This document shows positions 1-57,363 of a stretch of DNA of 57,363 nt, piece after piece. Numbering within the stretch: position 1 is the stretch's first letter; the number at the start of each line of letters is the position of its first letter. The notes under the pieces were generated by a model. It was not told the origin of the DNA, did no database searches, and was given only the letters and a program-made list of their open reading frames with translations. Position numbers and translations under genes: made by a program. Source of the stretch: a virus (Duplodnaviria > Caudoviricetes); the IMG/VR virus record IMGVR_UViG_3300020420_000002, positions 1 to 57,363 of that record, one strand, 5' to 3'.

Positions 1-77
1 GAATTTCGCGTAGAAGGCGAAGAATTCAAACATTATGCGAACGAATGGTGGAAAAAAGTAGATCAATATTACAAACA
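1..77. repeat. Terminal direct repeat (identical to 57287-57363); circular-assembly overlap
   Basis: 77 bp exact match between the window ends; an ORF reads in frame across the junction. Confidence 0.95.
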
Positions 78-99
78 AAAGGTTGACAAAGGTAAATAA
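1..99 (+). CDS. 3' end of the PD-(D/E)XK exonuclease that starts at 56690
   Basis: Frame EFRVEGEEFKHYANEWWKKVDQYYKQKVDKGK* continues the 56690 ORF; TAA at 97-99. Confidence 0.85.
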   Translation, partial: EFRVEGEEFKHYANEWWKKVDQYYKQKVDKGK

Positions 100-110
100 T
101 ATCCTATATT
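83..110 (+). promoter_or_regulatory. Sigma70-type promoter with ATCCTATA motif
   Basis: TTGACA(83-88)-16 bp-TATATT(105-110); RBS GAAAGGA at 121-127. Confidence 0.6.
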
Positions 111-132
111 AACCTATAACGAAAGGATGAAT

Positions 133-306
133 ATGAAACTAACAAACTGTAATGACTGCGAAGGCAAAGGCTACTATACTGACGTTATAAGTAGCGGTTT
201 ATCTGACCCAAATGACCCTTATCACGAGCCACATATTGAGAGATGTGATACATGTAAGGTATTTAATGACGACGTAGAGGCAAAAGAATATCATGAAAAA
301 AATTAA
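133..306 (+). CDS. Small zinc-finger protein (57 aa)
   Basis: Manual translation MKLTNCNDCEGKG...RCDTCK; CxxCxGxG plus CxxC; good RBS. Confidence 0.75.
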   Translation: MKLTNCNDCEGKGYYTDVISSGLSDPNDPYHEPHIERCDTCKVFNDDVEAKEYHEKN

Positions 307-460
307 AATAGAATTGACCGAGGATGAACTTCATTCAATTATGAGCATCCTAACTGTTAAATCTATGGGTGGTAATTTAGATGCTGACGATAAAACATTA
401 GGTAAAAAAATTCACGAAGCATTAAAAAAACTGGAGAAGAAAAATGAAAAACATGCTTGA
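293..460 (+). CDS. Hypothetical protein (55 aa)
   Basis: Manual translation MKKIKIELTEDELHSI...; overlaps both neighbours in operon style. Confidence 0.6.
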   Translation: MKKIKIELTEDELHSIMSILTVKSMGGNLDADDKTLGKKIHEALKKLEKKNEKHA

Positions 461-632
461 TATACTAGAGACATTTACTGATGAGGAATGGAAGAAGGCT
501 AAAAAAGAAATGACTAAAAGAATTCCTAGTATGAAAATTGATAAGATGTCAATGGAGGAGTTTAAATTATTATCTAAATTTTTAGCAGGCCCTAACTTTG
601 AAGACATAAACAAAAGCAAGAGGATACACTAA
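444..632 (+). CDS. Hypothetical protein
   Basis: ORF track; GGAG RBS upstream. Confidence 0.65.
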   Translation: MKNMLDILETFTDEEWKKAKKEMTKRIPSMKIDKMSMEEFKLLSKFLAGPNFEDINKSKRIH

Positions 633-808
633 TGATAAATGAGAACATGGCAGCAAAATCGGAAAAATCGGTAAAAACGGCAAAATCGGAAAAACCAGTA
701 AAAATAGATCTAAAAGGAGTTGTTTTTTGTAAGGCTAAAAAATGTATGAATTCTTTGTATAAAAATGAGAGCAGTAGTTTTAAGGGATATTGTCAGGATT
801 GTGATTAA
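632..808 (+). CDS. Small Cys-rich protein (58 aa) with a 9-bp tandem repeat region
   Basis: Manual translation ...AKSEKSVKTAKSEKPVK...CKAKKC...CQDCD*; TAATG overlap with the upstream stop. Confidence 0.6.
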   Translation: MINENMAAKSEKSVKTAKSEKPVKIDLKGVVFCKAKKCMNSLYKNESSSFKGYCQDCD

Positions 809-854
809 AATACAACAATGTGTTGTAAATAAGTCACAATAAAGGCAGGTATTT

Positions 855-1111
855 ACCTATAGACTTTTTTTGCCAGAAAAATTTTTTTGTTTTTCAATTT
901 ACGAATCGTGGTTACAATGGTTACAATGACATTCAATCGACTATTATTAGCAAATACCAACGGTTCTAGGCCATAATTTTGTAACAAATCTTGGTTACAA
1001 TGTGGTTACAGTGGTTACAATCCAGTAAAATCAACACTTTTAGCAAACCCGTACGCGCGCATAAGAAAATGTTTTTGAAAAAAATGTGTCCTAGAGAAAA
1101 AAACTATAGGT
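855..1111. repeat. Iteron-like GGTTACA repeats inside an imperfect inverted repeat; candidate replication origin
   Basis: GGTTACA at 910, 919, 993, 1004, 1013; inverted TGTAAC at 980; arms ACCTATAG+T tracts (855) and A tracts+CTATAGGT (1104-1111); non-coding. Confidence 0.55.
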
Positions 1112-1124
1112 GCTATAAGTAGAT

Positions 1125-1412
1125 ATGCGTAGAAATAAGAAATCCAAATTTAAACACGTCGTGATCGGTTCAAAGAAGTATTATTTTTACCGCCTCGAGT
1201 GGATCGATATAACGGGGGACGCAGGCCATGCATCAATAGAAGAATTTGATAAATTCGAATGCAGCAAAATGATAACGCATGCATACATTTACAAACGAAA
1301 TAAAAAATTCGTTTGGACATTTGCATCATATGAAGATAAAGACGTTTCATTTTCAGACCGTAATATATTTCCTGTGGGATGTATTGTTAAATTAGAGAAG
1401 ATTACTCTTTAG
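1125..1412 (+). CDS. Hypothetical phage protein
   Basis: 95 aa ORF with plausible composition. Confidence 0.7.
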   Translation: MRRNKKSKFKHVVIGSKKYYFYRLEWIDITGDAGHASIEEFDKFECSKMITHAYIYKRNKKFVWTFASYEDKDVSFSDRNIFPVGCIVKLEKITL

Positions 1413-1881
1413 ATTCCTCGACTACTTCTGCGTTGCCATCAATGATAGGCTTGAAATTCTTCAAAGCTTTTTCTAACATTTTATCTAACTCAGACTCTTC
1501 CAGGTTATCTAAGTTTTTATGCAGATGTAGATTGGTATTATTTTGATAGCCGCCGGCCTTACCTCTGGCAACTTCAGCGTTGATAGCAGCGCTCCAGGCT
1601 TTTGATTCTCTTGCTTCATCTCTCAATTGGCCCAGTTCACCTAAGTGAGATTCCATACTAATATCGTATTTTTTTAATTTTTCACTTCTTAACCTGCCTA
1701 TGTACTGACTAACTAGAGGGTACATTGATGGGTTTTGAAGCTTACTTGCAGAGACATAGGCAGAATTAGGATCATAACCCGCTTCGATAGCACAGTCGGT
1801 AGCAGTTTTCCTACCTTCATTTGCTACTACTAAATTAGCGAACTTAACTTGTTTTTCTGTAAGTCTTTTTGGTAAACCCAT
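1402..1881 (-). CDS. terS: Terminase small subunit
   Basis: N-terminal LTEKQVKFA...ATDCAIEAGY...SAYVSASKL HTH typical of TerS; ATG at 1881 chosen. Confidence 0.8.
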   Translation of the reverse strand: MGLPKRLTEKQVKFANLVVANEGRKTATDCAIEAGYDPNSAYVSASKLQNPSMYPLVSQYIGRLRSEKLKKYDISMESHLGELGQLRDEARESKAWSAAINAEVARGKAGGYQNNTNLHLHKNLDNLEESELDKMLEKALKNFKPIIDGNAEVVEESKE

Positions 1882-1884
1882 AAC

Positions 1885-1917
1885 TTGCAATATAAATTAT
1901 TTTTGGTATATGTTCAA
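1885..1917. promoter_or_regulatory. Overlapping divergent promoters, probably leaderless transcripts
   Basis: Plus: TTGCAA-16-TATATG, ATG 8 nt later (1921). Minus: TTGAAC-17-TATATT, ATG 7 nt later (1881). No room for an RBS. Confidence 0.55.
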
Positions 1918-1920
1918 GTG

Positions 1921-2148
1921 ATGGTAACAGGAAAGCTATTAAGGAAAGTCTTAGATAAATTCTTAAAGTCACCCGTAGTGCAAGAAGCTAGAGTGCAGAT
2001 CTGCATGCCCAATGGCGAGATGTTTGATATCAAGGATATTAAATTAATGGAAAACCAATTACTTGGTGTCCGTGAATCTCATAGATTAGTGATGACAGTT
2101 TATAAATCTAAGTGGAATATGGGTGAAGTCATAAAAAAAATTGATTAG
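1921..2148 (+). CDS. Hypothetical protein
   Basis: ORF track frame; ATG at 1921. Confidence 0.7.
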   Translation: MVTGKLLRKVLDKFLKSPVVQEARVQICMPNGEMFDIKDIKLMENQLLGVRESHRLVMTVYKSKWNMGEVIKKID

Positions 2149-2176
2149 CCAGAGAGTAACGGACTTAGCCTAAAAA

Positions 2177-2548
2177 ATGATTAAAGGTGAGACTAAATTC
2201 TGGCATGAAATTAAGACGTTCAACACTAAAAATAATTGCGAATTATCATTTACACGCGTGGAAAATAGTGCTGCACATGGGACTCCTGATCTACTGGGCT
2301 ACAATACTTCTGGCCACTTTTTTACCGTCGAATTAAAGTTAAAAAAAGCTAAAAAAATTCTTTTTTCTCCACATCAAATTGGCTTTCATTTGACTCATCC
2401 GAACAATAGTTTCATCATGCTAAAGGCCCTCGGTCCTTTAGCCATAAAACTTTATGAGGGAAGGTTTATAGAAGAACTAATTAAGGGGAAGGCAGAACCG
2501 TGTGCCACGGGTATGTTGTCAAGCTTAAAATTTTTACAAAAAGTTTAG
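2177..2548 (+). CDS. PD-(D/E)XK nuclease, Holliday-junction-resolvase/VRR-NUC-like
   Basis: E...RVEN...GTPDLLG...FTVELK...SPHQ motif. Confidence 0.8.
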   Translation: MIKGETKFWHEIKTFNTKNNCELSFTRVENSAAHGTPDLLGYNTSGHFFTVELKLKKAKKILFSPHQIGFHLTHPNNSFIMLKALGPLAIKLYEGRFIEELIKGKAEPCATGMLSSLKFLQKV

Positions 2549-2610
2549 CGTCCTATAATATCCTACACAAAAGTCAACGGACAAAGTGTCGCGGCCCGAG
2601 AGAAGAGCTT

Positions 2611-2626
2611 GTGGGCGGGACCCACC
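2611..2626 (+). repeat. GC-rich palindromic repeat, copy 1 of 7
   Basis: GTGGGCGGGACCCACC preceded by AGAGAAGAGCTT. Confidence 0.9.
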
Positions 2627-2674
2627 CGTGGCCTGCGGCCTGTGCTTGCGACTTGTGGACTATGGTGCGTGCTT

Positions 2675-2690
2675 GTGGGCGGGACCCACC
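2675..2690 (+). repeat. GC-rich palindromic repeat, copy 2 of 7
   Basis: GTGGGCGGGACCCACC. Confidence 0.9.
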
Positions 2691-2793
2691 CAATTTTTTT
2701 ATTTATGCTTGAGGGCTGGTGGAATACAACCAGCCCCCGCTTGAGGGTTTCCCAATTTTAGGTGTAGTACAACCCCACAATCGAACACCATTC

Positions 2794-3402
2794 CTAATGT
2801 TCACCATAAGAAATATTTTTAATTTTTGGATTCCAGCATTTTCTACAGTCGAGACATTGCCCGCCCTGCTGCGGCGCTGGACATGTTGCTTTTTTAGTCA
2901 CAACAGTGGAAGTATTCGGCCAGCTTTTAATTGGTCCCTGATCAACCATTGGTGAAGAAATTCTAATTGTTAAATTCTTCGGCGCTCTTTGTAAGTGGTC
3001 CTTGATCCAAGCTTCTTTGGTTGGCATCCAATGGCGCCTTGATGGCGTCCGTTTACATACTTCAAAAATTTTATTTAAATGATCCAGGCTTTGTACATCG
3101 CCTGAGTCGTGCCATCTAAAAACATCGGGCTTTTTATTATTAATCAAAGTCGTCATTGCGTGGACCCATAACTCATGTTTAAGGGCCTTCAATCTTCTGT
3201 ATTGTGCATCTTGTACGATCTTAAAAACGTAACAACCTTTAAGAGCATAACAATTGCTACAGACGCTGCCTTCTACTTTTTGCAGCTTGCCGCCCGTGTT
3301 GCATTCTTTAGCAGGAAGGCCAATTGACCATCCAGGCATTTTGCCAGGCTTGCTTAGGCCTCCTACTATCTCCCACGCTTGAGCCGTGTTTAATTCTTTC
3401 AT
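2794..3402 (-). CDS. Phage Gp88-like protein (Cys-rich)
   Basis: SKPGKMPG..LPAKEC..VCSNCYA..FRWHDSGD..CPA..CLDCRKCW pattern of the GP88 family. Confidence 0.75.
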   Translation of the reverse strand: MKELNTAQAWEIVGGLSKPGKMPGWSIGLPAKECNTGGKLQKVEGSVCSNCYALKGCYVFKIVQDAQYRRLKALKHELWVHAMTTLINNKKPDVFRWHDSGDVQSLDHLNKIFEVCKRTPSRRHWMPTKEAWIKDHLQRAPKNLTIRISSPMVDQGPIKSWPNTSTVVTKKATCPAPQQGGQCLDCRKCWNPKIKNISYGEH

Positions 3403-3521
3403 TTTTTATTTTTTTTAATTACCGCTTTTTCTAGTTCCATTATGAAACCCGAATATTCTTTTGTAATTTCTTCGCCGTAACACTTTTTCCAAGCGTCTAA
3501 TATTTCCTTAATTGTAAGCAT
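3399..3521 (-). CDS. Hypothetical protein (40 aa)
   Basis: Manual translation MLTIKEILDAWKKCYG...; RBS AGGAAGGA; ATGA overlap with the gp88-like gene. Confidence 0.65.
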   Translation of the reverse strand: MLTIKEILDAWKKCYGEEITKEYSGFIMELEKAVIKKNKK

Positions 3522-3622
3522 AATTATTATATTCCTTCCTTTTAATGCGGCTAGTAAACGTCAGTTTAAAACATCTTTCAATTCACCAGAACAAGCTGGC
3601 CGCCTCTCTTACTAGCCTGTTT

Positions 3623-3652
3623 TATATATAGGATATTATAGGAATATGTCAA
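3623..3652 (-). promoter_or_regulatory. Sigma70-type promoter with tandem TCCTATA operator
   Basis: Minus strand reads TTGACA-TATTCCTATAATATCC-TATATA. Confidence 0.65.
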
Positions 3653-3689
3653 GCGTTTAAAAATTTTATTTTCAACTAAAAAGTGATTG

Positions 3690-3705
3690 ACACAACATAT
3701 AGTGG
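3690..3705. promoter_or_regulatory. NrdR-box-like site
   Basis: ACACAACATATAGTGG, 14/16 to the NrdR consensus acaCwAtATaTwGtgt. Confidence 0.6.
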
Positions 3706-3771
3706 TTAGTGCATGTGGGCGGGACCCACCCTTTGAGCTTGTGGTTAGTGCTTGTGGGCGGGACCCACCCT
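3702..3771 (+). repeat. GC-rich palindromic repeat, copies 3 and 4 (31-bp near-perfect tandem)
   Basis: GTGGTTAGTGCWTGTGGGCGGGACCCACCCT at 3702 and 3741; cores at 3715 and 3754. Confidence 0.9.
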
Positions 3772-3786
3772 AAAAAATAAAAAGGC

Positions 3787-4100
3787 TTAGCCTGTTGCCT
3801 CGAGTACCTACCCATTCCTCGACATTTTAACGGTAGAATTAACAACAGGTTCCACGCCTGAGCGCATTGCTCGATCAGAACTCTGATCCCAGATCCATCG
3901 TTGGACTAATCGCTAGCTAGAACGCCCACGGTGGATCTGGGATCAGCCCCGAGGAATTGTTAGGGTATCCTCGGGGCCTAGGATCCTTGCATCACCTAAC
4001 CAGTGCAAGGATCTTAGCCCTTGGAAGATTCATATTTATCGAGGTGAACCTTCCGAACACCTCAGTGTTTGCCAGAGGTAGTTGCCCTTCAACTTAACAA
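3787..4100. ncRNA. Candidate structured non-coding RNA (at least 5 consecutive stems); strand uncertain
   Basis: Stems 3791-97/3843-49, 3883-97/3932-46 (15 bp perfect), 3947-55/3968-76, 3978-91/4004-17, 4021-4056; no ORF in the track; minus-strand promoter at 4110-4137. Confidence 0.55.
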
Positions 4101-4109
4101 TACAAATCC

Positions 4110-4137
4110 ACAATAACAGAATATCCTATAATGTAAA
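4110..4137 (-). promoter_or_regulatory. Promoter facing the structured region
   Basis: TTTACA-16-TATTGT with extended -10 TG and the TATAGGAT motif in the spacer. Confidence 0.45.
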
Positions 4138-4158
4138 GGACAATATTGTCGCACCTTA

Positions 4159-4175
4159 TTTAGAATCGTTCCAAT
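4159..4175. promoter_or_regulatory. Irr iron-control-element (ICE)-like site
   Basis: TTTAGAATCGTTCCAAT versus TTTRGAAYNRTTCYAAA, one terminal mismatch. Confidence 0.55.
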
Positions 4176-4189
4176 GTAGAGAAGAGCAT

Positions 4190-4205
4190 GTGGGCGGGGC
4201 CCACC
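4190..4205 (+). repeat. GC-rich palindromic repeat, copy 5 of 7
   Basis: GTGGGCGGGGCCCACC preceded by GTAGAGAAGAGCAT. Confidence 0.9.
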
Positions 4206-4249
4206 CTAAAAAAAGAAAAAATTTTTTTTAGTTTTTTTAAATTATTTGT

Positions 4250-4278
4250 TTGACAGTTATCCTATAATTTCCTATAAC
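4250..4278 (+). promoter_or_regulatory. Strong sigma70-type early promoter with tandem TCCTATA
   Basis: TTGACA-17-TATAAC, upstream A/T tracts, spacer ATCCTATAATTTCCTATA. Confidence 0.75.
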
Positions 4279-4319
4279 AAATCAGTTGTAATAATAACAA
4301 AAACAGAAAGGAATACATT

Positions 4320-4910
4320 ATGCAACCATTAAGAAAAGACCACGTTGACCACTACAAAGATGTTGTGCATGAAGAGTTTAATAATGCGTCTTCATCTATT
4401 GAAAGTGAAATCCATGTTAAAGCTAGTGAGATAACAGATAAGAAATCACCTCACTTTGCAAAGGAACTTGGGTTTGATAAATTAATTTCAGAACTAGATA
4501 AGAGAGTTAAAAAACTTCTGAAATTTCAAAACGAAAAAGCCAGAATAGAGCATGACCTTGAGGTTGAAGCTAGAAAAGTAGCTGAAAAAATTGAGGACAA
4601 ATTTTCTGGTTTAAGAAGATATAGAAAATGGAGTACTGATATGAGTTCTATTAAGGTTAAAGATGAAAACCCAATAGACTATGTAACAAAAAAAATAAAA
4701 AAAGTTTGTTACGAGGAAGCAGAAAAGCATGTCAGGAAAGGTCATAAATTATATCATGCACTTGGAAATAAAAGAAAAAAGTGTTTGAATATACTTTATA
4801 CTGGAAGCCATATTCAACCAACATTAGTTGAGTTGAGTAAGGAAATGAAAACCGCTAATATTGAATTACAGATACCAAGTTCTTTATTAGCTTTACCACC
4901 GACTAAATAA
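4320..4910 (+). CDS. Hypothetical coiled-coil early protein
   Basis: 196 aa ORF; RBS GAAAGGA. Confidence 0.8.
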   Translation: MQPLRKDHVDHYKDVVHEEFNNASSSIESEIHVKASEITDKKSPHFAKELGFDKLISELDKRVKKLLKFQNEKARIEHDLEVEARKVAEKIEDKFSGLRRYRKWSTDMSSIKVKDENPIDYVTKKIKKVCYEEAEKHVRKGHKLYHALGNKRKKCLNILYTGSHIQPTLVELSKEMKTANIELQIPSSLLALPPTK

Positions 4911-4911
4911 T

Positions 4912-5088
4912 ATGGAAATATTATTATATTCTGGCATGGTTTTAATCATTGGTGGTTTTGGATTGTTTTTATATTCAGAAATAAAGTTACGAGAAATAGA
5001 TCGTAAAATGTTTTTGAATGAGCAATTACATAAATCATTCATGGAAGCAAAAAAAGAAAGTGAGGATAAACAATTAAAATTATTCTAA
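4912..5088 (+). CDS. Small membrane protein (58 aa) ending in QLKLF
   Basis: Manual translation MEILLYSGMVLIIGGFGLFLYSEIKLREIDRKMFLNEQLHKSFMEAKKESEDKQLKLF*. Confidence 0.7.
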   Translation: MEILLYSGMVLIIGGFGLFLYSEIKLREIDRKMFLNEQLHKSFMEAKKESEDKQLKLF

Positions 5089-5097
5089 CTTAAAACT

Positions 5098-5124
5098 TGG
5101 CGCGAGATTAACACACTCGCGCCA
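5098..5124. terminator. GC-rich hairpin, probable terminator
   Basis: TGGCGCGAG/CTCGCGCCA 9-bp stem just after the stop; no clear U tract on plus. Confidence 0.5.
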
Positions 5125-5149
5125 CCGAAAAAAAATTAGATAAGAGCAT

Positions 5150-5165
5150 GTGGGCGGGACCCACC
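5150..5165 (+). repeat. GC-rich palindromic repeat, copy 6 of 7
   Basis: GTGGGCGGGACCCACC preceded by TAGATAAGAGCAT. Confidence 0.9.
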
Positions 5166-5174
5166 CATATAAAA

Positions 5175-5204
5175 AAACAATATGTTGTGGTTAAGTTATC
5201 CACA
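5175..5204. promoter_or_regulatory. NrdR-box-like site overlapping an inverted DnaA-box pair
   Basis: AAACAATATGTTGTGG (5175-5190, 13/16 NrdR); TGTGGTTAA (5186-94, 1 mismatch) and perfect TTATCCACA (5196-5204). Confidence 0.5.
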
Positions 5205-5241
5205 GGCACTAAAATTAATTTAAAAATAATGAATTATTTTC

Positions 5242-5269
5242 TTGCAAATAAAATCCTATAAATTATATT
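5242..5269 (+). promoter_or_regulatory. Sigma70-type promoter with ATCCTATA
   Basis: TTGCAA-16-TATATT. Confidence 0.55.
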
Positions 5270-5301
5270 ACATTTAAATTAACTTAACGAAAGGAATACA
5301 A

Positions 5302-5760
5302 ATGGCTTTAATAATACACTACGAAGGTTTAAAGCACTTTAACAATGACGGCGGTTTTCTTCCAGGTGGCTTTGGAAAAAAACAAGCTGATCAAATCGGT
5401 TGGTTTATGATGTCAGCTGGCATCACGGAAATCACAGAAAAAAATATTCCAGAACTTTTATTTAGAGCAAAGTTTATGGATACTTGTTGTGGTGGAGTAC
5501 CGGTTTTTTATAACCCAAATGTTTTTGAAGAGAAGGGTACTAAAGTTTGTGACTACAAAGATGTAGCTTATAACTTTAAAAAACATTTAGGTTTAAAAAT
5601 AGAGGTAACAAATCAAGGAATAAAATTACCTGGAACTAGACATCAATTCATGGTCCAAGTTATGAGAAGCATGGAACGAGATATCTTATGGGATATAAAA
5701 GATATCGATACAGATGTTAGTTGGAAAGATCATGTAAAGGAGGAACACGTGAATAATTAG
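5302..5760 (+). CDS. Hypothetical early protein
   Basis: 152 aa ORF; RBS GAAAGGA. Confidence 0.8.
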   Translation: MALIIHYEGLKHFNNDGGFLPGGFGKKQADQIGWFMMSAGITEITEKNIPELLFRAKFMDTCCGGVPVFYNPNVFEEKGTKVCDYKDVAYNFKKHLGLKIEVTNQGIKLPGTRHQFMVQVMRSMERDILWDIKDIDTDVSWKDHVKEEHVNN

Positions 5761-5772
5761 TTTCGTTAAGCC

Positions 5773-5822
5773 ATGCGGTTCTTGCATAGGGTATCCTACA
5801 ATATCCTATGCAGAAACTGCAT
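5773..5822. other. Long imperfect hairpin (~22 bp) containing ATCCTA motifs
   Basis: ATGCGGTTCTTGCATAGGGTAT / ATATCCTATGCAGAAACTGCAT. Confidence 0.5.
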
Positions 5823-5851
5823 ACCACTCTGGGTTGTGTAGAGAAGAGCAT

Positions 5852-5867
5852 GTGGGCGGGACCCACC
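5852..5867 (+). repeat. GC-rich palindromic repeat, copy 7 of 7
   Basis: GTGGGCGGGACCCACC preceded by GTAGAGAAGAGCAT; followed by an inverted core GGGTCCC at 5873. Confidence 0.9.
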
Positions 5868-5896
5868 ACTAGGGGTCCCAATAGGAATTACTTTTA

Positions 5897-5912
5897 TGTT
5901 TCACGTGAAACA
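5897..5912. promoter_or_regulatory. parS: parS site (chromosomal ParB/Spo0J-type)
   Basis: Perfect palindrome TGTTTCACGTGAAACA, the canonical chromosomal parS consensus; intergenic. Confidence 0.8.
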
Positions 5913-6017
5913 TTTTTTGCGATCCCCCCTTTGGCTAGTAGGGGTCCCAGACATACACTATAGTGTTTGATTTACTCAGTCATTCGGATATAATACTTTC
6001 TACCCATATTGAATTAT

Positions 6018-7493
6018 ATGCTAACAGTACAAGATATAAATAAAATTGAAGATCCTATCGAAAGAAAAAAACTAAAGATACAGATCATACAAAGACATCA
6101 AAGAAAAGAGCTCAAACAAATTCGTACCAATTTTTTGACTTTTGTAAAAAAGATGTGGCCAGATTTTATAGAGGGGTCCCACCATGAGACTATCGCAGAT
6201 AAGTTTAATAAACTTGCAACAGGAGAGCTCACTCGTTTAATTATCAATATGCCACCCAGGCATACCAAATCAGAATTTGCATCATTCTTTTTACCTGCTT
6301 GGATGATCGGGCAGAATCCAAAATTAAAAATTATTCAAGCAACTCACACAGCCGAGCTTGCAATAAACTTTGGAAGAAAAACAAAACATCTAATTGATTC
6401 TAGTGAATATCAAAATGTTTTTAAAACAAGACTCCAAGAAGATAGTAAAGCTGCAGGACGTTGGAATACTTCTGATGGCGGTGAGTATTTTGCAGTCGGT
6501 GTCCAAGGTGCGGTAACCGGTAGAGGTGCAGACTTATTAATTATAGATGATCCACATTCAGAGCAAGATGTGAGCTCACCAAATGCATTCGATAAAGCAT
6601 ACGAGTGGTATACTAGTGGACCGAGGCAAAGGCTTCAACCAGGAGGAAGAATTGTTTTGGTTATGACACGTTGGTCAACAAAAGATCTTACACAAAAATT
6701 ATTAAACGCACAGTCGAACGAGAACGGTGATCAGTGGGACGTGATTGAGTTTCCTGCGGTCTTACCTAATGGTAAACCAGTCTGGCCAGAATATTGGAAG
6801 CTCGAGGACCTCGAATCTGTTAAGGCGGCAACAGGTGTTGCAAAATGGAACGCGCAGTACATGCAGAACCCAACATCAGAAGAAGGAGCTCTAATCAAAA
6901 GAGAGTGGTGGAAAGATTGGGAACACGATCATTTACCAGTTATCGATCACATTATTCAAAGTTACGATACAGCATATCTTAAAAAAGAGACTGCCGATTA
7001 TTCTGCTATTACAACATGGGGAATTTTTCGTCCGAACGAGGACAGCGGACCTAATTTAATATTATTAGATTCGTTTAAAGATAGGTTAGAGTTTCCAGAA
7101 CTTCGTCGTGTTGCATTAGAACAATATAAATATTGGAATCCTGAAACAGTTATCATAGAAGCAAAAGCATCAGGACTTCCGTTGATGTACGAATTACGAC
7201 AGATGGGAATTCCTGCTATGAATTTTACACCATCAAAAGGTCAAGATAAAATTGCAAGAGTTAATGCAGTCTCTCCTATGTTCGAAGCCGGACAAGTGTG
7301 GGCACCTTTGAAAGAAGAGTTTGCCCAAGAGTTAGTTGAAGAGTGTGCTGCGTTTCCATATGGCGACCATGATGATTTAGTTGACTCCACGACTCAAGCT
7401 CTGTTAAGATACAGACAAGGTGGTTTAGTAAGACACCCAGAAGACTATCAAGATGAACCTGGTCCCAAACGTAAAAAGAAGTTTTATTGGTAA
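6018..7493 (+). CDS. terL: Terminase large subunit
   Basis: INMPPRHTKS Walker A, LLIIDDP Walker B, SYDTA and HDDLVDS nuclease motifs. Confidence 0.95.
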   Translation: MLTVQDINKIEDPIERKKLKIQIIQRHQRKELKQIRTNFLTFVKKMWPDFIEGSHHETIADKFNKLATGELTRLIINMPPRHTKSEFASFFLPAWMIGQNPKLKIIQATHTAELAINFGRKTKHLIDSSEYQNVFKTRLQEDSKAAGRWNTSDGGEYFAVGVQGAVTGRGADLLIIDDPHSEQDVSSPNAFDKAYEWYTSGPRQRLQPGGRIVLVMTRWSTKDLTQKLLNAQSNENGDQWDVIEFPAVLPNGKPVWPEYWKLEDLESVKAATGVAKWNAQYMQNPTSEEGALIKREWWKDWEHDHLPVIDHIIQSYDTAYLKKETADYSAITTWGIFRPNEDSGPNLILLDSFKDRLEFPELRRVALEQYKYWNPETVIIEAKASGLPLMYELRQMGIPAMNFTPSKGQDKIARVNAVSPMFEAGQVWAPLKEEFAQELVEECAAFPYGDHDDLVDSTTQALLRYRQGGLVRHPEDYQDEPGPKRKKKFYW

Positions 7494-7675
7494 TGACATT
7501 TGTATTCAAACATCCTAGTAAATATAAGAAAAATCCAACATTGGTCAAAAACATGAAACATGTTAAACGAGACCAGATACCACCTTTAAGTGGCCCTGAT
7601 CCACGAGGCTTGATTAATGAATCAAAAGAGGATAAACCTAATCAATTGGAGAAAATAAATGGCAGAAATAGATAA
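7493..7675 (+). CDS. Small hypothetical protein (PPLSGPDPRGL)
   Basis: Fills the terL-portal gap with overlaps. Confidence 0.65.
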   Translation: MTFVFKHPSKYKKNPTLVKNMKHVKRDQIPPLSGPDPRGLINESKEDKPNQLEKINGRNR

Positions 7676-10148
7676 ATCGTTAACCGAAGTAACAAAATCG
7701 GTAGAGATAGATGGGCCCGAGGAACAAGTCGAGCTTCAAGAAAATATTGTTGAAAGTTTACCTAACGCAGGAGAAACAGAAATTACCCCAACCGAAGATG
7801 GCGGTGTGGAGATTAATTTTGAACCTGGAGCATTTAATCAAGCACAAAGTGAAAACCACTTTGACAATTTAGCAGAATTATTACCAGACGATATATTAGG
7901 TCCTTTAGGTTCAGAGTTAAATCAAAACTATATGGACTACAAGGAGTCCCGTAAAGAATGGGAACGAACTTACATTACAGGTTTAGATTTATTAGGATTT
8001 AAATACGAAGATAGAACAGAACCTTTTTCTGGTGCAGCAGGAGCTACACACCCAGTTCTTGCAGAAGCGGTTACACAATTTCAAGCACAGGCCTACAAAG
8101 AATTACTCCCGGCCGACGGACCAGTAAGAACTCAGATCATAGGAGCCCCTTCTCCTGAAAAAGAAATGCAATCAACTAGAGTAAAAGATTTTATGAATTA
8201 CCAGTTGATGGATCAGATGAAGGAATACGAACCTGAGTTTGATCAGTTATTATTTTATTTACCACTTGCAGGATCTGCATTTAAAAAAGTTTACTATGAT
8301 GAATTATTAGGTAGAGCAGTTTCAAAATTTGTACCTGCAGAAGATTTAGTAGTCCCTTATAGTGCAACATCTTTAGAAGATGCAACAGCCGTTGTTCATT
8401 TAGTTAAGACTAAAGAAAATGATTTAACAAAACAAATGGTATCTGGTTTTTATAGAGATGTAGAAATTGGTCAACCTGGAGAAACAGAGTCTGATCTAGA
8501 GAGAAAAGAAAGAGAGCTAGAAGGAATTACAAAAACAAAAGACGAAGACATTTATAATATTTTAGAATTCCATGTTGATTTAGATTTAGAAGGTTTTGAA
8601 GATAGAGATCAACAAGGTCAACCTACAGGAGTTAAACTTCCATACATTGTAACAATCGAAGAAGCATCACGTGAAATATTATCCATTAGAAGAAATTATG
8701 AAATAGGAGATCCTTTAAGAAAAAAGATTTCTTACTTCGTACATTTTAAATTTTTACCCGGTTTAGGTTTTTATGGTTTTGGATTAATTCACATGATTGG
8801 TGGTCTATCAAGAACTGCAACAGCAGCTTTAAGATCACTACTAGACGCTGGTACTCTCTCCAATCTACCAGCAGGATTCAAGATGCGCGGCATCAGAATT
8901 AGAGATGACGCGCAATCCATAACTCCAGGTGAGTTTAGAGATGTTGATGCTCCAGGTGGAAATATAAAAGATGCTTTTATGGCCCTACCGTTTAAGGAAC
9001 CATCACAAACTTTATTACAGCTTATGGGTGTCGTTGTATCAGCCGGACAGCGTTTCGCGTCCACAGCTGACCTTCAAGTAGGAGATGGGAACCAACAAGC
9101 AGCAGTGGGGACGACAGTGGCTTTGTTGGAGCGAGGAAGCAGAACAATGTCTGCGATTCACAAAAGAATTTATGTGAGTCTTAAGAATGAGTTTAAAATG
9201 CTTGCTCGAGTATTTAAATTATATTTACCAGAACAATATCCTTACGATGTTGTTGGTGGTCAAAGGATGATTAAGAAGCAAGACTTTGACGACAAGATAG
9301 ATATTTTACCGATCGCCGATCCAAATATATTTTCTCAGACACAAAGAATATCAATTGCTCAAGCAGAATTACAGTTAGCACAATCTAATCCTGCAATGCA
9401 CAACATGTATAATGCGTATCGTGCAATGTACGAAGCTCTCGGTGTAAAAAATATTGACATGATTTTAAAACCTGTAGCAAGACCAGTTCCAATGGACCCA
9501 AGTGTTGAAGCAATTCAAGCTTTAGCAGGAAAACCTTTCCAAGCTTTTAAAGGACAAGACCATAGAGCTCACATTACTGCTCATTTAAACTTTATGACGT
9601 CATCAATGGCTAGAAATAATCCAATGGTAACAGCTTCTATGCAAAAAAATATTTTTGAACACATTTCTTTGATGGCATTAGAGCAAGTTGAGGTAGAATT
9701 TAAAGATCAAATTCTTCAAATGCAGCAAATGCAACAACAGATGCAAGCAAATCCTGCTTTAGCACAAGATCCGCAGCTTCAACAACAGATGATGGCGTTA
9801 AATATGCAGATTGAGTCTAGAAAAGCAGTGTTAATTGCAGAAATGTTTGAAGATTATGCAAAAGAAGAGCAAGAATTGATGGGCGAGTACGGAAATGACC
9901 CGATCGCTAAGTTAAAAGCAAGAGAATTGGACATCAGAGCTAAAGATGACTTTGTAAAAGCGGAACAAGCGCAAGAAAAAATTAATCTTGACCGAATGAA
10001 AGCAATGATGAACCAACAAAACAAGGATGAGAAGCTCGAACAGAACGAAGAACTTGCAGAATTGAGAGCGGCTACGTCTCTTGCAAAACAAGAAATGGCT
10101 AACCAAAGTAAGATTCACGATTTTGGTAGAAATTTTAGAAAAAAATAA
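7659..10148 (+). CDS. Portal protein (P22-like, long Gln-rich C-terminal barrel)
   Basis: Position after terL; HPVLAEAVTQFQAQAY, GSAFKKVYYD, GLGFYGFGL motifs. Confidence 0.9.
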   Translation: MAEIDKSLTEVTKSVEIDGPEEQVELQENIVESLPNAGETEITPTEDGGVEINFEPGAFNQAQSENHFDNLAELLPDDILGPLGSELNQNYMDYKESRKEWERTYITGLDLLGFKYEDRTEPFSGAAGATHPVLAEAVTQFQAQAYKELLPADGPVRTQIIGAPSPEKEMQSTRVKDFMNYQLMDQMKEYEPEFDQLLFYLPLAGSAFKKVYYDELLGRAVSKFVPAEDLVVPYSATSLEDATAVVHLVKTKENDLTKQMVSGFYRDVEIGQPGETESDLERKERELEGITKTKDEDIYNILEFHVDLDLEGFEDRDQQGQPTGVKLPYIVTIEEASREILSIRRNYEIGDPLRKKISYFVHFKFLPGLGFYGFGLIHMIGGLSRTATAALRSLLDAGTLSNLPAGFKMRGIRIRDDAQSITPGEFRDVDAPGGNIKDAFMALPFKEPSQTLLQLMGVVVSAGQRFASTADLQVGDGNQQAAVGTTVALLERGSRTMSAIHKRIYVSLKNEFKMLARVFKLYLPEQYPYDVVGGQRMIKKQDFDDKIDILPIADPNIFSQTQRISIAQAELQLAQSNPAMHNMYNAYRAMYEALGVKNIDMILKPVARPVPMDPSVEAIQALAGKPFQAFKGQDHRAHITAHLNFMTSSMARNNPMVTASMQKNIFEHISLMALEQVEVEFKDQILQMQQMQQQMQANPALAQDPQLQQQMMALNMQIESRKAVLIAEMFEDYAKEEQELMGEYGNDPIAKLKARELDIRAKDDFVKAEQAQEKINLDRMKAMMNQQNKDEKLEQNEELAELRAATSLAKQEMANQSKIHDFGRNFRKK

Positions 10149-10172
10149 ATATAATAACTTGAAGGAGAAAAT

Positions 10173-10406
10173 ATGGCTTTAAAAGATAAAATGTCAGTAG
10201 GCAGAAAAGGAGAAGTTGTAATGGCTAACGCAACTGGTGGGCAAGAAATTCCTACACCAGAAGTAAAAACTGCAATTGATCCTAGATCTGAAATTCTTAC
10301 TAACCAAGACAGAGTCTACAACAAAATTGGTGTTGGAGAAGAAGTAGAAGTTAGAGGAACTAGAAGAATGCTGAAGTCTAAAAGTAAAAAAGCAACTTGG
10401 TACTAG
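10173..10406 (+). CDS. Hypothetical protein
   Basis: RBS AAGGAG; operon position. Confidence 0.75.
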   Translation: MALKDKMSVGRKGEVVMANATGGQEIPTPEVKTAIDPRSEILTNQDRVYNKIGVGEEVEVRGTRRMLKSKSKKATWY

Positions 10407-10407
10407 T

Positions 10408-10794
10408 ATGTGGTTATCAGCAATCAAATTAGCTGTCTCTGCGGGTAGTAAAATTTATGCTAACAAGCAAAGGGCAAAAGTCGCAATGTCCGATGCACAG
10501 CTATTGCACGCTGAACGACAAGCTCGAGGTGAGGAAGCTTACCAGGGTAAGTTGTTAGAGGCACGTCAGAATGACTACAAGGACGAGTTCGTTCTTGTCA
10601 TACTAAGCGCGCCCATAATTGTGCTCGCTTGGGGGGTCTTCTCGGACGATCCGGGCGCTCTCGATAAAGTAAAAACTTTCTTCGAGCATTTTGCGGCGCT
10701 GCCGACCTGGTTCAGTACCCTTTGGATCCTCGTCGTCGGAAGTATTTTTGGAATAAAGGGAACACAAATCTTTAAAAACGGAGGAAAAAAATAA
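10408..10794 (+). CDS. Putative holin (3TM/GTA-holin-like)
   Basis: KDEFVLVILSAP...LPTWF...VVGSIFGIKG transmembrane pattern. Confidence 0.6.
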   Translation: MWLSAIKLAVSAGSKIYANKQRAKVAMSDAQLLHAERQARGEEAYQGKLLEARQNDYKDEFVLVILSAPIIVLAWGVFSDDPGALDKVKTFFEHFAALPTWFSTLWILVVGSIFGIKGTQIFKNGGKK

Positions 10795-11138
10795 TGCCAA
10801 ACAGAAGATTTAATAAACAAGTTGCTAATTCTAGAGCTGCTATGATGGCAGGTGGAAGAGCAAAGAAAAAAGGTGGTGGGAATATGATTTCTGGCACTGC
10901 AAGAAAAGACGAAGCATCTGGATATTACACACCTGACATGGGTATGAGAGGTGGAGCAATGATGAAAAAAGGTGGTAAAGTCGGTAAGAAAAAACAAGGT
11001 TACAAAGCTAGAAAAGATGAGTCTATTGCTATGAGAATTAAAAAGAAAAGAACTAAGAAGCAATTAAAAGCTTCAAGAGATGATTCTTATGGTAAGTTTG
11101 GATCTAAAGCTAAAAAATCTGGTAAAATAAATAGGTAG
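10794..11138 (+). CDS. Small Lys/Arg/Gly-rich basic protein
   Basis: Composition; repeated xxGG motifs. Confidence 0.75.
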   Translation: MPNRRFNKQVANSRAAMMAGGRAKKKGGGNMISGTARKDEASGYYTPDMGMRGGAMMKKGGKVGKKKQGYKARKDESIAMRIKKKRTKKQLKASRDDSYGKFGSKAKKSGKINR

Positions 11139-11141
11139 GTC

Positions 11142-11378
11142 ATGAACACTAGAAGAATGAATAGACTAGAGGAGCTCGGTAGAGTTGACGCTGAAAAAGG
11201 GTTTACTAAAAAAGGTAAAAGAAATCTTAAAGATGAAAAGAAAAGAATCGTCAGAGAATTAAAAAATAAAGGCGGCGCTTTAAAACCAGTTAAGCCATCT
11301 CAAAAAGGTTTAAAAAAATTACCTACAAAAGTTAGAAACAAAATGGGCTATATGAAAAAAGGTGGAAGAGCTAAGTAA
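11142..11378 (+). CDS. Small basic protein
   Basis: KGLKKLPTKVRNKMGYMKKGG. Confidence 0.75.
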   Translation: MNTRRMNRLEELGRVDAEKGFTKKGKRNLKDEKKRIVRELKNKGGALKPVKPSQKGLKKLPTKVRNKMGYMKKGGRAK

Positions 11379-11512
11379 TGGCTGGTCCTGGTTTATATGC
11401 CAACATCCACGCTAAAAGAAAGCGTGGAGGTAAAATGCGTAAGAAAGGTGCAAAGGGTGCACCGACAGCAGCTAACTTTAAAAGAGCAAAACAAACAGTG
11501 AGAAAAAAATAA
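11378..11512 (+). CDS. Small basic protein (44 aa)
   Basis: Manual translation MAGPGLYANIHAKRKRGGKMRKKGAKGAPTAANFKRAKQTVRKK*; TAATG overlaps at both ends. Confidence 0.75.
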   Translation: MAGPGLYANIHAKRKRGGKMRKKGAKGAPTAANFKRAKQTVRKK

Positions 11513-11823
11513 TGACTAAACTTTGTCCTAGAGGTAAATCGGCAGCGAAGAGAAAATTTAAAGTTTATCCGTCAGCATATGCAAATGCATACGCTTCTAA
11601 AATTTGTGCAGGTAAAATTAAAGATCCTTCTGGAGTTAAAAGAAAAGATTTTAGAGGACCTAAACCTAATAAAGCAAAAGGTGGTAGAATTTACAAAGCA
11701 GGCGGTGGAGTTGCCGAGGCAACTGCAAGACTTAGAAGACAAGGTTTAAAAAAAGGATCTGTTGCTAGAGGTTGTGGAGCGATTATGTCCAACCGAGCAA
11801 AAGAAACAAAAATGTATACATAA
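11512..11823 (+). CDS. Small basic protein
   Basis: CPRGKSAAKRKFKVYPSAYANAYASKIC. Confidence 0.75.
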   Translation: MTKLCPRGKSAAKRKFKVYPSAYANAYASKICAGKIKDPSGVKRKDFRGPKPNKAKGGRIYKAGGGVAEATARLRRQGLKKGSVARGCGAIMSNRAKETKMYT

Positions 11824-11824
11824 G

Positions 11825-12103
11825 ATGGCTGGTTTAAAAACATGGTTCGATCAAAAATGGGTAGATATTGGTTCCAAGAAAAAGGATGGTTCATTTTCAA
11901 AATGTGGCCGTTCAAAACAAAAAGCAGATGCGAAACGAAAGTACCCGAAGTGCGTCCCACTTGCAAAAGCCACACGGATGAGCGACTCGCAAAGGGCGAG
12001 TGCTGTCAGCAGAAAAAGAGCTGCGGGTAACACAGGACCTAAACCAACTAACGTTGCAACATTTAAGAAAAGAAAAAGAGCATTCATTGGAGGGATAATA
12101 TGA
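11825..12103 (+). CDS. Small basic protein (DUF5872-like)
   Basis: MAGLKTWFDQKWVDI...CGR...YPKCVP; ATG at 11825. Confidence 0.7.
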   Translation: MAGLKTWFDQKWVDIGSKKKDGSFSKCGRSKQKADAKRKYPKCVPLAKATRMSDSQRASAVSRKRAAGNTGPKPTNVATFKKRKRAFIGGII

Positions 12104-12483
12104 AAATGCCAAACACAAAATATGATGGCAGTTACATAATGGGTGGTCCAGGAACTAATCAGAGTTATAAAAAGTATTACGGAAGCATGCTTAAAGGTTT
12201 TAAAAGAGGTGGTGACGTAATGCCTAAAAGAAATAAAAAAAATTTTAGACCAACTGAAAAAGGTGCGGGTATGACTCAAGCCGGAGTAAAAGCTTATAGA
12301 GCAGCAAACCCTGGTTCTAAATTAAAAACAGCTGTAACTGGTAAAGTTAAAAAAGGGTCCGCTGCCGCTAAAAGACGAAAGTCTTACTGCGCAAGAAGTG
12401 CAGGACAAATGAAAAAATTTCCTAAAGCTGCAAGAGACCCTAATTCAAGACTAAGACAAGCTCGTAGAAGATGGAAATGTTAA
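12100..12483 (+). CDS. Basic protein (DUF6321-like)
   Basis: GMTQAGVKAYRAANPGSKLK...RRKSYCARS...NSRLRQARRRWKC. Confidence 0.7.
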   Translation: MKMPNTKYDGSYIMGGPGTNQSYKKYYGSMLKGFKRGGDVMPKRNKKNFRPTEKGAGMTQAGVKAYRAANPGSKLKTAVTGKVKKGSAAAKRRKSYCARSAGQMKKFPKAARDPNSRLRQARRRWKC

Positions 12484-12621
12484 ATGAAAAAAGCTAAATT
12501 AAAAATAAAAAAAGTAATGAAAGGTTTGCAGAAAGCGTCTAAAACACATGCTGCACAAGCGAAGACTTTGAAAGGAGTATTACATGGCGGATCCAAAAAA
12601 AGGAACCGGAAAAAAGCCTAA
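12484..12621 (+). CDS. Small basic protein (45 aa)
   Basis: Manual translation MKKAKLKIKKVMKGLQKASKTHAAQAKTLKGVLHGGSKKRNRKKA*. Confidence 0.65.
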   Translation: MKKAKLKIKKVMKGLQKASKTHAAQAKTLKGVLHGGSKKRNRKKA

Positions 12622-12865
12622 AGGTTCTGGCAGAAGATTATATACCGACGAAAATCCTAAAGATACTGTGGGTATAAAATTTGCAACACCTACGGATGCT
12701 AGAAAAACTGTAGCTAAAGTAAAAAAAATTTCAAAACCATTTGCTAGAAAAATACAAATTTTAACTGTTGGTGAACAGCGCGCCAAAGTTATGGGTAAAA
12801 ACAAAGTCGCTGCAATATTTAAAAAAGGTAAAGAGTCTATTAGGAAAGGTAAAAAAAATGGATGA
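12584..12865 (+). CDS. Small basic protein
   Basis: MADPKKGTGKKPKGSGRRLYTDENPKDTV; RBS AAGGAG. Confidence 0.75.
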   Translation: MADPKKGTGKKPKGSGRRLYTDENPKDTVGIKFATPTDARKTVAKVKKISKPFARKIQILTVGEQRAKVMGKNKVAAIFKKGKESIRKGKKNG

Positions 12866-13097
12866 GTTAACTTTAATAACTAAAATACAAAAAAATTTAA
12901 AAGAATCTTATCAAAGGATAGGAGACGCCATGATTGCTGGAGGCGTTGACAATATGGAAAAATATAAGTATATGTTAGGACAAGCGCACGCTTACCAAAC
13001 TATTTCAGGGGAAATATCCAACCTGCTAAACAAAGGAGCTAAAGATGGAAACGGAAAAGTCGTCGATATCAGAGACGAAAGAAGTCCCAAAGCATAA
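12858..13097 (+). CDS. Hypothetical protein upstream of GroES
   Basis: ATG at 12858; GGVDNMEKYKYMLG. Confidence 0.7.
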   Translation: MDELTLITKIQKNLKESYQRIGDAMIAGGVDNMEKYKYMLGQAHAYQTISGEISNLLNKGAKDGNGKVVDIRDERSPKA

Positions 13098-13518
13098 AAA
13101 CGCTTTGGCAGAAAAGTACAAAAAACAAAACGAAGATGAACATCAAAAAGAAGTTGATGGTTACGAACGTTTAAAATCAAAAGAGTCAGAAAAATTACCT
13201 CAACCTACAGGGTGGAGACTTTTAGTTTTACCTTTTAAGATGCCGGAGAAAACTAAAGGTGGTCTTTATCTAGGAGCGGACACTTTAGAAAGACAACAAG
13301 TTGCATCTACATGTGGTTTAGTTTTAGAGATGGGACCACATTGTTATGACAAAGAAAAATTTCCTGAAGGGCCTTGGTGTAAAAAAGGTGATTGGGTAAT
13401 TTTTGCTAGATATGCTGGATCTAGAATTCAGATCGATGGCGGGGAAGTAAGATTGCTAAATGATGATGAAGTTTTAGCAACCATCGATAAACCCGAAGAT
13501 ATTCTTCATCAATATTAA
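13045..13518 (+). CDS. groES: Co-chaperonin GroES (Cpn10) family
   Basis: PTGWRLLV..KTKGGLYL..GDWVIFARYAG..RLLNDDEVLA. Confidence 0.9.
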   Translation: METEKSSISETKEVPKHKNALAEKYKKQNEDEHQKEVDGYERLKSKESEKLPQPTGWRLLVLPFKMPEKTKGGLYLGADTLERQQVASTCGLVLEMGPHCYDKEKFPEGPWCKKGDWVIFARYAGSRIQIDGGEVRLLNDDEVLATIDKPEDILHQY

Positions 13519-13532
13519 CATAGGAGGATGCT

Positions 13533-14576
13533 ATGCAAAACGTAGACAAACCCGTTGACATCGATACATCTGGTCCAGGTGCGGAAATAGAGTTAGACGA
13601 GAATAAAGAAACTCTTGTTGAAGGTGTAGTTGTACAAGACGACAAACAAACTTACGAAAAGAAAAAAGAACATGGAACGGATATATCGTATGAAAACGAA
13701 CGTGAAACAAAACTTGAAGACGGTGGTAGCGCCGATGACGCAAATGCGAAATCTGATGAGCCAACTGATGTTCAAAATGAAAAAACAGAAAGTAAAGACC
13801 AAAAGAAAGAATTAGAAGAATACTCTGATGGAGTAAAAAGAAGAATTGCTAAACTAACTAAAAAAATGCGTGAAGCAGAAAGACGTGAAGAAGCTGCAAC
13901 TATTTATGCAAAAAGTGTTTTAGCAGAGAAAGAAAAGTTAAGTACAAAACTTGCAAAATTAGATACAGGATTTGTATCTGAAAAAGAAAGTAGAATTAAA
14001 TCTGGAATGGAAGCTGCCGTAGCTAAGTTAGCTAAGGCTAGAGAAGACGGTGACATGAAAGGCGAAGTCGCTGCAACAGCTGAAATTTCTAGATTAGGTT
14101 ATGAAGAGGCTAGACTTGCAGATTTAAAATCACAACAAGCTGAATCTCAACCTCAAACATTAGTACAAAACCAACCTCAAGAACAAGTGGAAGTTCCAAG
14201 AAGAGTGGATCCAAGAGCTCAAGATTGGGCTAGAACCAATGCATGGTTTAATAAAGATCCAGTCATGACTGAAGGAGCAAAAGTAATACACAGACAATTG
14301 ACAGAAATTGAAGGATATGATCCTAATTCTGAACCGGATGACTATTATAAAGAAATAGACCGAAGAATTAGACTTGAATTTCCCCACAAGTTTGATACAA
14401 CTGCTTCTACGGAAACGGCCAAACCTACTCAAACTGTTGCATCCGCAACGCGTAGTAGTAAAACATCGGGTCGCAAAATTGTGAAACTCACGCCTTCACA
14501 GGTAGCAATTGCTAATAAATTAGGTGTGCCACTTAAAGACTATGCGGAACAATTAAAAATCACGGAAGGAGTATAG
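13533..14576 (+). CDS. Probable capsid scaffolding protein
   Basis: Acidic coiled coil; C-terminal LTPSQVAIANKLGVPLKDYA; upstream of the capsid genes. Confidence 0.7.
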   Translation: MQNVDKPVDIDTSGPGAEIELDENKETLVEGVVVQDDKQTYEKKKEHGTDISYENERETKLEDGGSADDANAKSDEPTDVQNEKTESKDQKKELEEYSDGVKRRIAKLTKKMREAERREEAATIYAKSVLAEKEKLSTKLAKLDTGFVSEKESRIKSGMEAAVAKLAKAREDGDMKGEVAATAEISRLGYEEARLADLKSQQAESQPQTLVQNQPQEQVEVPRRVDPRAQDWARTNAWFNKDPVMTEGAKVIHRQLTEIEGYDPNSEPDDYYKEIDRRIRLEFPHKFDTTASTETAKPTQTVASATRSSKTSGRKIVKLTPSQVAIANKLGVPLKDYAEQLKITEGV

Positions 14577-14577
14577 C

Positions 14578-15036
14578 ATGGAAAAAGACGATAAAAAAAC
14601 TTCACGTGCGAGTCAGACTAGAGAAAAAACATCTCGACCAAAAGTCTGGTCTCCACCATCTTTATTAGATGCACCCCCTGCACCGGCAGGATATGTACAT
14701 AGATGGCTAAGAGCTGAGTCTATGGGATTCGACGATTCTAAAAACGTACAAGGTCGTATAAGATCTGGGTACGAATTAGTAAGAGCCGATGAATATAACG
14801 AAGTAGATTATGCAGTTGTACAGGACGGTAAATACAAGGGAGTGATCGGTCAAGGTGGCCTAGTGCTCGCTAGAGTACCCGAAGAGATCGCGAAACAATA
14901 CGCCGAATATTACGCAAGACAGGCGCGAGATCAAGAGGAAGCTTTTGATAACGATCTCATGAAGGAAGAGCATCCAAGTATGCCTATCAATATTGATAGA
15001 AATACTCGTGTAACTTTTGGTGGTACCAAGAAATAG
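14578..15036 (+). CDS. Conserved head-module protein
   Basis: WSPPSLLDAPPAPAGYVHRWLR; position. Confidence 0.75.
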   Translation: MEKDDKKTSRASQTREKTSRPKVWSPPSLLDAPPAPAGYVHRWLRAESMGFDDSKNVQGRIRSGYELVRADEYNEVDYAVVQDGKYKGVIGQGGLVLARVPEEIAKQYAEYYARQARDQEEAFDNDLMKEEHPSMPINIDRNTRVTFGGTKK

Positions 15037-15087
15037 TTTTTTAACAATTTCTAGTTCATCATTTAAATTAACAAATGGAGATAAACT

Positions 15088-15657
15088 ATGGCAAATCAAA
15101 ACAGCCCTTTCGGTCTAAGAGCGATCGGAAAAGTTGGTCAAAATGATGACAACCAAGGTTTAGCAGAATTTAGTATTGCAGCATCTGCAGGCGCTACTTA
15201 CTTCCAAGATCCAGTAAAAGCATTAGCAACTGGAACTATTGGAGTAGCAGCAGCGGGTGATGTACTATTAGGAACGCTAAACGGTGTTTTTTTCACAGCA
15301 ACCGACACACAAAAACCAACGTTTGCGAATAATCTAAAAGCAGGTAACACTGCAACAGATATCGTAGGCTTTGTGTCTTCAGATCCGTATGAAAGATTTG
15401 AAGTACAATCAGACAACACACTCGCTTCAGCACAAACTGATGTCTTTATGAATTATGACATTAATTACACTGCAGGCGATTCAGCTAACTATGTTTCAGC
15501 TGTACAACTAGATGACTCGACTACGTCGACAACTAGTGGTCAGTTAAAAGTAATAGGTGTTTCAAAAGATATAGATAATAATGATTTAGGTGCTTCGCAC
15601 GTAAACTTTGTTGTTACTATCAATGAGCACTTCTTGAAACAAACAGCTGGAGTATAA
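15088..15657 (+). CDS. Putative capsid decoration/cement protein
   Basis: MANQNSPFGLR start, small-residue-rich, directly before the MCP. Confidence 0.6.
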   Translation: MANQNSPFGLRAIGKVGQNDDNQGLAEFSIAASAGATYFQDPVKALATGTIGVAAAGDVLLGTLNGVFFTATDTQKPTFANNLKAGNTATDIVGFVSSDPYERFEVQSDNTLASAQTDVFMNYDINYTAGDSANYVSAVQLDDSTTSTTSGQLKVIGVSKDIDNNDLGASHVNFVVTINEHFLKQTAGV

Positions 15658-15679
15658 TAGCAGAATAGGAGATTAAATT

Positions 15680-16582
15680 ATGGCTATATCAAGAGGACAA
15701 CTAGTTAAAGAACTAGAGCCAGGATTGAACGCCCTGTTCGGCCTGGAATACAAAAGATACGAAAACCAACACGCTGAGATCTACGCGACAGAAACTTCAG
15801 ACAGAGCTTTCGAAGAGGAAGTTATGTTATCTGGATTCGCTAACGCTCAAGTAAAACCAGAAGGTTCAGGAGTAGTTTTTGATAACGCTCAAGAAACTTT
15901 CACTGCAAGATACACTATGGAAACTGTGGCTCTTGCTTTCGCGATTACTGAGGAAGCGGTAGAAGATAACCTGTATGACAGACTGTCAAGCAGATACACA
16001 AAAGCATTAGCTAGAAGTATGGCTAACACTAAGCAAGTGAAATCAGTGGCTCCGTTGATAAACGGTTTCACAACTTTCAATTCAGGTGATAACACTACGC
16101 TGTTTAACACAGCTCACCCGACAATTGCTGGTACAGTGTCAAACACTTTAGCTACTGCAGCGGACTTAAACGAGACTTCATTAGAGCAGTCATTAATTGA
16201 CATTGCAGCGTTTACTGATGAAAGAGGTTTAAAAATTGCAGCCAAAGGAGTAAAAATGATTGTTCCTTCTGCGCTACAATTCCAAGCTGAAAGATTGATG
16301 AAATCTGAAGGCAGAGTCCAAACGGCTGATAATGATATCAACGCTATCAGATCAATGGGAATGGTTCCTCAAGGTTACAGAGTGAACAATTTCTTAACTG
16401 ATCCAAATGCGTTTTACATCATTACGGATGTTCCAAATGGAATGAAACATTTCATTAGAACTCCAATCAAAACAGCGATGGAAGGTGACTTCGATACTGG
16501 TAACCTTAGATTCAAAGCTAGAGAAAGATACCAATTTGGTGTATCTGACTATAGAGGAATCTTTGCATCACCAGGTGCGTAG
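15680..16582 (+). CDS. Major capsid protein (Mu gpT-like)
   Basis: MAISRGQLVKELEPGLNALFG...EGDFDTGNLRFKARERY; strong RBS; terminator after. Confidence 0.9.
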   Translation: MAISRGQLVKELEPGLNALFGLEYKRYENQHAEIYATETSDRAFEEEVMLSGFANAQVKPEGSGVVFDNAQETFTARYTMETVALAFAITEEAVEDNLYDRLSSRYTKALARSMANTKQVKSVAPLINGFTTFNSGDNTTLFNTAHPTIAGTVSNTLATAADLNETSLEQSLIDIAAFTDERGLKIAAKGVKMIVPSALQFQAERLMKSEGRVQTADNDINAIRSMGMVPQGYRVNNFLTDPNAFYIITDVPNGMKHFIRTPIKTAMEGDFDTGNLRFKARERYQFGVSDYRGIFASPGA

Positions 16583-16592
16583 TAACTAATTT

Positions 16593-16619
16593 TTGAGGCC
16601 GGACATAGTTCGGCCTCAA
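16593..16619. terminator. Hairpin terminator after the MCP
   Basis: TTGAGGCCGG/TCGGCCTCAA stem. Confidence 0.65.
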
Positions 16620-16639
16620 TTAAAAAATAGAAAGAAAAA

Positions 16640-16927
16640 ATGCACCCAAAACAATTCAGAGTACAGATTTATGCATATCAGTATTATGCTGATTTTGTTA
16701 TAACGTCTTTGGATGGTCCATTAGATATAGAAAATGCCATAGTTGACAAACTAGGAAAAAAAGATATAAAATGGGACTATCTTGGAGAAATGATGAACCC
16801 CAAGACAAAACGAATAACCTATGAGGAGGTTATTAATGGAGGAGATGATGCAACATCTACAAGACCTTTACAAGAAGAAAAGAGGTCTGGATCTTCAGTG
16901 GGAGCAGGAACATCTCAAGGAGGGTAG
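16640..16927 (+). CDS. Hypothetical protein
   Basis: ORF track. Confidence 0.65.
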   Translation: MHPKQFRVQIYAYQYYADFVITSLDGPLDIENAIVDKLGKKDIKWDYLGEMMNPKTKRITYEEVINGGDDATSTRPLQEEKRSGSSVGAGTSQGG

Positions 16928-17063
16928 ATATACCCTTAATATGGTTAAGATTGACCGACAAGTCAAAGAAGTTCTTACCCATATAAAAACTGCAGAGGCT
17001 AAAAAAGAGCATATGCAGAATAAAATTGAGGAAGCAGCTCCACAAGTTTCTGTAGCAACTTAA
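16836..17063 (+). CDS. Hypothetical coiled-coil protein
   Basis: RBS GAGGAGG; ATG at 16836. Confidence 0.65.
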   Translation: MEEMMQHLQDLYKKKRGLDLQWEQEHLKEGRYTLNMVKIDRQVKEVLTHIKTAEAKKEHMQNKIEEAAPQVSVAT

Positions 17064-17163
17064 ACAAAAAGCTACATCGTTGGAAAAACCAATCCGCATT
17101 GCAGGCCCTCTTGCGCTCTACTTAAAACTACTATATAAACTAATTACTATACAATTATTTATC

Positions 17164-17206
17164 GATATATAGACGCGTATAGTCGACGGCCTAGAGACTA
17201 TATATC
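17164..17206 (+). ncRNA. Structured leader element; candidate Mu-gpT-DE-like motif
   Basis: GATATATAG/CTATATATC stem enclosing GACGCGTATAGTCGACGGCCTAGAGA; intergenic, downstream of a Mu gpT-like MCP. Confidence 0.35.
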
Positions 17207-17230
17207 ATTAACTAGGAAAAGGAGAAAATT

Positions 17231-18001
17231 ATGGCAGGAACACACTTTAGAAATCCGGTAATGTTTGCTGGATTAGCTAAAAACACTAAATGGTTTAAGG
17301 ATTTACCAGTAGACAACAATCCTAACTTCACATGTTATAAAGATGATTTTATTTATAACACTTTGCCTTCATCACAATGGTCAACATCTATTGCAGATGG
17401 TGGAGCTTCAGCAGGAATATCTAATGAGGTAAACGGAGCAGTAACTTTAACGTCTGCAAACACAACAGACAATAATGGTTTAGCTCTTGTTAAAACTCAA
17501 AATACTTTTCAGGCTGTAGCTGAAACTAGAGATAGCACAGGAGCAATCACTAACCCAGGAACAGTTATTTGGTATGAAGCGAGAATTAAAAATAATGACG
17601 CTAATGCTACTGACTACGGTACTGGATTAGTTGAAACTTTTACTGGAAGTTCTGGATGGAGATCTGCAAACAGAATCTCTATTGAGTCTAACAACGGTGA
17701 ACAGTTTTACAGATTTGTAACAAAAAATGCTTCTGGAACAAATCAAGTTCAATACACTGCATACACTATTACAGACGATGCGTATGACACTGTAGGATTT
17801 AGATGTGATAGAGCAGGTAAAGTTGAGTTTTTTGTAAACAGAGTTTTAGCAGCTACTGTTACGTCAAACATCAACACTGATGATATGCAAATGTTTGCAG
17901 CCTCTGTAACTGCATCTGCATCAGGACAAAGAGTAACTTCATTAGACTATATCACTTGTACAGCTAACAGAAATGCAGCTGAACTTATTGGTAATATCTA
18001 A
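17231..18001 (+). CDS. Putative virion protein (beta-sandwich)
   Basis: RBS AAGGAG; Thr/Asn/Ser-rich; structural module. Confidence 0.7.
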   Translation: MAGTHFRNPVMFAGLAKNTKWFKDLPVDNNPNFTCYKDDFIYNTLPSSQWSTSIADGGASAGISNEVNGAVTLTSANTTDNNGLALVKTQNTFQAVAETRDSTGAITNPGTVIWYEARIKNNDANATDYGTGLVETFTGSSGWRSANRISIESNNGEQFYRFVTKNASGTNQVQYTAYTITDDAYDTVGFRCDRAGKVEFFVNRVLAATVTSNINTDDMQMFAASVTASASGQRVTSLDYITCTANRNAAELIGNI

Positions 18002-18012
18002 TAAATAATTAT

Positions 18013-18032
18013 TGAGGGCCTTCGGGCCCTCA
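18013..18032 (+). terminator. Hairpin with UUCG tetraloop
   Basis: TGAGGGCC-TTCG-GGCCCTCA. Confidence 0.65.
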
Positions 18033-18053
18033 TCAATTTTAACGGAGAAGAAT

Positions 18054-18359
18054 ATGATTACAAACGGCAATAGTGGAGACATATTTAATACAAATGTGAC
18101 CACAGAAAATAAAATTGTAAAATCAGGAAGAACAAGAGCTATGGGTGTTGTATTAAATACTACCGCCGCTTCAGGTGACTTTCATTTAAGAGATGGAGGA
18201 GCTTCTGGCACGGTAAAATTTAAATATAAAACTAGTGGAGTTACATCTGGCGGAAGCCCTATTGTAATAAATTTCCCTGGTCCTATTTTATTTGAAACAG
18301 ATTTATGTGTAGCTTTTACAACTGAACATGTAACAGTTTGTTCTGTGTTTTATAACTAG
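18054..18359 (+). CDS. Putative virion protein
   Basis: ATG at 18054 with GGAG RBS. Confidence 0.7.
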   Translation: MITNGNSGDIFNTNVTTENKIVKSGRTRAMGVVLNTTAASGDFHLRDGGASGTVKFKYKTSGVTSGGSPIVINFPGPILFETDLCVAFTTEHVTVCSVFYN

Positions 18360-18367
18360 GAGTTTAA

Positions 18368-19309
18368 ATGGCCAACACTACTTCTGGCACTACGACGTTT
18401 GATAAAACGTTTTCGATTGATGAGATAATTGAAGAGTCTTATAACAGACTCGGTCAATTTGACATGAGCGGTTATAATTTAAAAACTGCTAGACGTTCTT
18501 TAAATATTTTATTTCAAGAATGGGGTAATAGAGGTCTTCATTTTTGGGAAGTAGCTAAAACTAATATAACTTTAGTTGATGGTCAAAATGAATATAAAAT
18601 TTTTAGATCTACAGCCGATGGTAATTCAAATGGAGTTACAACAACGCTTACAGCTGCAATAGCTTCTACCACCGCCACTACTGGAATTACTATTGCGTCT
18701 AAAGATCGTATGCCTGACGTAGGAACCATAAATGTTGGATCAGAAAATATATCTTATACTGGATTTAATTCTTTAGAGCTCACTGGAGTAACCAGAGGGG
18801 TAAATGGAACAACTGCAGCCACTCATTCAGACGGAGCTGCGGTTACAAATTTTGTAAATCAAGCTACAGAAATTTTAGAAATGTCTTACAGAAATTCTTC
18901 TAATGTAGATTCTCCTTTAGAAAAAATTAATAGATCTCAGTTTCAAGCTTTATCTAATAAATCTTCTACAGGTCAGCCTTCACAATATTTTGTTCAAAGA
19001 TTTGTAGACCACATTTTAATTACTTTATATTTAACACCTGGTTCTACAGAAAATGGAAATGCTATAAATTTTTATTATGAAAAAAGAATACAAGATGCTG
19101 GTGCTTATACGAACGCTACTGATGTTCCGTATAGATTTGTGCCTTGCATGGTTGCAGGATTAACATATTATCTATCTATGAAATATGCAGCACCAAGAAT
19201 ACAAGAATTAAAATTAATTTATGAGGATGAATTAGCAAGAGCTTTAGAAGAAGATGGTTCTTCATCAAGTGTATACATTGCTCCTCGAACTTACTATCCG
19301 AGTATATAA
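18368..19309 (+). CDS. Head-tail adaptor/tail tubular protein with an inserted beta domain
   Basis: SGYNLKTARRSLNILFQEWGNRG..GQPSQYF..VPYRFVPCMVAGL. Confidence 0.7.
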   Translation: MANTTSGTTTFDKTFSIDEIIEESYNRLGQFDMSGYNLKTARRSLNILFQEWGNRGLHFWEVAKTNITLVDGQNEYKIFRSTADGNSNGVTTTLTAAIASTTATTGITIASKDRMPDVGTINVGSENISYTGFNSLELTGVTRGVNGTTAATHSDGAAVTNFVNQATEILEMSYRNSSNVDSPLEKINRSQFQALSNKSSTGQPSQYFVQRFVDHILITLYLTPGSTENGNAINFYYEKRIQDAGAYTNATDVPYRFVPCMVAGLTYYLSMKYAAPRIQELKLIYEDELARALEEDGSSSSVYIAPRTYYPSI

Positions 19310-19311
19310 TT

Positions 19312-19683
19312 ATGGGAAATTTATCAAAAGGAAAATACGCATTATTTATTTCAGACCGATCGGGTTTAGCTTTTCCATATCGTGAAATGGTTAGAGAATG
19401 GAATGGTGCAAGAGTTCACACGTCAGAGTATGAACCCAAACAACCACAATTAGAACCAACACCTTATTCAGCAGATCCGCAAGGACTTCCGCATCCAAGA
19501 CCACAACAATTTAATTTATTGACCGGAGGAGGCGGAGGAATTATTGCCAATTTAACTTTGCCTGGAGATTTTGGATTTCAAACCATTACTGATAATAGCA
19601 TGACACCTGCAAATCCAAATACAGTCAATAATGCGAGACAAGCGTTAATGCAAATAGGGAGTGTAACAATTAATATATCATGA
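19312..19683 (+). CDS. Tail/neck-module protein
   Basis: GKYALFISDRSGLAFPY..EYEPKQPQL. Confidence 0.7.
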   Translation: MGNLSKGKYALFISDRSGLAFPYREMVREWNGARVHTSEYEPKQPQLEPTPYSADPQGLPHPRPQQFNLLTGGGGGIIANLTLPGDFGFQTITDNSMTPANPNTVNNARQALMQIGSVTINIS

Positions 19684-20333
19684 CATACGATGAACTAAAA
19701 ACAAAAATTAAAAACTATACAGAGGTTGACGCTAATGTTTTTACAGATACTATTTTAAATGGTTTTATTGAAGATGCAGAATTTAGAATTTTAAGAGAAG
19801 TAGATTCCGATAATAACAGAAGATATGTTTCAGCTAATTTGATAGCTGGCACTAGATTTATAGACACTCCTACAGATCTATTGGTAATTAGGTCTGCTCA
19901 AATTGTGGATACAGCTCTACCATCTACTGATCAAAATAGAGATTTTTTACAGTTTCGAGACACTAGTTTTATGTCAGAATTTAACCCGACCGCAGCTCAA
20001 GGGGTGCCTAAATATTATAGTAACTGGGACGAGACTCGGATAGTGGTAGCTCCGACTCCAGATCAAACTTATATCATTCAGTTAAATTATATCTTGAAAC
20101 CAGCTGGATTATCGAGTACAGTTACCACTACATACTTAAGTACAGAATTTCCCAACGGCTTATTGTATGCATGCCTAGTAGAGGCTTACGGATTTTTAAA
20201 AGGACCCGTTGACATGCTCCAGCTTTATGATAAGAAATACATTGAGGCTGTCAAAGGATTCTCAATAGAACAAATGGGAAGACGAAGACGAGATGAATAC
20301 CAAGCAGGTGTTCCTCGAATAGGAAAACAGTAA
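19680..20333 (+). CDS. Head-tail adaptor-like protein
   Basis: MTYDELKTKIKNY..GVPKYY..LLYACLVEAYGFLK. Confidence 0.7.
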   Translation: MTYDELKTKIKNYTEVDANVFTDTILNGFIEDAEFRILREVDSDNNRRYVSANLIAGTRFIDTPTDLLVIRSAQIVDTALPSTDQNRDFLQFRDTSFMSEFNPTAAQGVPKYYSNWDETRIVVAPTPDQTYIIQLNYILKPAGLSSTVTTTYLSTEFPNGLLYACLVEAYGFLKGPVDMLQLYDKKYIEAVKGFSIEQMGRRRRDEYQAGVPRIGKQ

Positions 20334-20343
20334 GGAGAAAACT

Positions 20344-20781
20344 ATGGCTATAACACAAGCGATTGCAAACAACTTTAAAAAATTATTATTAGAGGGTGAT
20401 TCTAACTTTTCACAATCTGGTGGTGATAAATATAAGTTAGCTCTTTATACTTCTTCAGCTACTCTAAACTCAGCAACAACTTCATTCACAACTTCCAATG
20501 AAGTTTCATCATCTAATTACAGTTCTGGTGGTGGAGCACTTGTAAACAACCCAACTTCTATTACAGCTGGTGTTGCAAGAGCCGATTTCGCTGATCTGTC
20601 ATTTCAAAACGTAACTTTGACTGCAAGAGGAGCTTTAATTTACAACACATCATCTGCTACTACTAACTCTGCAGTTTGTGTTTTAGATTTTGGAGGAGAT
20701 AAAACAGCAACTTCAGGTACGTTTACAGTCCAGTTTCCAGCACCGACATCAACAGCAGCGATTTTAAGAATCTCTGGTTAA
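20344..20781 (+). CDS. Tail protein
   Basis: YKLALYTSSATL..ARGALIYN..VLDFGGDKT. Confidence 0.7.
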   Translation: MAITQAIANNFKKLLLEGDSNFSQSGGDKYKLALYTSSATLNSATTSFTTSNEVSSSNYSSGGGALVNNPTSITAGVARADFADLSFQNVTLTARGALIYNTSSATTNSAVCVLDFGGDKTATSGTFTVQFPAPTSTAAILRISG

Positions 20782-20798
20782 ATAGGAGGTAAACTCCT

Positions 20799-22148
20799 AT
20801 GGCGGATTTCACTTATACGGTTACCGTTGCAACTGGAAGTCTTTATGGCGGCGGTGGTAGCACCGGAAATGTTTTTTATGTAGATGGCGCAAGAAGTTCT
20901 ACAGGACCAGGAAACATTGTCTGGGCTGGTGGATCTACTTTACGGTTTGATCAAAGTGATGCTTCTAATGACAATCACCCTTTAATTTTTTCTACAAATA
21001 CCAGCACCTCTGGAATTATTTCTAGTGGAGTAACTTATTACCTTGATTCTCCCACAAGTTCTTCTAATTATTTAAACGTCGGCACCTTTAACGCCGCAAC
21101 AACTCGATACGTTGAAATAGATGTCAGCGCTCCAGATTTTTATTATCTATGCTACATTCACGGAATAGGAATGGGTGGGTTAATGGATGTGGCCACAGGA
21201 AAAACTTGGAACGTCGGTACATGGAGCATTAATCAATGGGGAGATCAAACTGATCCTACTATTCAAATTACAGGTCAAGCTCTTTCCGCAAATGTCGGAA
21301 GTGCAACTGTGGACACAGAAATTAATAATGGTTGGGGCAGAGTAGAATGGGGAAAACAAGCTTGGGGTATTGCAGGCACCCTTATCGCAACCGGAAATGC
21401 TTTAACAGGAAATTTAGGTACTTTAGGAATGCAGGGGGATGTAACTGTAATTCCCACAGGTCTACCACTTACAAATACTTTAAATAGCGTAACTGCTACA
21501 GGTTTAGCAGAAGTTGATTTAACAGGTTTTGCACTTACAAATTCTTTAGGTACAGCAGATGCTGGTCCTGATGCAATGTTAACAGGTATTGGTGCTACTA
21601 TGGGACTTGGTTCTGTAGAAGCGTTTAATGAACAAGGTTGGGGAAGACTTGCATGGGGAGATAATGACTGGGGTGAACCAGGAAGTTCTATTCAACCGAC
21701 TATAACTGGTTTTGGAATGACAGCTAACATAGCTGCACCACAATCTGTAACAGGAGATGCGAGTTTAACTCTTAACACACTAAATGTAGCTCAGGCGACT
21801 TTGGGCCAAGTGGATCCCGCGCCAGATGCGATGATCCAAGGAAATGCTGGTATTTTATCATTAGGTCAATTAGGACATCAAGGAGATGTAATTACCTCTC
21901 CAACAGGATTCGGTTTAACTGCGAGTTTAGGTACCGCGACCATAGATTTAAGAACTCTTGTTCCTACCACTGGAGTTTCTTTAAATAGTCAAGTAGCCGG
22001 AGTAACCGCATTTACGGACGTTACAGCAACATTTACTGGTCTTGGGTTGACTATGAATCTAAATAATGCTAATGCTTTAATTTGGAATGAAGTTCCTACA
22101 GGAAACGCACCAATAGATCCTCCTGGCTGGAGGGAAGTCGTTGCATAA
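20799..22148 (+). CDS. Tail-associated protein with N-terminal cupredoxin-like domain and W-x4-W repeats
   Basis: NHPLIFS...YYLCYIHGIGMGG; GWGRxxWG repeats; Gly/Thr-rich. Confidence 0.65.
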   Translation: MADFTYTVTVATGSLYGGGGSTGNVFYVDGARSSTGPGNIVWAGGSTLRFDQSDASNDNHPLIFSTNTSTSGIISSGVTYYLDSPTSSSNYLNVGTFNAATTRYVEIDVSAPDFYYLCYIHGIGMGGLMDVATGKTWNVGTWSINQWGDQTDPTIQITGQALSANVGSATVDTEINNGWGRVEWGKQAWGIAGTLIATGNALTGNLGTLGMQGDVTVIPTGLPLTNTLNSVTATGLAEVDLTGFALTNSLGTADAGPDAMLTGIGATMGLGSVEAFNEQGWGRLAWGDNDWGEPGSSIQPTITGFGMTANIAAPQSVTGDASLTLNTLNVAQATLGQVDPAPDAMIQGNAGILSLGQLGHQGDVITSPTGFGLTASLGTATIDLRTLVPTTGVSLNSQVAGVTAFTDVTATFTGLGLTMNLNNANALIWNEVPTGNAPIDPPGWREVVA

Positions 22149-22203
22149 AGAGTTTGACACTAACTCTTTATTTTTATAAAATAAACGGTATAAGGAATTT
22201 AAT

Positions 22204-22905
22204 ATGGCGAATTCAACATCAGCAAGTTTAAAACTTACAGTACAAGCGACCGGTGAAAATTCGGGAACTTGGGGACAAATCACAAATACAAACTTATTAA
22301 TTTTAGAACAGGCAATTGGTGGTTATGATACTTTTAACGTAACTAATGCTAATAGAGCTCTGACTTTTACAAATGGGGCTTTATCTAATGGTAAAAATGA
22401 AGTTATAAAATTAACAGGCACATTAGCTTCTAATTTAAATGTCACTATTCCAGACTCAATAGAAAAAGTATACACAGTAATTGATGGATGTGATCACGCA
22501 AATAATACTTTAACTTTTAAAACATCTTCAGGTACAGGTGTTCTTTTATGTGAAGGCAACTGTTACACTTTATATTCTGACGGAACTAATGTTGTAAAAG
22601 CAAATGAATACAGAAAATGGAGAGCGGTTTCAGCAGCAGAAACAGTTCAAGCTGGAGCTAAACTTTTGGTAAATACAAGTGGTGGAGGAGTAACAATTAC
22701 GCTACCTGCATCACCGGCAACAGGTGACGAGGTTTCTTTTGTTGACCAAGGTTATGACTTTAATTCTAACGCATTGACTGTTGGTAGAAATTCTTCTAAT
22801 ATAGCTAATGCAGCATCTGATCTTGTAGTTAATACGCAAGGTGCAGCTTTTTCATTAGTTTTTTCTGGAGACGCTACAACAGGATGGACTTACACGGAGA
22901 AATAA
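22204..22905 (+). CDS. Tail fibre-type protein
   Basis: ATGENSGTWGQITNTNL; TITLPASPATGDEV. Confidence 0.7.
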   Translation: MANSTSASLKLTVQATGENSGTWGQITNTNLLILEQAIGGYDTFNVTNANRALTFTNGALSNGKNEVIKLTGTLASNLNVTIPDSIEKVYTVIDGCDHANNTLTFKTSSGTGVLLCEGNCYTLYSDGTNVVKANEYRKWRAVSAAETVQAGAKLLVNTSGGGVTITLPASPATGDEVSFVDQGYDFNSNALTVGRNSSNIANAASDLVVNTQGAAFSLVFSGDATTGWTYTEK

Positions 22906-22906
22906 T

Positions 22907-23476
22907 ATGTCAAATTACGAAGCAACAAAATACGATTTCGATGGAGCAAATCTTACTGGTATCGAGGGAATTCCTACAGCAACTATTGTGCCGTGGTCTT
23001 CTTCTTCAGTGCCAACAGGTTTTTTAGAGTGTAATGGTCAAGCAGTTTCAAGATCAACTTACTCTGCATTATTTGCAATTGTAAGTACAACTTACGGATC
23101 TGGAGATGGTGCATCAACTTTTAACGTACCTGATTTACAAGACAACGTCGCAATGGGTAAATCTGGAACTAAAGCTTTAGCATCAACTGGCGGAGCAAAC
23201 ACTGTTACTTCTACAGGTAATGTAGGTGGAACGACTGCCAATGCAACTTTGTCAACTGCACAACTTGCATCACACAGTCACCCTGGAGGTGGATCAACTG
23301 GCGGTACTTACTTTAACCAATCTTTTCCTGGATCTAAAGCATTTTTTAGTCCATCAGGGACTGGTAGTACAGGTTCTGGTACTGGTCACTCTCATAATAT
23401 GAGTGCAACTTTTAGTGGTGATGCAACATCAGTTCTTCAACCTTATTTAACAATAATTTATATTATTAAGACATAG
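22907..23476 (+). CDS. Tail collar domain protein
   Basis: PTGFLECNGQAVSRSTYSALFAIVSTTYGSGDGASTFNVPDL; LQPY..YIIKT. Confidence 0.9.
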   Translation: MSNYEATKYDFDGANLTGIEGIPTATIVPWSSSSVPTGFLECNGQAVSRSTYSALFAIVSTTYGSGDGASTFNVPDLQDNVAMGKSGTKALASTGGANTVTSTGNVGGTTANATLSTAQLASHSHPGGGSTGGTYFNQSFPGSKAFFSPSGTGSTGSGTGHSHNMSATFSGDATSVLQPYLTIIYIIKT

Positions 23477-23484
23477 GAGAAATT

Positions 23485-23901
23485 ATGGCGACAAGCGCAA
23501 AATGGACAATAATATTTGAAGATAAAAAAATAATTAAAAATTATGATGAAGGTGCTTCAGAAGGCATTCCATATAATATATCTGACGATTCTTTTTGGAG
23601 TCAATCTAAATTTTCAAACATTTGGGCTGTTCAATATGGAACAGCTAATCCAACTGACACGGTAGAATATAGAGACGAAACCCCTCACTCCACTTGGGAA
23701 GATGCAAACTTAGGTGATATTTTAGACTTTACCACTAAATGGGACTCTTTGCATTTAGCATCTTTACAAAAACAGTGGGATGATGATGTCATAGAAGTCT
23801 GGTCAGGTGAAGGAACAGATGCTGTGTTAGAATCTACAGAAAGTGAAGCGGATCAAATTGCTAGAAAAGGTCCAAGACCTACCTCTTATTCTTCCTCTTA
23901 A
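23485..23901 (+). CDS. Hypothetical protein (possible fibre assembly)
   Basis: Follows the collar protein; RBS AGGAG. Confidence 0.7.
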   Translation: MATSAKWTIIFEDKKIIKNYDEGASEGIPYNISDDSFWSQSKFSNIWAVQYGTANPTDTVEYRDETPHSTWEDANLGDILDFTTKWDSLHLASLQKQWDDDVIEVWSGEGTDAVLESTESEADQIARKGPRPTSYSSS

Positions 23902-24470
23902 CAATTTAACCAACCTGTCATAATATATTTTTCTCCTTCAAGAGGAGGGTTACCTCTGTGCACATAAGGGTAACCAGCAGGCCAAAAAACAATTCTACCA
24001 CTTTTTGGTTTTACTCTTACTGATTGATGTAAAAATTCAGTTTCCCCACCTTCATCAACATCATTTAAATATATTGTATAAACTATTACTCGGTTTGCAT
24101 GATCTCTAGGTTCTCCATGTTCTATATGCCAAGTATGATAACCTTGTCCTGGAAGAGTTAGTTGTATTTTCAGGGGAACAATTTTAAAAGAACTATAAAA
24201 ATTTTTTAAACCTGTGTTATCTACATACCTTCTTAAAGCCAAATCAAAATTTGCAAACAGTTCTTTAAAATCATCTACCCAAGTGTCCACGGTTACTGAA
24301 GTATCGTTCTTTTCAAGAAGAGATACTTTCTCTGTTTGAAACCTTTGATATGCTTCTCCAAACGCAGCTTTTTTCTTAAAATACTCAATAACTTTATTGC
24401 AATTTGTCTTGGAGATATAATTATCAAAAATTCCTATGTGATTTTGCATGGATATCGTTTTTTCACTCAT
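23898..24470 (-). CDS. 2OG-Fe(II) oxygenase
   Basis: WHIE..YLNDVDEGGETEF..HRG..KYIMTGW. Confidence 0.85.
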   Translation of the reverse strand: MSEKTISMQNHIGIFDNYISKTNCNKVIEYFKKKAAFGEAYQRFQTEKVSLLEKNDTSVTVDTWVDDFKELFANFDLALRRYVDNTGLKNFYSSFKIVPLKIQLTLPGQGYHTWHIEHGEPRDHANRVIVYTIYLNDVDEGGETEFLHQSVRVKPKSGRIVFWPAGYPYVHRGNPPLEGEKYIMTGWLNC

Positions 24471-24991
24471 TAATATTCCTTACTTTTATTATCATAAGCG
24501 TAATTTTTATACGGTCCGTATTTATTTACATAATGAAAAAAAACTTGTGCTATTCCATTACCTTTATAAACTCCCGGTCTTCCATGTTGTTGGTCACAAC
24601 CTGCATATAGTAGACCATCTCCTTCTTGTAATTCAAAAACGTTATTCTCTATTATAAAAGGCCAATCGTCATATTTTTTTATACATGCACTGATTGAAAT
24701 TTCACAAGATGGTCTATCCAAATGTGTTTTTAATGTTGCTCCAAAAACATAATATCTCCAGTAAGCATATGTTGGAAGTAATTCTAATTCTGTTTCTTTT
24801 TGAATTAAATTTAATTTTAAATCTAAGAACGAAGTCATTAAAGAATCTTTGTACCATGCAGGTGAAAAAGATTGGGCATCTAATTGATATTCTTTATTAG
24901 AGTCTAATTTATTATAACAATAAGGTTGTAATATATTTAATTCTTCCTGTGAAAAAAAGTTTTTTAAGATTTTAAAATTTACTGGAGCCAT
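24470..24991 (-). CDS. 2OG-Fe(II) oxygenase-like protein
   Basis: HLDRPSCEIS..GDGLLY..HGR..QVFFHY. Confidence 0.8.
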   Translation of the reverse strand: MAPVNFKILKNFFSQEELNILQPYCYNKLDSNKEYQLDAQSFSPAWYKDSLMTSFLDLKLNLIQKETELELLPTYAYWRYYVFGATLKTHLDRPSCEISISACIKKYDDWPFIIENNVFELQEGDGLLYAGCDQQHGRPGVYKGNGIAQVFFHYVNKYGPYKNYAYDNKSKEY

Positions 24992-25527
24992 GACACTATA
25001 CTATATCGAACTCCTTTTGTTATCGGTTCTATGCAATGTGGATACATAAAATTACTTGGAAAAAAAACTATAGATCCTTTTCCAAGTTTCATTCTTTTTA
25101 CTTCTTTTTGTTGCTGATTAGTAAATACAAGATCACCACCCTCATATCCTTCATTCAAATTTATTATTACACTTAAATTTCTGACACTAGTGGTGAAGTG
25201 ATCAGTATGAACTTCATACTTACCCCCGACTGAATATTTTAATAAATCTATTTGGTTTATTTTGTTACTTTCCATCATTGGAAATTTAGCTTTGTAAAAA
25301 CTGTACAGTCTAGTTATTTCCTGTTTTACATAGTTCCAGTAAAACAAATTGGTGGGGCTGGTAAAATCTAATTGATAACCTTTTACATTTCTTGTTTCAG
25401 TATTCAATTTATCTTCTCCGATTAATAAATTTTTTGTAGCTCTTTTTTTAATTAAAGAAATAATTCTATTATTAAAATCATTTTCTATTACATTTTTGAT
25501 TTCAACAATTGCTTCTAAATAATTCAT
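24979..25527 (-). CDS. 2OG-Fe(II) oxygenase (prolyl-4-hydroxylase-like)
   Basis: HTD..YEGGDL..FPSNFMYPH..GVRYSIVSW. Confidence 0.9.
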   Translation of the reverse strand: MNYLEAIVEIKNVIENDFNNRIISLIKKRATKNLLIGEDKLNTETRNVKGYQLDFTSPTNLFYWNYVKQEITRLYSFYKAKFPMMESNKINQIDLLKYSVGGKYEVHTDHFTTSVRNLSVIINLNEGYEGGDLVFTNQQQKEVKRMKLGKGSIVFFPSNFMYPHCIEPITKGVRYSIVSWLQ

Positions 25528-26142
25528 TTATATTAATACAAAATTACTGTTCTCGACGAGTTGTAAGGTTAAATCAAAAGCTACAGTAATTCGTCTTGAG
25601 GATGTAACATCAGTGTAATGTTCAATCCACGATGGAAATATTGTTATTCTACCAGGTTTGTTTTCTGATTTAAACGCTGTATCGTCAAAAGGATTTACGT
25701 AATAAGTACCAGTTTTATTTATTTCCACACAAAGATGTCCGCTTAGAAAAGAAGTATTTTCTACCGTATGTCTATGTCTTTTTATTTGTTCTTCTTCCCT
25801 CATTACATTGGCCCAACATTTACCGTAAATTTTTTTAGGCATTGGTATTTTTAATTCTTTAAAAAATAATTTTAAATTTTCTTTGATGTTGTCTTTTAAA
25901 AAAATAGTCTCATCTGAATCAAATAAATTAAACGACATATGTCGACTAGTGAGACTTTTTTTACCTAGCCCAGTTCGACCGTCTCCCTCTGATGTTGTAT
26001 TTTTTATAATGTCTTTTTCTATATTTAAAATATGATTTTTTAATTTTTTTATGTCTATATCAGACATGTTTTCATACATAAAATATTTATAAAAAGGACT
26101 AAAAAAATTAGTAGGAGCCAAACTTTCAAACACGTGTATCAT
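25528..26142 (-). CDS. 2OG-Fe(II) oxygenase (HxH subtype)
   Basis: WANV..HRH..LSG..IFPSWIEH..RITVAFD. Confidence 0.85.
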   Translation of the reverse strand: MIHVFESLAPTNFFSPFYKYFMYENMSDIDIKKLKNHILNIEKDIIKNTTSEGDGRTGLGKKSLTSRHMSFNLFDSDETIFLKDNIKENLKLFFKELKIPMPKKIYGKCWANVMREEEQIKRHRHTVENTSFLSGHLCVEINKTGTYYVNPFDDTAFKSENKPGRITIFPSWIEHYTDVTSSRRITVAFDLTLQLVENSNFVLI

Positions 26143-26683
26143 CAGCGTGTCCTATTATTATATTACAAGTTACCCTTTGCCAACTATGAGTTTCTGACTC
26201 AACCGATTCACCTGTATGAAATTCTTGTGAATCTAGTATCACTGCATTTCCCGGTTTAAATTTAAATTCTTCTCCGTCTACAAAAAATGAACCTCTCCAA
26301 TCTGGTTGCCAAAGAGGAGTCATAAATAATAAAATTGTTTTTGAATGAGATGTGACCATATCATCTTGATGTAACCAGTGTTGAGTTTTTTTACCGTGGT
26401 ATGTTGCATTAAACCACATTCTTTTTAATTCTGTCGGTATACCTATTTTTTTGTCCTCTAATATTTTTGCTATTCTATAAACCAAAGTTTGGCCCCAAAG
26501 ACATAACGGATAATTGTTAACATAACCATTATTGTCTTTGACTATTAAAGCTGGCCCAGACATAAAACCCTCATGTGGTCCCGATGCGCAGTTCATTACC
26601 CAGTTATGACTACCCGTGATTTGTTTATACATATAAAACAATTCTTTTTGAGAAAGCACCTGATCTAGCATTATTGTTTTCAT
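26126..26683 (-). CDS. 2OG-Fe(II) oxygenase
   Basis: HQD..WQPDWRG..FKPGNAVI..HTG..R; ATG at 26683. Confidence 0.8.
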   Translation of the reverse strand: MKTIMLDQVLSQKELFYMYKQITGSHNWVMNCASGPHEGFMSGPALIVKDNNGYVNNYPLCLWGQTLVYRIAKILEDKKIGIPTELKRMWFNATYHGKKTQHWLHQDDMVTSHSKTILLFMTPLWQPDWRGSFFVDGEEFKFKPGNAVILDSQEFHTGESVESETHSWQRVTCNIIIGHADDTRV

Positions 26684-26726
26684 TTTGTATCTTTCATTAA
26701 TTATTAAACTGCTATATAACATATTT

Positions 26727-28643
26727 ATGGCCTTAAAAAAAGTAGATTTTGCAGCTGGATTCAACAAACAAGGTGTTCCTTCAGCCCTTCCTGGAAAATG
26801 GGTGGATGGAGATTTTGTGCGTTTTAGATATACAGCACCTGAAAAAATAGGAGGTTGGTCCCAACTTACAGCTTCATCAAAAACATTACCCGGAGCAGCT
26901 AGAGCTCAAGTAGCTTTTACTAGTTTAAAAGGTGAAAAATATGCAGCTATCGGAACTTCTCAAGGTTTGTTTTTGTATTACGGAAACGATTTTTATGATA
27001 TCTCTCCTTTGGATACAGCTATTTCGGGATGCACTTTAACCACTGTCAATGGTTCCAATGTAATAACCATAGATAAATCATCTCATAATTTAAAAGTAGG
27101 AAGATATATTACTTTATCTGGAGTTACAGTAACAGGTGCTTCTGATTATACGCCCACTGAATTACAAGTGGCTTATGAAATACTAACCGTTCCAACAGTA
27201 GATAAATTTACTATACAAGCTGTAAGGAACGAAGGTGGTTCGGGAATGACGGCTGCTGGAGCTGCAACTGTTAATCCTTACGTTGAGGTTGGACCTACTA
27301 TACAAACAACAGGTTATGGTTGGAGTACATCGACTTGGGGAGCATCTACTTGGGGAACGGAAAGATCTACAAGTTCTGTGGTATTAGATCCAGGAAATTG
27401 GAGTCTTGATAATTTTGGTGAAGTGTTAGTAGCCACAGTATTTAATGGTGAAACTTTTACGTGGAATGCAGGAGCTACAAACGCTCGAACAACAAGAGCA
27501 TCTAAATCAACTTCTGGTTTTTCTACTTCGGCTAACCCAACTGCAAGCAGATTTACGTTAGTGTCTGATAGAGACAGACATTTATTTCATTTTGGAACTG
27601 AAACAACTATCGGAGACTCGACCACTCAAGACCCGATGTTTGTAAGATTTTCAAACCAAGAAGATTTAAATACTTACACCCCAACAGCTACCAACACGGC
27701 TGGAACTTTTAGACTTGACACAGGAAATAAAATTACTTCAGCTATTCAAGGGAAAGACTATGTTTTTGTTTTAACGGATCAAGCTGCTTACGTTATTCAG
27801 TTTGTTGGTCCGCCATTTACATTTAGTGTTAGACAGGTAGGTACAAACTGTGGATGTTTAGCACAACACTCCGCCTCTTATGTAAATGGTGCTATCTATT
27901 GGATGTCTAATGAAGGTGGATTTTTTATGTATGATGGTACAGTAAAAGCTTTACCTTGTTTGGTGGAAGATTTTGTTTTTACAACACAGAATGGAAATCT
28001 TGGATTAAATTTTAATGCATCAGATGTAATTTTTTCCTCACCAAATAGTTTATTTACAGAAGTAAATTGGTTTTATCCTAAATCTGGTTCTGATCAAATT
28101 GATAGGTGTGTAACTTATAATTTTCAAGAAAATGCTTGGACTACTTCATCATTAGATAGAACAACTTATCAAGATCAAGGAGTATTTAATAAACCTTATG
28201 CAACAGACTATGAATCAACAACCTCTCCCGTATTTTCAGATATTTTAGGAATTACAAACAAATACGGCGCTAGTATTTATTATGCTCACGAAGTGGGTAA
28301 TGATCAGGTTAATAGCACCGGGACAACTTCTATAAATGCTTTTATTAGATCTGGGGATTTTGATATAGATGATGGTGAATTTTTTATGTCTATGAAAAGA
28401 TTTATGCCAGACTATAAATTTTTAATTGGTAATTCTAAGGTAACATTATTTATATCTGATTTTCCTTCAGACACACAAGCAAGCTCGTCTTTAGGACCCT
28501 TTACAATAACAAAGACCACTGATAAAGTAGACACGAGAGCAAGAGCTAGACTGCTATCTATTAAAATAGAATGTGACGCTGTAGGAGAAACTTGGCGTTA
28601 TGGTAGTTTTAGACTTGATGCTCAACCAGACGGAAGGAGATAG
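26727..28643 (+). CDS. Tail nozzle/DNA-stabilisation protein (P22 gp10-like)
   Basis: WVDGDFVRFRY..PEKIGGW; VRFSNQED; C-terminal RLDAQPDGRR. Confidence 0.75.
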   Translation: MALKKVDFAAGFNKQGVPSALPGKWVDGDFVRFRYTAPEKIGGWSQLTASSKTLPGAARAQVAFTSLKGEKYAAIGTSQGLFLYYGNDFYDISPLDTAISGCTLTTVNGSNVITIDKSSHNLKVGRYITLSGVTVTGASDYTPTELQVAYEILTVPTVDKFTIQAVRNEGGSGMTAAGAATVNPYVEVGPTIQTTGYGWSTSTWGASTWGTERSTSSVVLDPGNWSLDNFGEVLVATVFNGETFTWNAGATNARTTRASKSTSGFSTSANPTASRFTLVSDRDRHLFHFGTETTIGDSTTQDPMFVRFSNQEDLNTYTPTATNTAGTFRLDTGNKITSAIQGKDYVFVLTDQAAYVIQFVGPPFTFSVRQVGTNCGCLAQHSASYVNGAIYWMSNEGGFFMYDGTVKALPCLVEDFVFTTQNGNLGLNFNASDVIFSSPNSLFTEVNWFYPKSGSDQIDRCVTYNFQENAWTTSSLDRTTYQDQGVFNKPYATDYESTTSPVFSDILGITNKYGASIYYAHEVGNDQVNSTGTTSINAFIRSGDFDIDDGEFFMSMKRFMPDYKFLIGNSKVTLFISDFPSDTQASSSLGPFTITKTTDKVDTRARARLLSIKIECDAVGETWRYGSFRLDAQPDGRR

Positions 28644-28644
28644 A

Positions 28645-28779
28645 ATGCCATTAACCACAAAAGGTAAAAAAATAATGAAGTCCATGAAAAAACAATATGG
28701 GAAGAAAAAAGGAGAAGCTGTTTTTTATGCTTCTAAAAATAAGAAAAAAATAAAAGGTGTAGATAAGAAAAGAGCGTAA
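28645..28779 (+). CDS. Small basic protein (44 aa)
   Basis: Manual translation MPLTTKGKKIMKSMKKQYGKKKGEAVFYASKNKKKIKGVDKKRA*. Confidence 0.7.
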   Translation: MPLTTKGKKIMKSMKKQYGKKKGEAVFYASKNKKKIKGVDKKRA

Positions 28780-28943
28780 TGGCTAAATTAACTAATTATA
28801 TACCAGAACCAAAACAAGAGTACGATGTAGAAAATCAAAGACAAATAATTGAGTCCATGACCACCATGAAACAACAACTTAATTTTTCTTTTCAAGAAGA
28901 TTTAAAAAACGAACAGGACGCTTTTAATTACTTTTTATCATGA
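28779..28943 (+). CDS. Small tail-module protein (54 aa)
   Basis: Manual translation MAKLTNYIPEPKQEYDVENQRQI...; overlaps at both ends. Confidence 0.7.
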   Translation: MAKLTNYIPEPKQEYDVENQRQIIESMTTMKQQLNFSFQEDLKNEQDAFNYFLS

Positions 28944-29281
28944 CAATACAATATAAAAACGCAACTAAGTCTTTAGGGGACACTAATCTTAATACTGTTT
29001 TAACTATTTCTACGTCAGCCGTGGCCATAGTCAAAAGTGTTTATTTTAGCAATTCTAGCTCAGGAAGTATTTTGTGTAACGCCTCTTTAAGAGATAGCTC
29101 TGCTTCTGCTGACACGGAATTTTTTAGAGATACGGTCACAGCCAGCACTCAAATAAATGCTGCACCACAGGGGTTGAATTTAGAAGCAGGAGATGCTATA
29201 AAAGCCCAAGCAGCTACCGCAAGTAAAGTAACAGTTGTTGTTAGTTATGCTTTAATAAACAGAGAGAATGAAAACGGATAA
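28940..29281 (+). CDS. Putative virion protein
   Basis: LNLEAGDAIKAQA beta-rich motif. Confidence 0.7.
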   Translation: MTIQYKNATKSLGDTNLNTVLTISTSAVAIVKSVYFSNSSSGSILCNASLRDSSASADTEFFRDTVTASTQINAAPQGLNLEAGDAIKAQAATASKVTVVVSYALINRENENG

Positions 29282-29459
29282 CATACATAAAATAGACTGT
29301 ACCACTACAACAGTTTATAGAAATACAAAGACAGGCGAAACGTCTAAAGAAAAAATAGAAGGACCAGATATTGTAACGGATGTTACAGTTGAAATTTCTC
29401 CAAAAGGTTTAGATGTGTTTCAGAAAGTAATGAATGAAAACAAGAAACCAAAACCCTAA
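29268..29459 (+). CDS. Hypothetical protein
   Basis: ORF track; operon overlap. Confidence 0.65.
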   Translation: MKTDNIHKIDCTTTTVYRNTKTGETSKEKIEGPDIVTDVTVEISPKGLDVFQKVMNENKKPKP

Positions 29460-30381
29460 AGGGGGAACCGAGTTACAGCTTGGTTTTTTAAACAAATACG
29501 TAGATAAAAAATTATTAGATCAAGTACAAATATGCACTAGTGTGCCTGGTAAAGTACCTATAGACCCTAATAAGCTTAACATACTCTGGCAAAAAAATTC
29601 TTACGACCAACCTAATCTTTATGGTTGGTTCAAGGACCGAGGAAATCACAAACAATATGATTGGTATGTTTTTAACTCTCATTGGAACTATGAAAAATTT
29701 AGAATGATGTTTGGTATTCCTACAGAAAAATGCATTGTAATTAAAAACGGAATAGAAAAAATAGAACAATCAAAGCATTACAGAAAAGGTGACCCAGTAA
29801 AAATTATTCATCAAAACACCCCTTGGCGTGGTTTATCTGTATTGTTAGGTGCGATGCAGTTGGTTAAAAATCCTTTAATTAGTTTAGATGTTTATTCTTC
29901 TTGTGAAGTTTATGGAAAAGATTTTATGGATAAAAATGACAGTAACTATAGAGCTCTTTATGATCAAGCCGAACAACTTCCTAATGTAAATTACATTGGT
30001 TACAGACCTAATGAATATATTAGAGAACACATTAAAGATTATAACATGTATGTCTATCCTAGTATTTTTGAAGAAACTTCTTGTATATCTTTACTTGAAG
30101 CAATGGCTGGAGGACTTTATTGTATTACTACTAATTATGGAGCTCTATTTGAAACAGGGGCCGAGTTTCCCATGTATATTCCGTACGACAATAATTATAA
30201 AGCTTTAGCAGAAAAATTTGCCTATGGAATTTCTGCTGCTGTTGAAACTTTACATGAACCTCAAATTCATAGTCATTTAACAACTCAATCTAATTACGCG
30301 CAAATATATTATTCTTGGCCTAAACAGGCGTCGGTGTGGACTAGATTTTTACAAGGAGCACTTAATGCAAAAAGCAAATGA
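29434..30381 (+). CDS. Glycosyltransferase, GT-B (family 4-like)
   Basis: GGTE..YPSIFEETSCISLLEAMAGG..GALFE. Confidence 0.85.
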   Translation: MKTRNQNPKGGTELQLGFLNKYVDKKLLDQVQICTSVPGKVPIDPNKLNILWQKNSYDQPNLYGWFKDRGNHKQYDWYVFNSHWNYEKFRMMFGIPTEKCIVIKNGIEKIEQSKHYRKGDPVKIIHQNTPWRGLSVLLGAMQLVKNPLISLDVYSSCEVYGKDFMDKNDSNYRALYDQAEQLPNVNYIGYRPNEYIREHIKDYNMYVYPSIFEETSCISLLEAMAGGLYCITTNYGALFETGAEFPMYIPYDNNYKALAEKFAYGISAAVETLHEPQIHSHLTTQSNYAQIYYSWPKQASVWTRFLQGALNAKSK

Positions 30382-31294
30382 ACCCATATGGTTTAATGTA
30401 GATAAAGAAGAAGCACCTAATAACGATACGTATCAAACAATTAAAACTAATAAAGTAGAAGATAAAGTAACTGAAATAAATGTGGGGGTTTCTCCTTACA
30501 AAGTCATGGTGTGTACACCGTGTCATAGCGATGTAAGCATGCACTATTGTCAAGCAGTTTTAAAGTTTCAACAGGCTTGTTGGAAAAAAGGAATTTTATG
30601 TAGTTTTACTTTATTAAAATCATCATTAGTCACACAAGGTAGAAATTTATGTGTAGCAGAATTTTTAAACCATGAAGATAAATATACTCATTTATTATTT
30701 ATAGATTCGGACATTGATTTTAGAGCTAAAACTATTTTTAAAATGTTAGACTTTGATAAAGACATAATTAGTGTTCCATATCCAATGAAGACGATGAGTT
30801 GGGATAAGATATGGAGAAGATTAGATACTAAAGAAGGTGCAATTAATAACGCAGACGAGTTAGCTAGATCTGGTTTTACTTTTCCAGTTAAAGTAAAAGA
30901 TCCTGATTCTATTACAGTAGAGAAAGGATTAGCTGAACTTACTCATGCTCCCACAGGATGCATGTTAATAAAAAGAAATGTTATTGAAAAAATGATTGAA
31001 GCTTATCCTCATTTAGAAATATACCAGCCAACAAATATTAATGGTAAAGAAGAAAAGAAAGATAACATGTATAATTTATTTGACACTTTACATGATACTA
31101 AGTCTAAGCGTTATTTTGGAGAGGACTTTGGTTTTTGTCAAAGATGGGCTGATATAGGGGGCAAAGTATATGGTTATATAGATGACCCTATTAGTCACGT
31201 TGGAGAGTATTGTTACACTGGTCGATTTAGAGATGATTTGTGGCAGGCGACAAGGCCTGTCAAATCTGTTGACGACACTACAAAAATCAAATAA
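30365..31294 (+). CDS. Glycosyltransferase, GT-A-like
   Basis: SLVTQGRN..LLFIDSD..TGCMLIKR..GEDFGFC. Confidence 0.8.
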   Translation: MQKANEPIWFNVDKEEAPNNDTYQTIKTNKVEDKVTEINVGVSPYKVMVCTPCHSDVSMHYCQAVLKFQQACWKKGILCSFTLLKSSLVTQGRNLCVAEFLNHEDKYTHLLFIDSDIDFRAKTIFKMLDFDKDIISVPYPMKTMSWDKIWRRLDTKEGAINNADELARSGFTFPVKVKDPDSITVEKGLAELTHAPTGCMLIKRNVIEKMIEAYPHLEIYQPTNINGKEEKKDNMYNLFDTLHDTKSKRYFGEDFGFCQRWADIGGKVYGYIDDPISHVGEYCYTGRFRDDLWQATRPVKSVDDTTKIK

Positions 31295-31349
31295 AGTAAA
31301 CTATTACAGGATTTCTGCGCCTGCTCAACAATATAAATGTACTTAAATT

Positions 31350-33470
31350 ATGGCGATATCACGATCTTTAATGAACAGACAATTACAAGCAAACGGTGGA
31401 ATTATGAATGTTTCACCCAGAGAGAAGTTTGGTCTAGGTAGCAAATTAAAAAAATTTGTTAGAAAAATTATACCCAATGAAGTTGCCGAAGTTGCTGTTA
31501 GAGCAGCACCTTTTGTAGCTCCTTTTAACCCGGCTCTTGCAGCGGCTATGGGCGGTTTAGGGACATTTGATCAAACAGGTAGAATAGGAGAGTCTCTTAA
31601 ACAAGGTGCCTTAACATACGGCCTAGGACAAGGGGCAAGATTTCTAGGTGGAGCAGGGCTCCAAGGTAACCCATTTGAAGCACCGTTGTTTAGCTCACCT
31701 TTAGGAAACGTTTCGGGTTTTAAATTAGGTAACCCAGTTGAGGGTGTTGACGGCTTAGAGCAAAGCACTTTCTTTGAAGATGCAACAGTAGATGCACTTC
31801 CAGGTGATATAATTACAACTGTTGATAAAACTACAGTCAGTAATGACCCTGGATTTTTAAAAAATTTATTCGATGGAATAAGCAATCAAAATTATGAAAA
31901 AGTAGGTAAGACTATTTTAGACGGCAGTAAGAAATTCGGTAAGGCTATGTTTACAAACAAAGATGGTTCTATTGATAAAGCAGCCGTTTTAGGAGCTGCA
32001 GCTTTTGCAACCTCATATGCAGAAGCAAGAGCTCTGGCTAACCAGGCAGGTGTTGATATCACAGAAGAAGAATACGATGAAGCTACCAAGGCTGACAAAC
32101 AAGCTGAGTATGCAAGTTACTTAACTAACTTCTTTGGTGGTAAAAAAGAGGGCGGAAGAATAGGATATGCAGAGGGGACAGAAAGTTCAGATATGAAATT
32201 TCTTAATGAACTTATGAACGATTTGGATGGTAAGTACGATGAAGACGAAAAAGATTTTTATTACAAGTCTATAGTGCCTCAATTAATTAGATCAGGAGAA
32301 ATGACTTATGAAGACGGTATGAAATTATTAAACGAACTTGTCCCAGAGATGAGAGCCGTTGGAGGTAGAATAGGTTTTGAACAAGGCACCGCCCCTTCTG
32401 GAATATTTACTTTAGGAGACTATGCAAGATTTTTAGAAACGGCAGGTGATTTTAATAAAACGTACGACAAAGGCGAGGATGTAGTGGCTGAAGCAGGAGA
32501 GTTTGTAAAATCAGTTGGAGACAAAGAATATGGAGACTTAACTAAAGAGGAATTATTAAAAGAAAAAGAAATAGAAGATAAATTAGAAACTTTAGAAAAG
32601 TTGTTTATGAAAAATATGGATAAGTATGATGACGAGTACGGTATAGAAGGAAGAGATATACCAGACCCAGATGCTATGGGAGCATATGCTCGTGAATTAA
32701 TTAGAGATTTAGATAGAAGAGATAAAAAACTTAACGCTCTTGCTGAAATAGCAGGTTTAAAAGACGGCGGTAGAATAGGTTTAAAAAGAGGAACGGATCC
32801 TGAAGAAGCAGAAATAGGTATCATGACAATTGATGTTGAAGCTGGAGACGATGAAGATATGGAGGATATGGACGATATGTTAATGGCCTACTCTGATGCA
32901 GTATTTACTAGAGATGAAAAATCACGTTTGTTTAGAGCTTTAGGAGATCCTAAAATAAGACAGACAAATAGCTCATTTAAAAATTTACATAAAATTCTTA
33001 AAAACCCAGGTATGTTTCCAGATGATGAACTGATCTTAAAAGGATTTTTAAAAATGGGAAAAGCTAAAGGTGGCAGAATTAAATATGCAAGTGGTGCTAA
33101 CAGAGTCTCAGAATTATTAATTTTAAGAGATGAAAAAATAGCAAAGGGTGAAGACGTCACTGACATTGAAGCAGAGATATTTCAATTGACAGGTAAAGAA
33201 TTTAAGTCTGTAGGAGGTATTAGTAATGTACCTACGGGTAAAATAAGAAAAAATAGTGCTGGAATAAAAGAGAGAGATTACCGAGATGAAGGTGGTTTTG
33301 TACCAGTAGGTATTAAAGAAAAGGCTGACGACGTACCAGCTATGTTAAGTAAAAACGAATTTGTAATAACAGCCGATGCCGTGCGAGGTATTGGTGGAGG
33401 TGATGTTGAAAAAGGATCTAAAAAACTTTATAACCTCATGAAAAATGCAGAACAGGTAGGAAAAGCATAA
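31350..33470 (+). CDS. Internal virion/ejection-module protein with repeated xxGGRI motifs
   Basis: KKEGGRIGYAEG, RAVGGRIGFEQG, LKDGGRIGLKRG, KAKGGRIKYASG; C-terminal DDVPAMLSKNEFV. Confidence 0.7.
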   Translation: MAISRSLMNRQLQANGGIMNVSPREKFGLGSKLKKFVRKIIPNEVAEVAVRAAPFVAPFNPALAAAMGGLGTFDQTGRIGESLKQGALTYGLGQGARFLGGAGLQGNPFEAPLFSSPLGNVSGFKLGNPVEGVDGLEQSTFFEDATVDALPGDIITTVDKTTVSNDPGFLKNLFDGISNQNYEKVGKTILDGSKKFGKAMFTNKDGSIDKAAVLGAAAFATSYAEARALANQAGVDITEEEYDEATKADKQAEYASYLTNFFGGKKEGGRIGYAEGTESSDMKFLNELMNDLDGKYDEDEKDFYYKSIVPQLIRSGEMTYEDGMKLLNELVPEMRAVGGRIGFEQGTAPSGIFTLGDYARFLETAGDFNKTYDKGEDVVAEAGEFVKSVGDKEYGDLTKEELLKEKEIEDKLETLEKLFMKNMDKYDDEYGIEGRDIPDPDAMGAYARELIRDLDRRDKKLNALAEIAGLKDGGRIGLKRGTDPEEAEIGIMTIDVEAGDDEDMEDMDDMLMAYSDAVFTRDEKSRLFRALGDPKIRQTNSSFKNLHKILKNPGMFPDDELILKGFLKMGKAKGGRIKYASGANRVSELLILRDEKIAKGEDVTDIEAEIFQLTGKEFKSVGGISNVPTGKIRKNSAGIKERDYRDEGGFVPVGIKEKADDVPAMLSKNEFVITADAVRGIGGGDVEKGSKKLYNLMKNAEQVGKA

Positions 33471-34396
33471 TGGCAACAGATTATACAACTATTAATAGGC
33501 AAGCCCCTTTTATAGAAGCGGCCCAAGAAAATTTTATTGATTTATTAGCACAACAAGTAGGAAGAGCTCCTGGCTCACAAATTACAGACGCTCAAGGAAA
33601 TGTAATAGGAACAGTTCCGACTTTAGCTCAACTTGGACCACAGATTGCAGGTCAAAATGCATTAACACAAGCTGCTCAACAGGCAGCGGCAACACAAGCT
33701 GGACTTGGTCAGTTAACATTTGATGCAGAAGGAGCAGTTAGTGGAGTGGGTACCGGCACTGGAGTTGCAGGCTACCAACCTTTCTTAGACGAAGCAGCAA
33801 AACTTTCTGGCCCACAAGCTTTTCAACAGTTTATGTCGCCATATCAACAACAAGTTATTGACACAACTTTGACAGAATTTGATAGACAAACAGCAAAAGG
33901 TGTTCCTCAACTAGCAGCCAATGCTATTCAAGCAGGAGCTTTTGGTGGAGGCAGAGAAGGTGTGGCTGCAGCAGAGTACGCATCACAAGCAGCTCAAGAC
34001 AGAGCAGCTTTACAAGCGCGGTTATTAGGTGAAGGATTTACTCAAGCACAAAATTTAGCTCAAACAGCTTTTAATCAACAAAGAGGTCTTGCCTCATTAC
34101 AGCCATCATTAGCGGCAACAACCACACAATCTTTAGGCGCTGCTGGCACAGGAGATCTAGCTTACAGACAAGCAGTATTAGATGCAGCTCAACAAAGAAG
34201 TCAACTAGCTTACCAAGAACCTTTAAATAGAATACAGAGTTTTGGATCAGGGATAGCGAGTCAAGTTGGTGGGGTTCCTTTTTCAACTACTAATCAATCT
34301 TTAGGAGGAGGACAGACTTTAGGTCCTTTATCACAAGCCCTTACTGCTGGACTAAGTGCTTATGGATTGGGTAGCATATTTGGAGGCAGAAGATAA
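33470..34396 (+). CDS. DNA ejection/pilot protein
   Basis: Gln/Ala/Gly-rich; FMSPYQQQVID..GAFGGGR. Confidence 0.7.
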   Translation: MATDYTTINRQAPFIEAAQENFIDLLAQQVGRAPGSQITDAQGNVIGTVPTLAQLGPQIAGQNALTQAAQQAAATQAGLGQLTFDAEGAVSGVGTGTGVAGYQPFLDEAAKLSGPQAFQQFMSPYQQQVIDTTLTEFDRQTAKGVPQLAANAIQAGAFGGGREGVAAAEYASQAAQDRAALQARLLGEGFTQAQNLAQTAFNQQRGLASLQPSLAATTTQSLGAAGTGDLAYRQAVLDAAQQRSQLAYQEPLNRIQSFGSGIASQVGGVPFSTTNQSLGGGQTLGPLSQALTAGLSAYGLGSIFGGRR

Positions 34397-35835
34397 TGAA
34401 TTTTAAAAGACCATCATTTAGAAGAGGTGGATCAACTGGCATAGATCAATTAACACCTAGAATTAAAGCACAAAGAGGTTACATAGGTGATTATCCTATA
34501 TCTTTTCAAAACCCTACTAAACAAATTGGAATAGATTTTCCCTCTACAACAATGGGTATGTCAATTCCTACAGGTAATCAAGTAATGGCAAAAAGTTTTC
34601 CTGCGGACGCTTCTAAAATGGGTGTAGCCTCAGTTGCAAAAACTCGACCAACAAAAAAAATTACATCTGATTTTGAAGAAATGGTAGAGATAGGTGGATA
34701 CGGGACAATACCAAAAGGGCCAGAAACAGATTTAAATAAATTACCTAGTTGGATGTTAAGTGCTATAGGTACTGAAGAAACTAGAAAAATATTAAGGGAT
34801 AGAGAAAATTTAGAAGAAATAAAAAAACAAGAAAATAAATTTTTACCCAATGAAGGTCCTAAAAAAGTTAATTTTGATGAAATTGTAGAAGAGGTAGTTA
34901 TTAATCCAAAAGATAAAAAAGAACCAGAAGAAAAACCAGAAGAAACTTTTGAAGATATTTTTGAAAAAGAAAAATCTAAATTAGAAAAATTAATAGGCGA
35001 AGATGAAGATAAAGGTTTAGCAGCCATAGCTCTGTCTGAGGCAATAGGAACACCTGGAAATCTTGCAGATAAAGCTGCAGTTTTAAATAAACAGCTTTTA
35101 AAGATACTAGGTGATAGGAAAAAAGATAGAAAAGATATTGCTAAGTTAGCTTACAGTGCAACTAAAGAAATACAAAAAGCTAAAATTGTAGCTGGCAAAG
35201 AAGGTTTTAGTGAAAAACAATTTAATAACTTAAGATCTTTAAAGAAAATTGTAAATGACAAAACTGGATCTTATACTGAAGCACAGAAAAAAGCTGCTGC
35301 AGCAGAAATAAAAATTACAGAAGATGTTATAAAATCAATTGGAGGCAAAGACGAAAAAGATATTAGTTTAACAGGTCTTAATCAGGCAGGCGCATTAATA
35401 GATGATTTAAGTAAAATTGCTAGAAGACTTAAAAAATTAGAAAAAGGTTCTGCTAAATACATAGAACTTTTAGAAGAATATACCGCTAAACGTAATTTTG
35501 CACTTGGGTTTAATAATGCTGGTTTAAATAATGGGATCCGTACAACCGATGCTATTTTAAAAAGCGGAGGAATTAATCTTAAAGATGGAGGAAGAATAAA
35601 ATTAGCTGAAGGAACTCCCATAGGCCAAGGTGAAACGCCAACAGCTCAAGTAGAACAATTATCTTATGCTGAGTTAAGAAATAGATTGCCTAAAGAAATA
35701 ACAAACGACGTAGTTCAATTATTAGCTAACAGCCAAGAAGCACTACAAGATTTTGCTTATATTAGAACTCAAGGTGATGTATCAAAATTTAACATGAAAT
35801 ATGGGGTGACTTTAGTATTACCTGCTTCAACATAG
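34396..35835 (+). CDS. Internal virion/ejection protein
   Basis: Helical; C-terminal LRNRLPKEITNDVV..FNMKYGVTLVLP; position. Confidence 0.65.
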   Translation: MNFKRPSFRRGGSTGIDQLTPRIKAQRGYIGDYPISFQNPTKQIGIDFPSTTMGMSIPTGNQVMAKSFPADASKMGVASVAKTRPTKKITSDFEEMVEIGGYGTIPKGPETDLNKLPSWMLSAIGTEETRKILRDRENLEEIKKQENKFLPNEGPKKVNFDEIVEEVVINPKDKKEPEEKPEETFEDIFEKEKSKLEKLIGEDEDKGLAAIALSEAIGTPGNLADKAAVLNKQLLKILGDRKKDRKDIAKLAYSATKEIQKAKIVAGKEGFSEKQFNNLRSLKKIVNDKTGSYTEAQKKAAAAEIKITEDVIKSIGGKDEKDISLTGLNQAGALIDDLSKIARRLKKLEKGSAKYIELLEEYTAKRNFALGFNNAGLNNGIRTTDAILKSGGINLKDGGRIKLAEGTPIGQGETPTAQVEQLSYAELRNRLPKEITNDVVQLLANSQEALQDFAYIRTQGDVSKFNMKYGVTLVLPAST

Positions 35836-35843
35836 GAGGTTAA

Positions 35844-38800
35844 ATGGCTGAAGAAGATAAAGGCATATTCGGTGGTTTTTTTGATCCCCCTGAACAAAAC
35901 ATTAGTCCTGAAACAGTTGGAGCAATAGATTATCTTACAGACATTCCAATAGGCGCTATTAAAGGTGTTAGTCAAGCTGTTCAAGGTTTACTTCAATTAG
36001 GTGCATTGCCTATTGATTATTTAGCAGACACCAACTTAATCACTGCAATTGATAATATTTTTGAAAAAATTACTCCCGAAACAGATACCGCTGTTGGAGA
36101 TATAACTTCTATTTTAGGACAGTTTGCTTTGCCTGCAGGTGTTGCAATTAAACTTGCAAACGGAATTACAAAGTTAAGCAAGGCTAGTCAAATAGTAAAA
36201 TTAAATAGTCTGCCAACTGTTGGTGCTAAAAGTGCAGAACTTGCAAAACGTGCAGGTTATTACGGAAGCATTGGTGGTATTACAGATTTTGCAGTATCAA
36301 CTCCAGGTGATCTTACAACCCTTAGTGAAACATTTGGATTTGGAGAGGCCTACAAAGGAGATGAACTTGAAGGATCTGCAAAGGCAGCAGAATTTTTTAA
36401 AGAAAAAATTAGATTTGGTGCAGAGGGCACGGTGTTAGGTGGTGGTATTACGGCTGCGCTGCCCGTAGCAGGAACACTAGGTCTTAAATATGGTTTAATG
36501 CCTGCAGGAAAATACGTTGCCTTACCTGTAGGAAGAGCCACTTTAAGAACGGTTAACAATTTAGTTTTTAATCCTTTAAGTAAAGTGATTGGAAGTGAAA
36601 CAGTAGGAGCTGCTGCTAGAACCACAGGTGAATTTTTAGGAAATCAATCTACTAAACTAAGACAAAAATTAAACATACCTGATCCAAAAGAATGGAAATT
36701 TTACAGTACGTCTTCAAACGCACCTTTACTAGAAAGATTGTTAAAAAGATTCGATAATATTAAAAATGCTTTTAAATCAGATGGACCTATAAGTGTAAGT
36801 CAAGCCGACGAATTAAGACAGTACGAAAATTTAGTGCAAAAAGATGAAAAAGGTTTGGTTAAAATTATGAATCAAATTGATGATCAATTTAAAGAAATAG
36901 CTAAAGGTGCTGATGTTTTAGAGTTACCCAAATACTTAACTACTCCAGGATTAAAATATCCTAAACCTATTACTGCAGTAGATGATGCAATATACTTAAG
37001 AAATAATGATTTACTTTATAATTACATTCAAGCTCCTAGAGTATTAGATGATGCTGGAAAAAAAATACTTGGGGATTCTAGTGAAGCTTTAGGTTTTTTA
37101 AAACAATTGGAAGACTCTGTTAATACTAGTGGTATTAATAAAAAAACTGCTGCGTCTGTTATTAAAAACGCTAAAGAATTAAAAAATAAAATTAATGACC
37201 TAGGTCTAGAATACGGTAGACTTTTATCAGAGAACACGGACCAAGCATTAAAGGATCTTGGAGCAAGTATTGTAGCAAATGGTGGAGCTTATTTAAAACA
37301 AGTTTATAGTGTGATGAAAAACAAAGCTTATCAATTTGATCCACAAAAAATTGAAGGGGCTAAACAATTTTTTATTAAAAACACACTACCTAAATTAGAA
37401 AAAGAAACTCCTGAAATAATAGAAGACTTAATGAAAAATAAAGGCATAACTAGAAAAGAAGCTATAGAACTATCCGCAGACAATACCATGGCTCAACTAC
37501 AAAAATCTTTGATTGAAAGTAATCGTAGTCCTGAAAGTTTATTTAAATTAATAGGTGATACTTTTAGAATAAGTAAAAGAGGAGAATTAATAGACATTAC
37601 AAAAAAAGTTATTCAAGAAGGTAAAGAAGTAGAAGTATTTACTTCAACAGGTAAATTACTTAAAGCTGGCGGAGATGTGCCAACTATCATGAAAAAAGTA
37701 ATGGATGATGAAGGTTTAGAAAAAGTTACTGGAGCGTTTTTAGAACCTTTAAAAGACTATAGAGCTGCTGTAACAGATACATTTTTACAAACAGCCAAAC
37801 AAGTTCACAAGAAAAAATTTTTCGATAGTTTTGCAGACAGTGCGTTACTAAATGGTTACGCGTTTAGATCTGTTCAAGAAGCAATTAATAAAGGAATTCC
37901 TAACGCAAACAATTTAGTTTCTGTAGCAGCTGATTTAGCACCAGGTAGTAAAACATTTGATTTATTTGAAAGTAAATTATTTAAAGGTGGATTAGCAAGA
38001 GATGGAAGATCTCAAACAGGACTGTATACTACGCCAGAAATAGCAAACGCTGTTAAAGGCACAGAAGAATATCTAACAAGAATGTATGACATTCCGTTAT
38101 ACAGCGCATTAATGTCTGTTAAAGCTGCAGGTCAAATCGGTAAAACAGTATTTTCTCCTATGACTCAAATAAGAAACGTTTCAACAGCATCTTTTTTTGC
38201 ATTAGCAAGTGGTTTAATTGGAGGTAGAGTAAGTTTAACTAACGCATTTAAGTTAATGGCTGATGATATTTTTCCAGGTAAGTTTATAAATGCTGCAGAT
38301 GTAGCTAAACAAATGGAAGATAGAATAGCTAGAGGAGTGGTAGATCAAAACATTGAAGTAAACGAAATAAAAGCAGTTTTAGAAAAAGCTAAAAAAGGCA
38401 AATTTACATTATCTGCTTTAATGCAAAACCCTACAGTTAAAAAAGCTTTTGATTTGTATCAAGGGGGTGACAATGTTTGGAAAATTTATGCCGATGATTT
38501 TTATCAAGATGCATTAGGTCAGGCGTTTCAATATAGTTCTAAAGGTTTAAAAGGGGACGTAGCTATTAGAGACAATATAATTGACTGGTACAGAACAGTA
38601 GGTAAACAAGAAGATGTTGCGTTACAATTAACTAAAGCAAATGACGACATAGCTAAAATAGATGACGCTTTAAAAACTGCTAACGCTGCTAATAAACAAT
38701 CTTTATTAAATCAAAAAGAAGCTCTAGTTCAAAATTTTAAAACTGTAAAAGATATTTCTGCTTATTTAACAACAAACACTATACCAACATACAGTAAAGT

Positions 38801-40274
38801 TCCTCAAATTATAAAAAATATTAGAAACTTACCTTTAGGTAATTTTGTAGCTTTTCCCGCAGAAATTTTAAGAACCAGCGCACATTTAATTGAGATAGCT
38901 GCAAGAGAATTAACAAGCACGAATCCTTTTATAAGACAAATGGGTGCAAGAAGATTAATTGGTGCAGCTTCTGTTTTTGGAGGAACTGGCACAATTATTG
39001 CTGAGACAGCAGAAAAAATAACAGGAGTAACGTCAGAAAAAATGGAAGCCTTTCAAAGATCTGTAGCGCCTAACTATCAAAAAAATTCAACGTTGATTCC
39101 GTTAACGGAATCTGATGAAAATGGTAATTTTAAATATTTTAATTTTTCATACACTAATCCTTATGACTCTATGATTAGACCCATAAACGCGGTGTTAAAT
39201 GCATATGGTAATGGTACTTTAACTAACCAAAACGCAAGTCAAATAGTTTATAATGCATTAATCTACGATACATTAAATGATAAACCTGGCGCACTTTTAG
39301 AATTTTTAGATCCTTTTATTTCAGAATCCATTGGAGCAGGTGCAATAGCGGATCTTACAATTAGAAATGGTAAAACTAAAGATGGTCGAACAATTTATTT
39401 TCCGCAAGATAATGCAATGGAAAAAATTGATGCGTCTCTAGGACACTTATTGTCTCAACTAGAACCGGGTGCTTCAAGAAGTTCAAGAAGGGTGTGGAAA
39501 GGGGTTACCCAAGACTTTACTGACTATGGTACTACTTATGATAGTGCAACAGAAATAGTTGCATTGATGTCAGGACTTCGTGTAGAGGAAGCAAAACCTA
39601 TGGACAGTTTACCTTTTATTGTAACGTCTTATGCAAAAGATTTAGAAAACATACAGAAAAAATTTTCATCTAATATCTATAGCCCTAATATAGATCTTAA
39701 TGGTCGAATAGGATACATGACAGAATATTTAACTGATAATTATGATACACAAAGTAGAATGTATCAAGTAATTAAAGACATGGAATCAATGGGAGCAGAC
39801 ATAGATGAAATAGAAAATAAAATTGATGTTAGATTAAAAAATAAAAAAAGATTAAATGCGTTAATGGATGGGGAATTTATTGCTCCTAACATAAGTGAAG
39901 CTAGAGTAGAGTCTATAATTGAAAGATTGTATGATGAAAATCCTACAAAAGCTGCAGAAGTAGAAGATCAATTTGAGACAGCTATTGACATATTTGAAGA
40001 TATAAGATCTGATTTAGAAGCTATAGAACTTGGAGAGGGTGTCTCTGATTTTAAAGAATTTATTGACTTTACTTTAAATCCACCTGCAGCAGATGTTACT
40101 GGAGCTAGTCCAGTTGTAAATATACCTATAGAAACAAATGTTAATTTACCAACTCCTGTAGGAATTGGAGAGGGAGTCAATGCTTCCTTATTTAGAAACA
40201 ATACAAACGCAGGGACACAATTTAATCTTCTACCAAACAACGTAAAATTTGATAAACTGTTCCCTTTAGGATAA
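35844..40274 (+). CDS. Large internal virion (ejection) protein, 1476 aa
   Basis: Size and position; NTIPTYSKVP..LPLGNFVAFPAEILR motif. Confidence 0.75.
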   Translation: MAEEDKGIFGGFFDPPEQNISPETVGAIDYLTDIPIGAIKGVSQAVQGLLQLGALPIDYLADTNLITAIDNIFEKITPETDTAVGDITSILGQFALPAGVAIKLANGITKLSKASQIVKLNSLPTVGAKSAELAKRAGYYGSIGGITDFAVSTPGDLTTLSETFGFGEAYKGDELEGSAKAAEFFKEKIRFGAEGTVLGGGITAALPVAGTLGLKYGLMPAGKYVALPVGRATLRTVNNLVFNPLSKVIGSETVGAAARTTGEFLGNQSTKLRQKLNIPDPKEWKFYSTSSNAPLLERLLKRFDNIKNAFKSDGPISVSQADELRQYENLVQKDEKGLVKIMNQIDDQFKEIAKGADVLELPKYLTTPGLKYPKPITAVDDAIYLRNNDLLYNYIQAPRVLDDAGKKILGDSSEALGFLKQLEDSVNTSGINKKTAASVIKNAKELKNKINDLGLEYGRLLSENTDQALKDLGASIVANGGAYLKQVYSVMKNKAYQFDPQKIEGAKQFFIKNTLPKLEKETPEIIEDLMKNKGITRKEAIELSADNTMAQLQKSLIESNRSPESLFKLIGDTFRISKRGELIDITKKVIQEGKEVEVFTSTGKLLKAGGDVPTIMKKVMDDEGLEKVTGAFLEPLKDYRAAVTDTFLQTAKQVHKKKFFDSFADSALLNGYAFRSVQEAINKGIPNANNLVSVAADLAPGSKTFDLFESKLFKGGLARDGRSQTGLYTTPEIANAVKGTEEYLTRMYDIPLYSALMSVKAAGQIGKTVFSPMTQIRNVSTASFFALASGLIGGRVSLTNAFKLMADDIFPGKFINAADVAKQMEDRIARGVVDQNIEVNEIKAVLEKAKKGKFTLSALMQNPTVKKAFDLYQGGDNVWKIYADDFYQDALGQAFQYSSKGLKGDVAIRDNIIDWYRTVGKQEDVALQLTKANDDIAKIDDALKTANAANKQSLLNQKEALVQNFKTVKDISAYLTTNTIPTYSKVPQIIKNIRNLPLGNFVAFPAEILRTSAHLIEIAARELTSTNPFIRQMGARRLIGAASVFGGTGTIIAETAEKITGVTSEKMEAFQRSVAPNYQKNSTLIPLTESDENGNFKYFNFSYTNPYDSMIRPINAVLNAYGNGTLTNQNASQIVYNALIYDTLNDKPGALLEFLDPFISESIGAGAIADLTIRNGKTKDGRTIYFPQDNAMEKIDASLGHLLSQLEPGASRSSRRVWKGVTQDFTDYGTTYDSATEIVALMSGLRVEEAKPMDSLPFIVTSYAKDLENIQKKFSSNIYSPNIDLNGRIGYMTEYLTDNYDTQSRMYQVIKDMESMGADIDEIENKIDVRLKNKKRLNALMDGEFIAPNISEARVESIIERLYDENPTKAAEVEDQFETAIDIFEDIRSDLEAIELGEGVSDFKEFIDFTLNPPAADVTGASPVVNIPIETNVNLPTPVGIGEGVNASLFRNNTNAGTQFNLLPNNVKFDKLFPLG

Positions 40275-40277
40275 ATT

Positions 40278-41105
40278 ATGGCAACAATAAATGAATTAAT
40301 TGCAGAATTAAACGCAAAGTCTGATAGCATTACTAGCACCTATAACGAAAGAATGACCCCATTAGTAAACCGTGCTAATAAAACTATAGATAATATGGAT
40401 GGTATTCTTGCAGTAGAAGAAGTACAACCTCTTGACAGAGATGAAACAGAATCCTTTACAACAACCAATGTAGTTGATGGTCCACAAACTGAAGTAGGAC
40501 TAACTGAAACTGGTGTACCAATAATAGGAGCGGAGGCACCACTTGCACCTCAAAATTTTTTTTCTAACACAATAGATTCTATTAAAAACTATATTCAAGA
40601 GGGAGGAATGATAGGAAAGGTAGCTAGAGGTATAGGCTCACTTGTTCCAGAAATGGACCCACGTCAATCAGCTCTTAGAAGTTTTTACGGATACGATAGC
40701 ATAGGTAGAGTGCCAGTAGGCGATCCTACTAATCCAAATTTAATGGCAGGATATAATCCTGTATCAGGAGGCGCTTTAAACTTTTTAACTGGTGGCAGAC
40801 TTGGTGAACCTACAAATTACGGTCTACAAAGAGCGTATCAAAAAAGAATAGATATGAGAACTGATCCAAAAACTTTGGCTAGAATAGATAAATTATCTGA
40901 AGAAAGACAAAAGGCTTTCTTTGACAAAACAAAAGCTTTACAAGATGCTAAAATACAAGAGTCTATGATGTTAGATCGAGTTAACGAAGATACGGCTTTT
41001 AGAGAATATAATAAGGATCCAGGTGCAGCAAGTTATTCTGGAAGTTACGATGTTACGGACGATACTTCTTACAGTGATCCATTTAATCTAGGGGGCGGAG
41101 AATAA
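40278..41105 (+). CDS. Hypothetical virion-module protein
   Basis: ORF track; NLMAGYNPVSG. Confidence 0.7.
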   Translation: MATINELIAELNAKSDSITSTYNERMTPLVNRANKTIDNMDGILAVEEVQPLDRDETESFTTTNVVDGPQTEVGLTETGVPIIGAEAPLAPQNFFSNTIDSIKNYIQEGGMIGKVARGIGSLVPEMDPRQSALRSFYGYDSIGRVPVGDPTNPNLMAGYNPVSGGALNFLTGGRLGEPTNYGLQRAYQKRIDMRTDPKTLARIDKLSEERQKAFFDKTKALQDAKIQESMMLDRVNEDTAFREYNKDPGAASYSGSYDVTDDTSYSDPFNLGGGE

Positions 41106-41602
41106 TGGCTGGTATAGAAGAGATGATTGAATTATTTAGAGGAGAAGCTCCTTCAAGATCTAAAATGGATTTTGGAGACAATAGGGGAAGATCTTTTACT
41201 TCAGACAAAAGTTTTGCTAAATACATGGCTCGAGGAGGATCTCAAAAAGTTGGGGACCTTATTGGAGATTTAAGTGGAAAAGTAAAATCTTTAAAAATAC
41301 CGGTATCAAAATTTAAAGAACTTGGTGGAAATACTTTGGAGGTGCTTTTAGATGATGCTTCACTTAGTAAAGCTAAAACAAACATGCTTCAAACTTTTTT
41401 AGCAAGAGCTGGAAGTTTAACTCCTTTAGCTTTAGAAGGACTAAAGTTTATAACAAGTTTACCCGTGGCAACAGCAACAATGATATTACAATCAACACCT
41501 GCAAACGCAGATGAAGCAAATATGCAATTGGAAGATTTTGCTAAACTAGCAGAAAAAGAAAAAATAGGTATAGAAACAATTGAAATGGAAGATTTTGAAT
41601 AA
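41105..41602 (+). CDS. Possible ADP-ribosyltransferase-fold protein
   Basis: LFRGE...RSFTSDKSFAKYMA...LEVLL resembles the R-S-E ART signature. Confidence 0.4.
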   Translation: MAGIEEMIELFRGEAPSRSKMDFGDNRGRSFTSDKSFAKYMARGGSQKVGDLIGDLSGKVKSLKIPVSKFKELGGNTLEVLLDDASLSKAKTNMLQTFLARAGSLTPLALEGLKFITSLPVATATMILQSTPANADEANMQLEDFAKLAEKEKIGIETIEMEDFE

Positions 41603-41790
41603 TGGCTAAGAACGCAATACAAAAAATAGAAGAACATGAAAAGCTTTGCAGAATTATGCAAAAGCAAACGCATGATAAGATACATAAACTTGAACGTCAA
41701 ATAAATAGAGTTGAAAGTATTTTATTGGTTTCTACTGGTGCTTTAATTTCTGGTATGGCTTATGTTATATTTGCTTTAATTATAAGATAA
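41602..41790 (+). CDS. Small coiled-coil plus TM protein (XhlA/holin-like)
   Basis: IEEHEKLC..RVESILLVSTGALISGMAYVIF. Confidence 0.6.
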   Translation: MAKNAIQKIEEHEKLCRIMQKQTHDKIHKLERQINRVESILLVSTGALISGMAYVIFALIIR

Positions 41791-41792
41791 AA

Positions 41793-42002
41793 TTAATTAC
41801 ACATACACCCATAAAAATATCCACTACCGTCATTCATCATATGAAGATTAAGGGGATAGTCCGCATAGGTGCTTAATTTAAGTCTTAATATTTCACATAA
41901 ACTAGAACAATCTATTTCACCTACTATCTCTACCCCTTGTAACATTTGTTTTGTTACTTCTATTAGTTGATAAACACCATCATTTAATATTATTAAATCC
42001 AT
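41793..42002 (-). CDS. Hypothetical protein
   Basis: Overlaps the helicase stop on the same strand. Confidence 0.6.
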   Translation of the reverse strand: MDLIILNDGVYQLIEVTKQMLQGVEIVGEIDCSSLCEILRLKLSTYADYPLNLHMMNDGSGYFYGCMCN

Positions 42003-43423
42003 GCTTTTAATTCCTCGCCCATAACTTCTGAAGCTATGTTTATTTTTTTACGCAAAGCTTTTACAATTCTTTCATCAACAGTCTTTTCTGCTATGATATC
42101 AATGTAAGTCATTTTTCTTTTTTGACCAATACGATTTATTCTGGCCTCTGATTGAGTTCTTTTTTCAAGATCATAACCATTAGAATAATAAATCATTACG
42201 TTAGCTTCTGTCAGCGTAATTCCATATCCACCAGTTTGAGGTGTACCAACTAAAAATCTAATATTAGAATTTGGATCTTGAATTTTTTTAATGGCCTCAG
42301 CTCTGTCTTCAGTAGAGGTGTCTCCATAATAAGTCATCACGGAACCCGGATATTGTTTTTCTACCGCTTTAACTATGGCGTCTATATCGTGTCTCCAATG
42401 GGCCCAGATGATAGCTTTACCCTCTACCTCTTCTAAGATATCTAATAAAGTATTAATTCTTTCATTCTTTATAAATTGAATGGTGCCATCATCAGCTTTA
42501 AAGTGACCGCAGGTAATCTGTTGCATTCTCATTAATTGTACTAAGGCAGTAGAGGTTGTCATTAGTTTACCATCCATTTGAGCCAAAGCCACATTTTTCA
42601 TTTGATTGTATATTTTTTGTTGTTCTGGACTTAATTGAATAATTCTTTTTTGATGAGTGTATGGTGGTAAATCTAGACAATCTTCTTTCAAAACTCTATC
42701 AGAAAAATTAGATATTATTTCAGATAACTCGTCTAAATTTTTATAACCCACAGGAACTTTTGCACTATGAGAACCGAAATTCATAGTTTTTAAAATAGCG
42801 TATCTAGTTCTAAAAGTGTAAAAAGACTCATGACCCAATAAGGTGGGACTTAAAAATTCACATTGTTTATATAAATCTAATGGTGATTTAGTAACAGGAG
42901 AACCTGTAAGTATTCTTCTGTATCTAGCAAACTCACCTAAAGAACAAATATGTTTGGATCTTTTGGCATCAGGATTTTTAATGGTAGTTGACTCATCGAC
43001 AGCCATTAAAGTTCTATGACAACGTAAAAATTTAGCTGCAAATTCTACACCTTTGCTTGTACTAAAAGCATCTACATTCATTATAATGATATGCAAATCT
43101 TCACCTGGTTCAAATAAAGAATCTAATTTTAGTTGTTGTGATTTAGTAATATTAGCTTGCCACAACACCATCTTTTTTTCAATATGATCTACCATATGCA
43201 CAGGTATTTCAGAGTCGTACCAATTTTTATAAACACCTTTAGGTGCAATTAAAAGTAATCCATTTATTTTTCCTTTATCATAAAGCATAGATACATTATC
43301 TATTAATACTTTAGATTTACCCGTACCCATTTCCATAAAGTATGCAAAGTTTTCTTTATTACATGACTTTTCTAACGCTCTTAATTGATGAGCATACGGT
43401 TTTGTTTTAAATTTATAATTCAT
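41993..43423 (-). CDS. SNF2-family helicase
   Basis: MEMGTGKS, VDEST, LTGSP, QSEARINRIGQ; ATG at 43423. Confidence 0.9.
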   Translation of the reverse strand: MNYKFKTKPYAHQLRALEKSCNKENFAYFMEMGTGKSKVLIDNVSMLYDKGKINGLLLIAPKGVYKNWYDSEIPVHMVDHIEKKMVLWQANITKSQQLKLDSLFEPGEDLHIIIMNVDAFSTSKGVEFAAKFLRCHRTLMAVDESTTIKNPDAKRSKHICSLGEFARYRRILTGSPVTKSPLDLYKQCEFLSPTLLGHESFYTFRTRYAILKTMNFGSHSAKVPVGYKNLDELSEIISNFSDRVLKEDCLDLPPYTHQKRIIQLSPEQQKIYNQMKNVALAQMDGKLMTTSTALVQLMRMQQITCGHFKADDGTIQFIKNERINTLLDILEEVEGKAIIWAHWRHDIDAIVKAVEKQYPGSVMTYYGDTSTEDRAEAIKKIQDPNSNIRFLVGTPQTGGYGITLTEANVMIYYSNGYDLEKRTQSEARINRIGQKRKMTYIDIIAEKTVDERIVKALRKKINIASEVMGEELKAWI

Positions 43424-43440
43424 AATATTTCTTCTTTCTA

Positions 43441-43475
43441 TTGACACGCATACCAAAACAGATATAACAAGTCAA
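43441..43475. promoter_or_regulatory. Overlapping divergent promoters
   Basis: Plus TTGACA-16-TATAAC; minus TTGACT-17-TATGCG. Confidence 0.55.
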
Positions 43476-43486
43476 TAGGAAAGATT

Positions 43487-43840
43487 ATGGAAAAAACAGT
43501 TTACGTTATTCAAGAATTACCAGGTACTAAATCTGGATCTCCAAAATTTAACATTATGGGGGCTCAAAAGTTTGGTACATTAAAAGCTTTACTACCAGAA
43601 CACTCACAAATTATATTGTCTCCAGGGCCTTTAATTTTTAAATTAAGAAAACTGTTAGATAAATATACCTCCGATGATTATTTACTACTTACAGGTGATC
43701 CTGCAATCATAGGCGTAGCTTGTTCAATTGTGGCAGATAAAACCGGGGGAAAATTTAATTTACTAAAATGGGATAGACAAGAAAAAACATATTATCCCAT
43801 AGAAATAAATTTATATGAACAAGGAAAGATTGAAGAATAA
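43487..43840 (+). CDS. Conserved replication-module protein
   Basis: DDYLLLTGDP..LLKWDR. Confidence 0.8.
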   Translation: MEKTVYVIQELPGTKSGSPKFNIMGAQKFGTLKALLPEHSQIILSPGPLIFKLRKLLDKYTSDDYLLLTGDPAIIGVACSIVADKTGGKFNLLKWDRQEKTYYPIEINLYEQGKIEE

Positions 43841-43842
43841 AC

Positions 43843-43870
43843 TTGACATAGGATATTATGACAATATATT
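43843..43870 (+). promoter_or_regulatory. Sigma70-type promoter with TAGGATATTAT motif
   Basis: TTGACA-16-TATATT; leader CTAACCACGAAAGGA also seen at ~54902. Confidence 0.6.
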
Positions 43871-43899
43871 AACACTACTAACCACGAAAGGAAAAAGAC

Positions 43900-44448
43900 A
43901 TGAGTATAAACTTAGAAGAAGACAAAGTTGATTCGTTAAAAAATACGAATGACTTTAAACAATTATCAGAACAGGTTGTTAAGTTAAGAACCTTGGAAGA
44001 TAAATATACAGCTAAAGAAGAAGAGTTGAAAAAAATAAAAAAAGATATGGACGTTCTGTCAGGAGAGGTTATACCTACCATGATGACAGAAATGAATGTA
44101 GCAAAATTCAGTTTAGAAGATGGGGCTGGTGTAGAAGTTAAGCCCGTCTATGGTGCTTCAATTCCCAAAGCAAGAGAAGAAGAAGCATTTAACTGGCTTC
44201 GTAAAAACGGCCTAGGTGATCTTATTAAAAATATGGTCACCGTTTCCTTTGGTCGTAACGAGGACAACAAGGCAGCAGATTTTGCTGTCCTTGCGCAAGG
44301 TCAAGGATATCAACCTTCCCAGAAGTTAAAGGTTGAGCCTATGACTCTTAAAGCATTGGTCCGTGAGCGTCTTGAGTCTGGGAAAGAGATGCCTACGGAT
44401 CTATTTAACGTGTTCGCAGGAAGCCGAACCAAAATAACGAGGAAATAG
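43900..44448 (+). CDS. Conserved replication-module protein
   Basis: AFNWLRKNGLGDLIKN..VEPMTLKALVRE. Confidence 0.8.
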   Translation: MSINLEEDKVDSLKNTNDFKQLSEQVVKLRTLEDKYTAKEEELKKIKKDMDVLSGEVIPTMMTEMNVAKFSLEDGAGVEVKPVYGASIPKAREEEAFNWLRKNGLGDLIKNMVTVSFGRNEDNKAADFAVLAQGQGYQPSQKLKVEPMTLKALVRERLESGKEMPTDLFNVFAGSRTKITRK

Positions 44449-44452
44449 AAAA

Positions 44453-45226
44453 ATGAACAAAGAACCAACAATCAAGAAGAATGGTGCATTGTCAACAAAC
44501 GTTGTGTTTGAGGCAGATGCGAACGTTCAAACTGGAACAGTAACTCAAGATGATCTTGCGTTACCGTTTCTTAAAATACTTGGACAGTTATCTCCAGAAG
44601 TAAATAAGAGAGACGGCAAGTATGTAGATGGAGCAGAGCCTGGAATGATATACAATTCAGTAACAGGTGAACTCTTTAGTGGTGAGAACGGAGTCCAAGT
44701 GATTCCATGTTACTACAAACTCGAATACGTCGAGTGGAAAGATAGAGGAAAAGATGGGTCTGGTGCTCCGGTAAACATCTATCCTTCATCTAGTGACATC
44801 ATGACTAAAACAACTAGAGGTGGGGATTTCAAAGATAGATTACCTAACGGTAATTATATCGAGAAGACTGCACAACATTTTGTTTTAGTTAATAGTGGCT
44901 CACCATCTACAGCATTAATTGCTATGAAATCTACTCAATTAAAAATTAGTAGAAAATGGAATAGCATGATGCAAAGTATAAAGATGCAAGGTAAAAACGG
45001 TTTGTTTACACCAGCATCTTTTAGCCATCTTTATCAACTAAAAACTGTGCAACAGTCTAACGACAAAGGCACATGGTTTGGTTGGGAAGTGAGCAAGGTA
45101 GGTCCAATCGAAGACGCTGCATTATATCAGACTGCTAGAACTTTTGCTGAAAGTATCTCTAAAGGAGATGTTCAAGTAAAACATGGTGAGGATGATGCTG
45201 CAAAAGCGACGGACGCTCACTACTAG
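44453..45226 (+). CDS. Putative single-stranded DNA-binding protein
   Basis: LALPFLKILG..MKSTQLKISRKWN..NDKGTWFGW; acidic tail. Confidence 0.65.
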   Translation: MNKEPTIKKNGALSTNVVFEADANVQTGTVTQDDLALPFLKILGQLSPEVNKRDGKYVDGAEPGMIYNSVTGELFSGENGVQVIPCYYKLEYVEWKDRGKDGSGAPVNIYPSSSDIMTKTTRGGDFKDRLPNGNYIEKTAQHFVLVNSGSPSTALIAMKSTQLKISRKWNSMMQSIKMQGKNGLFTPASFSHLYQLKTVQQSNDKGTWFGWEVSKVGPIEDAALYQTARTFAESISKGDVQVKHGEDDAAKATDAHY

Positions 45227-45252
45227 AATTCCTTAAAGGAATTGTTGCAACC

Positions 45253-45282
45253 GAGGTGGCGGCGCGAGAGTTACGCCACCTC
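45253..45282 (+). terminator. GC-rich hairpin after the ssb-like gene
   Basis: GAGGTGGCG/CGCCACCTC. Confidence 0.55.
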
Positions 45283-45295
45283 TACTAATATAAAG

Positions 45296-46915
45296 ATGGA
45301 ACAGAAATTTATAGAGATATTTACAGGTCTTAAAAGAGACTATGGTTATGCAGATATAAACTCTGCATTTAAAGACCCATCGACTGGTAAATTAAAATTA
45401 AAGTACGGATGGGCAGCTAAAGAATTAAACGAATCAGATTACATAGCACATTTAAATGGTTCTAAATCTATAGGTATTCAACCCTGTGATGATGATGGGT
45501 TAGCACGATTTGGTGCAATAGATATAGACTCTGAGGCATACAATGATTTTAATATTAGAAAATACCTGGAGATTATTGATCAAAAAAATTTACCAGTGGT
45601 ACCTGTTAAATCTAAAAGCGGTGGTCTTCATATCTATGTATTTTTAAAAGAACCAGTAAAGGCTTCTTTCATAAGAAATTTTTTAGATAAATTATTATTT
45701 ACATTTAATTTAAAAGCTTCAACTGAAATTTTTCCTAAACAAACTCAATTAGGAGTGGGATCTGATGGTAAAGCTATAAACGGAAACTTTATTAATCTTC
45801 CTTATTACAATCGCAAAGAACGAGTAGGTGTTAATTTAGATGGGAGTGAGTTTACTTTTGATCAATTTATAAAAGTCGTGGAGTCTAACACAAAGACAAA
45901 AGAAGATCTAGAAAACTTTGCTAACGATTTAATAAAATTAGAATTGACAGGAGGTGCCGACGAGTTCGTAGACGGACCAGTTTGTTTACAAAGATTATCA
46001 AAATCTAAGTTAGATGATTATCGAGACAGGTTTATTTATAACTATATGGTGTTTGCTAAAAAGAAATATCCAGATAATTGGGAAGATAAAGTATTAGAAG
46101 CCGCTAGAAATTACATTGTGTATGATAGTGTTTGGGGTGATGAAAAAGTAAAACAAAAAGTTAAAGCTTGGAAAAAAGATACTGCAGGACATACCTGTCT
46201 AGAAGAACCTATTTATAGTATGTGTGTTAAATCAGAATGTTTAAAAAGAAAGTTCGGTGTAGCATCTGACAAAGTAAAAAAATTTCCAACTCTTTCAGCG
46301 TTGATTAAAATAGATTACTCTCCAGATCCAGAGTTTAGGTTTACTGTGCACTACAATGATAAAATTGAAGGTGAAACTACTCAGCAAATAATAGCTAGAG
46401 ATATTAATTATATAATGGACCAAGAAAAATTAAGACGTTTAATTGGGGCTCACACACCTATTCCACCCCCACGAATCAAAGGTGATGATATGCAAAATAT
46501 ATTAGACAATTTATGGCAAGGTATGAAAACAGAAAAGGCTCCTCCAGGCACATCGCCAAAAGAAATTCTTCATAAACATTTAGATGATTATATTCATGGA
46601 GTGCCAGCAGTGAGTGATGCATCATTTAGAAGTGGCAGTACTTTAATTGATGATGGATATGCTTACTTTGTGTTTGACCCTTTTTATAATTTTTTAAAAA
46701 ACAAAGAATGGAAATCTAAAATAGACAGAACAGGTCAAATGATGATGGATTTTTTTAACGCTGAGTTAAGAAGTTTAAAAAGATATCCTAAAAAAGAAAG
46801 TGAAAAGAAATCCCATAACCCAGTAAGATGTGTAAAAGTATCTATGACTTATTTTCAAAGAGAAGAAAACAAAGTAGAGATTTTACCAATGAAAAGTAAA
46901 ACTAATATTCTTTAA
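45296..46915 (+). CDS. AEP-superfamily DNA primase
   Basis: GAIDID, SKSGGLHIY, GNFINLPY; ATG at 45296. Confidence 0.85.
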   Translation: MEQKFIEIFTGLKRDYGYADINSAFKDPSTGKLKLKYGWAAKELNESDYIAHLNGSKSIGIQPCDDDGLARFGAIDIDSEAYNDFNIRKYLEIIDQKNLPVVPVKSKSGGLHIYVFLKEPVKASFIRNFLDKLLFTFNLKASTEIFPKQTQLGVGSDGKAINGNFINLPYYNRKERVGVNLDGSEFTFDQFIKVVESNTKTKEDLENFANDLIKLELTGGADEFVDGPVCLQRLSKSKLDDYRDRFIYNYMVFAKKKYPDNWEDKVLEAARNYIVYDSVWGDEKVKQKVKAWKKDTAGHTCLEEPIYSMCVKSECLKRKFGVASDKVKKFPTLSALIKIDYSPDPEFRFTVHYNDKIEGETTQQIIARDINYIMDQEKLRRLIGAHTPIPPPRIKGDDMQNILDNLWQGMKTEKAPPGTSPKEILHKHLDDYIHGVPAVSDASFRSGSTLIDDGYAYFVFDPFYNFLKNKEWKSKIDRTGQMMMDFFNAELRSLKRYPKKESEKKSHNPVRCVKVSMTYFQREENKVEILPMKSKTNIL

Positions 46916-48360
46916 TGACTGTAGTTACCAAAATCTACGGACCACCTGGTACAGGTAAAACAGAAAAATTAATTAGAAGAGCGATGGCCTATATCAGAAT
47001 AGGAACACCAATTGATAAGATAGGTTACTTTGCTTTTACACGTAAAGCAGCTAACGAGGCCAAGGATAGAATGCTTAAAAAGAACCCTAAATATAAAAAG
47101 AAACAATTAAAATATTTTCAAACTTTACACTCTTTAGCTTTTCATAGTTTAGGCTTACGAGAAGAGAACGTTATGCAAGATTATCATTACAATGATTTTG
47201 GAAAAGAGCTCAGTATAAGAGTCAACGCTAAAAAAGATGCCGATGCCTCACCTTATTTAACTTGCGATAATGAATATTTTCAAATCATACTGAAAGCAAA
47301 AGAAAAAGATATTCCTGTATGGGATGAATTTTGTACAGGAGAACATTCAACTAATGTGGACCCAGATTTATTAAAACACATAGAAGCAAATTATAATAAA
47401 TATAAACACCCGGACATAAATAATTTAATAGATTTTACTGATATGATTCACGACATCGTAAGTAATCCTAAAAAAATTCCTGAGTTTGATGTGGTCTTTA
47501 TTGATGAAGCTCAGGATCTTTCACCCATACAATGGAAACTTTATGACATATTAAAATCTAAATCAAAAAATATTTATTTAGCAGGAGATGACGACCAAGC
47601 TATCTATGGTTGGGCAGGTGCAGACGTGGATAGATTTATACAAGAACCAGCAAAAGAAAAAGTACTATCTAAATCTAGAAGGATTCCAAAAGCAGTTCAA
47701 GATATTTCAGAAATTATTACAGCACGAATCGAAGGACTTCGAGCAACAAAAAATTATTTACCTAGAGCTGAAGAAGGATTATGTAGTAAAATCAATAGTT
47801 TAGAGAACGTTGATTTGTATCAAAATAAATGGTTAATTTTAACAAGGACTATATCTAGGTCAAAAGAAATATGTAATTTATTAAAAGTAAAAGGTCTATA
47901 TTTTGAAAACAAACATCAAAAAAGTTACAACACCAAACTTTATAAAGCAATAATTAATCACACCAAATGGTTAAATGGAGAAAAGATAGCTGACACAGAA
48001 CTAGAAGATATTAAAGAATACATGGGAAATAGAGAGCTTAAAAAAGATTTAAAATGGTTTGAATGTTTTGACAACGCATCCGCAGAAGATAAAATTTATA
48101 TAAGATTATTGTTATCTTACAAAGAAAAATTAAGTGAAGAGGCACGAATCAAAGTTTCAACTATTCATGCAGCAAAAGGAGGTGAATGTGAAAATGTAAT
48201 TTTAGTATTAGACAATGCTAAAAAAATAAGAGAGGCTACTACCAAAAGCATAATAAAGCGTGACGAAGAGCATAGAGTATGGTATGTAGGTTGCACTAGA
48301 GCAAAAAGAAATTTATATTTAATGAGAGCAAAAATAGAACGAAAGGGTTATCAGTTATGA
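46915..48360 (+). CDS. UvrD/Rep-like SF1 helicase
   Basis: GPPGTGKT, IDEAQDL, GDDDQAIY, STIHAAKGGE, YVGCTRAK. Confidence 0.92.
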   Translation: MTVVTKIYGPPGTGKTEKLIRRAMAYIRIGTPIDKIGYFAFTRKAANEAKDRMLKKNPKYKKKQLKYFQTLHSLAFHSLGLREENVMQDYHYNDFGKELSIRVNAKKDADASPYLTCDNEYFQIILKAKEKDIPVWDEFCTGEHSTNVDPDLLKHIEANYNKYKHPDINNLIDFTDMIHDIVSNPKKIPEFDVVFIDEAQDLSPIQWKLYDILKSKSKNIYLAGDDDQAIYGWAGADVDRFIQEPAKEKVLSKSRRIPKAVQDISEIITARIEGLRATKNYLPRAEEGLCSKINSLENVDLYQNKWLILTRTISRSKEICNLLKVKGLYFENKHQKSYNTKLYKAIINHTKWLNGEKIADTELEDIKEYMGNRELKKDLKWFECFDNASAEDKIYIRLLLSYKEKLSEEARIKVSTIHAAKGGECENVILVLDNAKKIREATTKSIIKRDEEHRVWYVGCTRAKRNLYLMRAKIERKGYQL

Positions 48361-48599
48361 CAGTTAAGAATATATTTGACGAAGCTTTTCCTCAATATAC
48401 GCAGGTCGGTGGGAATCACTACACTAAGTTTCCTATTCAGCCATACGAATTTATTTCAAAAAATAATCTCTCGTTCTTTCAAGGGAACGTTGTGAAATAT
48501 GTTTGTCGTTATCAGCGGAAAGGGGGAGCGGAGGATCTCAAAAAAATCGTACATTATTGTCAACTAGAAATGTTGAAAATGAAAGATGCAAAAAAATAA
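48357..48599 (+). CDS. DUF3310 / SaV-like protein
   Basis: QVGGNHY..IQP..GNVVKYVCR..KGGAEDLKK..HY. Confidence 0.85.
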   Translation: MTVKNIFDEAFPQYTQVGGNHYTKFPIQPYEFISKNNLSFFQGNVVKYVCRYQRKGGAEDLKKIVHYCQLEMLKMKDAKK

Positions 48600-48765
48600 T
48601 ATTTTAATTTTGCACGCAGAATGGTTGAAAGAAAATGTATCACATAAAGCAGCTAAAGAATGTTTACAACAAGCCGAAGATGATAAGCGTTCAGAAAAAT
48701 CTTACAAATTAAAAAAGGATCGACATGAAGATACCACTATTCGAAGCACAGACAGAATGGAATGA
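48586..48765 (+). CDS. Hypothetical protein (59 aa)
   Basis: Manual translation MQKNNILILHAEWLKEN...; fills the gap before polA. Confidence 0.45.
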   Translation: MQKNNILILHAEWLKENVSHKAAKECLQQAEDDKRSEKSYKLKKDRHEDTTIRSTDRME

Positions 48766-50581
48766 ACCAGAAGAATATCCAGATCTACGAAAGTATGATG
48801 AGATTGCAATCGACTTGGAAACAAGAGATCCTGATTTAAAATCAAAAGGATCAGGATCCGTAATTGGTAACGGTGAGGTCGTAGGTATTGCTGTTGCCGT
48901 GCCAGGGAGAAAATTTTATTTTCCAATCGCTCATGGAGCAGGACCAAACATGGATAAGAAAAAAACCTTAGAGTGGTTTAAGGATATTTTACTTTCCGAT
49001 GCTATAAAAATATTTCATAACGCAATGTATGATGTGTGTTGGATTAGATCTATGGGTTTAAAAATTAATGGACAGATAGTCGACACAATGATCGCAGCGT
49101 CTTTGATTGATGAAAACAGATATAGGTTTGATTTAAATAGTTTATCTTGGGATTATTTAGGTCACGGTAAAAACGAAGCTGCTCTTAATGAAGAAGCAAA
49201 GTCTAGGGGTTTAGATCCAAAAGCAGATATGTGGCAGCTACCTGCAATGTATGTTGGATCTTACGCGGAGAAAGATGCAGAACTCACATTAGAACTTTGG
49301 CAGATATTTAAAAAAGAATTAATACATCAAGACATCGAATCTATTTTTCAATTGGAGACTGATCTATTTCCTTGTCTTGTTGATATGAAATTTCTCGGAG
49401 TGAGGGTGGACGTTGAAAGAGCTCATAAATTGAAGCAACAATTAACATTACAAGAAAAAGAACTCCTGCACCAAATAAAAAAAGAAACAGGAGTAGAGGT
49501 TCAATTAATGGCTGCAAGAAGTGTTGCCAAAGTTTTTGATAAACTTCGTTTAACTTATGAAAGAACTGCAAAATCACAAGCACCTTCTTTTACTAAAAAT
49601 TTTATTTCGAATCATGAGCATCCTGTTGTTAGAATGATAGCCAAAGCTAGAGAAGTTAACAAAGCACATACTACATTTATAGATACCATAGTTAAGCACG
49701 AGCATAAAGGTAGGATTCACGCTGACATAAATCAAATAAGGTCAGATCAAGGCGGAACTGTGACTGGTAGATTTAGTTATTCTAACCCTAATTTACAGCA
49801 ACTTCCTGCTAGAAATAAGGATCTTGGACCTATGATTAGGTCTATATTTATACCCGAGGAAAGCCATACATGGGGTTGTTTTGACTATTCTCAACAAGAG
49901 CCTAGGTTGGTAGTGCACTATGCTGCTTTACACAAATTTCCGTCTGTAAATGACGTAATTGATAATTATGAAAATGATACCTCAACTGACTTTCACCAGG
50001 TAGTAGCAGACATGGCAAAGATACCTAGATCCCAAGCTAAGGTTATAAATCTAGGATTATTTTATGGCATGGGTAAAGCTAAACTACAGGCGGAGTTAGG
50101 TGTATCAAAAGATAAAGCTGTAGAATTGTTCGACCAATACCACGCTAAAGTTCCCTTTGTTAAGCAACTTATGAACAGTGCTTCCAATCGTGCCCAGGAG
50201 CGTGGACAAATTCGAACTCTACTGGGACGATTGTGTAGGTTTCATTTGTGGGAGCCAAATCAATTTGGTATGCATAAAGCATTGCCTCACGAAGAAGCAT
50301 TACAGGAACACGGACCAGGGATTAGAAGAGCATATACTTACAAATCTTTAAATAAATTAATACAAGGAAGCGCTGCAGATATGACAAAAAAAGCAATGTT
50401 AGATTTATATAAGGAAGGTATAGTAGCCCATATACAAATTCATGACGAACTTTGTGTAAGTGTTGAAGACGAAACTCACGCAAAAAAAATAGTTGATGTT
50501 ATGGAGAACGCGGTTACTTTAGAAGTCCCCAATAAAGTTGACTACGAAAAAGGTGAAACCTGGGGAGATATTAATGGATAA
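48725..50581 (+). CDS. polA: Family A DNA polymerase with 3'-5' exonuclease
   Basis: AIDLET, FHNAMYD, DYSQQEPR, AKVINLGLFYG, IQGSAAD, QIHDEL. Confidence 0.95.
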   Translation: MKIPLFEAQTEWNEPEEYPDLRKYDEIAIDLETRDPDLKSKGSGSVIGNGEVVGIAVAVPGRKFYFPIAHGAGPNMDKKKTLEWFKDILLSDAIKIFHNAMYDVCWIRSMGLKINGQIVDTMIAASLIDENRYRFDLNSLSWDYLGHGKNEAALNEEAKSRGLDPKADMWQLPAMYVGSYAEKDAELTLELWQIFKKELIHQDIESIFQLETDLFPCLVDMKFLGVRVDVERAHKLKQQLTLQEKELLHQIKKETGVEVQLMAARSVAKVFDKLRLTYERTAKSQAPSFTKNFISNHEHPVVRMIAKAREVNKAHTTFIDTIVKHEHKGRIHADINQIRSDQGGTVTGRFSYSNPNLQQLPARNKDLGPMIRSIFIPEESHTWGCFDYSQQEPRLVVHYAALHKFPSVNDVIDNYENDTSTDFHQVVADMAKIPRSQAKVINLGLFYGMGKAKLQAELGVSKDKAVELFDQYHAKVPFVKQLMNSASNRAQERGQIRTLLGRLCRFHLWEPNQFGMHKALPHEEALQEHGPGIRRAYTYKSLNKLIQGSAADMTKKAMLDLYKEGIVAHIQIHDELCVSVEDETHAKKIVDVMENAVTLEVPNKVDYEKGETWGDING

Positions 50582-50583
50582 CT

Positions 50584-51240
50584 ATGGCTTATTTAAATGC
50601 AAATATCCCCGTCATAGAGTGTTATGTTAGGGGTAACTATCTAAGAGATCAAAAAGATTCACACGATAAATATTTTGAAGTAGGAGTATTTGGTTTTAGT
50701 TCTATACCAAATAGAGTGCCTCTGTTTCATTTCTTAATGGAGGATGGTGGCTTATGGTGGAGAGCACCCATCACTGCATTTTGTACTAAACCTGGAGTAA
50801 AAGAGCTGCCTCTTGATGAAGTGGTAATGTGGGACAGCTTCAGCTACAATGTCAGCGTCACAACTTTTTATGAATTAGCTGGTGCCACTATGCAATACAC
50901 TTCAAGACGTAAAGTAAAACGTAAAGGCAAGTATTTATTTACCATTGATTGGTGTGCAGGTGATTTTAATGAGTTAAATTTTGGTTATGCAGAAAAACCA
51001 GATCAACATAAATGTGGTCATGTATTAGAATTAGAGGATGGAAACTTTGCAATACAGCCTAATAATAGGCTTAAAATGTTTGATGCATCTATGGGAGTTG
51101 ACCCAAACAAAAACTTGATTAACAGACTTGTAACAAGTAAGATATACTCCGTAGAAAATTCAGCAAAGTGGATTACCGACGAACATGAAGAAGGTAGCTA
51201 CGACTATAAGCTGAAAAATTTAGACGAAGATAAGGATTAA
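50584..51240 (+). CDS. Conserved hypothetical phage protein
   Basis: MAYLNANIP..YLFTIDW..HKCGH..GNFAIQPNNR. Confidence 0.8.
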   Translation: MAYLNANIPVIECYVRGNYLRDQKDSHDKYFEVGVFGFSSIPNRVPLFHFLMEDGGLWWRAPITAFCTKPGVKELPLDEVVMWDSFSYNVSVTTFYELAGATMQYTSRRKVKRKGKYLFTIDWCAGDFNELNFGYAEKPDQHKCGHVLELEDGNFAIQPNNRLKMFDASMGVDPNKNLINRLVTSKIYSVENSAKWITDEHEEGSYDYKLKNLDEDKD

Positions 51241-51249
51241 GGAGGAGTT

Positions 51250-51423
51250 ATGGATCAATTAAAAAATATTATAGCAATAATATGGTCTTTTATTAGTGAT
51301 CAATTACGTTTGTTATATAACGTGGTAATGAACCCGAGTTTATTTCATCCAAGGGACCTGTTAAACTGGCAGTTTGGAATTTTTACACTCGTTATTATAT
51401 TAATAATTATAGGATTAGTTTAA
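51250..51423 (+). CDS. Small membrane protein (57 aa)
   Basis: RBS GGAGGAG; hydrophobic C-terminus. Confidence 0.65.
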   Translation: MDQLKNIIAIIWSFISDQLRLLYNVVMNPSLFHPRDLLNWQFGIFTLVIILIIIGLV

Positions 51424-51523
51424 AATGAAAAAAATGTTAAAAGATATTTGGCATCATATGTGTTGGCCATTTAGAAAAATTAAAAATCTATACACAGCTA
51501 AGAAACAATAAAAGTGTTAAACA

Positions 51524-51823
51524 ATGAACTTAGTAGATCTGTTAAAGAAAAATATAGTAATGGTACCTATTGTGGCCTCAGTTTTAGTGGGGACATTTAC
51601 AGGTGTCCGTTATGTTGTTAATCTTACAGATACTATTAATGCTTCAGAACAAGAAATTATAAATCTTGAACGAGATTTAAAACAAGCTCAAAAAAATATT
51701 TCAGAAATAAATACAAGATTGTCATCTGCTGAAGCAACTTGGCAGATGGCAGAAAATTTATACAGACAATTAGCTGATCAAGTTAGAGAAAACAGTTATG
51801 ATATTAAGGATTTAAATAGGTAG
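51524..51823 (+). CDS. Membrane-anchored coiled-coil protein
   Basis: N-terminal TM plus heptads. Confidence 0.7.
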   Translation: MNLVDLLKKNIVMVPIVASVLVGTFTGVRYVVNLTDTINASEQEIINLERDLKQAQKNISEINTRLSSAEATWQMAENLYRQLADQVRENSYDIKDLNR

Positions 51824-51829
51824 TTATGC

Positions 51830-52366
51830 ATGGAGATAGCCAGGATGAATTATTATTTTACGGGACTTCTAATATTGATGCTAACAGCTTTAGCTTTCTG
51901 TGCAACACCAGCATATCCTAGAAATGAGTATCTCAATGACGGTACTAATACTTGCAGTACTGGCGACCTTAGCTTATCAATCGAACAAAGAGACTCGGAG
52001 TCTAGGTATCGACACTATAATCCTGATAATAATTATAGCAGCCCTAGTGATGATCAATCGATAAGACTTACCTGGAGGAAATACTTAGGTTCAGCCTGCA
52101 CGAAAGAATTTAGAGAAGTACAAACAGAAAATGCACAATTAAAACAGCAATTAGAGTTGATGAAAATGTGTGGAAAAGTCAACAATAATCCCACTATTGC
52201 ACGTAATCCTAACTTCGCATTGCTAGTACAAAAATGTTCTGGTATAATCATTCCTGAAAACAAGAAGCCTGACAACAGTCATTGGGATGGTCTAAAGGAT
52301 CAATATAAAAAAGAAAATCCTGATATAAAACTAATGGGCGACAAGTTTATAGGACCAAATGAATAA
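51830..52366 (+). CDS. Exported Cys-containing protein
   Basis: Signal-peptide-like N-terminus. Confidence 0.7.
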   Translation: MEIARMNYYFTGLLILMLTALAFCATPAYPRNEYLNDGTNTCSTGDLSLSIEQRDSESRYRHYNPDNNYSSPSDDQSIRLTWRKYLGSACTKEFREVQTENAQLKQQLELMKMCGKVNNNPTIARNPNFALLVQKCSGIIIPENKKPDNSHWDGLKDQYKKENPDIKLMGDKFIGPNE

Positions 52367-52739
52367 AAAACCATTAAACATATCTGAATCTGCCGCCGTG
52401 CAGATGCCTATGAAAACGGTTGCTAGTCTAATTTTACTCGTCGCAGCCGGCGTCTTCGCTTATACCGAATTGACTGCCAGGTTAGTATCGTTAGAGACTT
52501 CACGTGAATTGTTTGAAAATGATTTACTCAAGAAATCCGAACAAGTGCCCGTGGATCAAGAACAACATTTTTTATTGGAAGACCTTTATAAGTCCGTAGA
52601 AAAAATGGAAGAAACTCAAGAAATGAATATGACTAACAAAGTTAATATAGAATTTTTAAGAGAACAATTAGACAAAGCATTATCTGATATTGAAGATTTA
52701 AAAGACAAAGTAAGAGCCAATGGAAAGAGTGCACACTAA
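52359..52739 (+). CDS. Membrane-anchored coiled-coil protein
   Basis: TM VASLILLVAAGVFAY plus coiled coil. Confidence 0.7.
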   Translation: MNKKPLNISESAAVQMPMKTVASLILLVAAGVFAYTELTARLVSLETSRELFENDLLKKSEQVPVDQEQHFLLEDLYKSVEKMEETQEMNMTNKVNIEFLREQLDKALSDIEDLKDKVRANGKSAH

Positions 52740-52960
52740 TGACAGAATTAATAGTAGCTTTACTTATGATTGTACACGGAGAGATCCAGGAAGCACGTAT
52801 CCAGCCTTCAATGGGAAAATGTTTGGAAGGGAAAAGAAAAGCGGGCGGCACGAGATCTGTTGGTGGAAATGTTAGATATCAATGCATAAAATCTATGGCA
52901 GAATTAGAGGAGAATATTGATGGATCCAAAAGCATTAAGAAACTTATCTTATCTAAATAA
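52739..52960 (+). CDS. Hypothetical protein
   Basis: ORF track. Confidence 0.65.
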   Translation: MTELIVALLMIVHGEIQEARIQPSMGKCLEGKRKAGGTRSVGGNVRYQCIKSMAELEENIDGSKSIKKLILSK

Positions 52961-53066
52961 GTTTGCACAAAACCTAAGAAACGCAAGATTTTATCAACGT
53001 AGAAAAAATAGTAAAAAAGTGTATAACAGAAAAAAAATTAAAGATGAATCTTTCACGAAACTTTAG
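52920..53066 (+). CDS. ArfA-like basic peptide (48 aa)
   Basis: RBS GAGGAG; MDPKALRNLSYLNKFAQNLRNARFYQRRKNSKKVYNRKKIKDESFTKL*. Confidence 0.5.
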   Translation: MDPKALRNLSYLNKFAQNLRNARFYQRRKNSKKVYNRKKIKDESFTKL

Positions 53067-53520
53067 CCTTCAGGAATTAATTAAAAGCGATACGGCCGTT
53101 CGTATGGATATTGATAACAATCCTAATGCAGATCAAATAGAAAAATTAAAAGCATTGTGTGAAAATATTTTGCAGCCAGTACGTGATCATTTCGGCAGAG
53201 TTAAAGTGACAAGCTGCTATCGTAGTGTAGCATTGTGTCAAGCCATAAATAGTTCTGTCAACAGCCAACATGCAAAAGCGGAGGCGGCAGACTTCGAAGT
53301 GGTGGGCACAGACAACGCAGAATTAGCGGATTGGATATATAAAAATCTTGAACCAGATCAGCTTATACTCGAGTTCTACAAACCCGGAGAACCCAACTCG
53401 GGATGGATACATTGCTCCTGGATACCTGAAGGCAGGCGCGCGCAGTTCTTGCATGCTTTTAAACAAGATGGTAAAACAAAGTATAAACCTGTAATAGGAA
53501 AAGCAACAGATATAGTATGA
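53044..53520 (+). CDS. Endolysin, peptidase M15 family
   Basis: LSRNFSLQEL..SCYRS..SQHAKAEAADF..DQLILEF..WIHCS. Confidence 0.9.
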   Translation: MNLSRNFSLQELIKSDTAVRMDIDNNPNADQIEKLKALCENILQPVRDHFGRVKVTSCYRSVALCQAINSSVNSQHAKAEAADFEVVGTDNAELADWIYKNLEPDQLILEFYKPGEPNSGWIHCSWIPEGRRAQFLHAFKQDGKTKYKPVIGKATDIV

Positions 53521-54119
53521 CAGAAGCAAGAAGAATAGATTACCGATTTTTACATTGGGGTCCATATGTATGTCAGTTTAAATTAATTCCGGAAGAAGTT
53601 GAAGAATTTAAATCATTAGAAAAAGAAGAAGATTATAGAGATAATTTAGCCGGCCACTTAGAAGATGAAAAAACTTTAGATAAAAATAAAGTTTTTAAAT
53701 TACTAACTCCATATTTAAATAGCTATTTCAAGGGATATTATGATTTTCGAGGCAAACCTTTAGCAAAGAGTTATGAATTAATCTCAGCTTGGATAAATAC
53801 TCAAAAAGAGGGTGAATTTAATCCACCACATACACATGATGGTGATTTATCTTTTGTGGTTTACACAGAGGTTCCTAAAAATTTAATTAAAGAGTCCACT
53901 GATAATGTTTCTCTAAGCCCTGGACCTGGTTGCATAACTTTTGATTTTAACTTGGCTGGAACTAGAATGCACAAATTTTTTTTACAAACACATTCACATT
54001 TACCTGAAGTGGGTGATGTATTTATTTTCCCCGCAGGTTTACCTCACTGGGTATATCCTTATACTAAAACAGAGGGACAAAGAGTTTCAATATCAGGCAA
54101 TTTAAAATTAATAGAATGA
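53517..54119 (+). CDS. 2OG-Fe(II) oxygenase (HxH subtype)
   Basis: WIN..FNPPHTHDGDLSFV..IFPAGLPHWVYP..RVSISGN. Confidence 0.85.
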   Translation: MTEARRIDYRFLHWGPYVCQFKLIPEEVEEFKSLEKEEDYRDNLAGHLEDEKTLDKNKVFKLLTPYLNSYFKGYYDFRGKPLAKSYELISAWINTQKEGEFNPPHTHDGDLSFVVYTEVPKNLIKESTDNVSLSPGPGCITFDFNLAGTRMHKFFLQTHSHLPEVGDVFIFPAGLPHWVYPYTKTEGQRVSISGNLKLIE

Positions 54120-54337
54120 TAAAAAAATTAAGTTTTAATTTTTCAAATATAGACACGGTGGTAGGTCACTGTCATCAGTGTGATGAAGAATCTATATTAG
54201 TTGCAATCGTTACAGAGTTTTATAGATGTACAAATTGTGGGGCAGACACCAAGCAACATGTAAATGGTAAGATAAGATACATACAACTTACCGATGCGGA
54301 TAAAGAATGGCTAAGAAAAAATGGCGAGAAAATTTAA
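54116..54337 (+). CDS. Zinc-ribbon protein
   Basis: CHQC..CTNCG. Confidence 0.75.
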   Translation: MIKKLSFNFSNIDTVVGHCHQCDEESILVAIVTEFYRCTNCGADTKQHVNGKIRYIQLTDADKEWLRKNGEKI

Positions 54338-54455
54338 AGCATTCGTCGAAAGACCAAAACCTAAAAAACGACCACGTCGTCACAAGAAAAATTTAAATAA
54401 AAATGAAAAACGTAGTTTTAAAAAATATAACCGACAAGGCCGACGAGATAGCTAG
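54321..54455 (+). CDS. Small basic protein (44 aa) ending KKYNRQGRRDS
   Basis: Manual translation MARKFKAFVERPKPKKRPRRHKKNLNKNEKRSFKKYNRQGRRDS*. Confidence 0.65.
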   Translation: MARKFKAFVERPKPKKRPRRHKKNLNKNEKRSFKKYNRQGRRDS

Positions 54456-54664
54456 ATCTGCTGTACCGGTTGGCAATAAAACTTCACGTGATAGTAGTAT
54501 TTATTTACCTCTTCAGGTCCCAAAAGAACAATTTTTTTAGAAGCTGCCTCGTATCCCACCATTAAACAATCATACATATTATCAAATGTAGAGGACGCTT
54601 GGAAAGGTTTTAAGCACTCCCCTGATACACCAGAACATAGTATTAATGTTAAAATAAATTTCAT
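54452..54664 (-). CDS. Small exported Cys-containing protein
   Basis: MKFILTLILCS; RBS AAGGGG. Confidence 0.65.
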   Translation of the reverse strand: MKFILTLILCSGVSGECLKPFQASSTFDNMYDCLMVGYEAASKKIVLLGPEEVNKYYYHVKFYCQPVQQI

Positions 54665-54672
54665 TTGACCCC

Positions 54673-54701
54673 TTGACAGTAATTAGATTATTTTATAGGA
54701 T
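54673..54701 (+). promoter_or_regulatory. Promoter of the RHH-like gene, -10 overlapping TATAGGAT
   Basis: TTGACA-17-TAGGAT. Confidence 0.6.
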
Positions 54702-54730
54702 AACCGAATAACAAGGAAAGGATATAACAT

Positions 54731-54901
54731 ATGACTGATTTTAACAAGTATCAAAACATCTCAGTAAAGAGAGAAACTTATAGTAAAATCGACAAAATTA
54801 GAAAAGTAATAGTACCTGATGATCCAAACGTATCTCGAGCACAGGTAGTAACTATTCTAGTAAACAAAGAAGCCAAACGTTTAAATGGCAAACTTAAATA
54901 A
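54731..54901 (+). CDS. Putative ribbon-helix-helix regulator (56 aa)
   Basis: Manual translation MTDFNKYQNISVKRETYSKIDKIRKVIVPDDPNVSRAQVVTILVNKEAKRLNGKLK*; strand-helix-S-x-A-helix pattern. Confidence 0.6.
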   Translation: MTDFNKYQNISVKRETYSKIDKIRKVIVPDDPNVSRAQVVTILVNKEAKRLNGKLK

Positions 54902-54922
54902 CTAACCACGAAAGGAAAAAGT

Positions 54923-55177
54923 ATGAAATATACATTAGTAAAAGTAGTGAACTTTACATTCTCTAAGACGAGATCAGTTCACGTAATTAAAGAAGCAGAC
55001 TCTATAGAGGAGGCGATGAAATATAAATTAGGGGCAGAGATGTTAGAAGCAAAAGATTCTAACAATACATTTGAAATTTTAATAAATGTAGACACTGTCT
55101 TTGATTATATTCACCAACAGACTGAACCTGTTACGACACAAGGTTCATCTAACACAGTTAAGGGAATAGCGGTGTGA
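54923..55177 (+). CDS. Hypothetical protein
   Basis: RBS GAAAGGA. Confidence 0.7.
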   Translation: MKYTLVKVVNFTFSKTRSVHVIKEADSIEEAMKYKLGAEMLEAKDSNNTFEILINVDTVFDYIHQQTEPVTTQGSSNTVKGIAV

Positions 55178-55356
55178 CGGAGTTAACGCAAGCACACTTT
55201 GAGGTTATAGATAAAAACAAAGCTGAAGGTTTTCATAAAGAAAATACTAAAAAACTTTTAGAGGCTCGAGAAATCTATAACCGAACAAAAGGTTTGCAAA
55301 ATATTTCGGAACACGAGTTAAAAAAATTTAATGAGTTAATGAAATATAATTTATGA
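55174..55356 (+). CDS. Hypothetical protein
   Basis: GTGA overlap. Confidence 0.6.
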   Translation: MTELTQAHFEVIDKNKAEGFHKENTKKLLEAREIYNRTKGLQNISEHELKKFNELMKYNL

Positions 55357-55565
55357 TGAGTGACACAGACATAAAGAACCACCACAAGCTAGTGAAAGAT
55401 CTAGAAAATAAAAAACCAAAGGGCCCCGCTGAGGATCGGGGCCCACTAGATTTAACTAAACGTATTGAAGTATTAGAATTTAGAAACGAAAAATTACATA
55501 AGTATAACGAGAAACTAACTGAAGAAGTTAGAACATTAAGGAGAAAATTAGATGATAAAGGGTGA
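55353..55565 (+). CDS. Hypothetical coiled-coil protein
   Basis: ATGA overlap. Confidence 0.6.
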   Translation: MMSDTDIKNHHKLVKDLENKKPKGPAEDRGPLDLTKRIEVLEFRNEKLHKYNEKLTEEVRTLRRKLDDKG

Positions 55566-56220
55566 TAGCGGAGACTATAATTTATTAGCCAAGTGGGTTG
55601 GAGAAATGAATCCAAAAGATTTTTATTTAACATTAGAGATAGGAGTGAGAGAAGGTTATGGATCTCATGTTATTATGGACACATTAAAAAAATTAAATAG
55701 AGATCATTTTCATATAGGCATGGATCCTTATGGAGATATCACATACACACACGTTGACCCCAAGCCAGGTTTTGTTCCTACGTGGACAGATTTTGAAGGC
55801 AACGTACTATACAATGAAGATGGAAGTTATAAGACTCCAACGTATCCTAACTCTATGAAACAAACTTTCTTGAGTGCTTTTAAACATCACGAAAATTTTA
55901 TGTTGTATCAATTAGATGATTATGAATTCTTTAATTCTTTTGGTCATGGTGTTCCTGTGTATCGTCAAGGCCAAAAAGTATTTATGACTAAATATGATTT
56001 CGTACACTTTGATGGGCCCCATACAACGAAAGCTGTTTTAAGTGAGGCTTTATTTTTTGCGGTTAGATCTAACCCAGGTGCTAGATTTGTATTCGATGAT
56101 GTAGATACTTATAACATGAAACTAATTCAAGAAGCTTTGTCTTACTATGACTTCTATTTAATAGGCAGCGGCGAAAGAAAAAAATGTTTAGAAAAAGCTA
56201 TCGGACATAAAAAACAGTGA
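55552..56220 (+). CDS. Class I SAM-dependent methyltransferase
   Basis: LEIGVREGYGS..IGMDPY..DFVHFDGPH..VFDD. Confidence 0.8.
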   Translation: MIKGDSGDYNLLAKWVGEMNPKDFYLTLEIGVREGYGSHVIMDTLKKLNRDHFHIGMDPYGDITYTHVDPKPGFVPTWTDFEGNVLYNEDGSYKTPTYPNSMKQTFLSAFKHHENFMLYQLDDYEFFNSFGHGVPVYRQGQKVFMTKYDFVHFDGPHTTKAVLSEALFFAVRSNPGARFVFDDVDTYNMKLIQEALSYYDFYLIGSGERKKCLEKAIGHKKQ

Positions 56221-56693
56221 TGGCTTACAAAGATCCTAACGACGAGCGAAGAGTCCAGAAGGATTTTGAATACATGAACTCGGAACGCGGATATGTAGGT
56301 CGAGCAATTGGCAATAAACTTAAACCAAGCTACGGTAAATACGGAGGACACAAACCAGATAAGTCTATGGATAAAAAAGAATTCTGGAGATTGTATATGA
56401 ATCATATAATTAAGATGAAAGAAAAATTTCCAGAATCTACAGGACGACTTTGTATTTATTGTGAAAGACCTTTTACTTTTAAGGCAAGACGTGGAACTCG
56501 AGGTAAAGGATACCAGGGACGTAAGTCTCAAATAACTACGAACTTTAGTATTGATCGATACGACCCAAGAATTACGTATAAGGTAAACAATGTTGTCTTT
56601 TGTTGTGTAGATTGTAATGAAAAAAAGAAAAATAGTAACCCAGATGATTGGCTAAATTTTATAAGAATAGGTAAGGAGTTATATAAGACATGA
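56217..56693 (+). CDS. HNH-like endonuclease
   Basis: CIYC..SIDRYDP..Y..NNVVFCCVDCNEKK. Confidence 0.75.
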   Translation: MMAYKDPNDERRVQKDFEYMNSERGYVGRAIGNKLKPSYGKYGGHKPDKSMDKKEFWRLYMNHIIKMKEKFPESTGRLCIYCERPFTFKARRGTRGKGYQGRKSQITTNFSIDRYDPRITYKVNNVVFCCVDCNEKKKNSNPDDWLNFIRIGKELYKT

Positions 56694-57363
56694 TTAAAAT
56701 AAATAAAAAATTTTATTATCCGAGTTCGACTCGAAAAATTATAGATGGTAAAAGACATTACTTGGTGGGTGAAGAGAAGCTGCCATCGGTAACTTCTATC
56801 TTATCTGCGTGTCAGAGTGAAGAGAAGCGGGCGTCATTGGAGGCGTGGAAAAATAGAGTGGGAGAGAAAGAAGCAACACGGATCAAGGACAGTGCTGCAT
56901 CGAGAGGAACTCTTATGCATACGATTCTTGAAGGGTATATGCTAGACAAACCTATCGTTAATCTAACTCCTGAAGGTGTATTGGCCGGGAAGATGGCACA
57001 ACAGATCGTGGACCAGGGATTGAACGACAAACTAGAAGAGTTATGGGCCAGTGAGGCCGTAGTTTTTTATCCTGATATGTATGCAGGTGCAACAGATGGT
57101 GTAGGAATTTACGAGGGTAAAGAGGCCATCATAGATTTTAAACAAACAAATAAACCGAAACGAAAAGAATGGATCGAGGATTATTTTTTACAGTTGGCTG
57201 CATATGCAATTGCTCACAACCAGATCTATCAAACTAATATAAACTTTGGAATTATTCTAATGTGCAGTAAAGATAATTACTACCAAGAATTTCGCGTAGA
57301 AGGCGAAGAATTCAAACATTATGCGAACGAATGGTGGAAAAAAGTAGATCAATATTACAAACA
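56690..57363 (+). CDS. PD-(D/E)XK exonuclease (Cas4/MGME1-like); continues to base 99 (~231 aa)
   Basis: Manual translation LPSVTSIL..RGTLMH..YAGATD..IIDFKQ..DYFLQLAAYA; absent from the ORF track because it crosses the end. Confidence 0.85.
   Translation, partial: MIKINKKFYYPSSTRKIIDGKRHYLVGEEKLPSVTSILSACQSEEKRASLEAWKNRVGEKEATRIKDSAASRGTLMHTILEGYMLDKPIVNLTPEGVLAGKMAQQIVDQGLNDKLEELWASEAVVFYPDMYAGATDGVGIYEGKEAIIDFKQTNKPKRKEWIEDYFLQLAAYAIAHNQIYQTNINFGIILMCSKDNYYQEFRVEGEEFKHYANEWWKKVDQYYK
57287..57363. repeat. Terminal direct repeat (identical to 1-77)
   Basis: Exact 77 bp match. Confidence 0.95.

Follow-up and report, generated by a model that had tools for sequence, protein, structure and literature searches.

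Gene content of the window

The window analyzed here is one viral DNA of 57,363 nucleotides. The initial annotation considered it an apparently complete genome, and the overlapping ends, the direct terminal repeats of the record, and a completeness of 100 bear this out. Judged by its sequence, it is a complete, lytic pelagiphage of the HTVC023P type. Its TerL is 68% identical to that of Pelagibacter phage HTVC027P and 59% identical to that of HTVC023P, and we infer the host from these isolates, with their 59 to 68% TerL identity. The early-gene region described below is from an abundant ocean phage. An excerpted account of HTVC027P states that this phage does not encode an RNA polymerase (PMC12753301).

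The array studied here is bounded on the left by a 123-aa ORF (2177-2548, + strand; phrog_2165), which has a PD-(D/E)XK-like motif by eye and no Pfam match at E ≤ 0.01, and on the right by terL (6009-7493, + strand; PHROGs and Pfam). The terS gene is on the minus strand at 1402-1890 (PF03592, at the cut-off). A six-frame search of the window gave zero ParB_N matches at E ≤ 10, and no member of the ParB, NrdR, DnaA, Fur, or RNR families was found among 86 ORFs (Pfam) or 67 ORFs (PHROGs). Therefore, the claim that parB, nrdR, dnaA, irr, and ribonucleotide reductase genes are missing was correct within these scans. The six-frame ParB_N search and the Pfam scan of the 86 ORFs also revealed no parA or parB gene on the phage genome.

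Cassette D (2794-3521, minus strand) contains a GP88-family ORF (2794-3402; PF17338, E = 1.6e-26) and a 40-aa ORF (3399-3521). Cassette F (4320-5088; 196-aa and 58-aa ORFs) and cassette E (5302-5760; a 152-aa ORF) are on the + strand and have no family match in Pfam or PHROGs. Cassette H (3776-4125, strandless) is noncoding and GC rich, and it is predicted to fold into a chain of long hairpins. A sigma-70-like promoter for cassette F, TTGACA-17-TATAAC (4250-4278, +), was identified by eye and has the same layout in relatives. Others are found for cassette E (5242-5269, +) and before terL (TTGATT-16-TATAAT; 5967-5994, +), the latter being kept in 22/22 complete arrays. Three further units on the + strand have a promoter-like motif and a leader: TCCTATAAT with a conserved leader (2551-2597), a second TCCTATAAT with its leader (4124-4176), and a third motif, TCCTACAAT, with a leader hairpin (5794-5838). 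All share the same order, which is a TCCTAYAAT motif, a 40- to 60-nt leader with a small hairpin, and a GC hairpin. Eight of the 12 TCCTAYAWW matches in the window fall in 1-5802.

A co-oriented GC-hairpin repeat at cassette boundaries

The sequence GTGGGCGGGRCCCACC occurs seven times (at 2611, 2675, 3715, 3754, 4190, 5150, and 5852), always on the + strand, versus 0 copies over 100 shuffled windows. Here and below, shuffles were 100 dinucleotide-preserving shuffles of the window, and matches were scored against plain consensus strings, not PWMs. The complete element measures 28 to 31 nt and consists of a flank (e.g., AGAGAAGAGCWT) and then the hairpin GTGGGCGGGACCCACCC. Copy 1 (2598-2628) has a AGAGAAGAGC flank. 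Between it and copy 2 (2662-2692), which has a T run behind it, is an array of short CYTGYGG-type repeats (2627-2674, +). Copies 3 and 4 (3702-3771) are in tandem with a 39-nt period, copy 5 (4177-4207) is a GGGGCCC variant, and copies 6 and 7 are at 5137-5167 and 5839-5869. The repeat was detected in 77 of 80 related loci, on the + strand throughout except for one overlap with two mismatches.

Across 22 complete arrays, the segments map in the order C, A, D, A, H or unique, F/I/K, E/J, and B. Cassette gain, loss, and replacement among these relatives coincide exactly with repeat copies, and contigs from RNA libraries have junctions at the same points (2627/2628, 4206, and 5867). By this comparison, the seven GTGGGCGGGRCCCACC copies mark cassette boundaries in a common orientation, and they would serve as boundaries for homologous recombination. 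The early region is best read as hyperplastic, made of swappable small-gene cassettes bounded by the GC-hairpin repeat.

Only one of the seven copies, copy 2, passed a terminator scan, and among 136 unique copy contexts a T-rich tail was present in 34 and an A-rich tail in 63. Therefore, a terminator role is not general. A TTGACA-like hexamer was within 130 nt downstream in 62 of these contexts and a TCCTAYAWW motif within 95 nt upstream in 56. Together with the sigma-70-like promoters and their TCCTATAAT motif, the repeat copies would act as transcription punctuation. Their orientation is constant whatever the strand of the neighboring gene, even beside the minus-strand cassette D, so the direction of the repeat is independent of transcription. 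The purine-rich 5' flank of the hairpin is also conserved. The stem is invariant, and covariation is therefore silent for or against RNA structure.

An alternative is that the whole region functions as RNA. The promoter-leader-hairpin units would be small RNAs or attenuators, and the parS, ICE-like, and NrdR-like sequences described below would be hairpins or terminators of transcripts. The common layout of the three units is consistent with this, as are the terminator-like T run behind the window parS and the strong structure of 3776-4125 (z = -6.69; 0/100 shuffles folded equally well), which shows mosaic conservation across relatives. However, an Rfam search of 3776-4125 gave no match at E ≤ 1, and of the five short units, four had unremarkable to moderate folds (z = +1.0, -0.4, -0.9, and -2.5). 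A repeat that keeps its orientation beside cassette D does not follow the direction of transcription. Furthermore, the parS sequence is kept without compensatory change in 21 arrays, the segment A parS has no T run, and the DnaA box is found in either orientation. We consider the RNA explanation very improbable.

A single parS site is conserved at one of two places

The initial annotation reported a perfect parS at 5897-5912, and this was confirmed. The site, TGTTTCACGTGAAACA, is strandless and agrees with the chromosomal ParB site over all 16 bp, as judged against a consensus that may not equal the parS of the host itself. It occurs once in the window, compared with 0.00 expected from the shuffles, and it is among only three perfect palindromes of at least 16 bp in the genome. 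A single copy is present in 21 of the 22 complete arrays, 10 times in segment B beside terL (97 bp upstream of it) and 11 times in segment A, after the first repeat copy and at the start of the CYTGYGG-type array. These alternative places are 3 kb apart and were never both occupied in one array. The sole exception among the 22 is array L080, which has no parS. Arrays with the segment A site have a decayed version at the terL-proximal place (by eye).

At the two places, 15/16 and 12/16 parS columns are invariant, versus 85/147 and 18/94 in the flanks. Changes are confined to the outer two positions and the position left free by the consensus. On a terL tree, parS has switched place at least two to three times. 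Two pairs of arrays are near-duplicates (L016/L017 and L061/L062) and position tracks phylogeny, which leaves few independent events. The complete genomes G001, G002, and HTVC027P each have one parS core (the ends of the G002 record make it appear twice). HTVC023P and 023Pt_psg01 lack it, as do three HTVC027P-like records of 86 to 95% completeness. By its distribution, parS is clade specific. In HTVC027P, a 15/16 parS-like stretch is inside the ortholog of the 123-aa ORF, where it encodes AFHVKH. The exact codons are present in 6 of 19 rows of that clade, and the rest have synonymous variants or other residues. Constraint on this coding stretch looks weak or nonexistent.

We also considered that the palindrome might be the site of a phage protein, either a pac site for the small terminase or an operator for a phage regulator, with its identity to parS coincidental. 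It is always within a few kilobases of terS and terL, its distance to terL is the same in 10 arrays, and the HTVC027P stretch adjoins terS. However, a 16/16 match to the best-known bacterial centromere, in a genome with three palindromes of such size, is far from the 0.00 expected, and the tolerated changes are those that the ParB consensus permits. For a pac site, which would be fixed to the packaging start, two places 3 kb apart would be unusual. Moreover, perfect parS sites occur in many unrelated viral records, and ParB_N is absent from 48 of the 50 such records examined (13 of 14 at a completeness of at least 90%). We regard a phage-protein site as quite improbable.

The conservation pattern indicates that the window parS is a real, selected site. 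Exactly one parS is kept and no ParB is encoded; therefore, the phage probably recruits the host segregation protein. A conserved ParA→ParB gene pair is described for Pelagibacter in an excerpted preprint (bioRxiv 10.64898/2026.04.03.716430). The site would load host ParB onto phage DNA, which could position, segregate, or compact that DNA during a long latent period. Alternatively, loaded ParB could gate the terL promoter, which is approximately 70 nt from parS. Any loss of ParB from the host origin would be incidental.

A DnaA box in part of the clade and weaker operator-like matches

An inverted DnaA-box pair had been proposed at 5186-5204 (strandless). The exact 9-mer TTATCCACA is present at 5196-5204, but its partner (5186-5194) matches at 8/9 positions, and the window count at up to one mismatch is at chance level (19 observed versus 17.38 expected; reached in 37/100 shuffles). 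Even so, the exact 9-mer precedes one early promoter in 13 of the 22 arrays, approximately 40 to 50 nt upstream of the -35 element, and is absent from the other 9. It occurs 49 times in the 80 loci (28 on the + strand and 21 on the - strand). Its orientation varies at a constant distance from the same downstream promoter, and in some relatives it is inverted in place. It is best read as a single, optional DNA site that behaves as selected in part of the clade. This box would couple the early promoter to host DnaA.

NrdR operators are tandem boxes about three helical turns apart. The two NrdR-like boxes proposed in the window are present, one with two mismatches that overlaps TTGACA (3690-3705) and one with three mismatches beside the DnaA box (5175-5190), both strandless consensus matches. 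At up to three mismatches, there were five matches in the window versus 1.72 expected (five reached in 2/100 shuffles). They recur in relatives, but in only 9 of the 22 arrays and never as a tandem pair, so the arrangement is not canonical. The 3690-3705 box is retained in the closest relatives alone (L002, L004, L005, and L007). These palindromes may be operators of another protein.

The remaining proposals were not supported. The Irr ICE-like sequence (4159-4175, in the second leader) exists with two mismatches, but that is a chance-level match (four observed versus 1.90 expected; 13/100 shuffles reach this), and the stretch is an optional hairpin insert missing from 16 of the 22 arrays (e.g., L080, L048, and L039). 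The first RegA-like site (2578-2593) has three mismatches over 11 specified positions of a RegR-type consensus at 2578-2592, and the second (4138-4153, in the second leader) has no match even at three mismatches. Such matches number 80 in the window versus 110.68 expected, and 100/100 shuffles reach that count. The leader with 2578-2593 is itself conserved (regex match in 21 of the 22 arrays). By these counts, what resembles Irr and RegA sites is coincidental sequence within conserved leaders and hairpins. All listed sites are indeed within approximately 40 bp of a repeat (10 to 37 bp), but this is nearly automatic and uninformative because each spacer here carries a repeat copy.

The annotation interpreted these sites as an array of operators for five host proteins, in which replicating phage DNA would titrate low-copy ParB, NrdR, DnaA, Irr, and RegA, derepressing dNTP synthesis, changing iron allocation, and stalling host replication or segregation. 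In its favor, parS and the DnaA box act like selected sites, and NrdR-like palindromes are nearly confined to the arrays (30 of 31 at up to three mismatches in the 80 loci). Some relatives have a perfect NrdR consensus (L039 and L040) or a perfect ICE-type palindrome (L060), although in a region rich in hairpins a relative's perfect palindrome shows just an 8-nt half-site match. The available excerpt on HTVC027P infection reports increases in host nrdA (3.1- to 8.9-fold), nrdB (2.5- to 5.8-fold), and iron-metabolism genes (PMC12753301). However, a dNTP drain alone would likewise raise nrd expression, and the 19-kb locus of HTVC027P has neither the GC-hairpin repeat nor the DnaA 9-mer. With a single parS and no more than a few boxes, each genome would be a weak sink, and the chance-level ICE-, RegR-, and DnaA-type counts and the patchy NrdR- and ICE-like matches also argue against titration. 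We find it unlikely. Our preferred reading, with a probability of roughly 0.55, is a hyperplastic early region with repeat-bounded cassettes, a selected host-type centromere, and a DnaA box in part of the clade.

Comparison with known systems

The nearest parallel is with phi29. This virulent phage has sites for host Spo0J (ParB) and Spo0A, according to the excerpt consulted (PMC2731898). There, host proteins set the fate of the phage DNA, segregating it into the spore and repressing early promoters. It is also a published precedent for the alternative offered in the annotation, that the sites are sensors. As in phi29, the preferred reading has a lytic podovirus with chromosomal-type parS but no ParB of its own and with host master-regulator sites near early promoters. 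However, phi29 has five parS sites rather than exactly one, its second host site is a Spo0A box rather than a DnaA box, and the host here is a nonsporulating marine alphaproteobacterium. Furthermore, binding of host proteins to the window sites is predicted from sequence.

The 16-bp palindrome is identical to that of chromosomal ParABS centromeres, where parS is bound by ParB-CTP clamps, and the host genus has ParA→ParB. Unlike those centromeres, the site is on a phage genome without parA or parB, and it is single and outside any origin-proximal cluster. Control regions of phages and plasmids also contain DnaA boxes (lambda and P1 oriR), and a datA-type site is a DnaA sink. Like these, the box here is a perfect high-affinity 9-mer that precedes a promoter and is kept in relatives, but it is single and optional in the clade, without a cluster or a recognizable adjacent origin.

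The PeSL (promoter-early stem-loop) cassettes of T4-like myoviruses, as excerpted, likewise have conserved composite motifs, made of a stem-loop and a sigma-70-like promoter, between the small ORFs of unknown function that form a hyperplastic region, and close relatives differ by indels and swaps at the motifs (PMC4122927). As recombination boundaries and transcription punctuation, the repeat copies of the window would work in a similar way. That is another phage group, and the GC hairpin here is distinct, far more strictly conserved, and preceded by the purine-rich 5' flank. In addition, many copies of the window type adjoin neither a promoter nor a T run, and the copies here all face the same way, including those next to the minus-strand cassette D.

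Genome and relatives

The ends of the window overlap, and its record has direct terminal repeats and a completeness of 100. Therefore, the phage genome is complete. PHROGs and Pfam searches identified terL (6009-7493) and genes for the portal, head, and tail, as well as for a family A DNA polymerase, a primase, helicases, GroES, and several 2OG-Fe(II) oxygenases. Because its TerL was 68% identical to that of HTVC027P, 70% to that of 023Pt_psg01, and 59% to that of HTVC023P, the closest named phages, we assigned the genome to the HTVC023P-type pelagiphages. With the isolates HTVC027P and HTVC023P as reference, its presumed host is SAR11, the most abundant marine bacterium, which this pelagiphage group infects. 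In a comparison of TerL with species-representative genomes, the sole match was a 1.8-kb contig under a Nitrospinales MAG (L088; 66% identity). This contig probably got there as a binning passenger and is less likely to point to a host.

The initial annotation had reported no recognizable parB, nrdR, dnaA, irr, or ribonucleotide reductase (RNR) gene, and this held for ParB, NrdR, DnaA, and RNR. There was no ParB_N match in the six frames of the window at E ≤ 10, and the ParB, NrdR, DnaA, Fur, and RNR families were absent from the 86 ORFs searched with Pfam and the 67 searched with PHROGs. Neither search found an nrd gene. The window also contained no detectable tRNA or tmRNA genes and had no Rfam match at the gathering score, nor any at E ≤ 1 over 2500-6050. 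The region had no blastn match among 50,697 phage records.

Relatives were collected with a TerL scan of IMG/VR, which matched at least 597 stretches; the best 80 were kept (84-99% TerL identity). For 21 of these loci and the window, the array could be compared whole, from the end of a 123-aa ORF (2177-2548 in the window) through the start of terL. The pairs L016/L017 and L061/L062 are near-duplicates, so the 22 arrays amount to about 20 independent ones. A terS-like ORF at 1402-1890 on the minus strand (PF03592 exactly at the cut-off; phrog_51) is opposite in strand to terL and 4 kb from it, and the entire cassette array is between the two terminase genes.

A GC-hairpin repeat bounds exchangeable cassettes

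The initial annotation had pointed to repeats of GTGGGCGGGRCCCACC in the region. This 16-mer has seven copies in the window, all on the plus strand and confined to 2611-5867, and it did not occur in 100 shuffles. The conserved unit is longer, at 28-31 nt, and has a purine-rich 5' flank of two types, AGAGAAGAGCWT and GGTTAGTGCWT. We found the repeat in 77 of the best 80 of at least 597 loci, always co-oriented with terL except for one 2-mismatch overlap.

To map the arrays, we split all 22 at the repeat copies and then clustered the segments. The segment order was C, A, D, A, then either H or a unique segment, F/I/K, E/J, and B. Cassettes had been inserted, lost, or replaced exactly at repeat copies, and RNA-library contigs from other samples joined across the same points. 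A repeat-bounded cassette array explains the turnover of the variable region in this phage group. The initial annotation had placed each putative site within about 40 bp of a repeat, but this closeness is uninformative because each spacer in the region contains a repeat.

The array spacers contain sigma-70-like promoters with the motif TCCTAYAWW, which has 12 matches genome-wide, eight of them within 1-5802. A TTGACA-like hexamer was no more than 130 nt away in 62 of 136 unique repeat contexts. According to PMC12753301, HTVC027P does not encode an RNA polymerase, and none of its early genes has a known function.

We considered transcription termination as the role of the hairpin. A terminator scan was passed by one of the seven window copies, and the 3' tails of the 136 contexts were T-rich in 34 and A-rich in 63. 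The orientation of the copies is constant, even beside cassette D, whose ORFs are on the minus strand. Strand-specific termination fits this fixed orientation less well than a DNA-level role does, since direct repeats allow cassettes to be exchanged without inversions. The stem never varies, so covariation is uninformative either way.

Two other ideas about the repeat were rejected. An NTG precedes the hairpin (ATG in 62, TTG in 57, GTG in 12, and CTG in 5 of 136 contexts), which might have started mini-ORFs, but conservation is at the nucleotide level and the downstream frames differ. A boxA/boxB-like reading of the minus strand failed because most copies have no upstream minus-strand promoter. 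Six RNA runs contained 0.05-0.10 of the sampled words. Four of these runs were compared as contigs only; these do not reveal transcripts, ends, or levels, and we make no inference about expression. A high RNA-library figure at 4178-4304 was discarded because it coincides with an A/T run in oligo-dT libraries.

The layout is the same as that of PeSL in T4-like phages, where, as PMC4122927 describes, modules are shuffled by way of a stem-loop combined with an early-promoter motif. In both, the spacers of a variable region contain a repeated stem-loop and a sigma-70-like promoter, and relatives differ by indels and swaps at the repeats, as in our 22-array map and at the contig joints. However, PeSL comes from T4-like myoviruses, whereas the nearest named phages to the window are described as podoviruses. 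By this analogy, the window repeat may function like PeSL, yet it is not a member.

A single parS occupies one of two places in the array

The sequence at 5897-5912 matches the palindrome TGTTNCACGTGAAACA of chromosomal-type parS at 16 of 16 positions. With one site against 0.00 expected, parS was the only motif named in the initial annotation to stand out from chance. It is one of three perfect palindromes of at least 16 bp in the genome.

Allowing at most one mismatch to TGTTNCACGTGNAACA, we found exactly one parS per array in 21 of the 22 arrays; L080 had none. Segment B contains parS in 10 arrays, including the window, at a point 97 bp upstream of terL. In the other 11 it is in segment A, where it directly follows the first repeat copy, 3 kb from the B place. 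It was never in both, and in arrays with parS in A, the B place carries what appears by eye to be a decayed copy. Two additional loci among the best 80 of at least 597 have parS 29 nt before a middle repeat copy. On the terL tree, place is largely clade-bound, with at least two to three changes.

In each set of sequences, the parS columns were the best-conserved block (15/16 invariant versus 85/147 in the flanks for one set; 12/16 versus 18/94 for the other). Changes were limited to the two outer bases and the position left free by the consensus, and none was compensatory. Thus, the constraint is on the sequence and not on a hairpin. A 51-aa ORF over parS (5808-5963) was rejected as a gene because relatives have indels there whose lengths are not divisible by three.

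There is one parS core per complete genome in G001, in G002 (doubled at the record ends), and in HTVC027P. However, there was none in HTVC023P or 023Pt_psg01, and none in three HTVC027P-like records that are 86-95% complete. The HTVC027P site is a 15/16 match. In its clade, the parS-like site is inside the 123-aa ORF, where it encodes AFHVKH; the exact codons were kept in 6 of 19 rows, and synonymous variants were common. Given these limits in HTVC023P and the HTVC027P clade, strong constraint on parS is confined to the window's subclade.

The 123-codon open frame in the HTVC027P record (MN698241.1, L081; 4694-5066) is missing from the annotated CDS. It is the ortholog of window 2177-2548, is between gp31 and gp32, and contains that phage's only parS-like site. 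In the window, a box, GGGGTCCCA, has two copies around parS (5869-5950) and one inside terL (6170-6180). The first copy in relatives is GGGGACCC, a sequence that would pair with the second copy.

DnaA-, NrdR-, Irr-, and RegA-type sequences

The DnaA 9-mer TTATCCACA is matched at 9 of 9 positions at 5196-5204, and its inverted neighbor at 5186-5194 matches at 8 of 9. At one mismatch or fewer the window has 19 matches versus 17.38 expected, and 37 of 100 shuffles reached 19, which is chance level. The exact 9-mer occurred 49 times in the best 80 of at least 597 loci (28 plus, 21 minus) and at least once in 13 of the 22 arrays. Its place is the head of the spacer of cassette E (5302-5760), some tens of nucleotides ahead of the -35 element of the cassette promoter. 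Across relatives, the AAAGTTATCCACAG block is in either orientation at the cassette-E place; in other relatives it is absent together with its neighbors. From this pattern, the DnaA box appears to behave like a protein-binding DNA site, although it is single, optional, and not above chance in the window.

All matches described here are to consensus strings rather than to a curated matrix. NrdR boxes are 16-bp palindromes near acaCwAtATaTwGtgt, and NrdR operators have two such boxes in tandem, spaced by about three helical turns, upstream of nrd genes. The NrdR-like sequences at 3690-3705 and 5175-5190 have two and three mismatches. At up to three mismatches there were five in the window versus 1.72 expected; this is borderline, with 2 of 100 shuffles reaching five. 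Such palindromes occurred in 9 of 22 arrays. Among the best 80 of at least 597 loci, 30 of 31 matches were within arrays, in about six different contexts, and the perfect consensus was at a promoter in L039 and L040. However, a perfect palindrome in a relative is weak evidence because only one half-site of 7-8 nt matches and the region is hairpin-rich. The tandem spacing was never seen: the window boxes are 1485 bp apart, and the closest pair in relatives is 47 bp apart (L066 and L071). Unrelated hairpins occupy the homologous positions in other relatives.

The ICE-like site at 4159-4175 has two mismatches to TTTAGAA-N3-TTCTAAA. It had been proposed as a binding site for Irr, but at up to two mismatches the window has four matches versus 1.90 expected, and 13 of 100 shuffles reached four. 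This stretch, a hairpin within a promoter leader, is optional; it is present at this threshold in 6 of 22 arrays and perfect in L060.

The RegA/PrrA/RegR consensus is GCGNC-N5-GNCGC or GNGRCRTTNNGNCGC. The first proposed RegA site (2578-2593) has three mismatches over 11 specified positions, and the second (4138-4153) was unmatched at up to three. Neither place had a PrrA-type match at one mismatch or fewer. RegR-type matches at up to three mismatches numbered 80 in the window versus 110.68 expected, and all 100 shuffles reached 80. The GGACAA..TGTCGC stretches, which a regular expression found conserved in 21 of 22 arrays, take up the 20-30 nt that directly follow the TCCTATAAT motif; their resemblance to RegA-type sites is at chance level.

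The initial description was right in part. Except for the second RegA-like sequence, everything named is where it was reported. Against shuffles, parS is far above chance, NrdR is borderline, and ICE, DnaA, and RegR are not above chance; among the arrays, parS is kept in 21/22 and the DnaA box in 13/22, and the ICE-like hairpin is optional.

An excerpt of PMC12753301 reports that HTVC027P infection raises host nrdAB expression 2.5- to 8.9-fold and also raises that of iron genes. This is compatible with the proposal that phage sites act as decoys for host regulators, but a drain on dNTPs would by itself have this effect. Neither the DnaA 9-mer nor the GC-hairpin repeat occurs in the 19-kb locus of HTVC027P.

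parS in other viral records

The perfect parS 16-mer occurred in at least 119 IMG/VR records, many of them from unrelated viruses; some must be chance matches, and many are fragments. Among the matches listed, we fetched 118 new loci; one had the GC-hairpin repeat, and 26 had two or more parS. We then examined 50 parS records from the matches listed for ParB_N, choosing longer ones. A match was present in 2 of the 50 and absent from 48; among those at least 90% complete, it was present in 1 of 14 and absent from 13. Even so, viruses with parS and no ParB do not seem rare, and, as most of the parS records examined lack ParB, this could hold generally. Among the parS records, four of 15-16 kb have inverted terminal repeats (G017, G022, G033, and G036), and two of these carry three parS each (L151 and L157). 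The latter resemble the phi29 type.

A possible role for host ParB

The array combines repeat breakpoints, a single parS with two alternative places, and a recurring DnaA box with a lack of cognate genes. Pelagibacter genomes keep a ParA-ParB pair, according to bioRxiv 10.64898/2026.04.03.716430, and the host of the window phage is presumably SAR11. Host ParB would then load at parS on phage DNA. This could position or segregate phage DNA in a slowly growing host, or compact it. Spreading ParB might gate the terL promoter about 70 nt away, and the host origin might be depleted of ParB as phage copies accumulate.

The clearest earlier example is phi29, in a spore former. An excerpt of PMC2731898 describes five parS at which the host protein Spo0J acts so that the spore receives the phage genome, and repression of the early promoters through Spo0A boxes. 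This is the nearest precedent, a virulent phage using the host centromere, but the window has a single relocating parS rather than five. By analogy, phi29 would favor the alternative that the sites sense host state over their acting as decoys. The interpretation in the initial annotation is partly supported.

A more far-reaching reading is that this group, the most abundant one known among ocean viruses, ties host chromosome-maintenance proteins into its early region. The relocating parS would load SAR11 ParB and strip it from the host origin as phage copies build up, which would time late (terL) expression by copy number and halt host division and segregation. Sites for DnaA, and perhaps for NrdR, would read or drain the host replication state, and such hijacking of ParB would be widespread but little described beyond phi29. 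We consider this doubtful as a whole, with a probability of roughly one in five. A conserved, single, relocating parS on a lytic phage without ParB offers a testable handle on how the phage engages the host cell cycle during a long latent period.

Both kinds of element have precedents, in a virulent phage that uses the host centromere and in PeSL-like cassettes. What is new is the case itself, SAR11 phages with one relocating parS that an unusually strict GC hairpin bounds. Term searches of the main texts of PMC9599517, 10.1101/2019.12.14.876532, and PMC12753301 turned up nothing on intergenic repeats, promoters, parS, or DnaA boxes in this phage group. A literature search found no paper joining parS, phage, and host ParB.

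A structured stretch and Chi-like words

A GC-rich noncoding stretch of 350 nt (3776-4125) is predicted to fold into a chain of long near-perfect hairpins (z = -6.69; 0 of 100 shuffles were as good). It has no Rfam match, and its conservation in relatives is mosaic. One hairpin (approximately 3947-3978) is common to HTVC027P (L081 6563-6602), where by eye the loop is kept and both sides of the stem are changed. The stretch could be a noncoding RNA or a DNA-level element.

The heptamer CYTGYGG occurs 26 times in the window versus 10.7 expected, and none of 100 shuffles reached 26. Six copies are on the plus strand in the array (2608-3757), and the remainder of the genome (6001-57363) has 16 on the minus strand and two on the plus strand. 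A strand bias as strong was seen in only 3 of 420 letter permutations of the motif. This flip in polarity near terL is as for co-oriented Chi-like sites on a linear genome with its ends there; an ordinary alternative would be codon usage (CCA CAR G). HTVC027P, which lacks the GC-hairpin repeat, instead has arrays of the octamer GCTTGNGG at equivalent spacers (L081 4985-5115, 5865-5915, and 6195-6220). The same word starts the window's repeat (GCTTGTGG-GCGGG...) and is one base from the E. coli Chi sequence.
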